DNA of 64,000 nucleotides from Hemiscyllium ocellatum (Eukaryota). The DNA lies in contig NC_083432.1 of the NCBI RefSeq assembly GCF_020745735.1, positions 37,472,533 to 37,536,532 on the forward strand, in the 5' to 3' direction. Shown in pieces: positions 1-64,000 of this stretch. The position numbers were made by a program, and so were the translations under genes. How positions within the stretch are numbered: the stretch's first letter is position 1; every line of letters begins with the position of its first letter. Under the pieces are notes generated by a model. The model was given only the letters and a program-made list of their open reading frames with translations, was not told the DNA's origin and made no database searches.

Positions 1-433
1 GAGAATTACCAAAAGACCAACACATGTAGACAGCTAACTCAAGAGCTCTCTGAGAGGTACCTGTCTGTGGAGAGTCTGTGCCGCAGAACATCAAAACTGA
101 CCTGGAGTGAATCTACAAAGGAGATTTGGCAAAGCTGACTGGTTTTGAAACGTGATTAATTTTTTTGTAAATCGTAATTGGGATGTTTTATTGGACTAGT
201 ATTGTAGAGTAGAAGGTAAAAGTTAGGTTTAAGAGAAAGTGATAAGTAGTTGTTAGTTAATATTCTCTGTTAGACATAAAGAATAAAGTTGTTAACTTTT
301 ACTTTAAATAGTGACTTTTGGGATAGTTCTTTGCCTCTCGAATTTTAACACTTTACACCATGAGATGAATCTTTTCTGTGTGACTGGTTTAAATTAACGG
401 GTGGGGGGGGCAGTTTACCCCATGTTGTAACCA
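1..433 (+). repeat. 5' LTR (start probably outside the window)
   Basis: Similar to 4441-4744; ends CATGTTGTAACCA immediately before the PBS. Confidence 0.85.
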
Positions 434-435
434 TG

Positions 436-460
436 TGGGGGCTCGTCACCAGGATTTGAA
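436..460 (+). other. Primer binding site, tRNA-Pro type
   Basis: TGGGGGCTCGTCaccaGGATTTGAA resembles the complement of the tRNA-Pro 3' end (TGGGGGCTCGTCCGGGATTTGAA). Confidence 0.8.
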
Positions 461-3400
461 CAGTTTGGGTTTCGGATTCGTGCTTTGAATAGGTTTAGAC
501 AGATTTGAATATATTTAGGGTACGAGAAAATCCAGTAGACTTAAACACTTACAGGTTAGTGTCCTAAATCTTAAACAAACTGCCTCACCTATGTTTTATT
601 TAAATTTCAGTGACTTGTGGTTGGTTAAATTAAAAGTGAGAGAAATGGCTCTTAAAATTGCCAAATAGGTTCTGGGATTTGAAGATGATTCTCAAATTTG
701 CCAAGGAAGTTTAGAAGGAAAGAAAAAGGCCATACTTTTAGAATTAGGAAAGAAATTAGTCTTGGATTTAACCAAGGACAAAAGTGAAGCTGAACTTGTA
801 AGGGAATTATTCAAACACTTAGATGTATCAGAGAAACAGACAAGTGCAGTGGGGGTAGAAAAACTTAAATTACAATTGCGAAAAATTATGTTAGGAGATA
901 AAACAAAGGGAGAGAGAAAGAAGAAAGAGAAAGAGAGAGAGGAAAGAGAAAGAGAGAGAGAAGAAAAAGAAGGAGAGAGAGAAGTGCCGGAGGAAAAGGA
1001 GGGAGAGAAATTCCTTACCTAAGCAAAGAGAGAGTGAAGAAGGGGAGAGACAAAAAGAGATAATTTGAACTTGAAAAGTTGTGACTTAGTCAGCAAAGTC
1101 AAGTTAACAGGATGGAGATTAAAAGGGAAGGTAGTGATATTTACAAAGATGTCAATACTCTGCCACCTTTCGAGGAGAAAGATGGTGAAGCCTTCTTTAT
1201 TTCATTTGAAAAATTGACTGGAGAGATGGAGTGGTCTGAGGATTTATGGGCAATGCTAGTTCAGACTAAACTGGGAGGCAGAGCTAGTGAGGTATTTGCC
1301 ACGCTGTCAGATGACGCATCAAGAGATTATGAAGAGGTCTAACAGACTTTTTTAAATGCTTATGAATTGGTTCCAGAAGTGTATACACAGTGGCTCAGAA
1401 CATAAAGAAGGAACAAGGTCAGGCTTATGTTGAGTTTGAAAGAATTAAACAGAGTCATTTTGATAGATGGGTACATGCTTTAAAAACAGACAGGACCTAT
1501 GAGGCTCTAAGAGAGATTATTCTGCTGGAGGAGGTTAAAAACTCACTTCCACAGATGATAAGAATTCACATGGAGGAACAGAAAGTTCAGGAAGTGAAAG
1601 GACAGCAGAATTAGCAGATGAATACATATTGGTGCATAAGACAAGTTTCCGATCAGAATTTTGTCCTGCGAGGAATAGGAGTTGGGAGAAGGCAAGATCC
1701 CACACTATGAAACCATGAGTAGAGAGCACTGGTAAGAGATTACCACAGGTTAAAAAATAAGCCCAAGAGAGTGGAAAGGAAGTAAAAGGCCTCAGGTTTT
1801 TCCACTGTGGTAAAGTGGGACATGTAAAGTCACAGTGCTGGTCGTAAGAGAAAGGCATTGTGGGAAAAGATGTGATAAAAGAAGCTACGCCAGTGGCATT
1901 AGTGAAGATAGTAAAGGAAACCCCAAGAAGAGCCGAGGAGCTGCAGGAGAGTGCACAGCTAGGCAGGGACTGGGTATGGAGTTAGTGCTTGATCTCTATA
2001 AAGCACTCACCTCTGTGGTAAAGTTTACTCAGAAATAACAGGGAAGAAAGATAAGAAGTTATAATTTTGAGAGATACAGGTTCTAACCATTGCTGAAAGT
2101 AGGTGAGGTGCAGATTTGAACTTTTTCTGATCTGTTACCCGAGAGTGTGGTAATTTGTGGGATACATGGACAGAAATTTAGTGTTCCCCTATGTAAGATT
2201 AGGTTGGAGTGCCAATTCAAGATTGGGGAAGTTATAGTGGGATTGACAGAGTGTCAGTTCCAGGAATCCAATTTCCATGTGAATGATTTGGCAGGATCCA
2301 AGATGGGAGTTATACCCTTTATTGAGAAGAAGCCCAAGGAAGACCAAGAAGCTGAGGAGTTAAAACAGAAATATCCTGGTATTTTCCCAGATTGTGTAGT
2401 AACCAGATCCCACTGTCATAAGTCATAGCACGAAACAAAAACTAAAGACAGGAAGTGTTACAGGTCACACCTGAACTACCAGGAGGAGGTCACCTCGGGA
2501 TGCGAAAGATTCAGGCTAAGGTTCAAAAACATTTTTATTGGCCTGGATTGTACAAGGATGTTGTTAACCTTTGCCGTATATGTCATATATGACAAATGAT
2601 AGGTCAGCCACAGCTGGTAATAAAACCAGTACCCTTGTTGCCAATTCTGACATTTGAAGAACCTTTCACGTAGGTTATAATGACTGTGTAGGTCCCCTTC
2701 CGAGAGCTAAAAGTGGGAACCAGTACTTGTTACCCATAATGGATGTGTCTACCAGATTTCTGGAGGCTATTCCATTATGGAGTATCAAGGCAAAAAGTGC
2801 TGTTAGAGGAGTTAGTCAAATTTTACTGCTAGACGTGTTGAAGGAGGTGATGGGTAGCTTAGTTATACAGCACTTTAAATTCAGTGCATATCATCCTGAA
2901 TGCCAAGGAGCTTTAGAAATATGGCATCAGACTTTGAAGACGATGTTGAGAGCATACTGTCAGAATTACCCAAATGATTGGGATAAGGGTATCCCATTCG
3001 TATTGTTTGACATTGGAGATGCCCCACATGAATTGACTCAGTTCACTCCCATCGAGTTAATATTTGGGCATGAAGTGAGAGGCCCTTTAAAATTAATTAA
3101 AGAAAAATTGTCTGGACCAAAGTCAGAGATCTCAGACTTAGATTATGTATCAGAGGTGAGGGAGAGATTGAATCGAGTAGGTGACTTAGCTAAGCAACAC
3201 CTAAAGAAGGCACCATATAGAATGAAGCAGGTGGCAAATAAAAGCTCTGAGACTCGGATGTTTTCCTGAGGGGACGATGTGTTAGTACTGTTCCCAGTGA
3301 TAGGAAATCCCTTCAAAGCCAGGTTTAGTGATCCCTATCAAATTGAGAAAAAGTTGAGTCAGGTGAACTATCTAGTGAAGATGCCAGATAGAAAAAAATG

Positions 3401-4440
3401 GTATCAGGTATGTCATGTGAACATGTTGAAACCATATTATACTAGAGAGAAAGAACTGGAGAAACAGGTGTTAGTTACTGCCCCACAGAGTGAGGAATCA
3501 AATCCAGATGGTGTGGATTTTGATGTGCCTCAAAATAGATGTAAAAATGAAGAAGTCCTGAGGAGTGGGATAGGTTAGTAAACTATCGGTCTTAGGAGCA
3601 TAGAGCGCAGTTGAAAGGTTTGTTACTGCAGTGTAAGGACACATGTGAGAATCAGATGGGGAGGACTAATGCTATCGTACACGAAGTAGACATAGGGAAT
3701 ACCGCTCCAATAAAACAACACTCCTAACGACTTAATCCTTTCAAAGCTACACAAGTCCAGAAGGAGTTGGAGGCCATGCTTGATGAGAACATCATCGAAC
3801 CGAGCCAGAGTGAGTGGAGTTCGACGATTGTCTTAGTCCCCAAATGGATGGGACTCAACAATTCTGCGTGGATTATCAGAAGGTCAACGTCGTTGCAAAA
3901 TCGGACTTATGTCCAATCCTGGGATTGGAGGACTGTATCGAGAAAGTCGGACAAGCCAGTTACATCACCAAGTGGGACTTACTGTGTGGTTACTGGCAGG
4001 TACCTTTATCAGAGACAGTGAAAGAAACTTCTCCATTTGTAACCCCAAATGGGCTATATCAATTTAAATTGATACCCTTTGGAATGAAGAATCCCGCCAC
4101 ATTCCAAAGACTCAAGAACAGTGCTGTGGCAGGATTAACAAACTGTGCAATCTATTTGGATGATGTTGTGATCTTTAGTAAGTCTTGGAAAGATCACATG
4201 GTACAGTTGGCAGAGCTCTTTGAACGGCTGCGAGGAGCAAAACCGGTAATAAACTTAAACAAAACTGAATTCGCAAAAGCAGAGGTGACATTCTTTGGTC
4301 ATGGAAGGTTGACCCCACGGAATGCAAAGACGAAGGCTATCGACGAAATTCCATGACCAACCTCAAAGAAAGAAGTGCTTTGATTTTTAGGGATTAAGTG
4401 GATCCTATCGGAAGCTTGTTGCAAACTTCAGCAGTGTAGT

Positions 4441-4744
4441 GACCTGGAGAGAATCAGCAAAGCTGACTGGTTTTGCAACACGATTAAATTTTTTGTAAAT
4501 CATAATTGGGATTATTTTAAAGGACTAGTATTGTAAAGTAGAAGGAAAAAGATAGGTATAAGAGAAAGAAGTTGTAAATAGTTTTTAGTTAATATTCCCT
4601 GTTAGACTTTAAGAACAAAGTTGTTGATTTTTACTTTAAATTGTGACTTTTGGGAAAGCTCTTTGCCTCTCGAATTTTAACAGATTACAGCACAAGGTGA
4701 ATACTTTCTGTGTGACTGGTTTAAATTAGTTTCATGTCGTAACA
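4441..4744 (+). repeat. 3' LTR, 5'-truncated
   Basis: GACCTGGAG...AAGCTGACTGGTTTTG...CATGTCGTAACA matches 98-433. Confidence 0.85.
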
Positions 4745-5719
4745 TGATTTAAATGCATAACCTTCTCAGTCAGATGAGATGATGCTATCACTGAACTAAG
4801 GCAGGTGAACTGACTATGTGTGTTGTGTTTTATTCAAAATACTCTAATTTCCACCTAATAACTTATTTTACAAATGTGAAATTTCATGATAATTTAGATG
4901 TTGTAAATATAATGTAAGTTTAACTTTCTGCTTAAATAAGTAATTTGATTATAATATCAGACTGTTAATTCCAGATGAGTTTCCTTTCATCTGAGATCTA
5001 ATGAGAACGAATATTACAAGCTCATTTTCTCCACCAAGCCAATGACTTCTTCCGTACAATTGACTTCATCAGAAAACTGATGACTTTCTTCCATTCTAGA
5101 GTAAATCTTTGACTTACTGGCAATATTTCTAAGAATACTGAATTGTAATTTGCAGATAAAAAGTTACCAACTTCCCACTCTGAGTCATCTTGGCATTTGC
5201 CAGATTCAAACACGTTTTCAGCATTGTTTTCAATGGAGAATTTGACATCTGTTCACAGGGGCTTTAAGTGGTTCGCAAGTGCTTCATAGAGTTTTAAAAA
5301 GCCTGCCATACAAGTTTTTATAGGAAAGAATGTGACCTCCTGCGCCCAATAGAGGGAGGAGAAGCTTTATCCACGACCTTTGTAGTTTTGCTGGCTGGTT
5401 TATTCATTACATGTAACATGCCATTTACATGTTTGTTTCTTTTTCATTCTTTCAAGGATGTAGGCATTGCTGTCTAAGCCAGCAGTCTTTGCTCATCTCT
5501 AACTGCTCTTGTGAAGTGTTGTTGAACAGCCTATTTGAACCATTGCAGATCTTGTGATAATACCATTGAAGGAGTCTCAGGATTTTGACCCAGCTGTTCC
5601 CATTAGTATACTGCTCTTGTCTAGGTTAAAGAGGCCAATTGCTTGAAAGGGGCTGTTTGAAAGATCCTTGGTAGGTTACCGCAGTGTGTCCTGTACATGG
5701 TACACACTGCTATTCCTAC

Positions 5720-6032
5720 ACACAGAATCCCTATAGTGTAGAAGCAAGCCCATTAACTCCACGCCAACCCACTGAAGAGTATCCTTCCTCCCACCCCTGT
5801 AAGCCTGCAGGTCTCATGGCTAACCACCACCCCCCTAGCCTGCACATCCTTGGATACTATGCGCATATTAGTATGGGCAGTCCACCTATTTGGACTGCAG
5901 GAGGAAACCAGAGCACCCGGAGGGCACCCACACAGACAAATGGAGAACGTGCAAACTCCCCACTGGAATTGAACCGATAGTCCCTAGTGCTGTAAGACAG
6001 CAGTGCTAACCACTGAGCCATTGTGCTGCCCA
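5720..6032 (-). mobile_element. HE1-like tRNA-derived SINE, degenerate
   Basis: Shares CAGCAGTGCTAACCACTGAGCC and GGAGAACGTGCAAACTCC with the copy at 24739-25052. Confidence 0.75.
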
Positions 6033-6349
6033 ACACCACATACCCCACACCTTTTGAGAACTCGTTCAGTACAATCAGCAAGTGATGCACCAAACTAGTC
6101 AGATTACTACCGTCAATCATATTCAGGTTAAAGGTACTATGAATAATACAATCGTTCTGTGGGGACAGTATTTAAGGAGTTTCTAATAGGAGCTGACTCC
6201 AATTGAATGGCCTTCAGTCTAGGTGCTTCGTAAGACATTCAATACCTTAGTGCTCCCTGTCCTATAGAGTCAACAAAACATTTGAATCTGAAATTTGGTC
6301 CATTCATTTAAGAGGTTAGTTGAGATTGAATAAGATACCAAAATGAGAC

Positions 6350-7027
6350 TACCACCCTATCCTCATGGTTCAAGTGGATGTTAAAGATCCTTACAGCACG
6401 TCTGTACAGCAGGAACTACGACCAGAACAGCACTGTACATATTTACATCGCATTGACTGCAGCCATTGAAGAAGGTGGCTCATTATCATTAGGAATGGAG
6501 ATAAATGACCTTGCCCATGCCATTCTTTGATTTGATTTGATCTGATTTATGACTGTCACATATACTGACATACAGTGAAAAGTTTTGTCTTATGTGCTTT
6601 ACAGGCAGATTGTACTATACAAGTACATCAGAGTAACCGAACAGCGTACAGTGATAGAGTGTTACAGCTGCTGAGAAGGTGCAGAGAGAGACCAACATTA
6701 ACATTAAAAGCGCAAGTGAATTTAAAAGGACACAGCTGGTGATCCACAGATCAACATTCTTTTTCCAACTGACATCAGCACAAAACAAATTTACTGAGTG
6801 TTCATGTCATTGCTGTTTATGAGCTGTGAGTCTGGAGTGATTGTGACATTTGTCCGCATATCCAGTTTTGTACATCAACAGTAAATCATTATGCAAAATG
6901 CTGTGGCAAATTGCTGCATGTCTTACATTACCATAGTTACTACACTACAAAAGTGATTCTTTTACTGTAAAGTACTTTGGAATATCCTGAGGTTGTGAAT
7001 GATGTGTTTCTTCATAAATGCAAGTTT
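6350..7027 (+). mobile_element. Probable DeuSINE (SacSINE/AmnSINE-like) remnant, interrupted by other repeats
   Basis: GTGGATGTTAAAGATCC and the tail TTACATTAC...ACTACACT...CTGTAAAGTACTTTGG...ATAAATGCAAG resemble the Deu-domain SINE consensus as I recall it. Confidence 0.45.
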
Positions 7028-7742
7028 TTGCTGCCATGCGTTTTTCAAACACATTTCCCCTCAAAAACCTGCAATAACTGACCATAGGTTAAGTGCAACA
7101 AGCCTCATTACAGTTGAGATATACTGGCACATTAAATTGGCTTCTATTTCCATCGCATTATTCGAGATAGTAAATGCCAGCTTAGCCAGCGACGCCTACA
7201 TCCCATGAACAAATAAAGGCAACAGTGTGGCAATTACTGCATGATGAGCACATAGGATTTGTTTCAGAGTTTAAAACCTGCCTGATTAATATATATTCAG
7301 CAACAAACAGCCCAACTAACAATTATCTACTGTTGACTTGATTACAAAGTGTAGAATAAGTTTGAAACCTTCTCTTTTTCTGTCTTTGATCACATCTTTG
7401 GCCGCTTCCTGATTCTGTGCACTCAATTTAGCTCTAGTGTTGCTCCCAGTGTGCTCTTTATGTTGTCTCACGTGCATGAAAATAAATACATTGTAAATAG
7501 AAAGAGAAATTTTTAAAAATATGAAATAACAGCAGAACTTGAGAGATGAGGGAGTGCTGCTGATGTAGTGTTTTCACTTGGATTGTTATTGATGCAAAAG
7601 TGGTGTACTGTTCTTAAGCAGGAACCCATTCACCACAAACCAAAGAAACATGTTCATTCATTGTGCCTTTATTGAGTCACCAGCGAGTTTGGGGAGTTTG
7701 TCATTCCGAGGTAGCATTTTGGCCGATCCGGATCAACTTAGA

Positions 7743-7980
7743 GTTAGAGTCATAGAGATGTACAGCACGGAAACAGAGCCTTTTGTCCAACCCGTCCATG
7801 CCGACCAGATATCCCAACACAATCTAGTCCCACCTGCCAGTACCCGGCCCATATCCCTCCAAACCCTTCCTATTCATCTACCCATCCAAATACCTTTTAA
7901 ATGTTGCAATTGTACCAGCCTCCACCACTTCCTGTGGCAGCTCATTCCATACACATATCACACTCTGTGTGAAAAAGTTG
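7743..7980 (-). mobile_element. CR1-clade LINE 3' end fragment
   Basis: Tail AGAGTCATAGAG...; same sequence recurs at 59378-59665 and 63390-63675. Confidence 0.75.
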
Positions 7981-8351
7981 ATTAGCACTTACTTGTCTTG
8001 TAGTATAAATTCTTGTGATTAGCTGAAATTTGACAATCTTGTATTTATCCTGATGAATGCTGGATGAAAAGTTTCCACAACTTGTTTCCCTTTTCAGTAA
8101 CATTCATGATGTTGTTTATCAGGAACTACAGACTAACCATTATGTGGAAAGTTTATGGTTACTTTTTGCAGGATTTCATTTCTAAATATTGAATGTATAA
8201 ACCCTGCAGGTTTGTAATCTGAAGTACCTTTTAGCAGGTTATAAGTTAGCTATTCACATGTTATTGTGCACGTTTGGAAAAAGTGAAACTGGAACCCAGG
8301 TCCTCCTGACTCAGAGGGAAGTAGTTGTATTGTCCTTACCACTGTGTGACA

Positions 8352-8660
8352 TGATTAGATTAAATTCCCTACAGTATGGAAACAGGCCCTTTGGCCCAAC
8401 AAGTCCACACCGACCCTCCAGAGAGTAACCCACCCAGACACGTTCCCCATATTTACCCCTGACTAATGCACCTAACACGCTGGGCAATTTAACATGGCCA
8501 ATTCACCCAGCCTGCACATTTTTGGATTGTGGGAGGAAACCAGAGCAAACCCACAATGACATGGGGAGAATGTGCAAACTCCACACAGATAGCTGGAATC
8601 CAACTCAGGTCCCTGGTGCTTGAAGGCAGCAGTGCTAACCACTGAGCCACCATGCCTCCC
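8352..8660 (-). mobile_element. HE1-like SINE
   Basis: tRNA-like head and GATTAGATTA tail; matches the other copies. Confidence 0.85.
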
Positions 8661-9724
8661 CATACATACAGTACATTCTTCTATAATGTGAATTGGCTAT
8701 CACATAATTGAAGAATTTAGAACATTATTTGTAGAACGTGAATTTTTCTTTCCTGTATTGGCTATAACACGATTCCAGACCCATTAGTTTAAATGGTGCT
8801 GCGATTACACCTTTTTCTTATAATGTGAGGTCACACGAAAATGGAACTATCACATTATATCAGATCGGACTGTACTGCAATAGTTAAGCATTGAATGTGG
8901 GCTAACTGTTTGGAAAGCAGCTACGTTTACCATAATGCCACCATTACAAGCCCTTTAAAACTTAAGACCAGATCATTGGATGAACTGAAAGGAAAAGCAT
9001 TCTTTTCTTCTTGCAGTGGTTTCAGATGTTTGGGGTAGACGTGTTGCTACAAGGAGTTGTTACCTTCCCCACCTTTAATTTGATATGGCACAAGAAATGC
9101 AGTATGAATGATACCATCATGTTAATAGTTATACAAGGCAAAGTTCATCAGTCTCTGCATTTTTCTGGGTCTGAAACAGCAGTTTCTTCTTCACTGCATT
9201 CTCCAGTGATCTACAATCCAGCTGCAGTCTCACCACCCAAGACTTTAAGTCTCATCTGATGTTTGGTGAATATTCTGACTATTTCTTATGGTACCCCCTG
9301 ACTAAGTGTAAAACTGCAGGTTGAGAAAAATATCAGCCATCTGTAGAGCAAAGATTGTCACCTGAGATGTACAAAGTCAGGAACTGCAACTTCATTTTAA
9401 TGTTAGTAGCTGCAAAAGTTTGTGACCCTGCTCGGCACATAGAAGAATGTTTAGCTATGTGCACCCCTTAATTTAGCATTTTGTGGATATAATTTATATT
9501 AGCTAAATTGTACAATCTACACATCTTAAGGCTAAAGAGATAGGGCATATTTCCCAGACATCATGTATGACTGTGTACAGTTTTGATTCTTTCCAGGAAT
9601 AAAGGGGTTGGCATCTTGAGGAAAAGTTAAGCAGGTCGGCCCTGTACTTAGTGAAGTTTAGGAAAATGAGGGGTGACCTTTTTGAAACATCTAAGAGTCA
9701 AATAGGCTTGATAGGGAAGGTACA

Positions 9725-10019
9725 GTGGCACGGTGGCACAGTGGTTAGCACAACTGTCTCACAGCGCCAGAGACCCGGGTTCAATTCCCTACCTCATGCG
9801 ACTGACCGTGTGGAGTTTGCACATTCTTCCTGTGTCTGCGTGGGTTCCCTCCAGGTGCTCCGGTTTCCTCCCACAGTCCAAAAGTGTGCAGGTTAGGTGA
9901 ATTGACCATGCTAAATTGCTGTAGTGTTAGGTGAAGGGGTAAATGTAGGAGAATTACAGGTTGGTGTGGACCTTGTTGGGCCGAAGAGCCTGTTTCCACA
10001 CTGTAAGAAATCTAATCTA
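9725..10019 (+). mobile_element. HE1-like SINE inserted in an old CR1 fragment (about 9600-10300)
   Basis: A box TGGCACAGTGG, B box GGTTCAATTCC, TCTAATCTA tail; CR1 remnants (RGDLFET) flank it. Confidence 0.85.
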
Positions 10020-11074
10020 GTTATCACAGGGGAATCTGGAGCTACAAGACGCTGTTTAAAAATAAAGGGTCTCAGATTTAATATGGAGGTAACGTTTTTT
10101 TTGTAAGGCCATTAATCTCTAGAAGTATCTTCTCCAGAGAATTGTGGAAAATGGATCATTGTATTTATTTAAGATTATATTGGACTGATTTTTGGTCAGT
10201 AAGGGAATCAAGGTTTATGGTTGGGTCGGATAGGGAAGTGAATTTAAAGACACAAACAGATTTTATTCAATGGCAGAATAAGGACAATGGACTGAATGCC
10301 ATAATCCTTCTCTTTTTTTTTAATGAGCTTCCTTATTTAATGGAGTTTAATTCTTGATGCACATCACATAAGTTGAACCCGGAGTAAATTGTTTTGCGTT
10401 ATCTATATTGTAATAATTGACAATATAATGATTGAATCAAAGTTGATTCTTTTATCGAGCTATATTGATACCCAATCTGGCCAATCTTACAACTTTGAGA
10501 TTCCCATTGTTATTTTCAAGCCTTGTGTGGTCTCATCCCTTCTATTCTTGGTAACCTCATATTCATACAATCCATGTTCTTGTTTGGTTCAAACCTCTTG
10601 CAAATCCCCAGTTTAATCACTCCACTACTTGTTGCAGTGCCTTCATCTGCTTGGTACTAGTGTCCTGAAACTCTCTGTTCCTTTCCCTCTCTCCTTAAAA
10701 TACATGTTAACATCTACCTGGATTGATCAGCTTTTTGGCCACCTCTCTTAAATAAGAAATTTTGTTTGATAATGCTTCTGTGACACGCCTTGAGATATTT
10801 TGCTGTGTTCATTAATTCTTTATTAAATTTCATTATCAAATTTCAAGTCATTTTATCATATTTTTGTTTCTCTTTCTTTCAGTTACTTGATTACTTTGTG
10901 ACTTTTTGCTAGGAATAGGGTGAAGATTTATGAAGCAATTTACTGCAAACATAAAACAATTAATTTCAAAAAATAAAACAATGAAGGAAATGATGAAAAA
11001 TATTGAATTGAATATTTTTGTTATCCACAGGTTATTAGATTATTATATCTGTTCTAATTGTTTCCATTCATTTA

Positions 11075-12010
11075 GGCGTGGCATGGTGGCTCAGTGGTTA
11101 CCACCACTGCCTCATAGTGCCAAGGACCTGGGTTTGTTTCCACCTTTGTAACTGTCTGTGTGGAGTTTGTACATTCTCCTCATGTCTACATGGGTTTTCT
11201 CTTGTTTCCTCCCACAGTCCAAATACATGCAGGTCAGGTGGATTGGCCATGCTAAGCGAGTTTTGAGAAATTGAAGTTCTGGAAGGTTCATTTCCAGATG
11301 TTGCATCACCCTACTAGATAACATCTTCAGTGGACCTCTGGGTGAAGCACTGTTCATCATTCCTGCTTTCTATGTATGTGTTTGGGTTTCTTTGGGTTGG
11401 TGATGTCATTTCCTGTGGTGATGTCTTTTCCTGTTCTTTTTCTCAAGGGGTGGTAGATGGGGTCTAACTCAATGTGTTTGTTGATAGAGTTCCAGGTGGA
11501 ATGCCATGCTTCTAGGAATTCTTATGCATGTCTCTTATTGGCTTGTCCTAGGATGAATATGTTGTCCCAGTCGAAGTGGTGTCCTTCTTTATCTGTTTAT
11601 AAGGATACCAGTGAGAGAGGGTCATGTCGTTTTGTGTCTAGTTGATGTTCATTGATCCCGGTAGCTCGTTTTCTGCCTGTATGTCTAATGTAGTGCTTGT
11701 TACAGTCCTTGCACAGTATTTTGTAAATGACATTAGTTTTGCCTGTTGCCTGTATAGGATCTTTCAAGTTCATTAGCTGCTGTTTTAGTGTGTTGGTAGG
11801 TTTGTGAGCTACCAAGATGCCAAGGGGTTATGCCATGTTAAATTGCCCATAGTGTGCAGCGATATGTAGGTCAGCTGGGTTAGCCATGGGAAAATGCGGG
11901 GTTACAGGTTTGGGATAGTTGCGTGGGTCTGGGTGGGATGCTCTTCAGAGGATCAGTATGTAGACTTGATGGGACAAAAGGCCTACTTCCACACTGTAGG
12001 GATTCTATGA
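11075..12010 (+). mobile_element. HE1-like SINE split by a Penelope fragment
   Basis: SINE head 11075-11255 resumes at 11832; GCCATGCTAA / GCCATGTTAA duplicated at the junctions. Confidence 0.8.
11256..11831 (-). mobile_element. Penelope-like element 3' fragment (GIY-YIG endonuclease)
   Basis: ORF 11597-11815 NVIYKILCKDCNKHYIRHTGR; 10-bp TSD-like repeat. Confidence 0.85.
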
Positions 12011-12278
12011 TTTCTGCTGTTCCCATAAGAAACATTAACTTTGAATTGGAAAGTATCTGCTGGATCAGAGGTGGTGCTATTTGGAATGGTTCAAAGAGCT
12101 CTTTATAGCACAAAAAGAAGCCATTTGGCACATCAAGGCTGCTGCGCCCTCTGAATGATCAATTCACCTAATACTATTCCCCAGTCTTCTCTTTCACTTT
12201 GCTTTCTGATAAGAATCACAATATCACTTTATAATCTCCTTAACATTAAAACTAATGGATGCAGAATACACACTTATC

Positions 12279-12620
12279 ATTCATTCACAGCTGGCAGTGC
12301 CAGGATGGAGCTTGAACCTTTAACCGACCGTCCTGTGACAAACAGCAGTACAACACTGGCATCTGCCAGCAACTGGAATTCTCTTTACAATGTTCATATT
12401 TGTAACTTGAAGGTTTGCTACTTTCCTTCTTGTATTTTCTTTTCATCAGTATTTTTCTTTGAAATACGTTTAACTTCAGTTCTTCTGGGAAGAATCGTCA
12501 CTAGAGAAAAACCAACCATCTCCGGCCTTATTTTCCAATTGCCTTTTATGTTCTTCATTACAATCAGGACTCATGTCCTGATTTCCTTGGTCTCTGTTCC
12601 AAAACTGTGTTTTAATAAAG
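12279..12620 (-). pseudogene. Ancient, degraded hsp30 pseudogene
   Basis: Minus strand has TACAAATATGAA...GAGAATTCCAGTTGC...TGCTGTTTGTCACAGGACGGTCGGTTAAAGGTTCAAGC...CTGGCACTGCCAGCTGTGAATGA, as in the intact genes. HKRQLENKAGDG aligns with GKRQSEDKDGDG. Frameshifted. Confidence 0.85.
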
Positions 12621-13024
12621 ACAAATTTAAAATGCACTTTAGAATAATGAGTTTGATGCCAAAATATAGGAAGAAATAAAGACAGTGAAAGAAGGATTGA
12701 GAGAGAAAATGTTTTAAAACAAAGCACTGATTTAAAAGAAATCGAACAACCTGGCAAACCTGAAAGAATGAGATTGCAAACCTTCAATAGTTAATTTCCA
12801 GTCCCATATAGGTTAAGTAGCAGTAATGAATTATTAACATTCTTAGATTTGGAATGAAATGACTTCACATTGTATTGGTGGCTTTACTTTGTATTGACTG
12901 TGCAAGCACAGGAACTGGACACTGCCTGATGTTTCTGAATGGAGAGCCAGATAACAAGCTGCTGCTTCCCAAGGCTCAGCTTGGACAGCGACTTCTCAAT
13001 TTCCACATTTAATTGTGCATCACA

Positions 13025-13510
13025 TAGAGTCATAGAGGTGTACAGCATGGAAACAGGCCCTTCGGCCCAAATTGCACATGCTGCCCAGTTTTAACAATTT
13101 AAACTAGTTTCATTTGCCTGCATTTGGTCAATTTCCCATCATGTACCTGTCCAAATGTTTCTGAAATGACAAAATTGTATTTGCTTTCACCACTACTTCT
13201 GGCAGCCTGTTGCAGACACTCACCACCTTTTGTGTACTCCCCTCTCACCTTAAACCTGTGACCTCTAGTTTTCAATTCCCTTGCCATGGGGTAAAGCTGA
13301 TGGCTATCCATTTTATCTGTGCTTTTCATGATTATATAGACCTCTATAAGGTCACCTCTTAGTCTCCTACGCTGCAGAGAAAAAAAGTCCCAGCCTATCC
13401 AACCTCCCCTATAACTCAAGCCTTCTAGTCCAGGTAGCATCCTAGTAAATCTTCTCTGACATCTTTTTAGTTTAATAAAATACTTTTTTATAATAGGGTG
13501 GCCAGAACTG
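13025..13510 (-). mobile_element. CR1-clade LINE 3' fragment
   Basis: QRRFTRMLPGLEGLSY...RRRLRGDLIEVY...TRGHRFKV. Confidence 0.85.
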
Positions 13511-15242
13511 ATCTTTGCTGACTTTGCCAGTAGCTGTGGCATTAGTACATAGATCATACTGAGAGCAAGGAACTTTGGTGTTCTTTAGATAGCAATGGTT
13601 GCTCCAGGAATTAAGTACTGGTTAATCAAAGGCCCAAGTAGGAAGTAAATGGTTGCAAATGCGAATATCACCGATAAATGAAAATAATTTGCATTTTACA
13701 CTCTCTCTCATTGTAGCCTAGAAGTACTCTTGTGCTATTGTGTGGCATTGTTTGCTGAGGTAATCATGCAAGATTATTAGTGCTTAAGCAGTTAAAATAC
13801 AAAATGAGGATTTGCCTGACAGGTAACTCTGACAACAACAAGAATGCAGTTTCTTAAAAAAATATTTGAACACTTTTGTTTATTAGTTATGAAGTCATTG
13901 GAGATTGATTGTTTAAACGGCTATTGACTGTTCAGCCAAAATTGGATGTGCTTACTTTTTAATTGACAATGGAAAATAGTGCATCATGAGATTGGACATG
14001 TTGAAAATGCTAGCTGTGTGTCCAATCTTTATACAGCCACAATATCAATAAAGATTGAATTATTCTAAATACATACTGGACAAATCAGCATTACCACAGT
14101 GTCACATCCTTGAGCAAAGATTGGGAATGGGAATTACTACAGCTCAGGACGGAGAGAAAGTAGACTGATCATGTTCTCTAAAACATGGAGTGGGCTCATG
14201 GGAATGGACACAAACCATGAAGTAGCCATCTGCATAAACTGCAAAGACACATTTGTTTCAAAGATGGTGCATCAACTCTTTTTTTTTCCCCCAAGGACAA
14301 TCCCACAATGGGGCAAGCTGCCAAAGGAAATATTCACAGCCCCTGCACTTGAATATACAAGAACCATCCATGAATTATTCCCATTTATAAGCTTTCATTG
14401 TCAGGACTGGTGTCTCAACAGATATAGTTCGCACATGTCAAAAGGTCTGGGTTGCCAATGCAACTAAGTCAGAGCAGAATATTCTTCCTGGTTTATGGAC
14501 AGTGCTTTCTCACTTTGCCCTGGTTCTGGAACTTTTTCCAGTAGATGGCAGCATGCCATATATTAATAATTAACCAATGGATGAGTTGAGTTGACTTTTA
14601 TAGTGTGTACTGTGATTCTCCAGATTTGCTCAGCTCTGAGATCTGAATTCTCAACATCTACCTCTTTAATCTTCTCTAATATTTAAGAATAATTGTGACA
14701 GGCACTTATATGGAGTCATCATTAACCATTAATCCAAGTGCTCAAACTGTCTCCTCTTCTTTTCCTGATTCCATTCCCTGATTATCTTCAGCACAGTTTA
14801 GGTATTACCATTCTTACATGACACTTAGCTAATAATGTAATTTATCCACCAGCAGCAATGAGCAACGCTGCTGCTGGAATGGCAGTCTTATGTTGAATGA
14901 AGTTAAATTAACATTATGGTTCCTCTACAGTACAAATATCGTTTGAAGTTTGAAAGTTTTATGAAAGTTAATGCTAAGTAACTGTGCACAGGTTGAGCCA
15001 TTAATAAAAGTATTCAGAGATTGTAAAATTGTAAAATAATGGGCCACTTTGGTAACAGACTGCAGTGAAACACACGCTCAAAACAAATAAACTAATAGCT
15101 CTGCAGGGGATAAAATTAGAAATGTAATAGATTTCGCAACTAATTGGCCAGATTCTCAACTTCACACCAGTGTAGTCCCCTGCTGCTTCATTTACAAGAA
15201 TCTAATTTCTTGAAAGTTAATGCCACTCCTCTCATCTGTGCT

Positions 15243-15268
15243 GAATAGATTCCAGAAGATGCTGGAAT
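15243..15268 (+). promoter_or_regulatory. Distal heat shock element of hsp30 copy 1
   Basis: GAATAGATTCCAGAAGATGCTGGAAT; homologous to the distal TTCCAGAA block of the other copies. Confidence 0.6.
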
Positions 15269-15366
15269 TTGCCTGTGGGTGTCACTGAGTCAATTCATTC
15301 TTGTTTCAAACCAACACGATGAGACATTCATTTCCTTTCAGCCGATGTGTAATAAACCCAGCAAAG

Positions 15367-15800
15367 GAAGCAAGGTGGAGGGTCTGCCCCGTCTGCATCA
15401 ATGGAGCTGAGGTGGAGAGGGTCAACATCGTCATGTTCGTAGGAGTGACGATCACCAACAATTTATCCTGGTCCACCCACATTGACGCAATGGCCAAGAA
15501 AGCACAACAACACCTCCACATCCTCTGGAACTAAGGAAATTCAGGATGTCCACAATGACTCTTAACAATTTTTATAGATGTACCATAGAAAACGCTCTAG
15601 CCAAATGTATCGTGGCTTGGTACGGTAACTGTTCTGCCCGGGACCGTAAGAAACAACAGAGAGTTGTAAACACAGTAAATTTCAAATTTAGTGTTGATCT
15701 CACTCTTTGTGCACCTTGTCTGCAGCTGCAACATTGAATTTCTTACTCTGTTTTATCAACCTAATGCACTTTGTATGGCATGATCTAAATATGTTTAGCT
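15367..15800 (+). mobile_element. Rex1/Babar-like LINE 3' fragment inside the copy 1 promoter
   Basis: INGAEVERV...GVTITNNLSWSTHID, FYRCTIE, WYGNCSARDRK; interrupts the promoter string AAACCCAGCAAA...ATTCTGGAA. Confidence 0.8.
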
Positions 15801-15802
15801 TA

Positions 15803-15841
15803 TTCTGGAAATGTCTGGATTCCTGGCAGTAGAATATATAA
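15803..15841 (+). promoter_or_regulatory. Proximal HSE and TATA box, copy 1
   Basis: TTCtgGAAatGTCtgGAT then TATATAA (15835-15841), about 95 nt before the ATG. Confidence 0.85.
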
Positions 15842-15934
15842 GGTGTGAGCTCAGAGTGCTGCAGCAGATCAGAGACTGAAGACTGGGAGTTCACATCAGT
15901 CAGTTTGAGGGAAGTGAGAGAAGAGGCAGAGACA

Positions 15935-16594
15935 ATGCTGAGCTATCGGGCTTTCCACCCTTCACGTCTGTGCCAGCAGCCTGTATACACACTGGCGCCT
16001 GTTTCACACAGGCTCTGGGAACCACTTGAATGTAACATGTGGGAACAGGTGGAAGAAGCGAGAAAGGGCATGAACTTCATCAATCGAGTTCTTGAGGATC
16101 TGACAGCAGAATGTTTTGCAGAAGTACCAAGAACTCGAGACAACAAATCTGATGCTAATGGAGAAGGTAAAAGACAATCCGAGGACAAGGATGGAGATGG
16201 CTTTTCTGTGTCCCTGAATGTCCAGCACTTCCCCCCAGAAGACCTGAGGGTGAAAGTATTTGGAAGAAAAGTGCTGGTGACAGGAAAACACGAGAAGAAA
16301 TGTGATGATGGCAGCGGCTGTTACAGCTACAAATATGAAGAGTTCAGGAGAGAATTCCAGCTGCCAGAGGATGTCGATGCTGAAGCTCTTCGATGCTGTT
16401 TGTCACAGGACGGTCAGTTAAAGGTTCAAGCCCCGCGCCTGGCACTGCCAGCTGTGAATGAACGGACCGTCCCCATCAACATCACCTCGGAGACAACAAC
16501 CACTCCCCGGCTCAATCCTGACCAAGAGGCAGGGAAACAGGAGAGTGGGAAGTCTGTGGGGATCAAGAAAGAGATAGGAAAAATGGGCATTTAA
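15935..16594 (+). CDS. hsp30: Small heat shock protein HSP30-like, copy 1 (219 aa)
   Basis: Intronless ORF with alpha-crystallin domain (FSVSLNVQHFPPEDL...FRREFQLP...DGQLKVQAP) and IXI motif VPI. First ATG after the TATA box; AATAAA downstream. Confidence 0.93.
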   Translation: MLSYRAFHPSRLCQQPVYTLAPVSHRLWEPLECNMWEQVEEARKGMNFINRVLEDLTAECFAEVPRTRDNKSDANGEGKRQSEDKDGDGFSVSLNVQHFPPEDLRVKVFGRKVLVTGKHEKKCDDGSGCYSYKYEEFRREFQLPEDVDAEALRCCLSQDGQLKVQAPRLALPAVNERTVPINITSETTTTPRLNPDQEAGKQESGKSVGIKKEIGKMGI

Positions 16595-17747
16595 CACCAA
16601 TTTACCATGAATTTTAAAAATGTGCGAACATTGTAATGTTGAATCTTATTTCTTGTTTTCCTAACCTTAGGGAATTGTTCGCTCTCCTGTTATTTACATA
16701 TGTGATAAAAATAAACAAAATAAAATAAATGCATGATTGAAATAAAAGTTTTGAGACGGTAATATGGATTTGTTTTGCCCATGAGATGAAACAAAAATAT
16801 TCTGCAACGTAAAGTGTCAGCATTCGCTTCCATTCCGTCCCAGTAACAGGGCTCATTTAATGTGACCCAACTCAGAAAGCTCAAAATAGAAACATACAGC
16901 CAAACAGACCCTTCAGTCCAACCCATCCATGCCAACGCATAATCCCAAACTAAATTCCTCCCACCTGCCTTTACTTGGCCTTTTTCTCTCCAAACATTGT
17001 ACGTGAAAACCACTCTCTGTGTAAAAACATTGCCCTTCATGTCCTTTTGTTACATTTTTCTCATTTCACCTTAAAAATATATCCCCTAGTCTTGAAACCC
17101 CCCACCCTATAGAAAATAAACTCTATGTGTGAAAATCTGCTTCTAATGAAGCTGCCGCGCTCCAACACTTTTAAAACCCATTGCCATTGATGGGCTTTGA
17201 TAAGTGATTTTTAGAGGATGCAATGGCCTGGTGCCATTATCATTGGACTGTTAATTCCCGGGTCAATCCTGACCAAGACCAGGCAATGTTCTGGGAACCC
17301 AGGTTTGAACCCTCCCATGGCAGGTAGTAGTATTTTAATTCAATGAAAAGTCTTGAATTAACAGTGTAACGATGACAATGAATTCACTTTGCTGATTATC
17401 AGAAAAACCCATCTGGTTCACTAATGTCCTTTAGGGAAGGCAGCTGCCATCTTTAGCTGGTTTGGCCTGTATATGGCTCTTAACTGCCCCCTGGGGAATT
17501 AAGAGCCAGCAAGACCCTCATTCTGTGAAAGAACAATAGAAATTGACCAATAAAGCTATTGACAAAATGTCATAGAATCACACAAAACAGACCCTTCAGT
17601 CCAACTAGTCCACTCTAACCATGTTCTCAAACTAAACTGGTCCCACTTGCCTGCATTTACTTCATTTCATTCCAAACCTTTCTTATTCATGTTTATCCAA
17701 ATGTCTTTTAAATGTTGTAATTGTACTTGTCTCTACCACTTCCTCTG

Positions 17748-18003
17748 GGAAGGAGAAAGTGAGGACTGCAGATGCTGGAGATTAGAGCTGAAAATGTGTT
17801 GCCTGAAAAGCACAGCAGATCAGGCAGCATCCAAGGAGCAGAGAATCGACGTTTCAGGCATGAGCCCTACTTCAGGAATGAGGAAAGTTTCCTCATGAGG
17901 GACTTTCCTCATTCCTGAAGAAGGGCTCATGCCCAAAACGTCAATTCTCCTGCTCCTTGGATGCTGCCTGATCTGCTGCGCTTTTCCAGCAACACATTTT
18001 CAG
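17748..18003. mobile_element. Penelope pLTR-derived hairpin
   Basis: Inverted arms match the 3' ends of the Penelope copies at 32520 and 59222; CTCTACCACTTCCTCT is repeated at 17731 and 18004. Confidence 0.85.
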
Positions 18004-19894
18004 CTCTACCACTTCCTCTTGCAATGTAGAATCAGGCAGGAGAACAGAATGCCACTAGGGTATGCAAGATTAATGCTTTGAAAAATGAATCCCATTCATC
18101 CAAGATTTCTGTTCTTATCCCAAAGTGAAACAAAGTATTCCTGCAATAATTTTTCAAAAGGTGTCTTTCAATCAGCTCCATAATTTTACATTTTCTATTG
18201 TAGTAAACAAAAAGAGCCCATAAACAAATTTTTGTTTTTTTTTCACATTCAGTCATTGGACATAGGAGTGTCTGGCTGACCAGCATTTATTACCCATCCC
18301 TAGTTGCCCTTGAGAAGGTGGTGGTGAGTTGCTTTCTTGAATCACTGCAGTCCATGTGCAGTAGGTTAACCCACAATGCCTTTGAAGAGGGACTTACAGG
18401 ATTTTGACCCAGTGACAGTCAAAGAACAGCGATAAGCTTCCAAGTTAGTATGGCGAGTGGCATGGATGGAAACATTCAGGTGGCAGTGTTCACAAGTACC
18501 TTCTGCCTTTGTCCTTCTGGATGGTGATGGGTTTGGAAGGTGGTGAATTTCTTCAGTGCAACTTGTAGATGACATAAAGAAAAGAAATGCATTTACTGAA
18601 AATCAGGAACCAAATCAGGAATTGTTAGAAAAACTCAGCACATTAGGCAGTATCTGTAAAGAGAAAGCAGAGTTATGTTTTGGGTGCAGTGACACTTCTT
18701 CAGAATATATATGTGAGAGAAAGAGTGGGGCAGGGGAAAAGAGTAAATGATAGATGGAGATGAATCCCAAGAGAGAAAAACAGTTGTTGTTTGTGGTCAC
18801 AGCCCATGTGATGTCAAAGCCTGGTGTATAGAGTTTGGGGTGAGGGCATGGGAGAAGGTGTTCAGGCCTTAAAATGATTAAGCTTGCATTCCCAAATTGG
18901 TCATGAAATTCCGTGTCCTTGCCACTCTCATTACATTTTTCAGATGGTGTTCAACAAGGAGGAGAAGCAATTCATCATTCAAGGAATGGAGTGAGGTGGT
19001 ATGTGGTAACCAACAGGAGGTTTTTTGCCAACATTTAACTTGATGGTATCAGACTTCATGCTGTCCAGAGTCAATGTTGAGGACTTCCAAGGCATCTCCC
19101 TCTCAATTGTATACCATTGTGCCGCTCCTTCTGTTGGGTTTGTCACTCCAGTAGGACAGGACATACCGAAGAATATTGATGGGAATGTTTGGTCCATTGT
19201 AAGGTCCCATTCTGTGAGTATGATTATGTCAGGCTGTGTTGATTAATCTGTGAGACAGCCCCAAGATGTTAATAAGGAGGACTTTGCAGGGTTGACGTTG
19301 TTGTTGTTTCTGGTGCCTAAGTTGATGCCAGGTAGTCTTTATAGCTTCTTTCCTTTCCTTAGACATTTTCAGAGTTTGATAAGCCATTTAAGAAGGCAAT
19401 TAAGAGTCAGCAGTGTTTTATGGGTTTGGAGTCACCTGTAGGCTAGAGCAGATAAAGACTGTGGACCTAATCCTCTGAGGGACATTAGTGAACCAGATGG
19501 ATTTTTCTGACAATCAACAATGACTTTACGGTCACCATAAGGCTTTTAATTATAGTTTTTTATTGACTTCATTGATTCAAACCCAGGTGCCCAGAACAAC
19601 ACCCAGGTTTCTGTGTTACTCGACTAGCAACAATGCCAATACCCAAAGGCATTCCTCTGAATGGTGTTTCGATTGAGAATAATCAGTTTTTGATGACATT
19701 GTTGCATTGCTAAAGAAAAATGACTGCAGATGCTGGAAATCAGAAACAAACAGAAATTGCTGGCAAACTCAGCAGGTCTAGCAGTTCTGAATCACACTGA
19801 GCCTGAAATATCAACTCTGCTTTCACTCCACAGATGCTGGCAAACCTGCTGGGTTTTCCCAGCAATTTCTGTTTTGGTGCATTGCTATATTATT

Positions 19895-20830
19895 TAGAGT
19901 TATAGAGTCATACAGCATGGAAACAGACCCTTCAGCCTAACTCATCCACACTGACAGGTTTCCTCAAATGAACTAGTCCTATTTGCCTGTATTTTTAAAA
20001 TGTTGTAATTGTACCTGCATCCATCACTTTCCCTGGCACTCAACTGCATGCACGCATCACCCTCTATGTGAAAAAGTTGGCCCTCAGGTCCCCTTTAAAT
20101 TTTACCCACTCACCTTAAATCAAAGCCATTTAGTTTTGGACTCCCTTATCATGGGGAAAAGACCTTGGCTATTCATCTTATACCCCTCATGATTTTACAA
20201 ACCTCTATAAGGTCAACCCTCAACCTTCTCACCTTCAGAGAAAAAAATCATACCCAACCAGACTCTCCTTATGACGCAAGCCCTTCAGACTCGATAATAC
20301 ACTTGAAAATCATTTTTGCACCCTTTCTAGTTTAACAACATCATTTCTACAGCAAGGCGACCAGAATTGTATGTAGTATTCCAAATGTTGCCTCACCAAT
20401 GTCTTGTAATGTGACATCCCAACTCTTGTATTCAGTGCTATAACTGACGAAGGCACCATTCCATTCTAATCTTAGATAACCCTCGTCACTGTCCACTATA
20501 CAGCCAATTTTGGCATCATCTGCAAATTTATTACCATGCCTCCTACACTCTCATCTAAATTGTTGCTATAAATGACAAACAACAGTGGACTCTGCACCTA
20601 TCCTTGTGGCACTGGCCTCTAGTTTGAACAACAAGCCACTATCACTATCCTCTGTCACTTACACGTCTCCCTGGATCCCATCTGATCTAACCTTGTTAAC
20701 CAGTCTACCATGTGGAGCCTCGTCGAAGGCCTTGCTGAAGTCCCTATAAACAACATGTACTGCTCTGCCTTCATCCATCTTTATGGTCACCTCTACAAAA
20801 ACAAACTCAGTCACGTTTGTGAGAGATTTT
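19895..20830 (-). mobile_element. Degraded CR1-clade LINE fragment
   Basis: Tail AGAGTCATA; RT remnants (TTTGCAGATGAT = FADD on the minus strand). Confidence 0.7.
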
Positions 20831-21502
20831 CCAAGAAAATAGGAACTAGTTGTAATGTGAGTTTACATCCAGAGTTCTACATTTACTACAATAGATCGTA
20901 AGCAGCAATGTAACAGTTTACTAACCATATTCAGAAAGACTTAAAATAACATCGAAAATGACTCTAAAAGAACCATCACTGAATTTGAAGCAGCAGAAGT
21001 TATAAAAGAAAACATGTAGCAATGTTTAACGTTTCTATTAATTAATTCATTAGTATTACTTTTGATACAAAAATCACAAATTTATAATTGCTAAATGAGT
21101 TTCCATTACACATGAATCTACTATGAACTTCAGTACAACTCTTTCCTCTCTATCATGAAATGGTGACAGGATAGTGAACTATTTTCCAGCCTTAGTATTA
21201 GTTCAGTCTAAATGTTTTCATTTGTGCACCATTTGATATAGGAGAGGGAGAGAAGGTGAGGAAGGGAGAACAGCCTAGCAGACATCACAGACTGGGGTGG
21301 GAGAGATTGGTAGCGGGAGCATGCATCATCTCCAAGATGTCACTCATTTTATTGCTACAGAAAGACACAGACATTAAAGATACAGGATCAGTGATATTAT
21401 TTAGGTGAAATGCTAAAACTTGCATATGGTGCAAATATCTTCACTTTTCCGCATGCTGGTTTTTCTATTAAATAGCTAATGTCAATTAAAGTGATTCCTA
21501 CT

Positions 21503-22473
21503 TTAGGGTGTAGGTGTGCTCACTGAGCTGTAGGTTTGATTTCTGGACGTTTCATTACCTGGCTAGGTAACATCATCAGTGGCGACCTCCAAGTGAAGTG
21601 AAGCTGTTGTCTCCTGCTTTCTATTTATATCTTTCTCCTGGATGGGGTTCCTGGGGCTTGTGGTGATGTCATTTCCTGTTCATTTTCTGAGGGGTTGATA
21701 GATGGCATCTAGATCTATGTGTTTGTTTATGGCGTTGTGGTTGGAGTGCCAGGACTCTAGGAATTCTCTGGCATGTCTTTGCTTAGCCTGTCCCAGGATA
21801 GATGTGTTGTCCCAGGCAAAATGGTGGCTTTTTTCATCCGTGTGTAGGGCTATGAGGGAGAGGGGGTCGTGTCTTTTTGTGGCTAGCTGGTGTTCATGTA
21901 TCCTGGTGGCTAACTTTCTTCCTGTTTGTCCTACATAGTGTTTGTGGCAGTCCTTGCATGGAATTTTATAGATGACTTTGGCTTTGTCCATGGATTGTAC
22001 CGGGTCTTTTAAATTTGTTAGTTTTTGTTTGAGAGTGTTGGTGGGTTTGTGTGCTAAGAGGATTCTGAGGAGTCTCAGTAGTCTGGCTGTCATTTCTGGC
22101 TGGTGAAGAAAAACACCATTTCGACTGGGACAACACATCTATCCTGGGACAGGCTAAGCAAAGACATGCCAGAGAATTCCTAGAGGCCTGGCACTCCAAC
22201 CACAATGCCATAAACAAACACATAGATCTAGATGCCATCTATCAACCCCTCAGAAAACGAACAGGAAATGACATCACCACAAACCCCAGGAACCCCATCC
22301 AGGACAAACATATAGATTAAAAGCAGGAGACAACAGCTTCGCTTCACTTGGAGGTTGCCATTGATGATGTTACCTGGCCAGGTAATGAAATGTCTGGATA
22401 TCAAACCTATAACTCAGTGAGCAAACCTACACCCTAAACCTCAACCTGAGCTACAAACCTTCACAAACCTTGC
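21503..22473. mobile_element. Penelope-like element with inverted 3' ends
   Basis: GIY-YIG VIYKIPCKDCHKHYVGQTGR on the minus strand; about 21503-21836 is inverted to about 22102-22438; TSD GTGATTCCTACT at 21491 and 22474. Confidence 0.9.
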
Positions 22474-22996
22474 GTGATTCCTACTATTCAGTAAGTGAGT
22501 GGTATACAGGCTGGAATCTGTGCTGGACCAGGTGGTGTTGCAGCTCATTGTGAACCTGTACAAACATCTGCTGGTCCAGAGCGATCCTCGAATGTGCTGT
22601 ACTGGATCTTCAAGAGAATTTCATGACTGCTAGGACTGAATCAGACTTTGGTAGATATTGACGTACTGAATTCATTCTCTGGGTTGTAAATTTATTGATG
22701 TTTAAATATGTCTTTTGGAAAATGAGAATAATGCGGTCAGCTTTTCAGTGATGTATCAGATTTGTTTTGATCAAGTAAGAAGGCAGAATCATCATAGTTA
22801 GTTTTCAAAAGTATTTATTGTGCCGAAATGCATACATAAATAGTTCCTATGAATGCTGATAACAGAAAAATACAGAACGACAAGCAATTAATATTCGGCA
22901 ATACATATTCACTTCAAATCCTCAGAAATGTAGTTCTACAAATGAGAAATTATTTTAACTTAAAGAGTTTGCTATAAATGAGTGATTTGTGGCCAA

Positions 22997-23644
22997 CTAT
23001 TTTTCAGCTTTCTTCATCCCCACATCCTTCCCACTCTCCTGTTTCTCTGTCTCTTGGTCAGGATTGAGCCGGGGAGTGGTTGTTGTCTCCGAGGTGATGT
23101 TGATGGGGACGGTCCGTTCATTCACAACTGGCAGTGCCAGGCGCGGGGCTTGAACCTTTAACTGACCGTCCTGTGACAAACAGCATCGAAGAGCTTCAGC
23201 ATCGACATCCTCTGGCAGCTGGAATTCTCTCCTGAACTCTTCATATTTGTAGCTGTAACAGCCGCTGCCATCATCACATTTCTTCTCGTGTTTTCCTGTC
23301 ACCAGCACTTTTCTTCCAATTACTTTCACACTCAGGTCTTCTGGGGGGAAGTGCTGGACATTCAGGGACACAGAAAAGCCATCTCCATCCTTGTCCTCGG
23401 ATTGTCTTTTACCTTCTCCACTAGCATCAGATTTGTTGTCTCGGGTTCTTGGTATTTCCCCAAAACATTCTGCTGTCAGATCCTCAAGAACTCGATTGAT
23501 GATGTTCATGCCCTTTCTCGCTTCTTCCACCTGTTCCCACATGTTACATTCAAGTGGTTCCCAGAGCCTGTGTGAAACAGGCGCCAGTGTGTATACAGGC
23601 CGCTGGCACAGACGTGAAGGGTGGAAAGCCCGATAGCTCAGCAT
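22997..23644 (-). CDS. hsp30: HSP30-like, copy 2 (215 aa)
   Basis: Near-identical to copy 1; AATAAA at 22814-22819 (minus). Confidence 0.93.
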   Translation of the reverse strand: MLSYRAFHPSRLCQRPVYTLAPVSHRLWEPLECNMWEQVEEARKGMNIINRVLEDLTAECFGEIPRTRDNKSDASGEGKRQSEDKDGDGFSVSLNVQHFPPEDLSVKVIGRKVLVTGKHEKKCDDGSGCYSYKYEEFRREFQLPEDVDAEALRCCLSQDGQLKVQAPRLALPVVNERTVPINITSETTTTPRLNPDQETEKQESGKDVGMKKAEK

Positions 23645-23737
23645 TGTCTCTGCCTCTTCTCTCACTTCCCTCAAACTGACTGATGTGAACTCCCAGTCTT
23701 CAGTCTCTGATCTGCTGCAGCACTCTGAGCTCACACC

Positions 23738-23776
23738 TTATATATTCTACTGCCAGGAATCCAGACATTTCCAGAA
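23738..23776 (-). promoter_or_regulatory. HSE and TATA box, copy 2
   Basis: Same motif as copy 1. Confidence 0.85.
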
Positions 23777-24738
23777 TGTCCTCAGGTTTGCTGGGTTTAT
23801 CACGTGAGCTGAAAATACACAACGTCACATCTCAGCCTTACTTTAAACAAGAATGACACGACTCAGTGACACCCACTGGAGGGCATCCACAGACTTCTGG
23901 AATATACTCAGACAGTGACATCATAGATGGGAGAAGCAATGTTAATGATTGACAGCTGAGCAGAAGGCTGAGTCTGTGCAGGAAAGTGAGAGTTTGTTCA
24001 AATACAGAGGAGATTAATTTATTGAACTAACAACTCATGACAAGCAGGAATGACGAGGCAGTGTTTGGTTTTTCTAACATTCCTGTTTTCTGTGATTTCT
24101 TGATATGACAGTGATATTGATCTGTTTCAGATGGAAGGAATTATAAATGAGTTTTATTTAAGTTCAGTAAAGTCTTGATTGCCTGCAGACAATTACCTTG
24201 TTTGTGATAGTGATGACGTTTGTAAGAAAATGAAATAGATCGAAATGAAGCTATGTCCTTTCATATTATAAAACCCTGTTGAGAATCATGGGTTTAACAC
24301 AGGATTTCCAATTATAGAAATTGAAGAATGCGCAAAAAAATGCTTCAGATTGAGCCAGCAACAAACAGGGCCATTCAGCCCAGCAAGCTAGTATCATTCC
24401 TTTGGAAGTACAATCAAATTACTTGCTCCTCCCATGCTCTTTTCCCAAACTCTGTAAACTCTGTTTTAGCCAGTGTTTGTACAATTGCAGTTTGTGAGTT
24501 GCTTTTCAATCTGCTCAGGAGAATTGTCTTCTTTTGGAGGATTATCAGTTTGAATTCTCTTCTCCAATGATCAGTGGAGGTGACAACATTGAATGCATTT
24601 GAGGCTTTATACATATTATTGTTTAAATGAGGAGTGATCAGTTATCTAGGAGGCAGGATTGCAGTGTTCTGCCCATCATTAACTCATTGCTGACTTTATG
24701 GAATACAGAAATGTGTTTGACGGGTGGAATGGCCTACT

Positions 24739-25052
24739 GATTAGATTAGATTACTTACAGTGTGGAAACAGGCCCTTCGGCCCAACAAGTCCACACCGAC
24801 CCGCCGAAGCGCAACCCACCCATACCCCTACATTTACCCCTTACCTAACACTAGGGGCAATTTAGCATGGCCAAATCACCTGACCCGCACATCTTTGGAC
24901 TGTGGGAGGAAACCGGAGCACCCGGAGGAAACCCACGCAGACACGGGGAGAACGTGCAAACTCCACACAGTCAGTCGCCTGAGTCGGGAATTGAACCCAG
25001 GTCTCGAGTGCTATGAGGCAGCAGTGCTAACCACTGTGCCACCGTGCCGCCC
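24739..25052 (-). mobile_element. Full-length, young HE1-like SINE
   Basis: Starts GGGCGGCACGGTGGCACAGTGG, has a B box and (TAATC)n tail, CpGs retained; absent at paralogous sites near 28519 and 34824. Confidence 0.9.
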
Positions 25053-25057
25053 AAAAT

Positions 25058-25154
25058 AAAAACGCCGGGCAGCGCCCGTAGTTAACTGGACGCGAACTCG
25101 CGGCCAGAAGGATTTGAGTGAAATCGAAGTAACTACTGAGCTAAAGCCAGCGCC
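25058..25154 (-). ncRNA. Vault RNA-like sequence, probably a retrocopy
   Basis: Minus strand GGCGCTGGCTTTAGCTCAGTAGTTACTTCG...GAGTTCGCGTCC...TAACTACGGGCGCTGCCCGGCGTTTTT (97 nt). Matches the vtRNA 5' signature GGCTGGCTTTAGCTCAGCGGTTACTTCG; terminal stems pair; ends in an oligo-T terminator. Confidence 0.88.
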
Positions 25155-25169
25155 ATAATGTTCATAATA

Positions 25170-26010
25170 GCATAAGAACGTAAGAACTTGGAGCAGGAGT
25201 AGGCCATCTGGCCCTTGCAGCCTGCTCTGCCATTCAATAAAATCATGGCTCATCTTTTCGGGCCCTCAGCTCCATGTACCTGCCCTCTCACTGTAATCTT
25301 CAATACCTTCAATGTTCAAAAAAAAGGTCCATGTCCTCTTGTTGCAGTTTCACGTGCCAGTCGAAATATCCCCACGACATCTATCCTGTGTATTCCCTTC
25401 ATAATTTTATATGTCTCTCTAAAATCACCCCTGATTCTTACAAATTCCAATGAATATAATCGCATTCTACTCAGTTTCTCCTCATACGTCAACCCTCTCA
25501 AATCTGGAATCAACCTCATGAAGCTTTCTCAAGTAAGAGACCAAACCTGCACGCAGTACTCCAGATGTGGCCTCACCAGCACCCCATACAGCTGCAACAT
25601 AACCTCACTGCTTTTAAACTCAATTTCTTTCGCATTGTAGGACAACATTCCATTTGCCTTCCTAATTACGTGTTGTACCTGCATACGAACCTTCTACGAT
25701 TCATTAAAAAGGATGACCAGGTCCCTCTGCATAGCAGCACGCTGCAATGTTTACCTTTCAAGTAATAGTCCTTTTCACGGTTGCTCCTACCTAAATGGAT
25801 GATTTCACATTTATTAACATTGTATTCCATCTGCCAGATCTTTACCTACTCACTTGAAATATTTATGTTCCTCTGCAAAGTTTCCCAGTCCACCATACAC
25901 TTTGCTGTGCCATTCGTCTTAGTGTCATCTGCAAACTTTGAGACATTCCACACGTCCCCAACTCAAAACAACTATGTAAATTGTGAATAACTGTGGTCCC
26001 AACACTGTCC
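25170..26010 (-). mobile_element. CR1 LINE fragment carried in the duplicated unit
   Basis: RLIPDLRGLTYEEKL...RGDFRETYKIMKG; paralog at about 62296-62765. Confidence 0.8.
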
Positions 26011-26662
26011 CTATTCTTGATGATGAAGTGTATATTATCATTAAGATTATTGAAACACAAACTACATAAACGTTGCTACTGATGCAAGTAACTTCAAAAT
26101 TCTTCCCCGATGAGTACAATGATCAATTAACCACAATGAAAGTGTTTCCCACCGTTCAATAAATGAGTGGTGGACAGACTGGTGTCTGAGTTGGACGACA
26201 ACCTGGTGTTGCTCATGATAGTGACGCTGCAGGGATTATCCCTGAGACTGAGGTGTACACAATTATTTCAGCACAGTCTCTTCACAGTAGCTTGACATTT
26301 TGACAGACCTGAACTCAGACTTAGGCAGATCATGACCACCTGATTTTGTTTCTGTCTTTTAAATTAATCCAAGTAAAAAAGGCTTCTTTAGCTTAATTGA
26401 GAGAAATGTAAGTTCGAGTGACATATCAGTTTTCTTTTTATCAAGTAAATAGGCAGAATCATTATAATTAAATTTCAAAGGTATTTATTCTTCCAATATA
26501 CATACAGAAATAAACCACATGAACAGTGATAATAGCAGTGCACAGGTTTCCACGTTGAAAACTATTAACTGGACAACAATGTCTCTTTATCCGATATTCA
26601 CAGAAATTCTTTGCTGCTTTTGAACAATTATTATAATGTCATAAGTTCATTGTAACAAAGTC

Positions 26663-27322
26663 TTAACTGGACATCTGTTCTTCAGCTTTCTTCATCCCCA
26701 CATCCTTCCCACTCTCCTGTTTCTCTGTCTCTTGGTCAGGATTGAGCCGGGGTGTGGTTGTTGTCTCCGAGGTGATGTTGATGGGGAAGGTCCGTTCATT
26801 CACAGCTGGCAGTGCCAGGCGTGGGGCTTGGACTTTTAACTGACCGTCCTGTGACAAACAGCATCGAAGAGCTTCAGCATCAACATCCTCTGGCAGCTGG
26901 AATTCTCTCCTGAACTCTTCATATTTGTAGCTGTAACAGCCGCTGCCATCATCACATTTCTTCTCATGTTTTCCTGTCACCAGCACTTTTCTTCCAAATA
27001 CTTTCACCCTCAGGTCTTCTGGGGGGAAGTGCTGGACATTCAGAGACACAGAAAAGCGATTTCCCTCCTTGTCCTCGGATTGTCTTTTACCTTCTCCATT
27101 AGCATCAGATTTGTTGTCTCGAGTTCTTGGTATTTCCCCAAAACATTCTGCTGTCAGATCCTCAAGAACTCGATTGATGAAGTCCATGCCCTTTCTCGCT
27201 TCTTCCACCTGTTCCCACATGTTACATTCAAGTGGTTCCCAGAGCCTGTGTGAAACAGGCGCCAGTGTGTATACAGGCTGCTGGCACAGACGTGAAGGGT
27301 GGAAAGCCCGATATCTCAGCAT
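26663..27322 (-). CDS. hsp30: HSP30-like, copy 3 (219 aa)
   Basis: Intact ORF; AATAAA at 26484-26489 (minus). Confidence 0.93.
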   Translation of the reverse strand: MLRYRAFHPSRLCQQPVYTLAPVSHRLWEPLECNMWEQVEEARKGMDFINRVLEDLTAECFGEIPRTRDNKSDANGEGKRQSEDKEGNRFSVSLNVQHFPPEDLRVKVFGRKVLVTGKHEKKCDDGSGCYSYKYEEFRREFQLPEDVDAEALRCCLSQDGQLKVQAPRLALPAVNERTFPINITSETTTTPRLNPDQETEKQESGKDVGMKKAEEQMSS

Positions 27323-27415
27323 TGTCTCTGCCTCTTCTCTCACTTCCCTCAAACTGACTGATGTGAACTCCCAGTCTTCAGTCTCTGATCTGCTGCAGCA
27401 CTCTGAGCTCACACC

Positions 27416-27454
27416 TTATATATTCTACTGCCAGGAATCCAGACATTTCCAGAA
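27416..27454 (-). promoter_or_regulatory. HSE and TATA box, copy 3
   Basis: Same motif as copy 1. Confidence 0.85.
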
Positions 27455-28529
27455 TGTCCTCAGGTTTGCTGGGTTTATCACGTGAGCTGAAAATACACGA
27501 CGTCACATCTCAGCCTTACTTTAAACAAGAATGACTCGACTCAGTGACACCCACTGGAGGGCATCCACAGACTTCTGGAATGTACTCAGACAGTGACATC
27601 ATAGATGGGAGGGGCAATGTTAATGATTGGCAGCTGAGCAGAAGGCTGAGTCTGTGCAGGAAAGTGAGGGTTTGTTCAAACACAGAGGAGATTAATTTAT
27701 TGAAATAACAACTCATGACAAACAGGAATGACGAGGCAGTGTTTGGTTTTTCTAACATTCCAGTTTTCAGTGATTTTGTTGATATGAATGTGATATTGAT
27801 CTGTTTCAGATCAAAGGAATTGTAAATGAGATTTACTTAAGATCAGTAAAGTCTGGATTGCCTGCAGACAATTACCTTGTTTGTGATAATGATAGCATAT
27901 ATTAGAAAATGAAACAGCTCAAAATGAATCTGTCTCTTTTTGTATTATAAAAAGCCGTTGCAAATGAGGGTTTGGTACAGGACTTCCAGTTACTGCATAG
28001 AAAATGAAGAATGTGCAAAAATGGTTCAGCTCGACCCAGCAACAAACAAGGCCATTCGGTCCACCAGGCCGGTGTCATCCCTTTGGAAGCACTATCCAAT
28101 TACTCACATCTCCCATGACCTTTAACCAAACTCTGCAAGCTCTGTTTCCGCAAGTGTATGTACAATATCAGTTTGTGAGAGGCCTTTGAATCTGCTCCCT
28201 CTTCACATTAACATTGTCCTTTCCAGTGACATCAGACAGAAGTCCTAGAATGGGGGGATTAGTTTAAAAATAAGGTCCTGCCATCGTAGTTACATATCAC
28301 TAGAATTGTATTCTTTTGGGGGTTATCAGTTTAAATTCTCTTCCGCAGTGATCAGTGGAGGCTACAGCATTGAATGCATTTGAGGCTTTGTACAGATTGT
28401 TGTTTAAATAAGGAGTGATCAGTTATCTGGGAGACAGGATTGCAGTGTTCTGTCCACCATTAAATCTTTGTTGACCTTATGGAATACAGAAGCGTGTTTG
28501 ATGGGTGGAATGGCCTACTGATGTACATA

Positions 28530-29505
28530 ATAGCATAAGAACGTAAGACCTTGGAGCAGGAGTAGGCCATCTGGCCCTTCCAGCCTGCTCCATCACTCAA
28601 TAAGGTCATGGTTGATCTTTTTCAGCCCTCAGCTCCAGCTACCTGCCCTCTCACTGTAACCCTTAATTCCTTCATTGTACAAAAAAATCTATCTTAACTT
28701 TAAAAACCTTTACTGAAGTCGCATCAATGACTTCAGTGAGCTGAGAATTCTATAGATTCAAAACCCTCTGGGTGAAGAAGTTAATTTTTAATTCTGCTCC
28801 CCCTAATTTTGCGTCTGTGTCCTCTTGTTGCAATTTCACCTGCCAGTGGAATTATTTTCTCTACATTTCTCTGATCTACTCCCTTCATAATATTACGTGT
28901 TTCTATAAGATCCCCCCTCATTCTTTTCAATTTCAATGAATATAATCCCATTCTACTCAGTCTCTCCTTATAAATCAATCCCCTCAACTCCAGAATCAAT
29001 CGTGTGTAGCTCCTCTTCACTCTCTCTCATTCCAGTACATCCTTTCTCATGTAAGAGACCAAAAATGCACTCAATACTCCAGGTGTGGCCTCACGAGTAC
29101 CCTATACAGTTGCAACATAGCGTTCCTGCTTTTCAACTCAATCATTTTTGCAATGAAAGACAACATTCTATTTGGGTTCCTAATTAGGTGTTGTACCACC
29201 AACCTTTGATGATTCATGCACACGGACACCCAGATCCCTCTGCATCGCCGCACGCTGCAACGTTTTACCATTCAAGTGATTGTCCTTTATATTGTTACTC
29301 TTACCTAAATGGTTGACCTCATATTTATTAACACTGCATTCTTTCTGCCAGAGCTTTACCTACTCACTTGAAATATCTCAGTTCCTCTGCAAAGTTTCAT
29401 AGTCCACCACACACTTTGCTGTGCCACTCTGAAAACTTTGAGACATTACACGTGGTCCTCAACTCCAAATCATCTCTGTAAATTGTGATTGTGGTCCCAA
29501 CACTT
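28530..29505 (-). mobile_element. CR1 LINE fragment (duplicated unit)
   Basis: LYRVLVRPHLEY and RMRGDLIET. Confidence 0.85.
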
Positions 29506-29867
29506 CCTATTTTTTACATTGAAGTGTGTAGTATCATTAATATTGTTGAAGCTGAAACTGACATATCTGTTGCTTCTGATGGAAGTAACTTCAACTTCTC
29601 TTTGAGAATTATGTAAGTTAGAGTGATACATCAGTTTCCTTTTTATCAAGTAAATAGGCACAATCATGATAATTAAATTTCAAAAGTATTTATTCTTCCA
29701 ATATAAATTCAAAAATAAACCACAAGAACATTGATAACAGCACTTTACAGGTTTCCAAGTAGAAAACTATTAATTGGACAGCAATATCTCTTTATCTCAC
29801 ATTCACAGAAATTCATTGCTGCTTTTGAACAATTATTACATCTTCAGCTGTTCATTGTAACAGAGTC

Positions 29868-30527
29868 TTAACTGTTCATCTGTTCTTCAGCTTTCTTGTT
29901 CCCAACATCCTTCCCACTCTCCTGTTCCTCTGCCTCTTGGTCAGGATTGAGCCGGGGAGAGGTTGTTGTCTCCGTGGTGATGTTGATGGGGACGGTCCGT
30001 TCATTCACAGCTGGCAGTGCCAGGCGCGGGGCTTGAACCTTTAACTGACCGTCCTGTGACAAACAGCATCGAAGAGCTTCAGAATCGACATCCTCTGGCA
30101 GCTGGAATTCTCTCCTGAACTCTTCATATTTGTAGCTGTAACAGCCACTGCCATCATCACATTTCTTCTCGTGTTTTCCTGTCACCAGCACTTTTCTTCC
30201 AATTACTTTCACCCTCAGGTCTTCTGGGGGGAAGTGCTGGACATTCAGGGACACAGAAATGCCATCTCCATCCTTGTCCTCGGATTGTCTTTTTCCGTCT
30301 CCACGAGCATCAGATTTGTTGTCTTGAGTTCTTGGTATTTCCCCAAAACATTCTGCTGTCAGATCCTCAAGAACTCGATTGATGAAGTCCATGCCCTTTC
30401 TCGCTTCTTCCACCTGTTCCCACATGTTACATTCAAGTGGTTCCCAGAGCCTGTGTGAAACAGTCGCCAGTGTGTATACAGGCTGCTGGCACAGCCGTGA
30501 AGGGTGGAAAGCCCGATAGCTCAGCAT
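29868..30527 (-). CDS. hsp30: HSP30-like, copy 4 (219 aa)
   Basis: Intact ORF. Confidence 0.93.
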   Translation of the reverse strand: MLSYRAFHPSRLCQQPVYTLATVSHRLWEPLECNMWEQVEEARKGMDFINRVLEDLTAECFGEIPRTQDNKSDARGDGKRQSEDKDGDGISVSLNVQHFPPEDLRVKVIGRKVLVTGKHEKKCDDGSGCYSYKYEEFRREFQLPEDVDSEALRCCLSQDGQLKVQAPRLALPAVNERTVPINITTETTTSPRLNPDQEAEEQESGKDVGNKKAEEQMNS

Positions 30528-30620
30528 TGTCTCTGCCTCTTCTCTCACTTCCCTCAAACTGACTGATGTGAACTCCCAGTCTTCAGTCTCTGATCTGCTG
30601 CAGCACTCTGAGCTCACACC

Positions 30621-30659
30621 TTATATATTCTACTGCCAGGAATCCAGACATTTCCAGAA
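30621..30659 (-). promoter_or_regulatory. HSE and TATA box, copy 4
   Basis: Same motif as copy 1. Confidence 0.85.
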
Positions 30660-31044
30660 TGTCCTCAGGTTTGCTGGGTTTATCACGTGAGCTGAAAATA
30701 CACAACGTCACATCTCAGCCTTACTTTAAACAAGAAAGACACGACTCAGTGACACCCACTGGAGGGCATCCACAGACTTCTGGAATGTACTCAGACAGTG
30801 ACATCATAGATGGGAGGGGCAATGTTAATGATTGACAGCTGAGCAGAAGGCTGAGTCTGTGCAGGAAAGTGAGGGTTTGTTCAAACACAGAGGAGATTAA
30901 TTTATTGAAATAACAACTCATGACAAACAGGAATGACGAGGCAGTGTTTGGTTTTTCTAACATTCCCGTTTTCAGTGACTTTCTTGGTATGAACGTGATA
31001 TTGATCTGTTTCAGATGGAAGGAATTATAAATTAGTTTTATTTA

Positions 31045-31259
31045 GTAAAAAAAATCAACAACACCACGTTATAGTGCAATAGGTTTAATTGGGAGCACAC
31101 TAGCTTTCGGAGTGACACTTCTTCGTCACAATCAACTGATGAAGGAGCGTCGGTCCCAAAGCTTGTGTGTTTCCTATTAAACCTGTTGGACTATAACCTG
31201 GTGTTGTGTGATTTTTAACTTTGTACACCCCAGTCCAAAACCGGCATCTCCAAATCATG
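31045..31259. mobile_element. Short palindromic insertion, probably Penelope pLTR-derived; also at about 37664-37820 and 53650-53806
   Basis: Inverted arms, CTGATGAAGGAGC core, AGTTTTATTTA TSD; absent upstream of copies 2, 3 and 8. Confidence 0.7.
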
Positions 31260-32519
31260 AGTTTTATTTAAGTTCAGTGAAGTCTGGATTGCCTGCAGAC
31301 TATTTCCTTGTTTATGATGATAACACATTTTAAAAAATGAGATACTTTGAAATGAAGCTGTGCCCTTTCATATTATGAAACCCCGTTGTGAATCTTGGGT
31401 TTGATATAATATTTCCAATTATAGAAAATGAAGAATGCGGAAAAATTGCTTTAGATCAACTCAGCAACAAACAAGGCCATTCGGTCCACCAGGCAGGTGT
31501 GATCCCTTTGGAAGCACTATCCAATTACCCGCATCTCCCATGGTCTTTTCCCGAACTCTGCAAATTCTGTTTTAGCAAGCGCATGTCCAATTCCAGTTGG
31601 TGAGAGGTCTCCATCAGTGACTGCTCTGGAGGAATTCCAGAGTCTTCCGGAATGTACTCAGAGAGTGACATCACAGATGGGAGGAGCAATGTTAATGATT
31701 GACAACTGAGCAGAAGGCTCGGAATGTGCAGGAAAGTGAGAGTTTGTAAAAGCAGAAAGGGGATTAATTGATTGAAATATAAACTCATGTCATGAGATAA
31801 TGAAGTGGCAGTATTTGTTTTTCTGACTTTGGTATTTTAAATGAGTTGAATGAGATTGATGTGAAATTTATCACCGAGAAAAATGGGGAGAAAGTCACAT
31901 CAGCCGCTTTTAAATTGAATAAAGTATTTATTCCGTCCTTAAAGCCATTTGGTGTTTTGTAATTGGGAAGCACTATCCAATTACTCACATCTCCCATACT
32001 CTACTCCCAAACTCTGCAAGTTTTAGCAAGTGTATGCACAATTCCAGTTTGTGAGAGTCCTTAGAGTCTGTTCCCTGAGGTTTAAGGTGAGAGAGGAAAG
32101 ATGTAAAACAGTCCTACAGGGCAACTTCTTCACAATGAGGGTGGTACATGTATGGAATGAGCTGCCAGAGCAAGTGGTGGAGTCTGGTACAATTGCAACA
32201 TTTAAGAGGCATTTGAATGGGTATATGAATAGGAAGGGTTTGGAGGGATATGGGCTGTGTGCTGGCAGATGGGACGAGATTGTGTTGGGATATCTGGTCG
32301 ACATGGATGGGTTGGACCGAAGCGTCTGTTTCCATGCTGTAAATCTCTATCACTCTATGATTCTAAATAGCACAACAGAAGGAGAATAACTAACTGTATT
32401 TAGGTTCAATATTAATTCAGAATCTCTGATAATTGTACTGCATGTAATATGTTTGTAATGGAACTCCTGTGGCATTGCTCGCTTCTACTTGAGCACTATT
32501 GAGATTGCTAATATTTCTT

Positions 32520-34336
32520 CGAGGAGAAAGTGAGGACTGCAGATGCTGGAGTACAGAGCTGAAAATGTGTTGCTGGAAAAGCGCAGCAGGTAGCATCCAA
32601 AGAGCAGGAGAATTGACGTTTCGGGCATGAGCCCTTCTTCAGGAATGAGGAAAGTGTGTCCAGCAGGCTAAGATAAAAGGTAGGGAGGAGGGACTTGGGG
32701 GAGATGGGTGGAAGGAGGTCAAGGTGAGGGTGATAGGCAGGAGTGGGGGTGGGGGCGGAGAGGTCAGGAAGAAGATTGCAGGTTAGGAAGACGGTGCTGA
32801 GTTCGAGAGATTTGACTGAGACAAGGTGGGGGGGAGGGGAAATGAGGAAACTGGAGAAATCTGAGTTCATCCCTTGTGGTTGGAGGGTTCCTAGGCAGAA
32901 AATGAGGCGTTCTTCCTCCAGCCGTCTTGTTGCTATGGTCTGGTGATGGAGGAGTCCAGGACCTGCATGTCCTTGGTGGAGTGAGAGGGGGAGTTGAAGT
33001 GTTGAGCCACTGGGTGGTTGGGTTGGTTGGTCTGGGTCTCCCGGACGTGTTCTCTGAAATGTTCTGCAAGTAGGCGGCCTGTCTCCCCAACATAGAGGAG
33101 GCCACATCAGGTGCAGCAGATGCAGTAAATGATGTGTGTGGAGGTGCAGGTGAATTTGTGGTGGATATGGAAGGATCCCTTGGGGCCTTGGAGGGAAGTA
33201 AGGGGGGAGATGTGGGCACAAGTTTTGCATTTCTTGCGGTTGCAGGGGAAGGTGCCGGGAGTGGATGTTGGATTGTTGGGGGGGGGGTGTGTGGACCCGA
33301 CAAGGGAGTCACGGAGGGAGTGGTCTTTTCGGAACGCTGATAGGGGAGGGGAGGGAAATATATCTCTGATGGTGAGGTCCGTTTGGAGGTGGCAGAAATG
33401 CCGACGGATGATACGATGTATATGGAGGTTGTTGGGGTGGTAGGTGAGGAGCAGTGGGGTTCTGTCCTGGTGGCGGTTGGAGGAGCGGGAAGTGGAGGAG
33501 ATGCGTTGGAGCGCATCGTCAATCATGTCTGGGGGGAAATTGCAGTCTTTGAAGAAGGAGACCATCTGTGTTGTACGGTATTGAAACTGGTCCTCTTGGG
33601 AGCAGATGCGGCGGAGACGAAGGAATTGGGAGTATGGGATGGTGTTTTTACAGGGGGCAGGGTAGGAGGAGGTGTAGTCTAGGTTGCTGTGGGAGTCGGT
33701 CGGTTTATAGTTAATGTCCGTGTTGATTCGTTCGCCCGAGATAGAAATGGAAAGGTCTAGGAAAGGGAGGGAGGAGTCTGAGACAGTCCAGGTACGTTTG
33801 AGGTCAGGGTGGAAGGTGTTAGTAAAGTGGATGAATTGTTCAACCTCCTCGTGGGAGTATGAGGCAGCGCCGATACAGTCATCGATGTAGCAGAGGAAAA
33901 GGGGGGTGGTGCCAGTGTAGCTGCAGAAGATGGACTGTTCCACATATCCTTCAAAGAGGCAGGCATAGCTGGGGCCCATGCGAGTGCCCATAGCTACTCC
34001 TTTGGTTTGAAGGAAGTGGGAGGATTGGAAAGAGAAGTTGTTCATGGTGAGGACCAGTTCAGTCAGTCGAAGGAGGGTGTCAGTGGAAGGGTACTGGTTG
34101 GTACGGTGGGAAAGGAAGAAGCAGAGGGCTTTGAGTCCTTTGTGTTGGGGGTTGGAGGTGTACAGGGACTGGATGTCCATGGTGAAGATAAGGCGTTGGG
34201 GACCGGGGAAGCAAAAATCATGAAGGAGGTGGAGGGCGTGGGTGGTGTCCTGAACGTAGGTGGGGAGTTCTTCGACTAAGGGGGACAGGACCGTGTCGAG
34301 GTATGCAGAGATGGGTTCTGAAGGGCAGGAGCAGGC
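32520..34336 (-). mobile_element. Penelope-like retroelement, 5'-truncated (RT, GIY-YIG, pLTR)
   Basis: MDIQSLYT, GVAMGTRMGPSYA, YIDD, IIYCICC; 14-bp TSD at 32506 and 34337. Confidence 0.92.
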
Positions 34337-34834
34337 TGTTAATATTTCTTGCTGTTCTGCTAATCACTTGCTTGTCAGTCAGTGTGATCCAGTAAATGAG
34401 CTGATGGAACCAAGTTTCTGAATGGCATTGAGGGAAATATTACACAGCTTTCTGATGCTGTAGATAGGAACCATTCATTGAAACATTAGATTCAAAGGGT
34501 CTTGACATGGTAGATGCTAAACTGATATGTCACATCAGACAGAAATCCTGGAATCAGAGGATTAGTTTAAAAATAAGGTCCTGCCCATCAAAGGTACATA
34601 TCACTAGAATTGTATTGTTTTGGGGGCTATCAGTTTGAATTCTCTTCTCCAGTGATCAGTGGAGGCTACAGCATTGAATGCGTTTTAGGCGTTGTACAGA
34701 TTGTTGTTTAAATAAGGAGTGATCAGTTATCTGGGAGGCAGGATTGCAGTGTTCTGTCCACCATTAAATCTTTGTTGACCTTATGGAATACAGAAACTTG
34801 TTTGATGGGTGGAATGGCCTACTGATGTACATAA

Positions 34835-35830
34835 TAGCATAAGAACGTAAGACCTTGGAGCAGGAGTAGGCCATCTGGCCCTTCCAGCCTGCTCCATCAC
34901 TCAATAAGGTCATGGTTGATCTTTCTGAGCCCTCAGCTCCACCTACCTGCCCTCTCACTGTAACCCTTAATTCCTTCATTGTTCAAAAAAATCTATCTTA
35001 ACTTTAAAAACCTTTACTGAAGTACCGTTAATGACTTCAGCGTGCAGAGAATTCCATAGATTCACAACCCTCTGGGTGAAGAAGTTAATTTTTAATACTG
35101 CTCCCCCAAATTTTGAGTCTGTGTCCTCTTGTCGCAATTTCACCTGCCAGTGGAAATATTTTCTCTGCGTTTATCTGATCTACTCCCTTCATAATATTAC
35201 GTGTTTCTATAAGATCCCCCCTCATTCTTTTAAATTTCAATGAATATAATCCCATTCTACACAGTCTCTCCTCATACGTCAATCCCCTCAACTACAGAAT
35301 CAATCGTGTGTAGCTCCTCTTCAGCCTCTCTCATTCCAGTATATCCTTTCTCATGTAAGAGACCAAAAATGCACTCAATACTCCAGGTGTGGCCTCACAA
35401 GTCCCCTATACAGCTGCAACATAGCGTTCCTGCTTTTAAACTCAATCATTTTTGCAATGAAAGACAACATTCTATTTGCGTTCCTAATTAGGTGTTGTAC
35501 CTGCATACCAACCTTTGATGATTCATTCACACGGACACCCAGATCCCTCTGCATCGCAGCACGCTGCAACGTTTTACCGTTCAAGTAATTGTCCTTTATA
35601 TTGTTACCCTTAGCTAAATGGATGACCTCATATTTATTAACACTGCATTCTTTCTGCCAGACCTTTACCTACTCACTTGAAATATCTAAGTTCCTCTGCA
35701 AAGATTCATAGTGCACCACACACTTTGCTGTGCCACTCATCTTAGTGTCATCTGAAAAATTTGAGACATTACACGTGGTCCTCAACTCCAAATCATCTCT
35801 GTAAATTGCGAATGATTGTGGTCCCAACAC
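34835..35830 (-). mobile_element. CR1 LINE fragment (duplicated unit)
   Basis: Paralog of 28530-29505 and 55890-56880. Confidence 0.85.
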
Positions 35831-36537
35831 TTCGTATTTTTAATGTTGAAGTGTGTAGTATCATTAATATTGGTGAAACAGAAACTGACATATCTGTTTC
35901 TTCTGATGGAAGTAACTTCATCTTCTCTCGCTGACAGTTACAATGATCAATTAACCACAATGAAAGTGTTTCCCACCATTCAATAACTGAGTGTTGGACA
36001 GACTGGTGTCTGAGTTGGATGACAACCTGTTGTTGCTCATGATTGTGATGCTGTTGGGATTATCCCTGAGACTGAGGTGTACACAATTATTTCAGCACAG
36101 TCTCTTCACAGTAGCTTGACCTTTTTGACAGACCTGAGCTCAGACGTAGGCAGATCTTGACCACCTGATTTTGTTTCTGTCTTTAAATTAATCCAAGTGA
36201 AAAAGGCTTCTTTCCCTTAATTGAGAATTATGTAAGTTAGAGTGATACATCACTTTTCGTTTTATCAAGAAAATAGGCAGAATCATTATAATTAAATTTC
36301 AAAAGTATTTATTCTTCCAATAAACATTCAAAAATAAACCACAAGAACATTGATAACAGCACTTTACAGGTTTCCAAGTTGAAAACTATTAATTTGACAG
36401 CAATATCTCTTTATCTCACATTCACAGAAATTCATTGCTGCTTTTAAACAATTCTTACATCTTCAGCTGTTCATTGTAACAGAGTCTTAACTGGGCATCT
36501 GTTCTTCAGCTTTCTTGATCCCCACATCCTTCCCACT

Positions 36538-37146
36538 CTACTGTTTCTCTGCCTCTTGGTCAGGATTGAGCCGGGGAGTGGTTGTTGTCTCCGAGGTGAT
36601 GTTGATGGGGACGGTCCGTTCATTCACAGCTGGCAGTGCCAGGCGCGGGGCTTGAACCTTTAACTGACCGTCCTGTGACAAACAGCATCGAAGAGCTTCA
36701 GCATCGACATCCTCTGGCAGCTGGAATTCTCTCCTGAACTCTTCATATTTGTAGCTGTAACAGCCGCTGCCATCATCACATTTCTTCTCGTGTTTTCCTG
36801 TCACCAGCACTTTTCTTCCAATTACTTTCACACTCAGGTCTTCTGGGGGGAAGTGTTGGACATTCAGGGACACAGAAAAGCCATCTCCATCCTTGTCCTC
36901 GGATTGTCTTTTATCTTCTCCATTAGCATCAGATTTCTTGTCTCGAGTTCTTGGTATTTCCCCAAAACATTCTGCTGTCAGATCCTCAAGAACTCGATTG
37001 ATGATGTTCATGCCCTTTCTCGCTTCTTCCACCTGTTCCCACATGTTACATTCAAGTGGTTCCCAGAGCCTGTGTGAAACAGGCGCCAGTGTGTATAAAG
37101 GCTGCTGGCACAGACGTGAAGGGTGGAAAGCCCGATAGCTCAGCAT
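36538..37146 (-). CDS. hsp30: HSP30-like, copy 5, C-terminally truncated (202 aa)
   Basis: GAG>TAG 17 codons before the ancestral TAA at 36487-36489; crystallin domain and IXI motif intact. Confidence 0.85.
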   Translation of the reverse strand: MLSYRAFHPSRLCQQPLYTLAPVSHRLWEPLECNMWEQVEEARKGMNIINRVLEDLTAECFGEIPRTRDKKSDANGEDKRQSEDKDGDGFSVSLNVQHFPPEDLSVKVIGRKVLVTGKHEKKCDDGSGCYSYKYEEFRREFQLPEDVDAEALRCCLSQDGQLKVQAPRLALPAVNERTVPINITSETTTTPRLNPDQEAEKQ

Positions 37147-37239
37147 TGTCTCTGCCTCTTCTCTCACTTCCCTCAAACTGACTGATGTGAACTCCCAGTC
37201 TTCAGTCTCTGATCTGCTGCAGCACTCTGAGCTCACACC

Positions 37240-37278
37240 TTATATATTCTACTGCCAGGAATCCAGACATTTCCAGAA
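37240..37278 (-). promoter_or_regulatory. HSE and TATA box, copy 5
   Basis: Same motif as copy 1. Confidence 0.85.
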
Positions 37279-39019
37279 TGCTCTCAAGTTTGCTGGGCTT
37301 ATCACGTGAGCTGAAAATACACAACGTCACATCTCAGCCTTACTTGAAACAAGAAAGACACGACTCAGTGACACCCACTGGAGGGCATCCACAGACTTCT
37401 GGAATGTACTCAGACAGTGACATCATAGATGGGAGGGGCAATGTTAATGATTGACAGCTGAGCAGAAAGTTGAGTCTGTGCAGGAAAGTGAGGGTTTGTT
37501 CAAACACAGAGGGGATTCATTTATTGAAATAACAACTCATGGCAAGCAGGAATGACGAGGCAGTGTTTGGTTTTTCTAACATTCCTGTTTTCAGTGTCTT
37601 TCTTGGTATGAATGTGATATTGATCTGTTTCAGATGGAAGGAATTATAAATTAGTTTTATTTAGTAAAAAAATCAACAACACCACGTTATAGTGCAACAG
37701 CTTTAATTGGGAGCACACTAGCTTTCGTAGTGACGCTCCTTCATCACTATCAACTGACCTGATGTTGTGTGATTTTTAACTTTGTACACTCCAGTCCAAA
37801 ACCCGCAACTCCAAATCATGAGTTTTATTGAAGTTCAGTGAAGTCTGGATTGCCTGCAGACTATTTCCTTGTTTATGATGATAGCACATTTTTAAAAAAT
37901 GAAACACTTTGAAATGAAGCTGTGCCCTTTCATATTATGAAACCCCGTTGTGAAACAATTCCAGTTGGTGAGAGGTCTCCACTCAGTGACTGCTCCTGGA
38001 GGAATTCCAGAGTCTTCCGGAATGTACTCAGAGAGTGACATCACAGATGGGAGGAGCAATGTTAATGATTGACAACTGAGCAGAAGGCTCGGAATGTGCA
38101 GGAAAGTGAGAGTTTGTAAAAGCAGAAAGGGGATTAATTGATTGAAATATAAACTCATGTCATGAGATAATGAAGTGACAGTATTTGTTTTTCTGACTTT
38201 GGTATTTTAAACGATTTGAATGAGATTGATGTGAAATTTATCACCGAGAAAAATGGGGCGAAAGTCACAACAGCCGCTTTTAAATTGAATAAAGTATTTA
38301 TTCCGTCCTTAAAGCCATTTGTTGTTTTGTAATTGTCATGAAATATATTTAAAGGTGAAAAATGTAAAGTGAAGCTGCTGCATCCTTTAGAATTACTAAG
38401 CCCTGTGGCTAATTATGAGACCATATGAGATTTCCAAAATGGAAAATGGAGAATACACGACAATAGATTTTTTTTAGATTAGATTAATTACAGTGTGGAA
38501 GTTTCGAATGTGACAGCAGATGGCGAGGCCATTCGGTCCACCAGGTCAGTGTCAACTGTTTGGAAATGCTATGCAATTACTCACTCCTCCCATGTTCTTT
38601 TGCTATGGTCTGCAAATTCTCTCTTAGCAATTAAAAGTACAATTCCAGACTGTGAGAGGCCTTTGGGTCTGCTACCTCCTTGCACTCCCATTTTCCGATC
38701 TGGTTTATGAGAAACAGGACCAAAGAAGGAGAACGATTAATCAAATTTTAGGTTCTACATACATTTTGTGTCTCTTCGCTATTTGTGCTGGATAAATATG
38801 TTTCTAATGTATCTCTTGTGGCATAAGTCACTTCTATTCTTGGACTAAGGGTATTGTTGTTAATATTTCTCGCTGTTCTGTAAACCACGTGTTTGTCAGT
38901 CAGTGTGATCCAGTAAATTGACTGATGGAACCAAGCTGCTGAGTGATATTGAGGGAAGTATGACACATCTTCCTGATGCTGTGCCACAGTGACTGTTCTT
39001 TAATACATTAGATTGAAAG

Positions 39020-40390
39020 GGTCTTCAAAAAGACCACCATCATCCCTGTGCCAACGAAAACACATTCAGCATTCCTGAATGACTACTGCCCAGTGCCTCT
39101 GACCTCCATAATTATGAAGTGCTTCGAGAGATTAGTCATCACTCATATCAACTCCTGCCTCCCAGCCTGCCTTGATTCCTTGCAATTTGCCTCCCAGCGC
39201 AACAGATCCTTGGCAGACTCCACCTCCCTAGCCTCCCTGGAACATAGGGATAATTAAGATATTTAGCTGCTACAGCTCCGCTTTCAACACTATAATCCCA
39301 AACGAACCCATCTCTAAACTCTGAGACCTGGGTTTCTGCTCTCGACTCACCAACTAGATCCTCAACATCCTCACCCACAGACCACAATCAGTGAGGATAG
39401 GCAACAGCATCTCTACCACAACAATCCCAAACACCGGTGTCCCGCAAGGTTGTATACTCAGCTCCTTCCTGTACTCCCTGTACACTCATGGGTGGTGTAT
39501 CCAAATTTAATCTGAAATTCATCTCCAATTTGGCTGACAACATTACTGTTATAGGCCAGATATCAAACAATGATGAGGCAGAATACAGGAAGGAAATCCA
39601 ATGCTTAGTCTCGTGGTACAAAGGTAACAATCTCTCCCTCAAGGTCAGCAAAACTGAAGAGCTGACCTCAGGAAGCAAAGAGGAGGGGATACCCCTGTCT
39701 GAGTCAAAGGAGCTGATGTAGAGATGGTTGAGAGTATGCGTCCTCTGGGTGACAATCACCAACAATCTATACAGGACCACCATCATGGATGTGATGGTGA
39801 AGTCAGCACAGCAATGCCTCTTCTTCCTCAGAAATTTAAGGAAATTCGGCATGCCCATTGATCATTCATCTACTTTTGTAGAATGCTTTCTATGTTGCAT
39901 CTAGCATCGGTCTGAATGCATTTTGGGTTGGAATGGCAACTGCTCCACCCAGGATTGTAATGAACAATAGAGACTTGTAAACAGAGCTCAGTCCATCACA
40001 CAAACCATGCTTCCATCCATTGACTCCATCTACACTGCTTCTTGTCTCAGAAAGGGGATCAACATCATCAAAGAGCCCTTCCACCCCGGTTATAATCTCT
40101 TCCAAGCTCGTCCATCAGGCAGAAGATACAACAGCTGAAACACACGTATCAACACGTTGAAGAACAGATTCTTCCCTGCTGTTAGTAGACTCCTGAATGG
40201 AGCTGTCCAATTTCAAATCTAATGTTGATCTTACTTTTTGTGCACTCTCTTTGCAGCCATAACATCGTATTCCTCGAACTGTTCTATCAATTATGCACTT
40301 TGTATTGTATGATGTATTTATACTGCATGCAAAATAAAACTTTTCACTGTACCTGGGTACGTGTGATGATACTAAATCAAATCAAATTAA
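39020..40390 (+). mobile_element. Rex1/Babar-like LINE fragment
   Basis: LNDYCPVPLTSIIMKCFERLV; AAATCAAATC tail; mirror copy at about 48428-49797. Confidence 0.8.
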
Positions 40391-42013
40391 ACCTTGGCTT
40401 GTTAGCTGTTGAAAGGATGTGTCACATCAGGCAGAAATCCTCAAATCAGCAGCAGAGTTTAAAAATAAGGGCTCGTTCACATAAGGTTCATATCAGGAGT
40501 ATTGTCTTCTTTCAGGTGATTACCAGTTTGAATTCTCTTCCTCAATTATCAGTGGAGGCTGTGTCATTAAATGTAGTTAAGCTTTGTACATATTCTTGTT
40601 TAAATAAGGACTGATGTGTTCTCTGGGAGGCAGGATTGCAGTGGTCAGTCATCATTAACTCATTAGTGACCTCAAGAAATAGCAAAATGAGTTTAAAGGC
40701 CAAATGGCCTACACCTGTTCCTATTCTTTATGTTCAAGGGTTAAGCATCATTAATATTATTGAAACAAAACCTTCATAAAAAGTGGCTTTTGATGCAACT
40801 AACTTGACCTTCCATTCCCAATAGCCACAATAATCATTTAACCCAAATGAAAGTGCATCTCACCATCCATATCAGTGTAGGGTACAGACTGGGTTGGATG
40901 ACAAGCAGTTATTTCTAAAAGAAACTGAAAGAACTATGGATGCTGTCAATCAGAAACATAAACAAAAATAGAGGTTGCTGGAAAAGCTCAGCAGGTCTGG
41001 CATTGTCCTCAGTTTTGAAGAATGGTCACTGGAACCACAACATTCACTTTGACCTGCTGAGCCTTTCCATCAACTTCTGTTTTTGAAGCTGGTGTTTCTG
41101 ATTATTGTGAAGTTGCAGTGAATATCTCTGAGATTGAAGTGTAGAAAATTGTGCAAGGACAGTGTCTGAACTGTAGTTTGATATCTTGTGACAGAGCTGG
41201 GTGCTGAAAAGATTTGCAAGGATGTTGGATCGACTAGAGGGTTCAGTTATAAGGAGAGTCTGAATAGACTGGGACCTTTTCTCCAGGAAGACTGGAGGCT
41301 GAGACTGACCTTATAGAGGCTTATAAAATCATGATGGACACAGATAAGGTGAACAGGCAAGGTCTTTTTCCAAGGATAGGTGAGTTCAAAATTAGAGGGT
41401 ATAGATTTAAGGTGAGAGGGGAAAGATTTACAAGGGCCGAGAAGGGCAACTTTTTCACACAGAGGGTGAGCTGGCAGAGAAAGTGGTAGAGGCCAGTACT
41501 CTAACAGCATTTAGAAGACATTTGGCCAATTATACAAGCAGGAAAGGTTTAGAGAGATATAGGGACTAGTTAAGTTTCCGATACCTGTTTGGCATGGTCG
41601 AGTTTACATGCTGGATGACTTGATGTCTCCATGACTATATGACCTGAATTTTGACTTAGGCAGATCTAGACTGACTGATTTTAGGCCCAGTTTTAACTTA
41701 ATCAAATCTAAAAGGTGTATTTACCGTAACCATGAATAAGGGAGGTCAGAGTGAAGATTATTAGTGATGTATCAGTTTTGCTTCGATCAAGTAAGATTGT
41801 AGAATCATCATCGGTAAAATTCAGAAGTATTTATTGTTCCAACATACATACATAAATAATTTACCTGTACATGAATTCTGATAAAAGCACATTACAGATT
41901 TACATCTTGAATACAATGGATATGACAAAAATATATTTTCATCTCACATTACAGAAACTCACTGCTGCTTTTGAACAATTATTAGATGTTCAAAAGTTCA
42001 TTGTAACAGAGTC

Positions 42014-42673
42014 TTAACTGGGCATCTGTTCTTCAGCTTTCTTCATCCCCACATCCTTCCCACTCTCCTGTTTCTCTGTCTCTTGGTCAGGATTGAGCCG
42101 GGGAGTGGTTGTTGTCTCCGAGGTGATGTTGATGGGGACGGTCCATTCATTCACAGCTGGCAGTGCCAGGCGCGGGGCTTGAACCTTTAACTGACCGTCC
42201 TGTGACAAACAGCATCGAAGAGCTTCAGCATCGACATCCTCTGGCAGCTGGAATTCTCTCCTGAACTCTTCATATTTGTAGCTGTAACAGCCGCTGCCAT
42301 CATCACATTTCTTCTCGTGTTTTCCTGTCACCAGCACTTTTCTTCCAAATACTTTCACCCTCAGGTCTTCTGGGGGGAAGTGCCTGACATTCAGGGACAC
42401 AGAAAAGCCATCTCCATCCTTGTCCTCGGATTGTCTTTTACCTTCTCCACTAGCATCAGATTTCTTGTCTCGAGTTCTTGGTATTTCCCCAAAACATTCG
42501 GCTGTCAGATCCTCAAGAACTCGATTGATGAAGTTCATGCCCTTTCTCGCTTCTTCCACCTGTTCCCACATGTTACATTCAAGTGGTTCCCAGAGCCTGT
42601 GTGAAACAGGCGCCAGTGTGTATACAGGCTGCTGGCACAGACGTGAAGGGTGGAAAGCCCGATATCTCAGCAT
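42014..42673 (-). CDS. hsp30: HSP30-like, copy 6 (219 aa), in the spacer
   Basis: Intact ORF. Confidence 0.93.
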   Translation of the reverse strand: MLRYRAFHPSRLCQQPVYTLAPVSHRLWEPLECNMWEQVEEARKGMNFINRVLEDLTAECFGEIPRTRDKKSDASGEGKRQSEDKDGDGFSVSLNVRHFPPEDLRVKVFGRKVLVTGKHEKKCDDGSGCYSYKYEEFRREFQLPEDVDAEALRCCLSQDGQLKVQAPRLALPAVNEWTVPINITSETTTTPRLNPDQETEKQESGKDVGMKKAEEQMPS

Positions 42674-42766
42674 TGTCTCTGCCTCTTCTCTCACTTCCCT
42701 CAAACTGACTGATGTGAACTCCCAGTCTTCAGTCTCTGATCTGCTGCAGCACTCTGAGCTCACACC

Positions 42767-42924
42767 TTATATATTCTACTGCCAGGAATCCAGACATTTC
42801 CAGAATGTCCTCAGGTTTGTTGGGTTTATCACACATAAGCTGACAATGAATAACAGCATATCTCAGCCTTACTTTCAACAGGAATGACTCAACTCTGGAA
42901 GGATTCCAGAGACTTCTGGAATGT
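42767..42924 (-). promoter_or_regulatory. TATA box, proximal and distal HSE, copy 6
   Basis: Proximal motif at 42767-42805; distal TTCcaGAAgtCTCtgGAA at about 42897-42924. Confidence 0.8.
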
Positions 42925-43667
42925 ACTCAGACAGTGACAGCACAGATGGGAGGAGCAATGTTAATGATTGACTGGCGAGAGAAGGCGGAGCCTGTGTGGC
43001 ACAGTGATGCTTGTTTGAGAAGAGATTGATTCATTGAAATATCAACTGAAACCATGAGGGAATGAAGAAACAGTGTTTGGTTGAAGAACTGTGTTATTTT
43101 CAGTGATTTATAAAAGATTGAAGTGATATGTATCATGAAATGCACAAATGTTTTATTTATGTCCGAGAAAGTATTTTTGGCCTTTAGCTCATTTGTAGTA
43201 AAGATAAAATATTTTTTAAAATGATATACTTAGAAATTTAGCTGCTTTGTCCTTCAAAATTACCAAACCCTGTTGCCAACTATGATGTGTTATGAGATTT
43301 CCAAAAATAGAAAATGAATAAAATGCAACAGTAGCTTTGGTGTCACACAGCACAAAGTGAGGCCATGTGTCATCTCTCGTGAAAGCGCTGACGAATCACA
43401 TCTATTCCTTTGCCTAAGCTCTGGAAATTGTGCCTTTAAACGTTTATATACAATTCCATCTTTTTGGACGCTTTAAGAGAAGACAAACAAATTATTTTAA
43501 TATGTTAAGATTCATTAAATGGCTGTAATTTATTTGACATTTGTGCAGCATCTAACACATTTTTATTGATTCTGTTGTAGTATTGTTCCTTTCTATCCAT
43601 CACTGTTGATGTTTCTCACAGCTCTGCAATAAGGTTTTTTCCTCTGTCACTCTAACTCAATAATGTT

Positions 43668-45590
43668 AATAGACAATAGACAATAGGTGCAGGAGTAGGC
43701 CATTCAGCCCTTCGAGCCTGCACCGCCATTCAATATGATCATGGCTGATCATTCCTAATCTGTATCCTGTTCCTGCCTTAGCTCCATAACCCTTGATTCT
43801 ACTATCTTTGAGAGCTCTATGCAACTCTTTCTTAAATGAATCCAGAGATAGGGCCTCCACAGCCCTCTGGGGCAGAGCATTCCACACAGCCACCACTCTC
43901 TGGGTGAAGAAGTATTTCCTCATCTCTGTCCTAAATGGTCTACCCCGTATTTTTAAGCTGTGTCCTCTGGTTCGGCACTCACCCATCAGTGGAAACATGT
44001 TTCTGCTGCCAGAGTGTCCAATCCTTTCGTAATCTTATATGTCTCAATCAAATCCCCTCTCAGTCTTCTAAATTCAAGGGTATACAAGCCCAGTTGCTTC
44101 AGTCTTTCAGTGTAAGGTAATCCCTCCATTCCAGGAATTGACCTCGTGAACCTACGCTGCACTCCCTCAATAGCCAGAATGTCTTTCCTCAAATTTGGAG
44201 ACCAGAACTGCACACAGTACTCCAGGTTGGTCTCACCAGGGTCCTGTATAGCTGCAGAAGCACCTCTTTGCTTCTATACTCAATTCCTCGTGTTATGAAG
44301 GCCAGCATGCTATTAGCCTTCTTCACTACCTGCTGTACCTGCATGCTTGCCTTCATTGACTGATGTACAAGAACACCCAGATCTCTCTGTACTGCCCCTT
44401 TACCTAAACTAATTCATTGAGGTAGTAATCTGCCTTCCTGTTCTTGCCACCAAAGTGGATAACCATACATTTATCCACATTAAACTGCATCTGCCATGCA
44501 TCTGCCCACTCACCTAACTTGTCCATGTCACCCTGTAATCTCCTAACATCCTCATCACATTTCACCCTGCCACCCAGCTTTGTATCATCAGCAAATTTGC
44601 TAATGTTATTGCTGATACCATCTTCTATATCATTAACATATATTGTAAAAAGCTGCAGTCCCAGCACGGATCCCTGCGGTACCCCACTGGTCACTGCCTG
44701 CCATTCCGAAATGGAGCCGTTTATCACTATCCTTTGTTTTCTATCAGCCAACCAATTTTCAATCCAATCTAGTACGTTGCCCCCAATACCATGCGCCCTA
44801 AGTTTACTCACTAACCTCTTATGTGGGACTTTATCAAAAGCTTCTGAAAGTCCAGGTACACTACATCTACTGGATCTCCCTCGTCCATCTTCAGAGTTAC
44901 ATTCTCAAAAAATTCCAGAAGATTAGTCAAGCATGATTTCCCCTTCATAAATCCATGCTGACTCATTCCTATCCTGTTACTACTATCCAGATGTGCCGTA
45001 ATTTCATCCTTTATAATAAACTCCAGCATCTTTCCCACCACTGAGGTCAGACTAACTGGTCTATAATTTCCTGCTTTCTCTCTCCCACCTTTCTTAAAAA
45101 GTGGTATAACATTAGCCACCCTCCAATCCTCAGGAACCGAACCCGAATCTATCGAAATCTGGAAAATAATCACCAACGCGTCCACGATTTCCCAAGCCAC
45201 CTCCTTCAGTACCCTGGGATGTAGGCCATCAGGCCCCGGAGACTTATCAACCTTCAGACCTAACAGTCTCTCCAACACCAAATCCTGGCAAATATAAATT
45301 CCCTTCAGTTCAGGTCCTTCAGCCACTGTTACCTCAGGGAGATTGCTTGTGTCTTCCCCAGTGAACACAGATCTGAAGTACCCATTTAATTCTTCTGCCA
45401 TTTCTTTGTTCCCCGTAATATATTCCCCTGTTTCTGTCTTCAAGGGCCCAATTTTAGTCCTAACCATTTTTTTGCCTTGCACATACTTAAAAAAGCTTTT
45501 ACTATCCTCCTTTATATCATTGGCCTGTTTACCTTCATACCTCATTTTTTCCTCTGCATATTTCCTTCTTAGTAATCCTCTGTTGTTCTT
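43668..45590 (-). mobile_element. Relatively young 5'-truncated CR1 LINE (RT)
   Basis: KSPGPDGLHPRVLKE, NYRPVSLTS, YLDFQK, GVPQGSVLG, FADD; (CTATTGT)n tail; a few frameshifts. Confidence 0.93.
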
Positions 45591-46647
45591 TAAAAGATGG
45601 GAGAAGGCCACTGACTGATACGGAGGAGAATGTTACATAGCTGTTTGGTATTGTCAATTGAACCTTTATTGAAACATGCCATCAGAGGGAACTTTGGATT
45701 GCAGTTGCTGTAACGATGGAAGAGAGCATGCAGAAATGTAGAAGTAGGGATCACTCTTTATAAATAACGATTCTCTGTGTCAGGAGAAACCTCTTCTAGC
45801 ATGGAGTCATTAAATTGAATTCGCTTTCCTAGTGAGCACTGGATACTGCATTTATGAATCTACTCAGTTGTGTGGGAAAGATCATTGTTAACATGGAAGT
45901 GGTGAGTTATTGTGATAGACATAAAACTAGAGTAGAGGCTATCGTCATTATCAGTCGGGATGTTAATGAGCAGCCTCGCAGGATTCAAGGGCTGAATGGC
46001 TTACTCCTGTTCCTAATCCTTGTGTTCAAGAATATTGTCCATACTCTTATTCAATTGGAACCTTATAAAAGCTATTTATGATGCAAGTAGCTGCATTTAT
46101 TCCCAGATATTTATACTGATTTTTTTAACCCAGTGAAATCAGTTCCCACCATCCAGTCACTGTGCAGTGCAGTGACTAGTGTCTGTGTTGAGCAACAAGC
46201 TGCTGTTGCTGCTCATTATGAACATGAAGAGAAACTCTTGTGTCCAAGGAAGTCCTCGGGTTTGCTATACTGGCTCTGTACTGCAGTTTGATCTCATAGA
46301 CAGAACCAAGTTCAGATTTAGGCAGATCTTCACTTGCTGAGTCATTCTGTGTTTTAAATTGATCCCAGTAAATTATATTTTTATCTTAACTGACAAAAAT
46401 GTCAACTTTGAAAGTGTTAATGATGGAGCAGTTTTATTTTATGAGGTTAAAAGGGAAGAATCATTATCATAAACTTTCAAGAGTTTATTTTTGTAAAATA
46501 CGTACATAAGCAACACTTATAATAACCCAGAACATATTGACAAGTTGAAGACAATTAATTTTCAGCAATATACATTCATCCTGGTCTGAGAAATACATGA
46601 CTGCATATGAACAGTTCTTATAACTGGATAAGTCCATTGTAACAGTC

Positions 46648-46850
46648 TCAACTGTCCATCTGTCCTTCAGCTTTCTTGTTCCCCACATCTTTCCCAGTCT
46701 CCTGTTTCTCTGCCTGTTGGTCAGGATTGAGCCACGGAGTATCTTATATCCTGGGTGATGTTGATGGGAACGATTAGTTCATTCACAGCTGGCAGTGCCA
46801 GACATGGGGCTTGAACCATTAACCAACTGTTCTGTGACAAACAGCATCGA
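46648..46850 (-). pseudogene. hsp30 3' fragment cut at the inversion junction
   Basis: Minus strand encodes RCCLSQNSWLMVQAPCLALPAVNELIVPINITQ with a diverged tail; the 5' part is absent. Confidence 0.88.
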
Positions 46851-48427
46851 GCATAGTGGTGGGTTTCAGGGCAGGGGCGCGCTGTAGGGACACGTTAGCT
46901 TTGGCCAGTAAAGCACCTCATAGCCAGTTCTCTGGGTGGCAGTGAAATGCTGGGTTGCTGCTGGATTTAGCATGTATGGTGAAACAATGAATACTTCTGA
47001 ATTTTATCTATGATGATTCTACCTTCTTACTGAAGCAAAACTGATACATCACTAATAATCTTAACTCTGACCTCCGTTCTTCACGGTTACGGTAAATACA
47101 CCTTTTAGGTTTGATTAATTTAAAACTGGGCCTAAAATCAGTCAGTCTAGATCTGCCTAAGTCAAAATTCAGGTCATATAATCATGGAGACATCAACTCA
47201 CCCAGCATGTAAACTCGACCATGCCAAACAGGTATCAGAAACTTAACTAGTGCCTATATCTCTCTAAACCTTTCCTGCTCATGTAATTGGCCAAATGTCT
47301 TTTAAATGCTGTTAGAGTACTGGCCTCTACCACTTTCTCTGCCAGCTCACCCTCTGTGTGAAAAAGTTGCCATTCTCATCCCTTGTAAATCTTTCCCCGC
47401 TCACCTTAAATCTAAGCCCTCTAGTTTTGAACTCACCTATCCTTGGAAAAAGACCTTGCCTGTTCACCTTATCTGTGTCCATCATGATTTTATAAGCCTC
47501 TATAAGGTCATCCTCAGTCTCCAGTCTTCCTGGAGAAAAGGTCCCAGTCTATTCAGACTCTCCTTATAACTGAACCCTCTAGTTGATCCAACATCCTTGC
47601 AGATCTTTCCAGCACCCAGCTCTGTCAAAAGATATCAAACTACAGTTCAGACACTGTCCTTGCACCATTTTCTACACTTCAATCTCAGAGATATTCACTG
47701 CAGCTTCACAATAATCAGAAACAACAGCTTCAAAAACAGAAGTTGATGGAAAGGCTCAGCAGGTCAAAGTGAATGGTGTGGTTCCAGTGACCATTCTCCA
47801 GAACTGAGGACACTGCCAGACCTGTTGAGCTTTTCCAGCAACCTCTATTTTTGTTTATGTTTCTGATTGACAGCATCCACAGTTCTTTCAGTTTCTTTTA
47901 GCAATAACTGCTTGTCATCCAACCCAGTCTGTACCCTACACTGTCACTGGTTGGTGAGATGCACTTTCATTGGGGTTAAATGATTATTGTGGCTATCGGG
48001 AATGGAAGGTCAAGTTAGTTGCATCAAAAGCCACTTTTTATGAAGGTTTTGTTTTAATAATATTAATGATGCTTAACCCTTGAACATAAAGAATAGGAAC
48101 AGGTGTAGGCCATCCGGCCTTTAAACTCATTTTGCTATTCCTTGAGGTCACTAATGAGTTAATGATGACTGACCACTGCAATCCTGCCTCCCGGAGAACA
48201 CATCAGTCCTTATTTAAACAAGAATATGTACAAAGCTTAACTACATTTAATGACACAGCCTCCACTGATAATTGAGGAAGAGAATGCAAACTGGTAATCA
48301 CCTGAAAGAAGACAATACTCCTGATATGAACCTTATGTGAACGAGCCCTTATTTTTAAACTCTGCTGCTGATTTGAGGATTTCTGCCTGATGTGACACAT
48401 CCTTTCAACAGCTAACAAGCCAAGGTT

Positions 48428-49797
48428 TAATTTGATTTGATTTAGTATCATTACACGTACCTAGGTACAGTGAAAAGTTTTGTTTTGCATGCAGTATAAA
48501 TACATCATACCATACAAAGTGCATAATTGATAGAACAGTTCGAGGAATACGATGTTATGGCTGCAAAGAGAGTGCACAAAAAGTAAGATCAACATTAGAT
48601 TTGAAATTGGACAGCTCCATTCAGGAGTCTACTAACAGCAGGGAAGAATCTGTTCTTCAACGTGTTGATACGTGTGTTTCCGCTGTTGTACCTTCTGCCT
48701 GATGGAAGAGCTTGGAAGAGATTATAACCGGGGTGGAAGGGCTCTTTGATGATGGTGGTCCCCTTTCTGAGACAAGAAGCAGTGTAGATGGAGTCAATAG
48801 ATGGAAGCCTGGTTTGTGTGATGGACTGAGCTCTGTTTACAAGTCTCTATTGTTCATTACAATCCTGGGTGGAGCAGTTGCCATTCCAACCCATAATGCA
48901 TCCAGACAGATGTTAGATGCAACATAGAAAGCATTCTACAAAAGTAGATGAATGATCAATGGGCATGCCGAATTTCCTTAAATTCCTCAGGAAGAAGAAG
49001 CATTGCTGTGCTGACTTCACCATCACATCCACGATGGTGGTCCTGTATAGATTATTGGTGATTGTCACCCAGAGGACGCATACTCTCAACCATCTCTACA
49101 TCAGCTCCTTTGACTTAGACAGGGGTATCCCCTCCTCTTTGCTTCCTGAGGTCAGCTCTTCAGTTTTGCTGACCTTGAGGGAGAGATTGTTATCTTTGTA
49201 CCATGAGACTAAGCATTGGATTTCCTTCCTGTATTCTGTCTCATCATTGTTTGATATCTGGCCTATAACAGTAATGTTGTCAGCCAAATTGGAGGTGAAT
49301 TTCAGATTAAATTTGGCCACACCACCCATGAGTGTACAGAGAGTACAGTAAGGAGCTGAATATACAACCTTGCGGGACACCGGTGTTTGGGATTGTTGTG
49401 GTAGAGATGCTGTTGTCTATCCTCATTGATTGTGGTCTGTGGGTGAGGATGTTGAGGATCTAGTTGGTGAGTCGAGAGCAGAAACCCAGGTCTCAGAGTT
49501 TAGAGATGGGTTCGTTTGGGATTATAGTGTTGAAAGCGGAGCTGTAGTAGCTAAGTATCTTGATTATCCCTATGTTCCAGGGAAGCTAGGGAGGTGGAGT
49601 CTGCCAAGGATCTGTTGTGCTGGGAGGCAAATTGCAAGGAATCAAGGCAGGCTGGGAGGCAGGAGTTGATATGAGTGATGACTAATCTCTCGAAGCACTT
49701 CATAATTATGGAGGTCAGAGGCACTGGGCAGTATTCATTCAGGAATGCTGAATGTGTTTTCATTGGCACAGGGATGATGGTGGTCTTCTTGAAGACC
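48428..49797 (-). mobile_element. Rex1/Babar-like LINE fragment (mirror copy)
   Basis: Reverse complement of 39020-40390. Confidence 0.8.
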
Positions 49798-50691
49798 CTG
49801 TCAATCTAATGTTTTAAAGAACAGTCACTGTGGCACAGCATCAGGAAGATGTGTCATACTTCCCTCAATATCACTCAGCAGCTTGGTTCCATCAGTCAAT
49901 TTACTGGATCACACTGACTGACAAACACGTGGTTTACAGCGAGAAATATGAACAATAATACCCTTAGTCCAAGAGAAGAAGTGACTTATGCCACAAGGGA
50001 TACAGTAGAACCACATTAATCCAGCACAAATAGCAAAGACACATAAAATTTATATAGAACCTAAAATTTGATTAGTCGTTCTCCTTCTTTGGTCCTGTTT
50101 CTCATAAACCAGATCGGAAAATGGGAGTGCAAGGAGGTAGCAGATCCAAAGTCCTTTCACAGACTGGAATTGTACTTATAATTGCAAAGACAGAATTTGC
50201 AGACCTTAGCAAAACAACATGGGAGGTGTGAGTAATTGCATAGCATTTCCGAAGAGTTGACGCTGACCTGGTGAACCGAATGGCCTCGCCATCTGCTGTC
50301 ACATTCTAAATCTATTGTCGTGTATTCTCCATTTTCCATTTTGAAAATCTCATATGGTTTCATTATTAGCCACAGGGCTTAGTAATTCTAAAGGATGCAG
50401 CAGCTTCACTTTACATTTTTCACCTTTAAATATATTTCATGACAATTACAAAACAGCAAATGGCTTTAAGGACGGAATAAATACTTTATTCAATTTAAAA
50501 GCGGCTGATGTGACTTTCGCCCCATTTAACTCGGTGATAAATTTCACATCAATCTAATTCAAATCATTTAAAATACCAAAGTCAGAAAAACAAATACACC
50601 CACCTCATTATCTCATGACATGAGTTTATATTTCAATCAAATAATCCCCTTTCTGCTTTTACAAACTCTCACTTTCCTGCACATTCCGAGC

Positions 50692-52585
50692 AACCCCGCA
50701 CCGCCCATTTCTACCTCCTGCCCAAAATCCACTAACCTGACTGCCCCGGCCGACCCATTGTCTCAGCCTGCTCCTGCCCCACTGAACTCATCTCCGTGTA
50801 CCTCGACACGGTTCTGTCCCCTTTAGTCCAAGAACTCCCCACCTACGTTCAGGACACCATCCACGCCCTCCACCTCCTCCATGATTTTCGCTTCCCCGGT
50901 CCCCAACGCCTTATCTTCACCATGGACATCCAGTTCCTGTACACCTCCATCCCCCATCACGAAGGACTCAAAGCCCTCCGCTTCTTCCTTTCCCGCCGCA
51001 CCAACCAGTACCCTTCCACTGACACCCTCCTTCGGCTGACTGAACTGGTCCTCACCCTGAATAACTTCTCTTTCCAATCCTCCCACTTCCTCCAAACTAA
51101 AGGAGTTGCCATGGGCACCCGCATGGGCCCCAGCTATGCCTGTCTCTTTGTAGGATATGTGGAACAGTCCATCATCCGCAACTACACTGGCACCACCCCC
51201 CACCTTTTCCTCCGCTACATCGATGACTATATCGGTGCCGCCTTGTGCTCCCACGAGGAGGTTGAACAGTTCATCAACTTTACCAACACCTTCCATCCCG
51301 ACCTCAAATTCACCTGGACTGTCTCAGACTCCTCCCTCCCCTTCCTAGACCTTTCCATTTCTATCTCGGGCGACCGACTCAACACAGACATCTACTATAA
51401 ACTGACTGACTCCCACAGCTACCTAGACTACACCTCCTCCCACCCTGCTCCCTGTAAAAACTCCATCCCATATTCCCAATTCCTTCGTCTCCGCCGCATC
51501 TGCTCCCAGGAGGACCAGTTCCAACACCGCAGAGCCCAGATGGCCTCCTTCTTCAAGGACCACAGATTCCCCCCAGACGTGATCGACGATGCCCTCCACC
51601 ACATCTCCTCCACTTCCCGCTCCTCCGCCCTTGAGCCCCGCTCCTCCAACCGCCACCAAGACAGAACCCCACTGGTTCTCACCTACCACCCCACCAACCT
51701 CCGTATACAACGTATCATCCGCCGTCATTTCCGCCACCTCCAAACGGACCCCACCACCAGGGATATATTTCCCTCCCCTCCCCTATCAGCGTTCCGCAAA
51801 GACCACTCCCTTCGTGACTCCCTCGTCAAGTCCACACCCCCCACCAACCCAACCTCCACTCCCTGCACCTTCCCTGCAACCACAGGAAATGTAAAACTTG
51901 CGCCCACACCTCCTCCTCACTTCCCTCCAAGCCCCCAAGGGATCCTTCCATATCCGCCACAAGTTCACCTGTACCTCCACACACATCAGCTATTGCATCC
52001 GCTGCACCCGATGTGGCCTCCTCCATGTTGGGGAGACGGGACGCTTACATGCGGAACGCTTCAGAGACCACCTCAGGGACGCCCGGACCAACCAACCCAA
52101 CCACCCAGTGGCTCAACACTTTAACTCTCCCTCCCACTCCACCGAGGACATGCAGGTCCTTGGACTCTTCCACCGGCAGAACATAACAACATGACGGCTG
52201 GAGGAGGAGCGCCTCATCTTCCGCCTGGGAACGCTCCAACCACAAGGAATGAACTCAGATTTCTCCAGTTTCCTCATTTCCCCTCCCCCCACCTTGTCTC
52301 AGTCGGTTCCCTCAACTCAGAACCGCCCTCCTAACCTGCAATCTTCTTCCTGACCTCTCCGCCCCCACCCCACTCAGGCCTATCACCCTCACCTTGTCCT
52401 CCTTCCACCTATCACATCTCCATCGCCCGGCCCCCAAGTCCCTCCTCCCTACCTTTTATCTTAGCCTGCTTGGCACACTCTCCTCATTCCTGATGAAGGG
52501 CTTATGCCCGAAACGTCGAATTTCCTATTCCTTGGATGCTGCCTGACCTGCTGTGCTTTAACCAGCAACACGTTTTCAACTGTCA
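50692..52585 (+). mobile_element. Penelope-like retroelement, 5'-truncated, best-preserved copy
   Basis: 442-aa ORF with RT motifs (RYIDD); GIY-YIG ISYCIRCTRCGLLHVGETGR after a frameshift near 51880; pLTR. Confidence 0.93.
52486..52521 (+). ncRNA. Minimal hammerhead ribozyme motif in Penelope pLTR
   Basis: ATTC-CTGATGA-A-GGGC-TTAT-GCCC-GAAAC-GTC-GAAT: intact core with paired stems I and II. Confidence 0.8.
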
Positions 52586-54189
52586 AGCTTGGTTCCATCA
52601 GTCAATTTACTGGATCACACTGACTGACAAACACATGGTTATTAGAACAGCAAGAAATATGAACAACAATACCCTTAGTCCAAGAGTAGAAGTGACTTAT
52701 GCCACAAGAGATACTTTAGAAACATATTTATCCAGCACAAATACCAAGGAGACATAAAATTTACATAGAACCTAAAATTTGATTAATCGTTCTCCTTCTT
52801 TGGTCCTGTTTCTCATAAACCAGAACGGAAAATGGGAGTGCAAGAAGGTGGTAGCTCCAAAGGCCTCTCACAGTCTGGAATTGTACTTATAATTGCAAAG
52901 AGAGAATTTGCAGACCATAGCAAAAGAACATGGGAGGAGTGAGTAATTGCATAGCATTTCCGAACAGTTGACACTGACCTGGTGGACCGAATGGCCTCGC
53001 CATCTGCTGTCACATTCGAAACTTCCACACTGTAATTAATCTAATCTAAAAAAAATCTATTGTCGTGTATTCTCCATTTTCCATTTTGGAAATCTCATAT
53101 GGTCTCATAATTAGCCACAGGGCTTAGTAATTCTAAAGGATGCAGCAGCTTCACTTTACAATTTTCACCTTTAAATATATTTCATGACAATTACAAAACA
53201 ACGAATGGCTTTAAGGACGGAATAAATACTTTATTCAATTTAAAAGCGGCTGATGTGACTTTCGCCCCAGTTTTCTCGGTGATAAATTTCACATCAATCT
53301 CATTCAAATCGTTTAAAATACCAAAGTCAGAAAAACAAATACTGTCACTTCATTATCTCATGACATGAGTTTATATTTCAATCAATTAATCCCCTTTCTG
53401 CTTTTACAAACTCTCACTTTCCTGCACATTCCGAGCCTTCTGCTCAGTTGTCAATCATTAACATTGCTCCTCCCATCTGTGCTGTCACTCTCTGAGTACA
53501 TTCCGGAAGACTCTGGAATTCCTCCAGAGCAGTCACTGAGTGGAGACCTCTCACAAACACAAATGTACACATTTAAAATGTGTTATCATCATAAACAAGG
53601 AAATAGTCTGCAGGCAATCCGGACTTTACTGAACTTCAATAAAACTCATGATTTGGAGATGCCGGTTTTGGACTGGAGTGTACAAAGTTAAAAATCACAC
53701 AACATCAGGTCAGTTGATAGTGATGAAGGAGCGTCACTACGAAAGCTAGTGTGCTCCCAATTAAACCTGTTGCACTACAACGTGGTGTTGTTGATTTTTT
53801 TACCAAAATAAAACTCATTTACAATTCCTTCCATCTGAAACAGATCAATATCACATTCATACCAAGAAAGTCACTGAAAACAGGAATGTTAGAAAAACCA
53901 AACACTGCCTCGTCATTCCTGTTTGCCATGAGTTGTTATTTCAATAAATTAATCTCCTCTGTGTTTGAACAAACCCTCACTTTCCTGCACAGACTCAGCC
54001 TTCTGCTCAGCTGTCAATCATTAACATTGCCCCTCCCATCTATGATGTCACTGTCTGAGTACATTCCAGAAGTCTGTGGATGCCCTCCAGTGGGTGTCAC
54101 TGAGTCGAGTCTTTCTTGTTTAAAGTAAGGCTGAGATGTGACGTCGTGTATTTTCAGCTCACGTGATAAACCCAGCAAACCTGAGGACA

Positions 54190-54228
54190 TTCTGGAAATG
54201 TCTGGATTCCTGGCAGTAGAATATATAA
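54190..54228 (+). promoter_or_regulatory. HSE and TATA box, copy 7
   Basis: Same motif as copy 1; distal TTCCAGAA at about 54064. Confidence 0.85.
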
Positions 54229-54321
54229 GGTGTGAGCTCAGAGTGCTGCAGCAGATCAGAGACTGAAGACTGGGAGTTCACATCAGTCAGTTTGAGGGAA
54301 GTGAGAGAAGAGGCAGAGACA

Positions 54322-54981
54322 ATGCTGAGATATCGGGCTTTCCACCCTTCACGTCTGTGCCAGCAGCCTGTATACACACTGGCGCCTGTTTCACACAGGC
54401 TCTGGGAACCACTTGAATGTAACATGTGGGAACAGGTGGAAGAAGCGAGAAAGGGCATGAACTTCATCAATCGAGTTCTTGAGGATCTGACAGCAGAATG
54501 TTTTGGGGAAATACCAAGAACTCGAGACAACAAATCTGATGCTAATGGAGAAGATAAAAGACAATCCGAGGACAAGGATGGAGATGGCTTTTCTGTGTCC
54601 CTGAATGTCCAGCACTTCCCCCCAGAAGACCTGAGGGTGAAAGTATTTGGAAGAAAAGTGCTGGTGACAGGAAAACACGAGAAGAAATGTGATGATGGCA
54701 GCGGCTGTTACAGCTACAAATATGAAGAGTTCAGGAGAGAATTCCAGCTGCCAGAGGATGTCGATGCTGAAGCTCTTCGATGCTGTTTGTCACAGGACGG
54801 TCAGTTAAAGGTTCAAGCCCCACGCCTGGCACTGCCAGCTGCGAATGAACGGACCGTCCCCATCAATATCACCTCGGAGACAACAACCACTCCCCGGCTC
54901 AATCCTGACCAAGAGACAGAGAAACAGAAGAGTGGGAAGGATGTGGGGATGAAGAAAGCTGAAGAACAGATGCCCAGTTAA
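54322..54981 (+). CDS. hsp30: HSP30-like, copy 7 (219 aa)
   Basis: Intact ORF at the mirror position of copy 5. Confidence 0.93.
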   Translation: MLRYRAFHPSRLCQQPVYTLAPVSHRLWEPLECNMWEQVEEARKGMNFINRVLEDLTAECFGEIPRTRDNKSDANGEDKRQSEDKDGDGFSVSLNVQHFPPEDLRVKVFGRKVLVTGKHEKKCDDGSGCYSYKYEEFRREFQLPEDVDAEALRCCLSQDGQLKVQAPRLALPAANERTVPINITSETTTTPRLNPDQETEKQKSGKDVGMKKAEEQMPS

Positions 54982-55284
54982 GACTCTGTTACAATGAACA
55001 GCTAAAGATGTAATAATTGTTTAAAAGCAGCAATGAATTTCTGTGAATGTGAGATAAAGAGATATTGCTGTCCAATTAATAGTTTTCAACTTGGAAACCT
55101 ATAAAATGCTGTTATCAATGTTCTTGTGGTTTATTTTTGAATGTATATTGGAAGAGTAAATACTTTTGAAATTTAATTATAATGATTCTGCCTATTTACT
55201 TGATAAAACGAAAACTGATGAATCACTTTAACTTGCATAATCTTAATTAAGGGAAACAAGTCTTTTTTTACTTGGATTAATTTT

Positions 55285-55562
55285 GGGTGGCACGGTGGCA
55301 CAGTGGTTAGCACTGCTGCCTCACAGCGCCTGACACCCGGGTTCAATTCCCGACTCAGGCGACTGACTGTGTGGAGTTTGCACGTTCTCCCCATGTCTGC
55401 GTGGGTTTCCTCCCACAGTCCAAAGATGTGCAGGTCAGATGAATTGGCTATGCTAAATTGCCCCTTACCTAATACGATGGGGTATGGATGGGTTGTGCTT
55501 CGGCAGGTCGGTGTGGACTTGTTGGGCCGAAGGGCCTGTTTCCACACTGTAAGTCTAATCTA
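55285..55562 (+). mobile_element. HE1-like SINE specific to the right arm
   Basis: Absent at the mirror site (about 36185). Confidence 0.88.
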
Positions 55563-55889
55563 AAACAAAATTTAAAAGACAGAAACAAAATCAGGTGGTC
55601 AAGATCTGCCTATGTCTGAGCTCAGATCTGTCAAGAATGTCAAGCTACTATGAAGAGACTGTGCTGAAATATTTGTGTACACCTCAGTCTCAGGGATAAT
55701 CCCAACAGCATCACTATCATGAGCAACAACAGGTTGTCATCCAACTCATACACCAGTCTGTCCACCACTCAGTTATTGAACGGTGGGAAACAGTTTCATT
55801 GTGGTTAATTGATCATTGTAACTGTCAGGGAGAGAAGATCAACAATATTAATGATACTACACACTTCAACATAAGAAATAGGAAGCGTC

Positions 55890-56880
55890 GGGACCACAAT
55901 CATTCACAATTTACAGAGATGATTTGGAGTTGAGGACCACGTGTAATGTCTCAAATTTTTCAGATGACACTAAGATGAGTGGCACAGCAAAGTGTGTGGT
56001 GGACTATGAATCTTTGCAGAGGAACTTAGATATTTCAAGTGAGTAGGTAAAGGTCTGGCAGAAAGAATGCAGTGTTAATAAATATGAGGTCATCCATTTA
56101 GGTAAGGGTAACAATATAAAGGACAATTACCTGAACGGTAAAACGTTGCAGCGTGCTGCGATGCAGAGCGATCTGGGTGTCCTTGTGCATGAATCATCAA
56201 AGGTTGGTATGCAGGTACAACACCTAATTAGGAACCCAAATAGAATGTTGTCTTTAATTGCAAAAATGATTGAGTTTAAAAGCAGGAACGCTATGTTGCA
56301 GCTGTATAGGGTACTCGTGAGGCCACACCTGGAGTATTGAGTGCATTTTTGGTCTCTTACATGAGAAAGGATGTACTGGAATGAGAGAGGGTGAAGAGGA
56401 GCTGCACACGATTGATTCTGGAGTTGAGGGGATTGACATATGAGGAGAGACTGAGTAGAATGGGATTATATTCATTGAAATTTAAAAGAATGAGGGGGGA
56501 TCTTACAGAAACACGTAATATTATGAAGGGAGTAGATCAGATAAATGTAGAGAAAATATTTCCACTGGCCGGTGAAATTGCGACAAGAGGACACAGACTC
56601 AAAATTTGGGGGAGCAGTATTAAAAACTAACTTCTTCACCCAGGGGGTTGTGAATCTATAGAATTCTCCGCACACTGAAGTCATTGACGCTACTTCAGTA
56701 AAGGTTTTTAAAGTTAAGATAGATTTTTTTGAAGAATGAAGGAATTAAGGGTTACAGTGAGAGGGCAGGTAGGTGGAGCTGAGGGCTCAAAAAGATCAAC
56801 CATGACCTTATTGAGTGATGGAGCAGGCTGGAAGGGCCAGATGGCCTACTCCTGCTCCAAGGTCTTACCTTCTTATGCTA
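55890..56880 (+). mobile_element. CR1 LINE fragment (mirror copy)
   Basis: Reverse complement of 34835-35830. Confidence 0.85.
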
Positions 56881-57367
56881 TTATGTACATCAGTAGGCCA
56901 TTCCACCCATCAAACAAGTTTCTGTATTCCATAAGGTCAACAATGATTTAATGGTGGACAGAACACTGCCATCCTGCCTCCCAGATAACTGATCACTCCT
57001 TATTTAAACAACAATCTGTACAAAGCCTCAAATGCATTCAATGCTGTAGCCTCCACTGATCACTGCGGAAGAGAATTCAAACTGATAACCCCCAAAACAA
57101 TACAATTCTCGTGATATGGGCAGGACCTTATTTTTAAACTAATCCACCGACTCCAGAATTTCTGTCTGATGTGACACATCAGTTTAGCATCTACCTTGTC
57201 AAGACCCTTTGAATCTAATGTTTCAATGAATGGTCCATATCTACAGCATCAGAAAGCTGCGTAATATTTCCCTTAATGCCACTCAGAAACTTGGTTCCAT
57301 CAGCTCATTTACTGGATCGCACTGACTGACAAGCAAGTGATTAGCAGAACAGCAAGAAATATTAACA

Positions 57368-59223
57368 GCCTGCTCCTGCCCCTCAGAACTCATCACTGCA
57401 TACCTCGACACGGTCCTGTCCCCTTTAGTCCAAGAAGTCCCCACCTACGTTCAGGACACCACCCACACCCTCCACCTCCTTCATGATTTTTGCTTCCCCG
57501 GTCCCCAACGCCTTATATTCACCATGGACATACAGTCCCTGTACACCTCCATCCCCATCACGAAGGACTCAAAGCCCTCTGCTTCTTCCTTTCCCACCTT
57601 ACCAACCAGTACCCTTCCACTGACACCCTCCTTCGACTGACTGAACTGGTCCTCACCCTGAACAACTTCTCTTTCCAATCCTCCCACTTCCTCCAAACCA
57701 AAGGAGTAGCCATGGGCACCTGCATGGGCCCCAGCTATGCCTGCCTCTTCGTAGGATATGTGGAACAGTCCATCTTCCGCAGCTACATTGGCACCACCCC
57801 CCTTTTACTCTGTTACATCGATGACTGTATCGGCGCTGCCTCGTGCTCTCACGAGGAGGTTGAACAGTTCATCCACTTTGCTAACACATTCATCCCAACC
57901 TCAAATTTACCTGGACCGTCTCAGACTCCTCCCTCCCTTTCCTGGATCTTTCCATTTCTATCTCGGGCGACCGAATCAACACGGACATTTACTATAAACC
58001 GACTGACTCACACAGCAACCTAGACTACACCTCCTCCCACCCTGTCCCCTGTAAAAACACCACCCCATACTCCCAATTCCTTTGTCTCCGCCGCATTTGC
58101 TCCCAGAAGGACCAGTTTCAATACCGTACAACACAGATGGTCTCTTTCTTCAAAGACCACAATTTCCCCCCAGATGTGATCGACGATGTGCTCCAACACA
58201 TCTCCTCCACTTCCTGCTCCTCCGCCCTTAAGCAAGGCTCCTCCAACCGCCACCAGGACAGAACCCCAATGCTCCTCACCTTCCACTCCAACAACCTCCA
58301 TATACATCGTATCATCCATCATCATTACCGCCACCTGCAAATGGACCCCACCATCAGAGATATATTTTCCTCCCCTCCCCTATCAGCGTCCCGAAAAGAC
58401 GACTCCCACCGTGACTCCCTCGTCAGGTCCACACACCACCCCCCCAACAATCCAACATCCACTCTCGGCACCTTCCCCTGCAACCACAAGAAATGCAAAA
58501 CTTGTGCCCACATCTCCCCCCTTACTTCCCTCCAAGAGCCTAAGGGATCCTTCCATATCCACCACAAATTCACCTGCATCTCCACACACATCATTTACTG
58601 CATCTGCTGCACCCGATGTGACCTCCTCTATATTGGGTAGACAGGTTGCCTACTTGCGGAACATTTCAGAGAACACCTCTGGGAGACCCAGACCAACCAA
58701 CCCAACCACCCAGTGGCTCAACACTTCAACTCTCCCTCCCACTCCACCTAGGACATGCAGGTCCTTGACTCCTCCATCGCCAGATCATAGCAACACACGG
58801 CTGGAGGAAGAGCGCCTCATCTTCTGCCTAGGAACCCTCCAACCACAAGGGATGAACTCAGATTTCTCCAGTTTCCTCAATTCCCCTCTTCCACCTTGTC
58901 TCAGTCAAATCCCTCGAACTCAGCACCGCCTTCCTAACCTGCAATCTTCTTCCTGACCTCTCCGCCCCCCCAGCCCCACTCCTGTCTATCACCCTCACCT
59001 TGACCTCCTTCCACCTATTGCATTTCCAATGCCCCTCCCCCAAGTCCCTCCTCCCTACCTTTTATCTTAGCCTGCTGGACACACTTTCCTCATTCCTGAA
59101 GAAGGACTCATGCCCAAAAGGTCGATTCTCCTGCTCCTTGGATGCTGCCTGACCTGCTGCGCTTTTCCAGCAACACATTTTCAGCTCTGATCTCCAGCAT
59201 CTGCAGTCCTCACTTTCTCCTCG
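57368..59223 (+). mobile_element. Penelope-like retroelement (mirror of 32520-34336)
   Basis: Same ends; TSD AAGAAATATTAACA at 57354 and 59224; frameshifted RT and GIY-YIG. Confidence 0.92.
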
Positions 59224-60857
59224 AAGAAATATTAACAATCTCAATAGTGCTCGAGTAGAAGCGAGCAATGCCACAGGAGTTCCATTACAAACATATTACA
59301 TGCAGTACAATTATCAGAGATTCTGAATTAATATTGAACCTAAATACAGTTAGTTATTCTCCTTCTGTTGTGCTATTTAGAATCATAGAGTGATAGAGAT
59401 TTACAGCGTGGAAACAGACGCTTCGGTCCAACCCATCCATGCCGACCAGATATCCCAACACAATCTAGTCCCATCTGCCAGCACCCAGCCCATATCCATC
59501 CGAACCCTTCCTCTTCATATACCCATTCAAATGCCTCTTAAATGTTGCAATTGTACCAGCCTCCACCACTTCCTCTGGCAGCTCATTCCATACATGTACC
59601 ACCCTCTGTGTGAAGAAGTTGCCCTGTAGGACTGTTTTACATCTTTCCTCTCTCACCTTAAACCTCAGGGAACAGACTCTAAGGACTCTCACAAACTGGA
59701 ATTGTGCATACACTTGCTAAAACTTGCAGAGTTTGGGAATAGAGCATGGGAGATGTGAGTAATTGGATAGTGCTTTCCAATTACAAAACACCAAATGGCT
59801 TTAAGGACGGAATAAATACTTTATTCAATTTAAAAGCGGCTGATGTGACTTTCTCCCCATTTTTCTCGGTGATAAATTTCACATCAATCTCATTCAAATC
59901 GTTTAAAATACCAAAGTCAGAAAAACAAATACTGTCACTTCATTATCTCATGACATGAGTTTATATTTCAATCAATTAATCCCCTTTCTGCTTTTACAAA
60001 CTCTCACTTTCCTGCACATTCCGAGCCTTCTGCTCAGTTGTCAATCATTAACATTGCTCCTCCCATCTGTGATGTCACTCTCTGAGTACATTCCGGAAGA
60101 CTCTGGAATTCCTCCAGGAGCAGTCACTGATGGAGACCTCTCACCAACTGGAATTGGACATGCACTTGCTAAAACAGAATTTGCAGAGTTCGGGAAAAGA
60201 CCATGGGAGATGCGGGTAATTGGATAGTGCTTCCAAAGGGATCACACCTGCCTGGTGGACCGAATGGCCTTGTTTGTTGCTGAGTTGATCTAAAGCAATT
60301 TTTTCGCATTCTTCATTTCTATAATTGGAAATATTGTATCAAACCCATGATTCACAACGGGGTTTCATAATATGAAAGGGCACAGCTTCATTTCAAAGTG
60401 TTTCATTTATTAAAATGTGTTATCATCATAAACAAGGTAATTGTCTGCAGGCAATCCAGACTTTACTGAACTTAAATAAATCTCATTTACAATTCCTTCC
60501 ATCTGAAACAGATCAATATCACTGTCATATCAAGAAATTCACTGAAAACAGGAATGTTAGAAAAACCAAACACAGCCTCGTCATTCCTGTTTGTCATGAG
60601 TTGTTATTTCAATAAATTAATCTCCTCTGTGTTTGAACAAACCCTCACTTTCCTGCACAGACTCAGCCTTCTGCTCAGCTGTCAATCATTAACATTGCCC
60701 CTCCCATCTATGATGTCACTGTCTGAGTACATTCCAGAAGCCTGTGGATGCCCTCCAGTGGGTGTCACTGAGTCGAGTCTTTCTTGTTTAAAGTAAGGTT
60801 GAGATGTGACGTTGTGTATTTTCAGCTCACGTGATAAACCCAGCAAACCTGAGGACA

Positions 60858-60896
60858 TTCTGGAAATGTCTGGATTCCTGGCAGTAGAATATATAA
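60858..60896 (+). promoter_or_regulatory. HSE and TATA box, copy 8
   Basis: Same motif as copy 1. Confidence 0.85.
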
Positions 60897-60989
60897 GGTG
60901 TGAGCTCAGAGTGCTGCAGCAGATCAGAGACTGAAGACTGGGAGTTCACATCAGTCAGTTTGAGGGAAGTGAGAGAAGAGGCAGAGACA

Positions 60990-61640
60990 ATGCTGAGCTA
61001 TCGGGCTTTCCACCCTTCACGTCTGTGCCAGCGGCCTGTATACACACTGGCGACTGTTTCACACAGGCTCTGGGAACCACTTGAATGTAACATGTGGGAA
61101 CAGGTGGAAGAAGCGAGAAAGGGCATGAACTTCATCAATCGAGTTCTTGAGGATCTGACAGCAGAATGTTTTGGGGAAATACCAAGAACTCGAGACAACA
61201 AATCTGATGCTAGTGGAGAAGATAAAAGACAATCCGAGGACAAGGATGGAGATGGCTTTTCTGTGTCCCTGAATGTCCAGCATTTCCCCCCAGAAGACCT
61301 GAGGGTGAAAGTATTTGGAAGAAAAGTGCTGGTGACAGGAAAACACGAGAAGAAATGTGATGATGGCAGCGGCTGTTACAGCTACAAATATGAAGAGTTC
61401 AGGAGAGAATTCCAGCTGCCAGAGGATGTCGATGCTGAAGCTCTTCAATGCTGTTTGTCACAGGACGGTCAGTTAAAGGTTCAAGCCCCGCGCCTGGCAC
61501 TGCCAGCTGTGAATGAACGGACTGTCCCCATCAAGATCACCTCGGAGACAACAACCACACCCCGGCTCAATCCTGACCAAGAGACAGAGAAACAGGAGAG
61601 TGGGAAGGATGTGGGGATCAAGAAAGCTGAACAGTTATGA
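60990..61640 (+). CDS. hsp30: HSP30-like, copy 8 (216 aa)
   Basis: Intact ORF; AATAAA at 61812-61817. Confidence 0.93.
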   Translation: MLSYRAFHPSRLCQRPVYTLATVSHRLWEPLECNMWEQVEEARKGMNFINRVLEDLTAECFGEIPRTRDNKSDASGEDKRQSEDKDGDGFSVSLNVQHFPPEDLRVKVFGRKVLVTGKHEKKCDDGSGCYSYKYEEFRREFQLPEDVDAEALQCCLSQDGQLKVQAPRLALPAVNERTVPIKITSETTTTPRLNPDQETEKQESGKDVGIKKAEQL

Positions 61641-63234
61641 CTTTGTTACAATGAACTTATGATATTGTAATAATTGTTCAAAAGCAGCAAAGAATTTCTG
61701 TGAATGTCAGATAAAGAGACATTGTTGTCCAGTTAATAGTTTTCAACTTGGAAACCTGTACACTGCTATTATCATTGTTCATGTGGTTTATTTCTGTATG
61801 TATTTTGGAAGAATAAATACCTTTGAAATTTAATTATGATGATTCTGCCTATTTACTTGATAAAAAGAAAACTGATGTATCACCCTTTCTTACATTATTC
61901 TCAATTAAGGGAAAGAAGCTTTTTTTACTTGGATTAATTTAAAAGACAGAATCAAAATCAGGTGGTCATGATCTGCCTAAGTCTGAGCTCAGGTCTGTCA
62001 AAGATGTCAAGCTACTGTGAAAAGACTGTGCTGAAATAATTGTGTACACCTCAGTCTCAGGGATAATCCCTGCAGCGTCCCAATCATGAGCAACAACAGG
62101 TTGTCATCCAACTCAGATACCAATCTGTCCACCACTCTGTTATTGAACGGTGGGAAACACTTTCATTGTAGTTGATTGATCAATGTAATTGTTGGGGAAG
62201 AAAGTTGAAGTTACTTGCATCAGAAGCAACTTTTATGTAGATGGTGTTTCAATAATCTTTAAGATAATATACACTTCATCATAAAGAATAGGGACAGTGT
62301 TGGGACCACAGTTATTCACAATTTACATAGCTGTTTTGAGTTGCGGACCACGTGGAATGTCTCAAAGTTTGCAGATGACACTAAGACGAGTGGCACAGCA
62401 AAGTGTGTGGTGGACTGGGAAACTTTGCAGAGGGACAAAAATATTTCAAGTGAGCAGGTAAAGGTCTGGCAGATGGAATACAATGTTAATAAATGTGAAT
62501 CAGGGGTGATTTTAGAGAAACATAAAATTATGAAGGGAATAGATAAGATAAATGTAGAGAGAATGTTTCCACTGACAGATGAAACTGCGACAAAGGACAT
62601 AGACCTTTTTTTTGAAGAATGAAAGTATTGAGGATTACAGTGAGAAGGCAGGTAAGTGGAACTGAGGACATGAAAAGATCAGCCATGACCTTAATAAATG
62701 GCGGAGCAGGCTGGAGGGGCAAGATGGCCTACTCCTGCTCCAAGGTCTAACATTCTTATGCTATGGTGAACATCAGTAGGCAATTCCACCCACCAAACAT
62801 GTCTCTGTATTCCATAAGGTCACCAATGACTGAATGATGGACAGAACACAGCCTCCAAGATAACTGATCACTTCTCATTTAAACAATAATCTGTATCAAG
62901 CCTCAAATGCACTCAATGTTGCAGCCGCCACTGATCATTGCGGAAGTGAACTCAAACAGATAGTCCTCCGAAAGGAGACAATTCTACTGATGTGAACCTT
63001 CGATGGGTCGGTCCTTATTTTTAAATTAATCCCCTAGGATTTTTGTCTGGTGTGACATATCAGTTTAGCATCTACCATGCCAAGACCCTTTGCATCTAAT
63101 ATTTCAATGAATGGTCCCTATCTACAGCATCAGGAAGCTGTGTAATATTGCCCTCAATGTCACTCAGCAACTTGGTTCCATCAGCACATTTACTGGATCA
63201 CACTGACTGACAAGCAAGTGGTTTACAGAACAGC

Positions 63235-64000
63235 AAGAAATATTACCAATCTCAACAGTGCTTGAGTAGAAGCGAGCAATGCCACAGGAGTTCCATTACA
63301 AAAATATTACATGCAGTGCAATTGTCAGAAATTCTGAATTGTTATTGAACCTAAATACAGTTAGTTATTCTCCTTCTGTTGTGTTATTTAGAGTCATAGA
63401 GTGATAGAGATTTACAGCGTGGAAACAGACGCTTCGGTCCAACCCGTCCATGCCGACCAGATATCCCAACCCAATTTAGTCCCACCTGCCAGCACCCAGC
63501 CCATAACCCTCCGAACCCTTCTTATTCATATACCCATTCAAATGCCTCTTAAATGTTGCAATTGTACCAGCCTCCACCACTTCCTCTGGCAGCTCATTCC
63601 ATACACGTATCACCCTCTGTGTGAAGAAGTTGCCCTGTAGGACTGTTTTATATCTTTCCTCTCTCACCTTAAACCTCAGGGAACAGATTCTAAGGACTCT
63701 CACAAACTGGGATTGTGCATACACTTGCTAAAACTTGCAGAGTTTGGGAGTAGAGCATGGGAGATGTGAGTAATTGGATAGTGCTTCCCAATTACAAAAC
63801 AGCAAATGGCTTTAAGGACGGAATTCAATTTAAAAGCGGCTGATGTGACTTTCGCCCCATTTTTCTCGGTGATAAATTTCACATCAATCTCATTCAAATT
63901 GATTAAAATACCAAAGTCAGAAAAACAAATAAAGCCACTTCATTACCTCATGGCATGAGTTTATATTTCAATCAATTAATCCCCTTTCTGCTTTTACAAA
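63235..64000 (+). repeat. Direct repeat of about 59224-60000; cluster probably continues beyond the window
   Basis: Colinear, near-identical sequence including the CR1 tail and the start of the upstream promoter block. Confidence 0.85.

What the first reader, a model, noticed from the sequence alone, without database searches (positions are those of the whole stretch)
24739..25157. Vault RNA fused to an HE1 SINE and inserted in the hsp30 cluster
Seen: paralogous sites (near 28519, 34824, 62770) read GGCCTACTGATGTWCA, but here about 420 bp is inserted. On the minus strand it reads as a 97-nt vault-RNA-like sequence, then TTTTTATTTT, then the first base of a full-length HE1 SINE. Both parts keep their CpGs, which suggests a young insertion. 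Established: LINE machinery makes small-RNA chimeras such as U6-L1. Inference: this is a vtRNA-SINE chimera, formed by template switching or by Pol III read-through from a vtRNA gene upstream of a SINE. If multi-copy, it would be a vault-RNA-headed SINE family, a type I do not know to have been described.
Basis: partly seen in the sequence, partly recalled or inferred. Interest (0 to 1): 0.9.

Follow-up and report, generated by a model that had tools for sequence, protein, structure and literature searches.

The report
Vault RNA copy fused to shark SINE
A complete copy of a vault RNA sits head-to-tail against a full-length HE1-type SINE, and the two entered one unit of the epaulette shark hsp30 gene array as a single 416-bp block; it is a clean RNA-to-RNA chimeric retrocopy with an unreported partner, but nothing here shows it is a new repeat family.

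Summary
Rfam's Vault model matches window 25153-25058 (minus strand) over its full length at 63.2 bits (cut-off 34, E 6e-12). On that strand the insert reads TATG, a 96-nt vault RNA ending in T5, ATTTT, then a full-length HE1-like V-SINE (25052-24742).

The whole 416 bp (24742-25157) is missing from four close paralogous sites, two distant ones and seven sites in Chiloscyllium punctatum. Only 'AT' is duplicated at the outer edges. The vault part keeps 10 CpGs (obs/exp 1.43; window 0.32), and the SINE part has the fewest private changes of the window's four full-length copies. The insertion is therefore young and unique to one array unit.

Best reading: one retroposition event joined a Pol III vault transcript to HE1 RNA. 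This happened either by reverse-transcriptase template switching at the SINE's 5' end (favoured) or by read-through from a vault gene with an HE1 just downstream.

The 'vault-headed SINE family' idea could not be tested, because no shark genome search was available. It is also disfavoured: T5 and T4 terminators lie between the two parts, and the window holds one copy.

The scan's first-stage notes list the same vault stretch and, on other DNA of this genome, tRNA-HE1 and mRNA-HE1 composites. None of those was checked here.

The parts
25158..25159 (-). 'AT' of the target on the 5' side of the element. It is one of the two copies of the only duplicated target bases.
   Evidence: Alignment of the filled site with four empty paralogous sites; bases read directly.
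25154..25157 (-). Four extra bases, TATG, between the target DNA and base 1 of the vault RNA. They are absent from the empty sites and their origin is unknown (untemplated addition, or a transcription start a few bases upstream).
25058..25153 (-). Full-length vault RNA copy of 96 nt. It has box A TAGCTCAGTAG (25143-25133), box B-like AGTTCGCGTCC (25098-25088), a closing 5'/3' stem and a T5 terminator (25062-25058). It contains 10 CpGs.
   Evidence: Rfam RF00006 at 63.2 bits, E 6e-12, model 1-99; fold; CpG obs/exp 1.43; motifs read directly.
25053..25057 (-). Spacer ATTTT. It provides a second T4 run and so looks like a back-up Pol III terminator of the parent vault gene. Its last T could instead belong to the SINE's 5' end.
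   Evidence: The HE1 at 55284 also has one extra T before GGG.
24742..25052 (-). Full-length HE1-like V-SINE of 311 bp. It has a tRNA-like head with box A TGGCACAGTGG (25041-25031) and box B GGTTCAATTCC (24997-24987), a conserved central part, and a tail ...CCACACTGTAAGTAATCTAATCTA.
   Evidence: 76-83% identity to other copies at 55284-55568, 9727-10019 and 8352-8660. It starts at the same base as the copy whose ends are fixed by empty sites. It has the fewest private changes, 4 of 249.
24740..24741 (-). 'AT' of the target on the 3' side. Together with the next C it continues the TAATC tail repeat in register, giving 3 nt of tail/target microhomology.

Best explanation
This is a single chimeric retrocopy. 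The reverse transcriptase that mobilises HE1 (its partner LINE, which recognises the HE1 3' tail) primed on the nicked target at ...ACAT/CAG, using the TAATC tail repeat. It copied HE1 RNA to its very 5' end. It then jumped to the 3' end of a primary Pol III vault RNA transcript that still carried its U-tract (ending ...GUUUUUAUUUU) and copied that to its 5' end. The cDNA was joined to the target with four extra bases and almost no target duplication.

The result is a 416-bp block: vault RNA, terminator, then a complete SINE. The event happened on the terminal branch of one hsp30 array unit in the Hemiscyllium lineage and is recent.

Shown: the parts, their order and orientation, the exact ends, the empty sites and the youth of the insert. 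Inferred: the template switch itself, and that ATTTT comes from the parent gene's second terminator.

The product is a dispersed, structurally intact vault RNA gene copy with its internal promoter and terminator. Because the terminators precede the SINE, it is not expected to spread as a unit.
For: Full-length Vault model hit with an intact fold.

The block is absent from four close and two distant paralogous sites in the window and from seven sites in Chiloscyllium punctatum. The filled unit nests among empty ones on the tree, with 99/99 and 100/98 support.

The edges of the block coincide with RNA ends. Only 4 nt lie upstream of vault base 1, so no vault gene promoter DNA came along. The 3' edge is the same SINE tail as in other HE1 copies.

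The SINE part starts at the canonical 5' base, as defined by an independent HE1 insertion with empty sites and a 5-bp duplication.

The 'AT' duplication lies at the outer edges of the composite. No duplication flanks the SINE part alone.

Both parts are young.

Precedent for full-length small RNA joined 5' to a LINE or SINE by template switching: WEIRD-MgSINE, B2-U6-L1 and U6-L1 (PMC2104539, PMC13174262).

Unverified first-stage notes report tRNA-HE1 and RPLP1 mRNA-HE1 composites elsewhere in this genome.
Against: The outer duplication is only 2 bp, which has about a 1 in 16 chance of arising by accident, so one shared target duplication is not proven.

The 5-nt ATTTT spacer requires the acceptor RNA to have read through T5 and stopped at the next T4, or requires untemplated bases.

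TATG at the 5' edge is unexplained.

The parent vault gene was not seen, so read-through from a vault gene with an HE1 inserted 5 nt behind its terminator fits the same sequence.

Template switching has not been demonstrated for the HE1 partner LINE.
Confidence: 0.55

Rival explanations
1. Read-through co-transcript. Somewhere in the genome an HE1 landed 5 nt behind the T5 of a vault RNA gene. A rare transcript starting at vault +1 ran through T5 and T4 into the SINE. The SINE's 3' tail was then recognised by the LINE enzyme, and the whole RNA was retroposed here as one unit.
For: The layout fits equally well: vault, its terminator, 5 nt, then a complete SINE. The independent HE1 at 55284 inserted behind ...TTAATTT with duplication AATTT, so a T-rich terminator region looks like a plausible HE1 target. 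An unverified first-stage note describes a pre-tRNA-Leu + 254-nt trailer + HE1 composite in this genome, which would be hard to explain without read-through.
Against: Two consecutive Pol III terminators (T5, then T4) must both be passed. A special source locus is required and has not been seen. An unverified RPLP1 mRNA-HE1 composite cannot arise by Pol III read-through and points to template switching as a general route.
Confidence: 0.27
2. A propagating composite SINE family with a vault RNA head. The vault + HE1 unit is itself a master-derived, multi-copy element, and this is one of its copies.
For: The unit carries Pol III promoters and a LINE-recognised tail, and it is young. No literature record of a vault-headed SINE was found, so it would not have been named. 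Copy number in the genome was not testable.
Against: There is one vault hit in 64 kb that holds at least seven HE1 copies or fragments. The one HE1 that seemed to share the upstream ATTTT has target DNA there. T5 and T4 between head and body should stop transcripts from the vault promoter, while the SINE's own promoter starts downstream of the vault part. In 1539 noted windows of this genome, 'vault' appears only for this stretch. That last point is weak, because it rests on unchecked readers' notes.
Confidence: 0.08
3. Two separate events at the same spot (an HE1 insertion, and a vault RNA retrocopy landing exactly at its 5' edge, in either order), or a DNA-level patch copied from elsewhere during break repair.
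For: With only 2 bp duplicated, a single event is not strictly proven. The true ortholog of this array unit in Chiloscyllium was not sampled.
Against: None of 13 comparable sites carries one part alone. No separate duplication flanks the SINE part (TATTTT upstream, ATCAGT downstream). The vault part has no A-tail or LINE tail of its own with which to be retroposed alone. End-to-end, same-strand abutment of two complete RNAs is very unlikely by chance. A DNA patch would not be expected to start 4 nt before an RNA's first base and end at a SINE tail.
Confidence: 0.07

Closest known systems
U6-L1 and related small-RNA/LINE or SINE chimeric retrocopies (U6-L1, U3-L1, B2-U6-L1 in mammals; WEIRD-MGL and WEIRD-MgSINE in Magnaporthe)
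   Same: A complete small non-coding RNA lies at the 5' side, in the same orientation, fused directly to a retroelement that supplies the 3' end used for priming. The whole is inserted as one block (PMC2104539, PMC13174262).
   Different: The 5' partner is a vault RNA, which does not appear among the partners discussed in the two papers read, PMC13174262 and PMC2104539. The 3' partner is a full-length SINE rather than a 5'-truncated LINE. There is no poly(A), and the enzyme would be the tail-specific partner LINE of HE1 in a shark, not L1. The target duplication is 2 bp instead of the 12-16 bp seen for L1 or MGL.
Vault RNA retrocopies in human (retroSeeker, PMC11727581)
   Same: A vault RNA copied into a new genomic place through an RNA intermediate.
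   Different: The human copy has poly(A) and clear target duplications, which are L1 hallmarks. This one has no A-tail and instead rides on a SINE's 3' tail.
Composite or dimeric SINEs and the template-switch model of SINE birth (small RNA head + LINE-derived tail; SINEU, SINE28, 5S and 7SL SINEs)
   Same: A Pol III small-RNA module sits in front of a body and tail that a LINE recognises. This is the kind of intermediate those models assume (head types listed in PMC13174262 section 17; hagfish 7SL SINEs in PMC7245038).
   Different: Those are multi-copy families transcribed through the whole unit. Here only one copy is known, and two terminators separate head and body.
HE1 / V-SINE superfamily (sharks and rays; partner LINE HER1; PMC3747384 table)
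   Same: The 3' part has a tRNA-like head, a central segment conserved as far as eel sequences and a tail shared with another retroelement fragment in the window. The host is an elasmobranch.
   Different: Nothing differs for the SINE part itself, but it was not compared with a reference HE1 sequence here.

Membership tests
Vault RNA (Rfam RF00006) | Covariance-model score at or above the curated cut-off over the full model | tested here: met
   63.2 bits against 34, model 1-99 of 99, E 6e-12.
Vault RNA (Rfam RF00006) | 5'/3' closing stem (panhandle) with a variable central part | tested here: met
   The MFE fold pairs GCGCUGGC with GCCCGGCG; -35.9 kcal/mol, z -3.0.
Vault RNA (Rfam RF00006) | Internal Pol III boxes A and B and a T-run terminator | tested here: met
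   Box A TAGCTCAGTAG (1 mismatch to TRGCNNAGTGG), box B AGTTCGCGTCC (2 mismatches to GGTTCGANNCC), and T5 followed by T4. The consensus motifs are from general knowledge.
Vault RNA (Rfam RF00006) | Expressed and bound in vault particles; location at the ancestral vault RNA locus | not testable with these tools
   No RNA data and no access to the rest of the genome. The location in the hsp30 array is secondary, because it is an insertion.
HE1 / V-SINE | tRNA-like head with A and B boxes | tested here: met
   TGGCACAGTGG and GGTTCAATTCC at the expected spacing. Neither ARAGORN nor Rfam calls it a tRNA, as is usual for degenerate SINE heads.
HE1 / V-SINE | Central segment strongly conserved across vertebrate V-SINEs | tested here: inconclusive
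   The translated central part matches 64-94% to short ORFs from eel transcripts and fish-like metagenome contigs. No reference HE1, DANA or Lun1 sequence was available for direct comparison.
HE1 / V-SINE | 3' tail shared with a partner LINE | tested here: inconclusive
   The last 30-60 nt are shared with non-SINE retroelement 3' fragments at 52859-53049 and 38474-38673. No LINE coding region is attached to them. The nearby RT ORF is Penelope-like.
HE1 / V-SINE | Interspersed multi-copy element with short target duplications | tested here: met
   At least four full-length copies plus fragments in the window. The copy at 55284-55568 has three empty paralogous sites and the duplication AATTT.
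Template-switch chimeric retrocopy (U6-L1 type) | Full-length small RNA at the 5' side, same orientation, ending at its RNA 3' end, joined directly to the retroelement | tested here: met
   Vault positions 1-99 including the U-tract, then 5 nt (ATTTT), then SINE base 1. The 5-nt spacer is the one irregularity.
Template-switch chimeric retrocopy (U6-L1 type) | One target-site duplication around the whole chimera | tested here: inconclusive
   Only 'AT' is duplicated, which is too short to count as proof.
Template-switch chimeric retrocopy (U6-L1 type) | Empty site lacks both parts, and no site has one part only | tested here: met
   4 + 2 paralogous sites in the window and 7 sites in Chiloscyllium punctatum are all empty. 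The strict ortholog was not sampled.
Vault-headed SINE family (hypothetical) | Many copies of the same junction with different flanks | not testable with these tools
   One copy in the window. Searches of the protein-word index and the metagenome collection were blank, and a control showed the protein-index blank to be uninformative.
Vault-headed SINE family (hypothetical) | Pol III transcript can run from the head through the tail | tested here: not met
   T5 and T4 lie between head and body. They are the only runs of four or more T on the element strand in the insert plus 200 nt downstream. This was judged from sequence only.

The most novel reading that the evidence does not exclude
The vault + HE1 unit, or more broadly 'Pol III transcript + HE1' units, is not a one-off. 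On this reading the HE1 machinery of hemiscylliid sharks routinely captures nascent Pol III RNAs at the SINE's 5' end, and at least one such product, the vault-headed one, has itself multiplied. That would give the first SINE lineage with a vault RNA head and a live view of how SINEs acquire new heads.
Probability: 0.08. Interest if true: 0.75.

Novelty: new member of a known kind. Interest (0 to 1): 0.42.

Why it matters
Chimeric retrocopies made of a small RNA and a retroelement are the assumed raw material for new SINE families. They are also the main evidence that LINE reverse transcriptases switch templates in vivo. Almost all documented cases come from mammalian L1 and one fungal LINE.

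This case has clean ends, many empty sites, a full-length SINE as donor and a vault RNA as acceptor, in a shark. If it was made by template switching, the same behaviour extends to a tail-specific LINE/SINE pair in cartilaginous fish. It also shows a way for vault RNA genes to disperse without a poly(A)-dependent LINE.

As a single locus it is a well-documented example, not a new principle. Its value would rise sharply if the unverified tRNA-HE1 and mRNA-HE1 composites noted elsewhere in this genome prove to be the same process, or if more vault-HE1 copies exist.

Tried and rejected
1. 'ATTTT belongs to the SINE, or the HE1 at 55277 is a 5'-truncated vault chimera.' BLAST extended that copy's match into TTTATTTT. 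Three empty paralogous sites then showed that its upstream TTAATTT is target DNA with a 5-bp duplication, AATTT. Rejected.

2. Deletion instead of insertion. The outgroup units and both clades of array units are empty, and the filled unit nests among them. The indel edges also equal element ends. Rejected.

3. Copy number through proteins. The 47-residue ORF spanning vault, junction and SINE head found nothing among 5.8 billion proteins. As a control, the same reading frame of the SINE body alone found only 12 proteins, mostly stray metagenome contigs. The collection therefore holds almost no shark repeat ORFs, and the blank is uninformative.

4. Two exact-pattern scans of the metagenome contigs (the junction, then the vault core) found nothing, as expected for shark DNA.

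5. Linking the HE1-like tail at 53023-53049 to the RT ORF at 50796-52121 as 'the partner LINE'. That ORF resembles Penelope-like elements (HTH_animal/RVT_1/GIY-YIG), so the link was dropped.

6. Orthologous site in Chiloscyllium punctatum. Two 20-kb pieces of its hsp30 array were fetched, and all seven sites in them are empty. The tree shows that none is the strict ortholog of the filled unit. I did not fetch more of the array. The SINE part (at most 1.6% private change) looks younger than the species split (about 6% between species in the same tree), so an empty ortholog is expected and would not discriminate between the readings.

7. The parent vault gene could not be reached. There is no DNA search of this genome, and no permitted protein handle on its likely neighbourhood.

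8. Literature searches for a vault-derived SINE found none. Buzdin et al. 2003 (PMC169886) is not held.

Full report
**What is there**

On the minus strand, window 25157-24742 reads as follows:
- TATG;
- a 96-nt sequence that ends in T5;
- ATTTT;
- a 311-bp SINE that begins GGGCGGCACGGTGGCACAGTGG and ends CCACACTGTAAGTAATCTAATCTA.

Rfam's Vault model (RF00006) matches 25153-25058 over all 99 model positions at 63.2 bits. The curated cut-off is 34, and E is 6.4e-12 for the 64-kb window. It is the only Rfam family reaching its threshold in the window.

The RNA folds into the expected panhandle, with the 5' GCGCUGGC paired to the 3' GCCCGGCG (-35.9 kcal/mol, z -3.0 against shuffles). It carries box A (TAGCTCAGTAG), a box-B-like AGTTCGCGTCC and a T5 terminator.

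The SINE part has a tRNA-type box A (TGGCACAGTGG) and box B (GGTTCAATTCC). It is 76-83% identical to other copies in the window: 55284-55568, 9727-10019 and 8352-8660, plus fragments.

The translated central segment of the SINE matches short ORFs from eel and fish-like contigs at 64-94%. That fits the V-SINE superfamily, to which HE1 belongs; its partner LINE is HER1 (PMC3747384, table). I could not compare it with a reference HE1 sequence.

**It is an insertion, and it came in as one block**

The window is part of the hsp30 (HSP20-domain) gene array of Hemiscyllium ocellatum, GCA_020745735.1 CM036690.1.

Alignment gives these states:
- filled site: GGCCTACTGAT | 416 bp | ATGTTCATAATAGC;
- empty site: GGCCTACTGATGTACATAATAGC.

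Only 'AT' is present at both edges.

Two more distant paralogous units (40712, 48105) are also empty. So are all seven comparable sites in two 20-kb pieces of the Chiloscyllium punctatum array.

On a maximum-likelihood tree of the flanks, the units fall into two clades, each holding both species. The filled unit is sister (99/99, 100/98) to a mixed clade of empty units. The insertion therefore happened on its own terminal branch, and deletion in the other units is excluded.

No site carries only the SINE or only the vault part.

The edges of the block are element ends:
- Four bases precede vault position 1, so no vault-gene promoter DNA came along.
- The 3' edge is the same tail as in other HE1 copies.
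- The tail's TAATC repeat runs in register into the target's ATC, a 3-nt microhomology of the kind expected if the nicked target primed on the tail repeat.
- The SINE part alone has no duplication (TATTTT upstream, ATCAGT downstream).

**Age**

The vault part keeps 10 CpGs in 96 nt (obs/exp 1.43) and the SINE part 16 (0.66). Other HE1 copies range from 0.16 to 0.53, and the window is 0.32.

Among the four full-length copies, this one has the fewest private substitutions: 4 of 249 columns, against 10, 17 and 26. The insert is probably younger than the Hemiscyllium/Chiloscyllium split, since the units differ by about 6% between species on the same tree.

**Mechanism**

Two complete Pol III-type RNAs lie end to end on the same strand, with one outer pair of edges, absent together everywhere else. 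That is the signature of an RNA-level chimera retroposed by the enzyme that recognises the SINE tail.

Two routes fit.

(a) Template switch. Reverse transcription of HE1 RNA reaches its 5' end and continues on the 3' end of a vault RNA primary transcript. This is the accepted origin of U6-L1, B2-U6-L1 and WEIRD-MgSINE chimeras (PMC2104539; PMC13174262). It needs the acceptor RNA to end ...GUUUUUAUUUU, that is, a transcript that passed T5 and stopped at the next T4, or a few added bases.

(b) Read-through. An HE1 sits 5 nt behind a vault gene's terminator at some source locus, and a rare transcript runs through T5 and T4 into it. The independent HE1 at 55284 landed behind TTAATTT (duplication AATTT), so a T-rich terminator region is a believable HE1 target.

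First-stage notes on other parts of this genome, none checked here, describe several similar composites:
- tRNA-Lys-HE1;
- pre-tRNA-Leu-SINE;
- pre-tRNA-Leu + 254-nt trailer + HE1;
- tRNA-Pro-HE1;
- RPLP1 mRNA-HE1.

The trailer case favours (b) and the mRNA case favours (a). I put (a) at about 0.55 and (b) at about 0.27.

TATG at the 5' edge is unexplained under both routes. Extra bases at 5' junctions are common in LINE-mediated insertions (general knowledge).

**The family idea**

One vault hit exists in a window that holds at least seven HE1 copies or fragments.

The one hint of a second copy did not hold up. BLAST extended the match of the HE1 at 55277 into TTTATTTT, but three empty paralogous sites show that its upstream TTAATTT is target DNA.

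On the element strand, the only runs of four or more T in the insert and the next 200 nt are the T5 and T4 between the two parts. Transcripts from the vault promoter should therefore stop before the SINE, while the SINE's own promoter starts downstream of the vault part. The composite is poorly built to spread as a unit.

Genome-wide copy number could not be tested:
- The junction ORF found nothing in the protein index, but a control with the SINE body found only 12 stray proteins, so that blank carries no weight.
- Metagenome scans were blank, as expected.

No paper describing a vault-derived SINE was found. Human vault RNA retrocopies with poly(A) are known (PMC11727581).

**Verdict**

The chimera interpretation is well supported, the route is unresolved, and the SINE-family inference is unsupported and mechanistically unlikely.

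It is a new member (vault RNA as 5' partner, a full-length shark V-SINE as 3' partner) of the known class of LINE-mediated chimeric retrocopies. It also creates a dispersed, structurally intact vault RNA gene copy inside a heat-shock gene array.

Noticed in passing
window 50796-52300 (+): The 442-aa RT ORF, and an overlapping ORF with a CIRC...GETGR...FRDH motif, resemble Penelope-like elements (Atlas clusters with HTH_animal, RVT_1 and GIY-YIG). This is not a LINE.
   Followed up: partly
window 52859-53049 (+) and 38474-38673 (-): Two copies, in inverted array units, of a short retroelement 3' fragment. Its last 30-60 nt (…GGACCGAATGGCC…TTCCACACTGTAATTAATCTAATCTAAAAAAAA) match the HE1 tail but its upstream part does not. 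It is a candidate 3' end of HE1's partner LINE.
   Followed up: partly
window 24700-24741 + 25158-25215, and paralogs e.g. 28480-28570: The insertion site lies at the centre of an inverted pair of a common repeat tail (ATGGCCTACT ... AGTAGGCCAT), that is, two old elements head to head.
   Followed up: no
window 55284-55568 (+): An HE1 copy with clean empty sites in three paralogous units and a 5-bp duplication, AATTT. It has one extra T before GGG and two internal deletions of about 19 bp relative to the vault-linked copy.
   Followed up: yes
window-wide; L002, L003 (Chiloscyllium punctatum CM105009.1 15.70-15.82 Mb): The intergenic units of the hsp30 array fall into two well-supported clades, each containing units of both Hemiscyllium and Chiloscyllium. 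The two-type array structure therefore predates the split of the genera.
   Followed up: partly
protein P0011: A 65-aa 'hypothetical protein' of a Cyanobacteria MAG (J06634_6) matches the V-SINE reading frame at 74%. It is probably fish DNA contamination in that bin. Several ENA/JGI metagenome contigs do the same.
   Followed up: no
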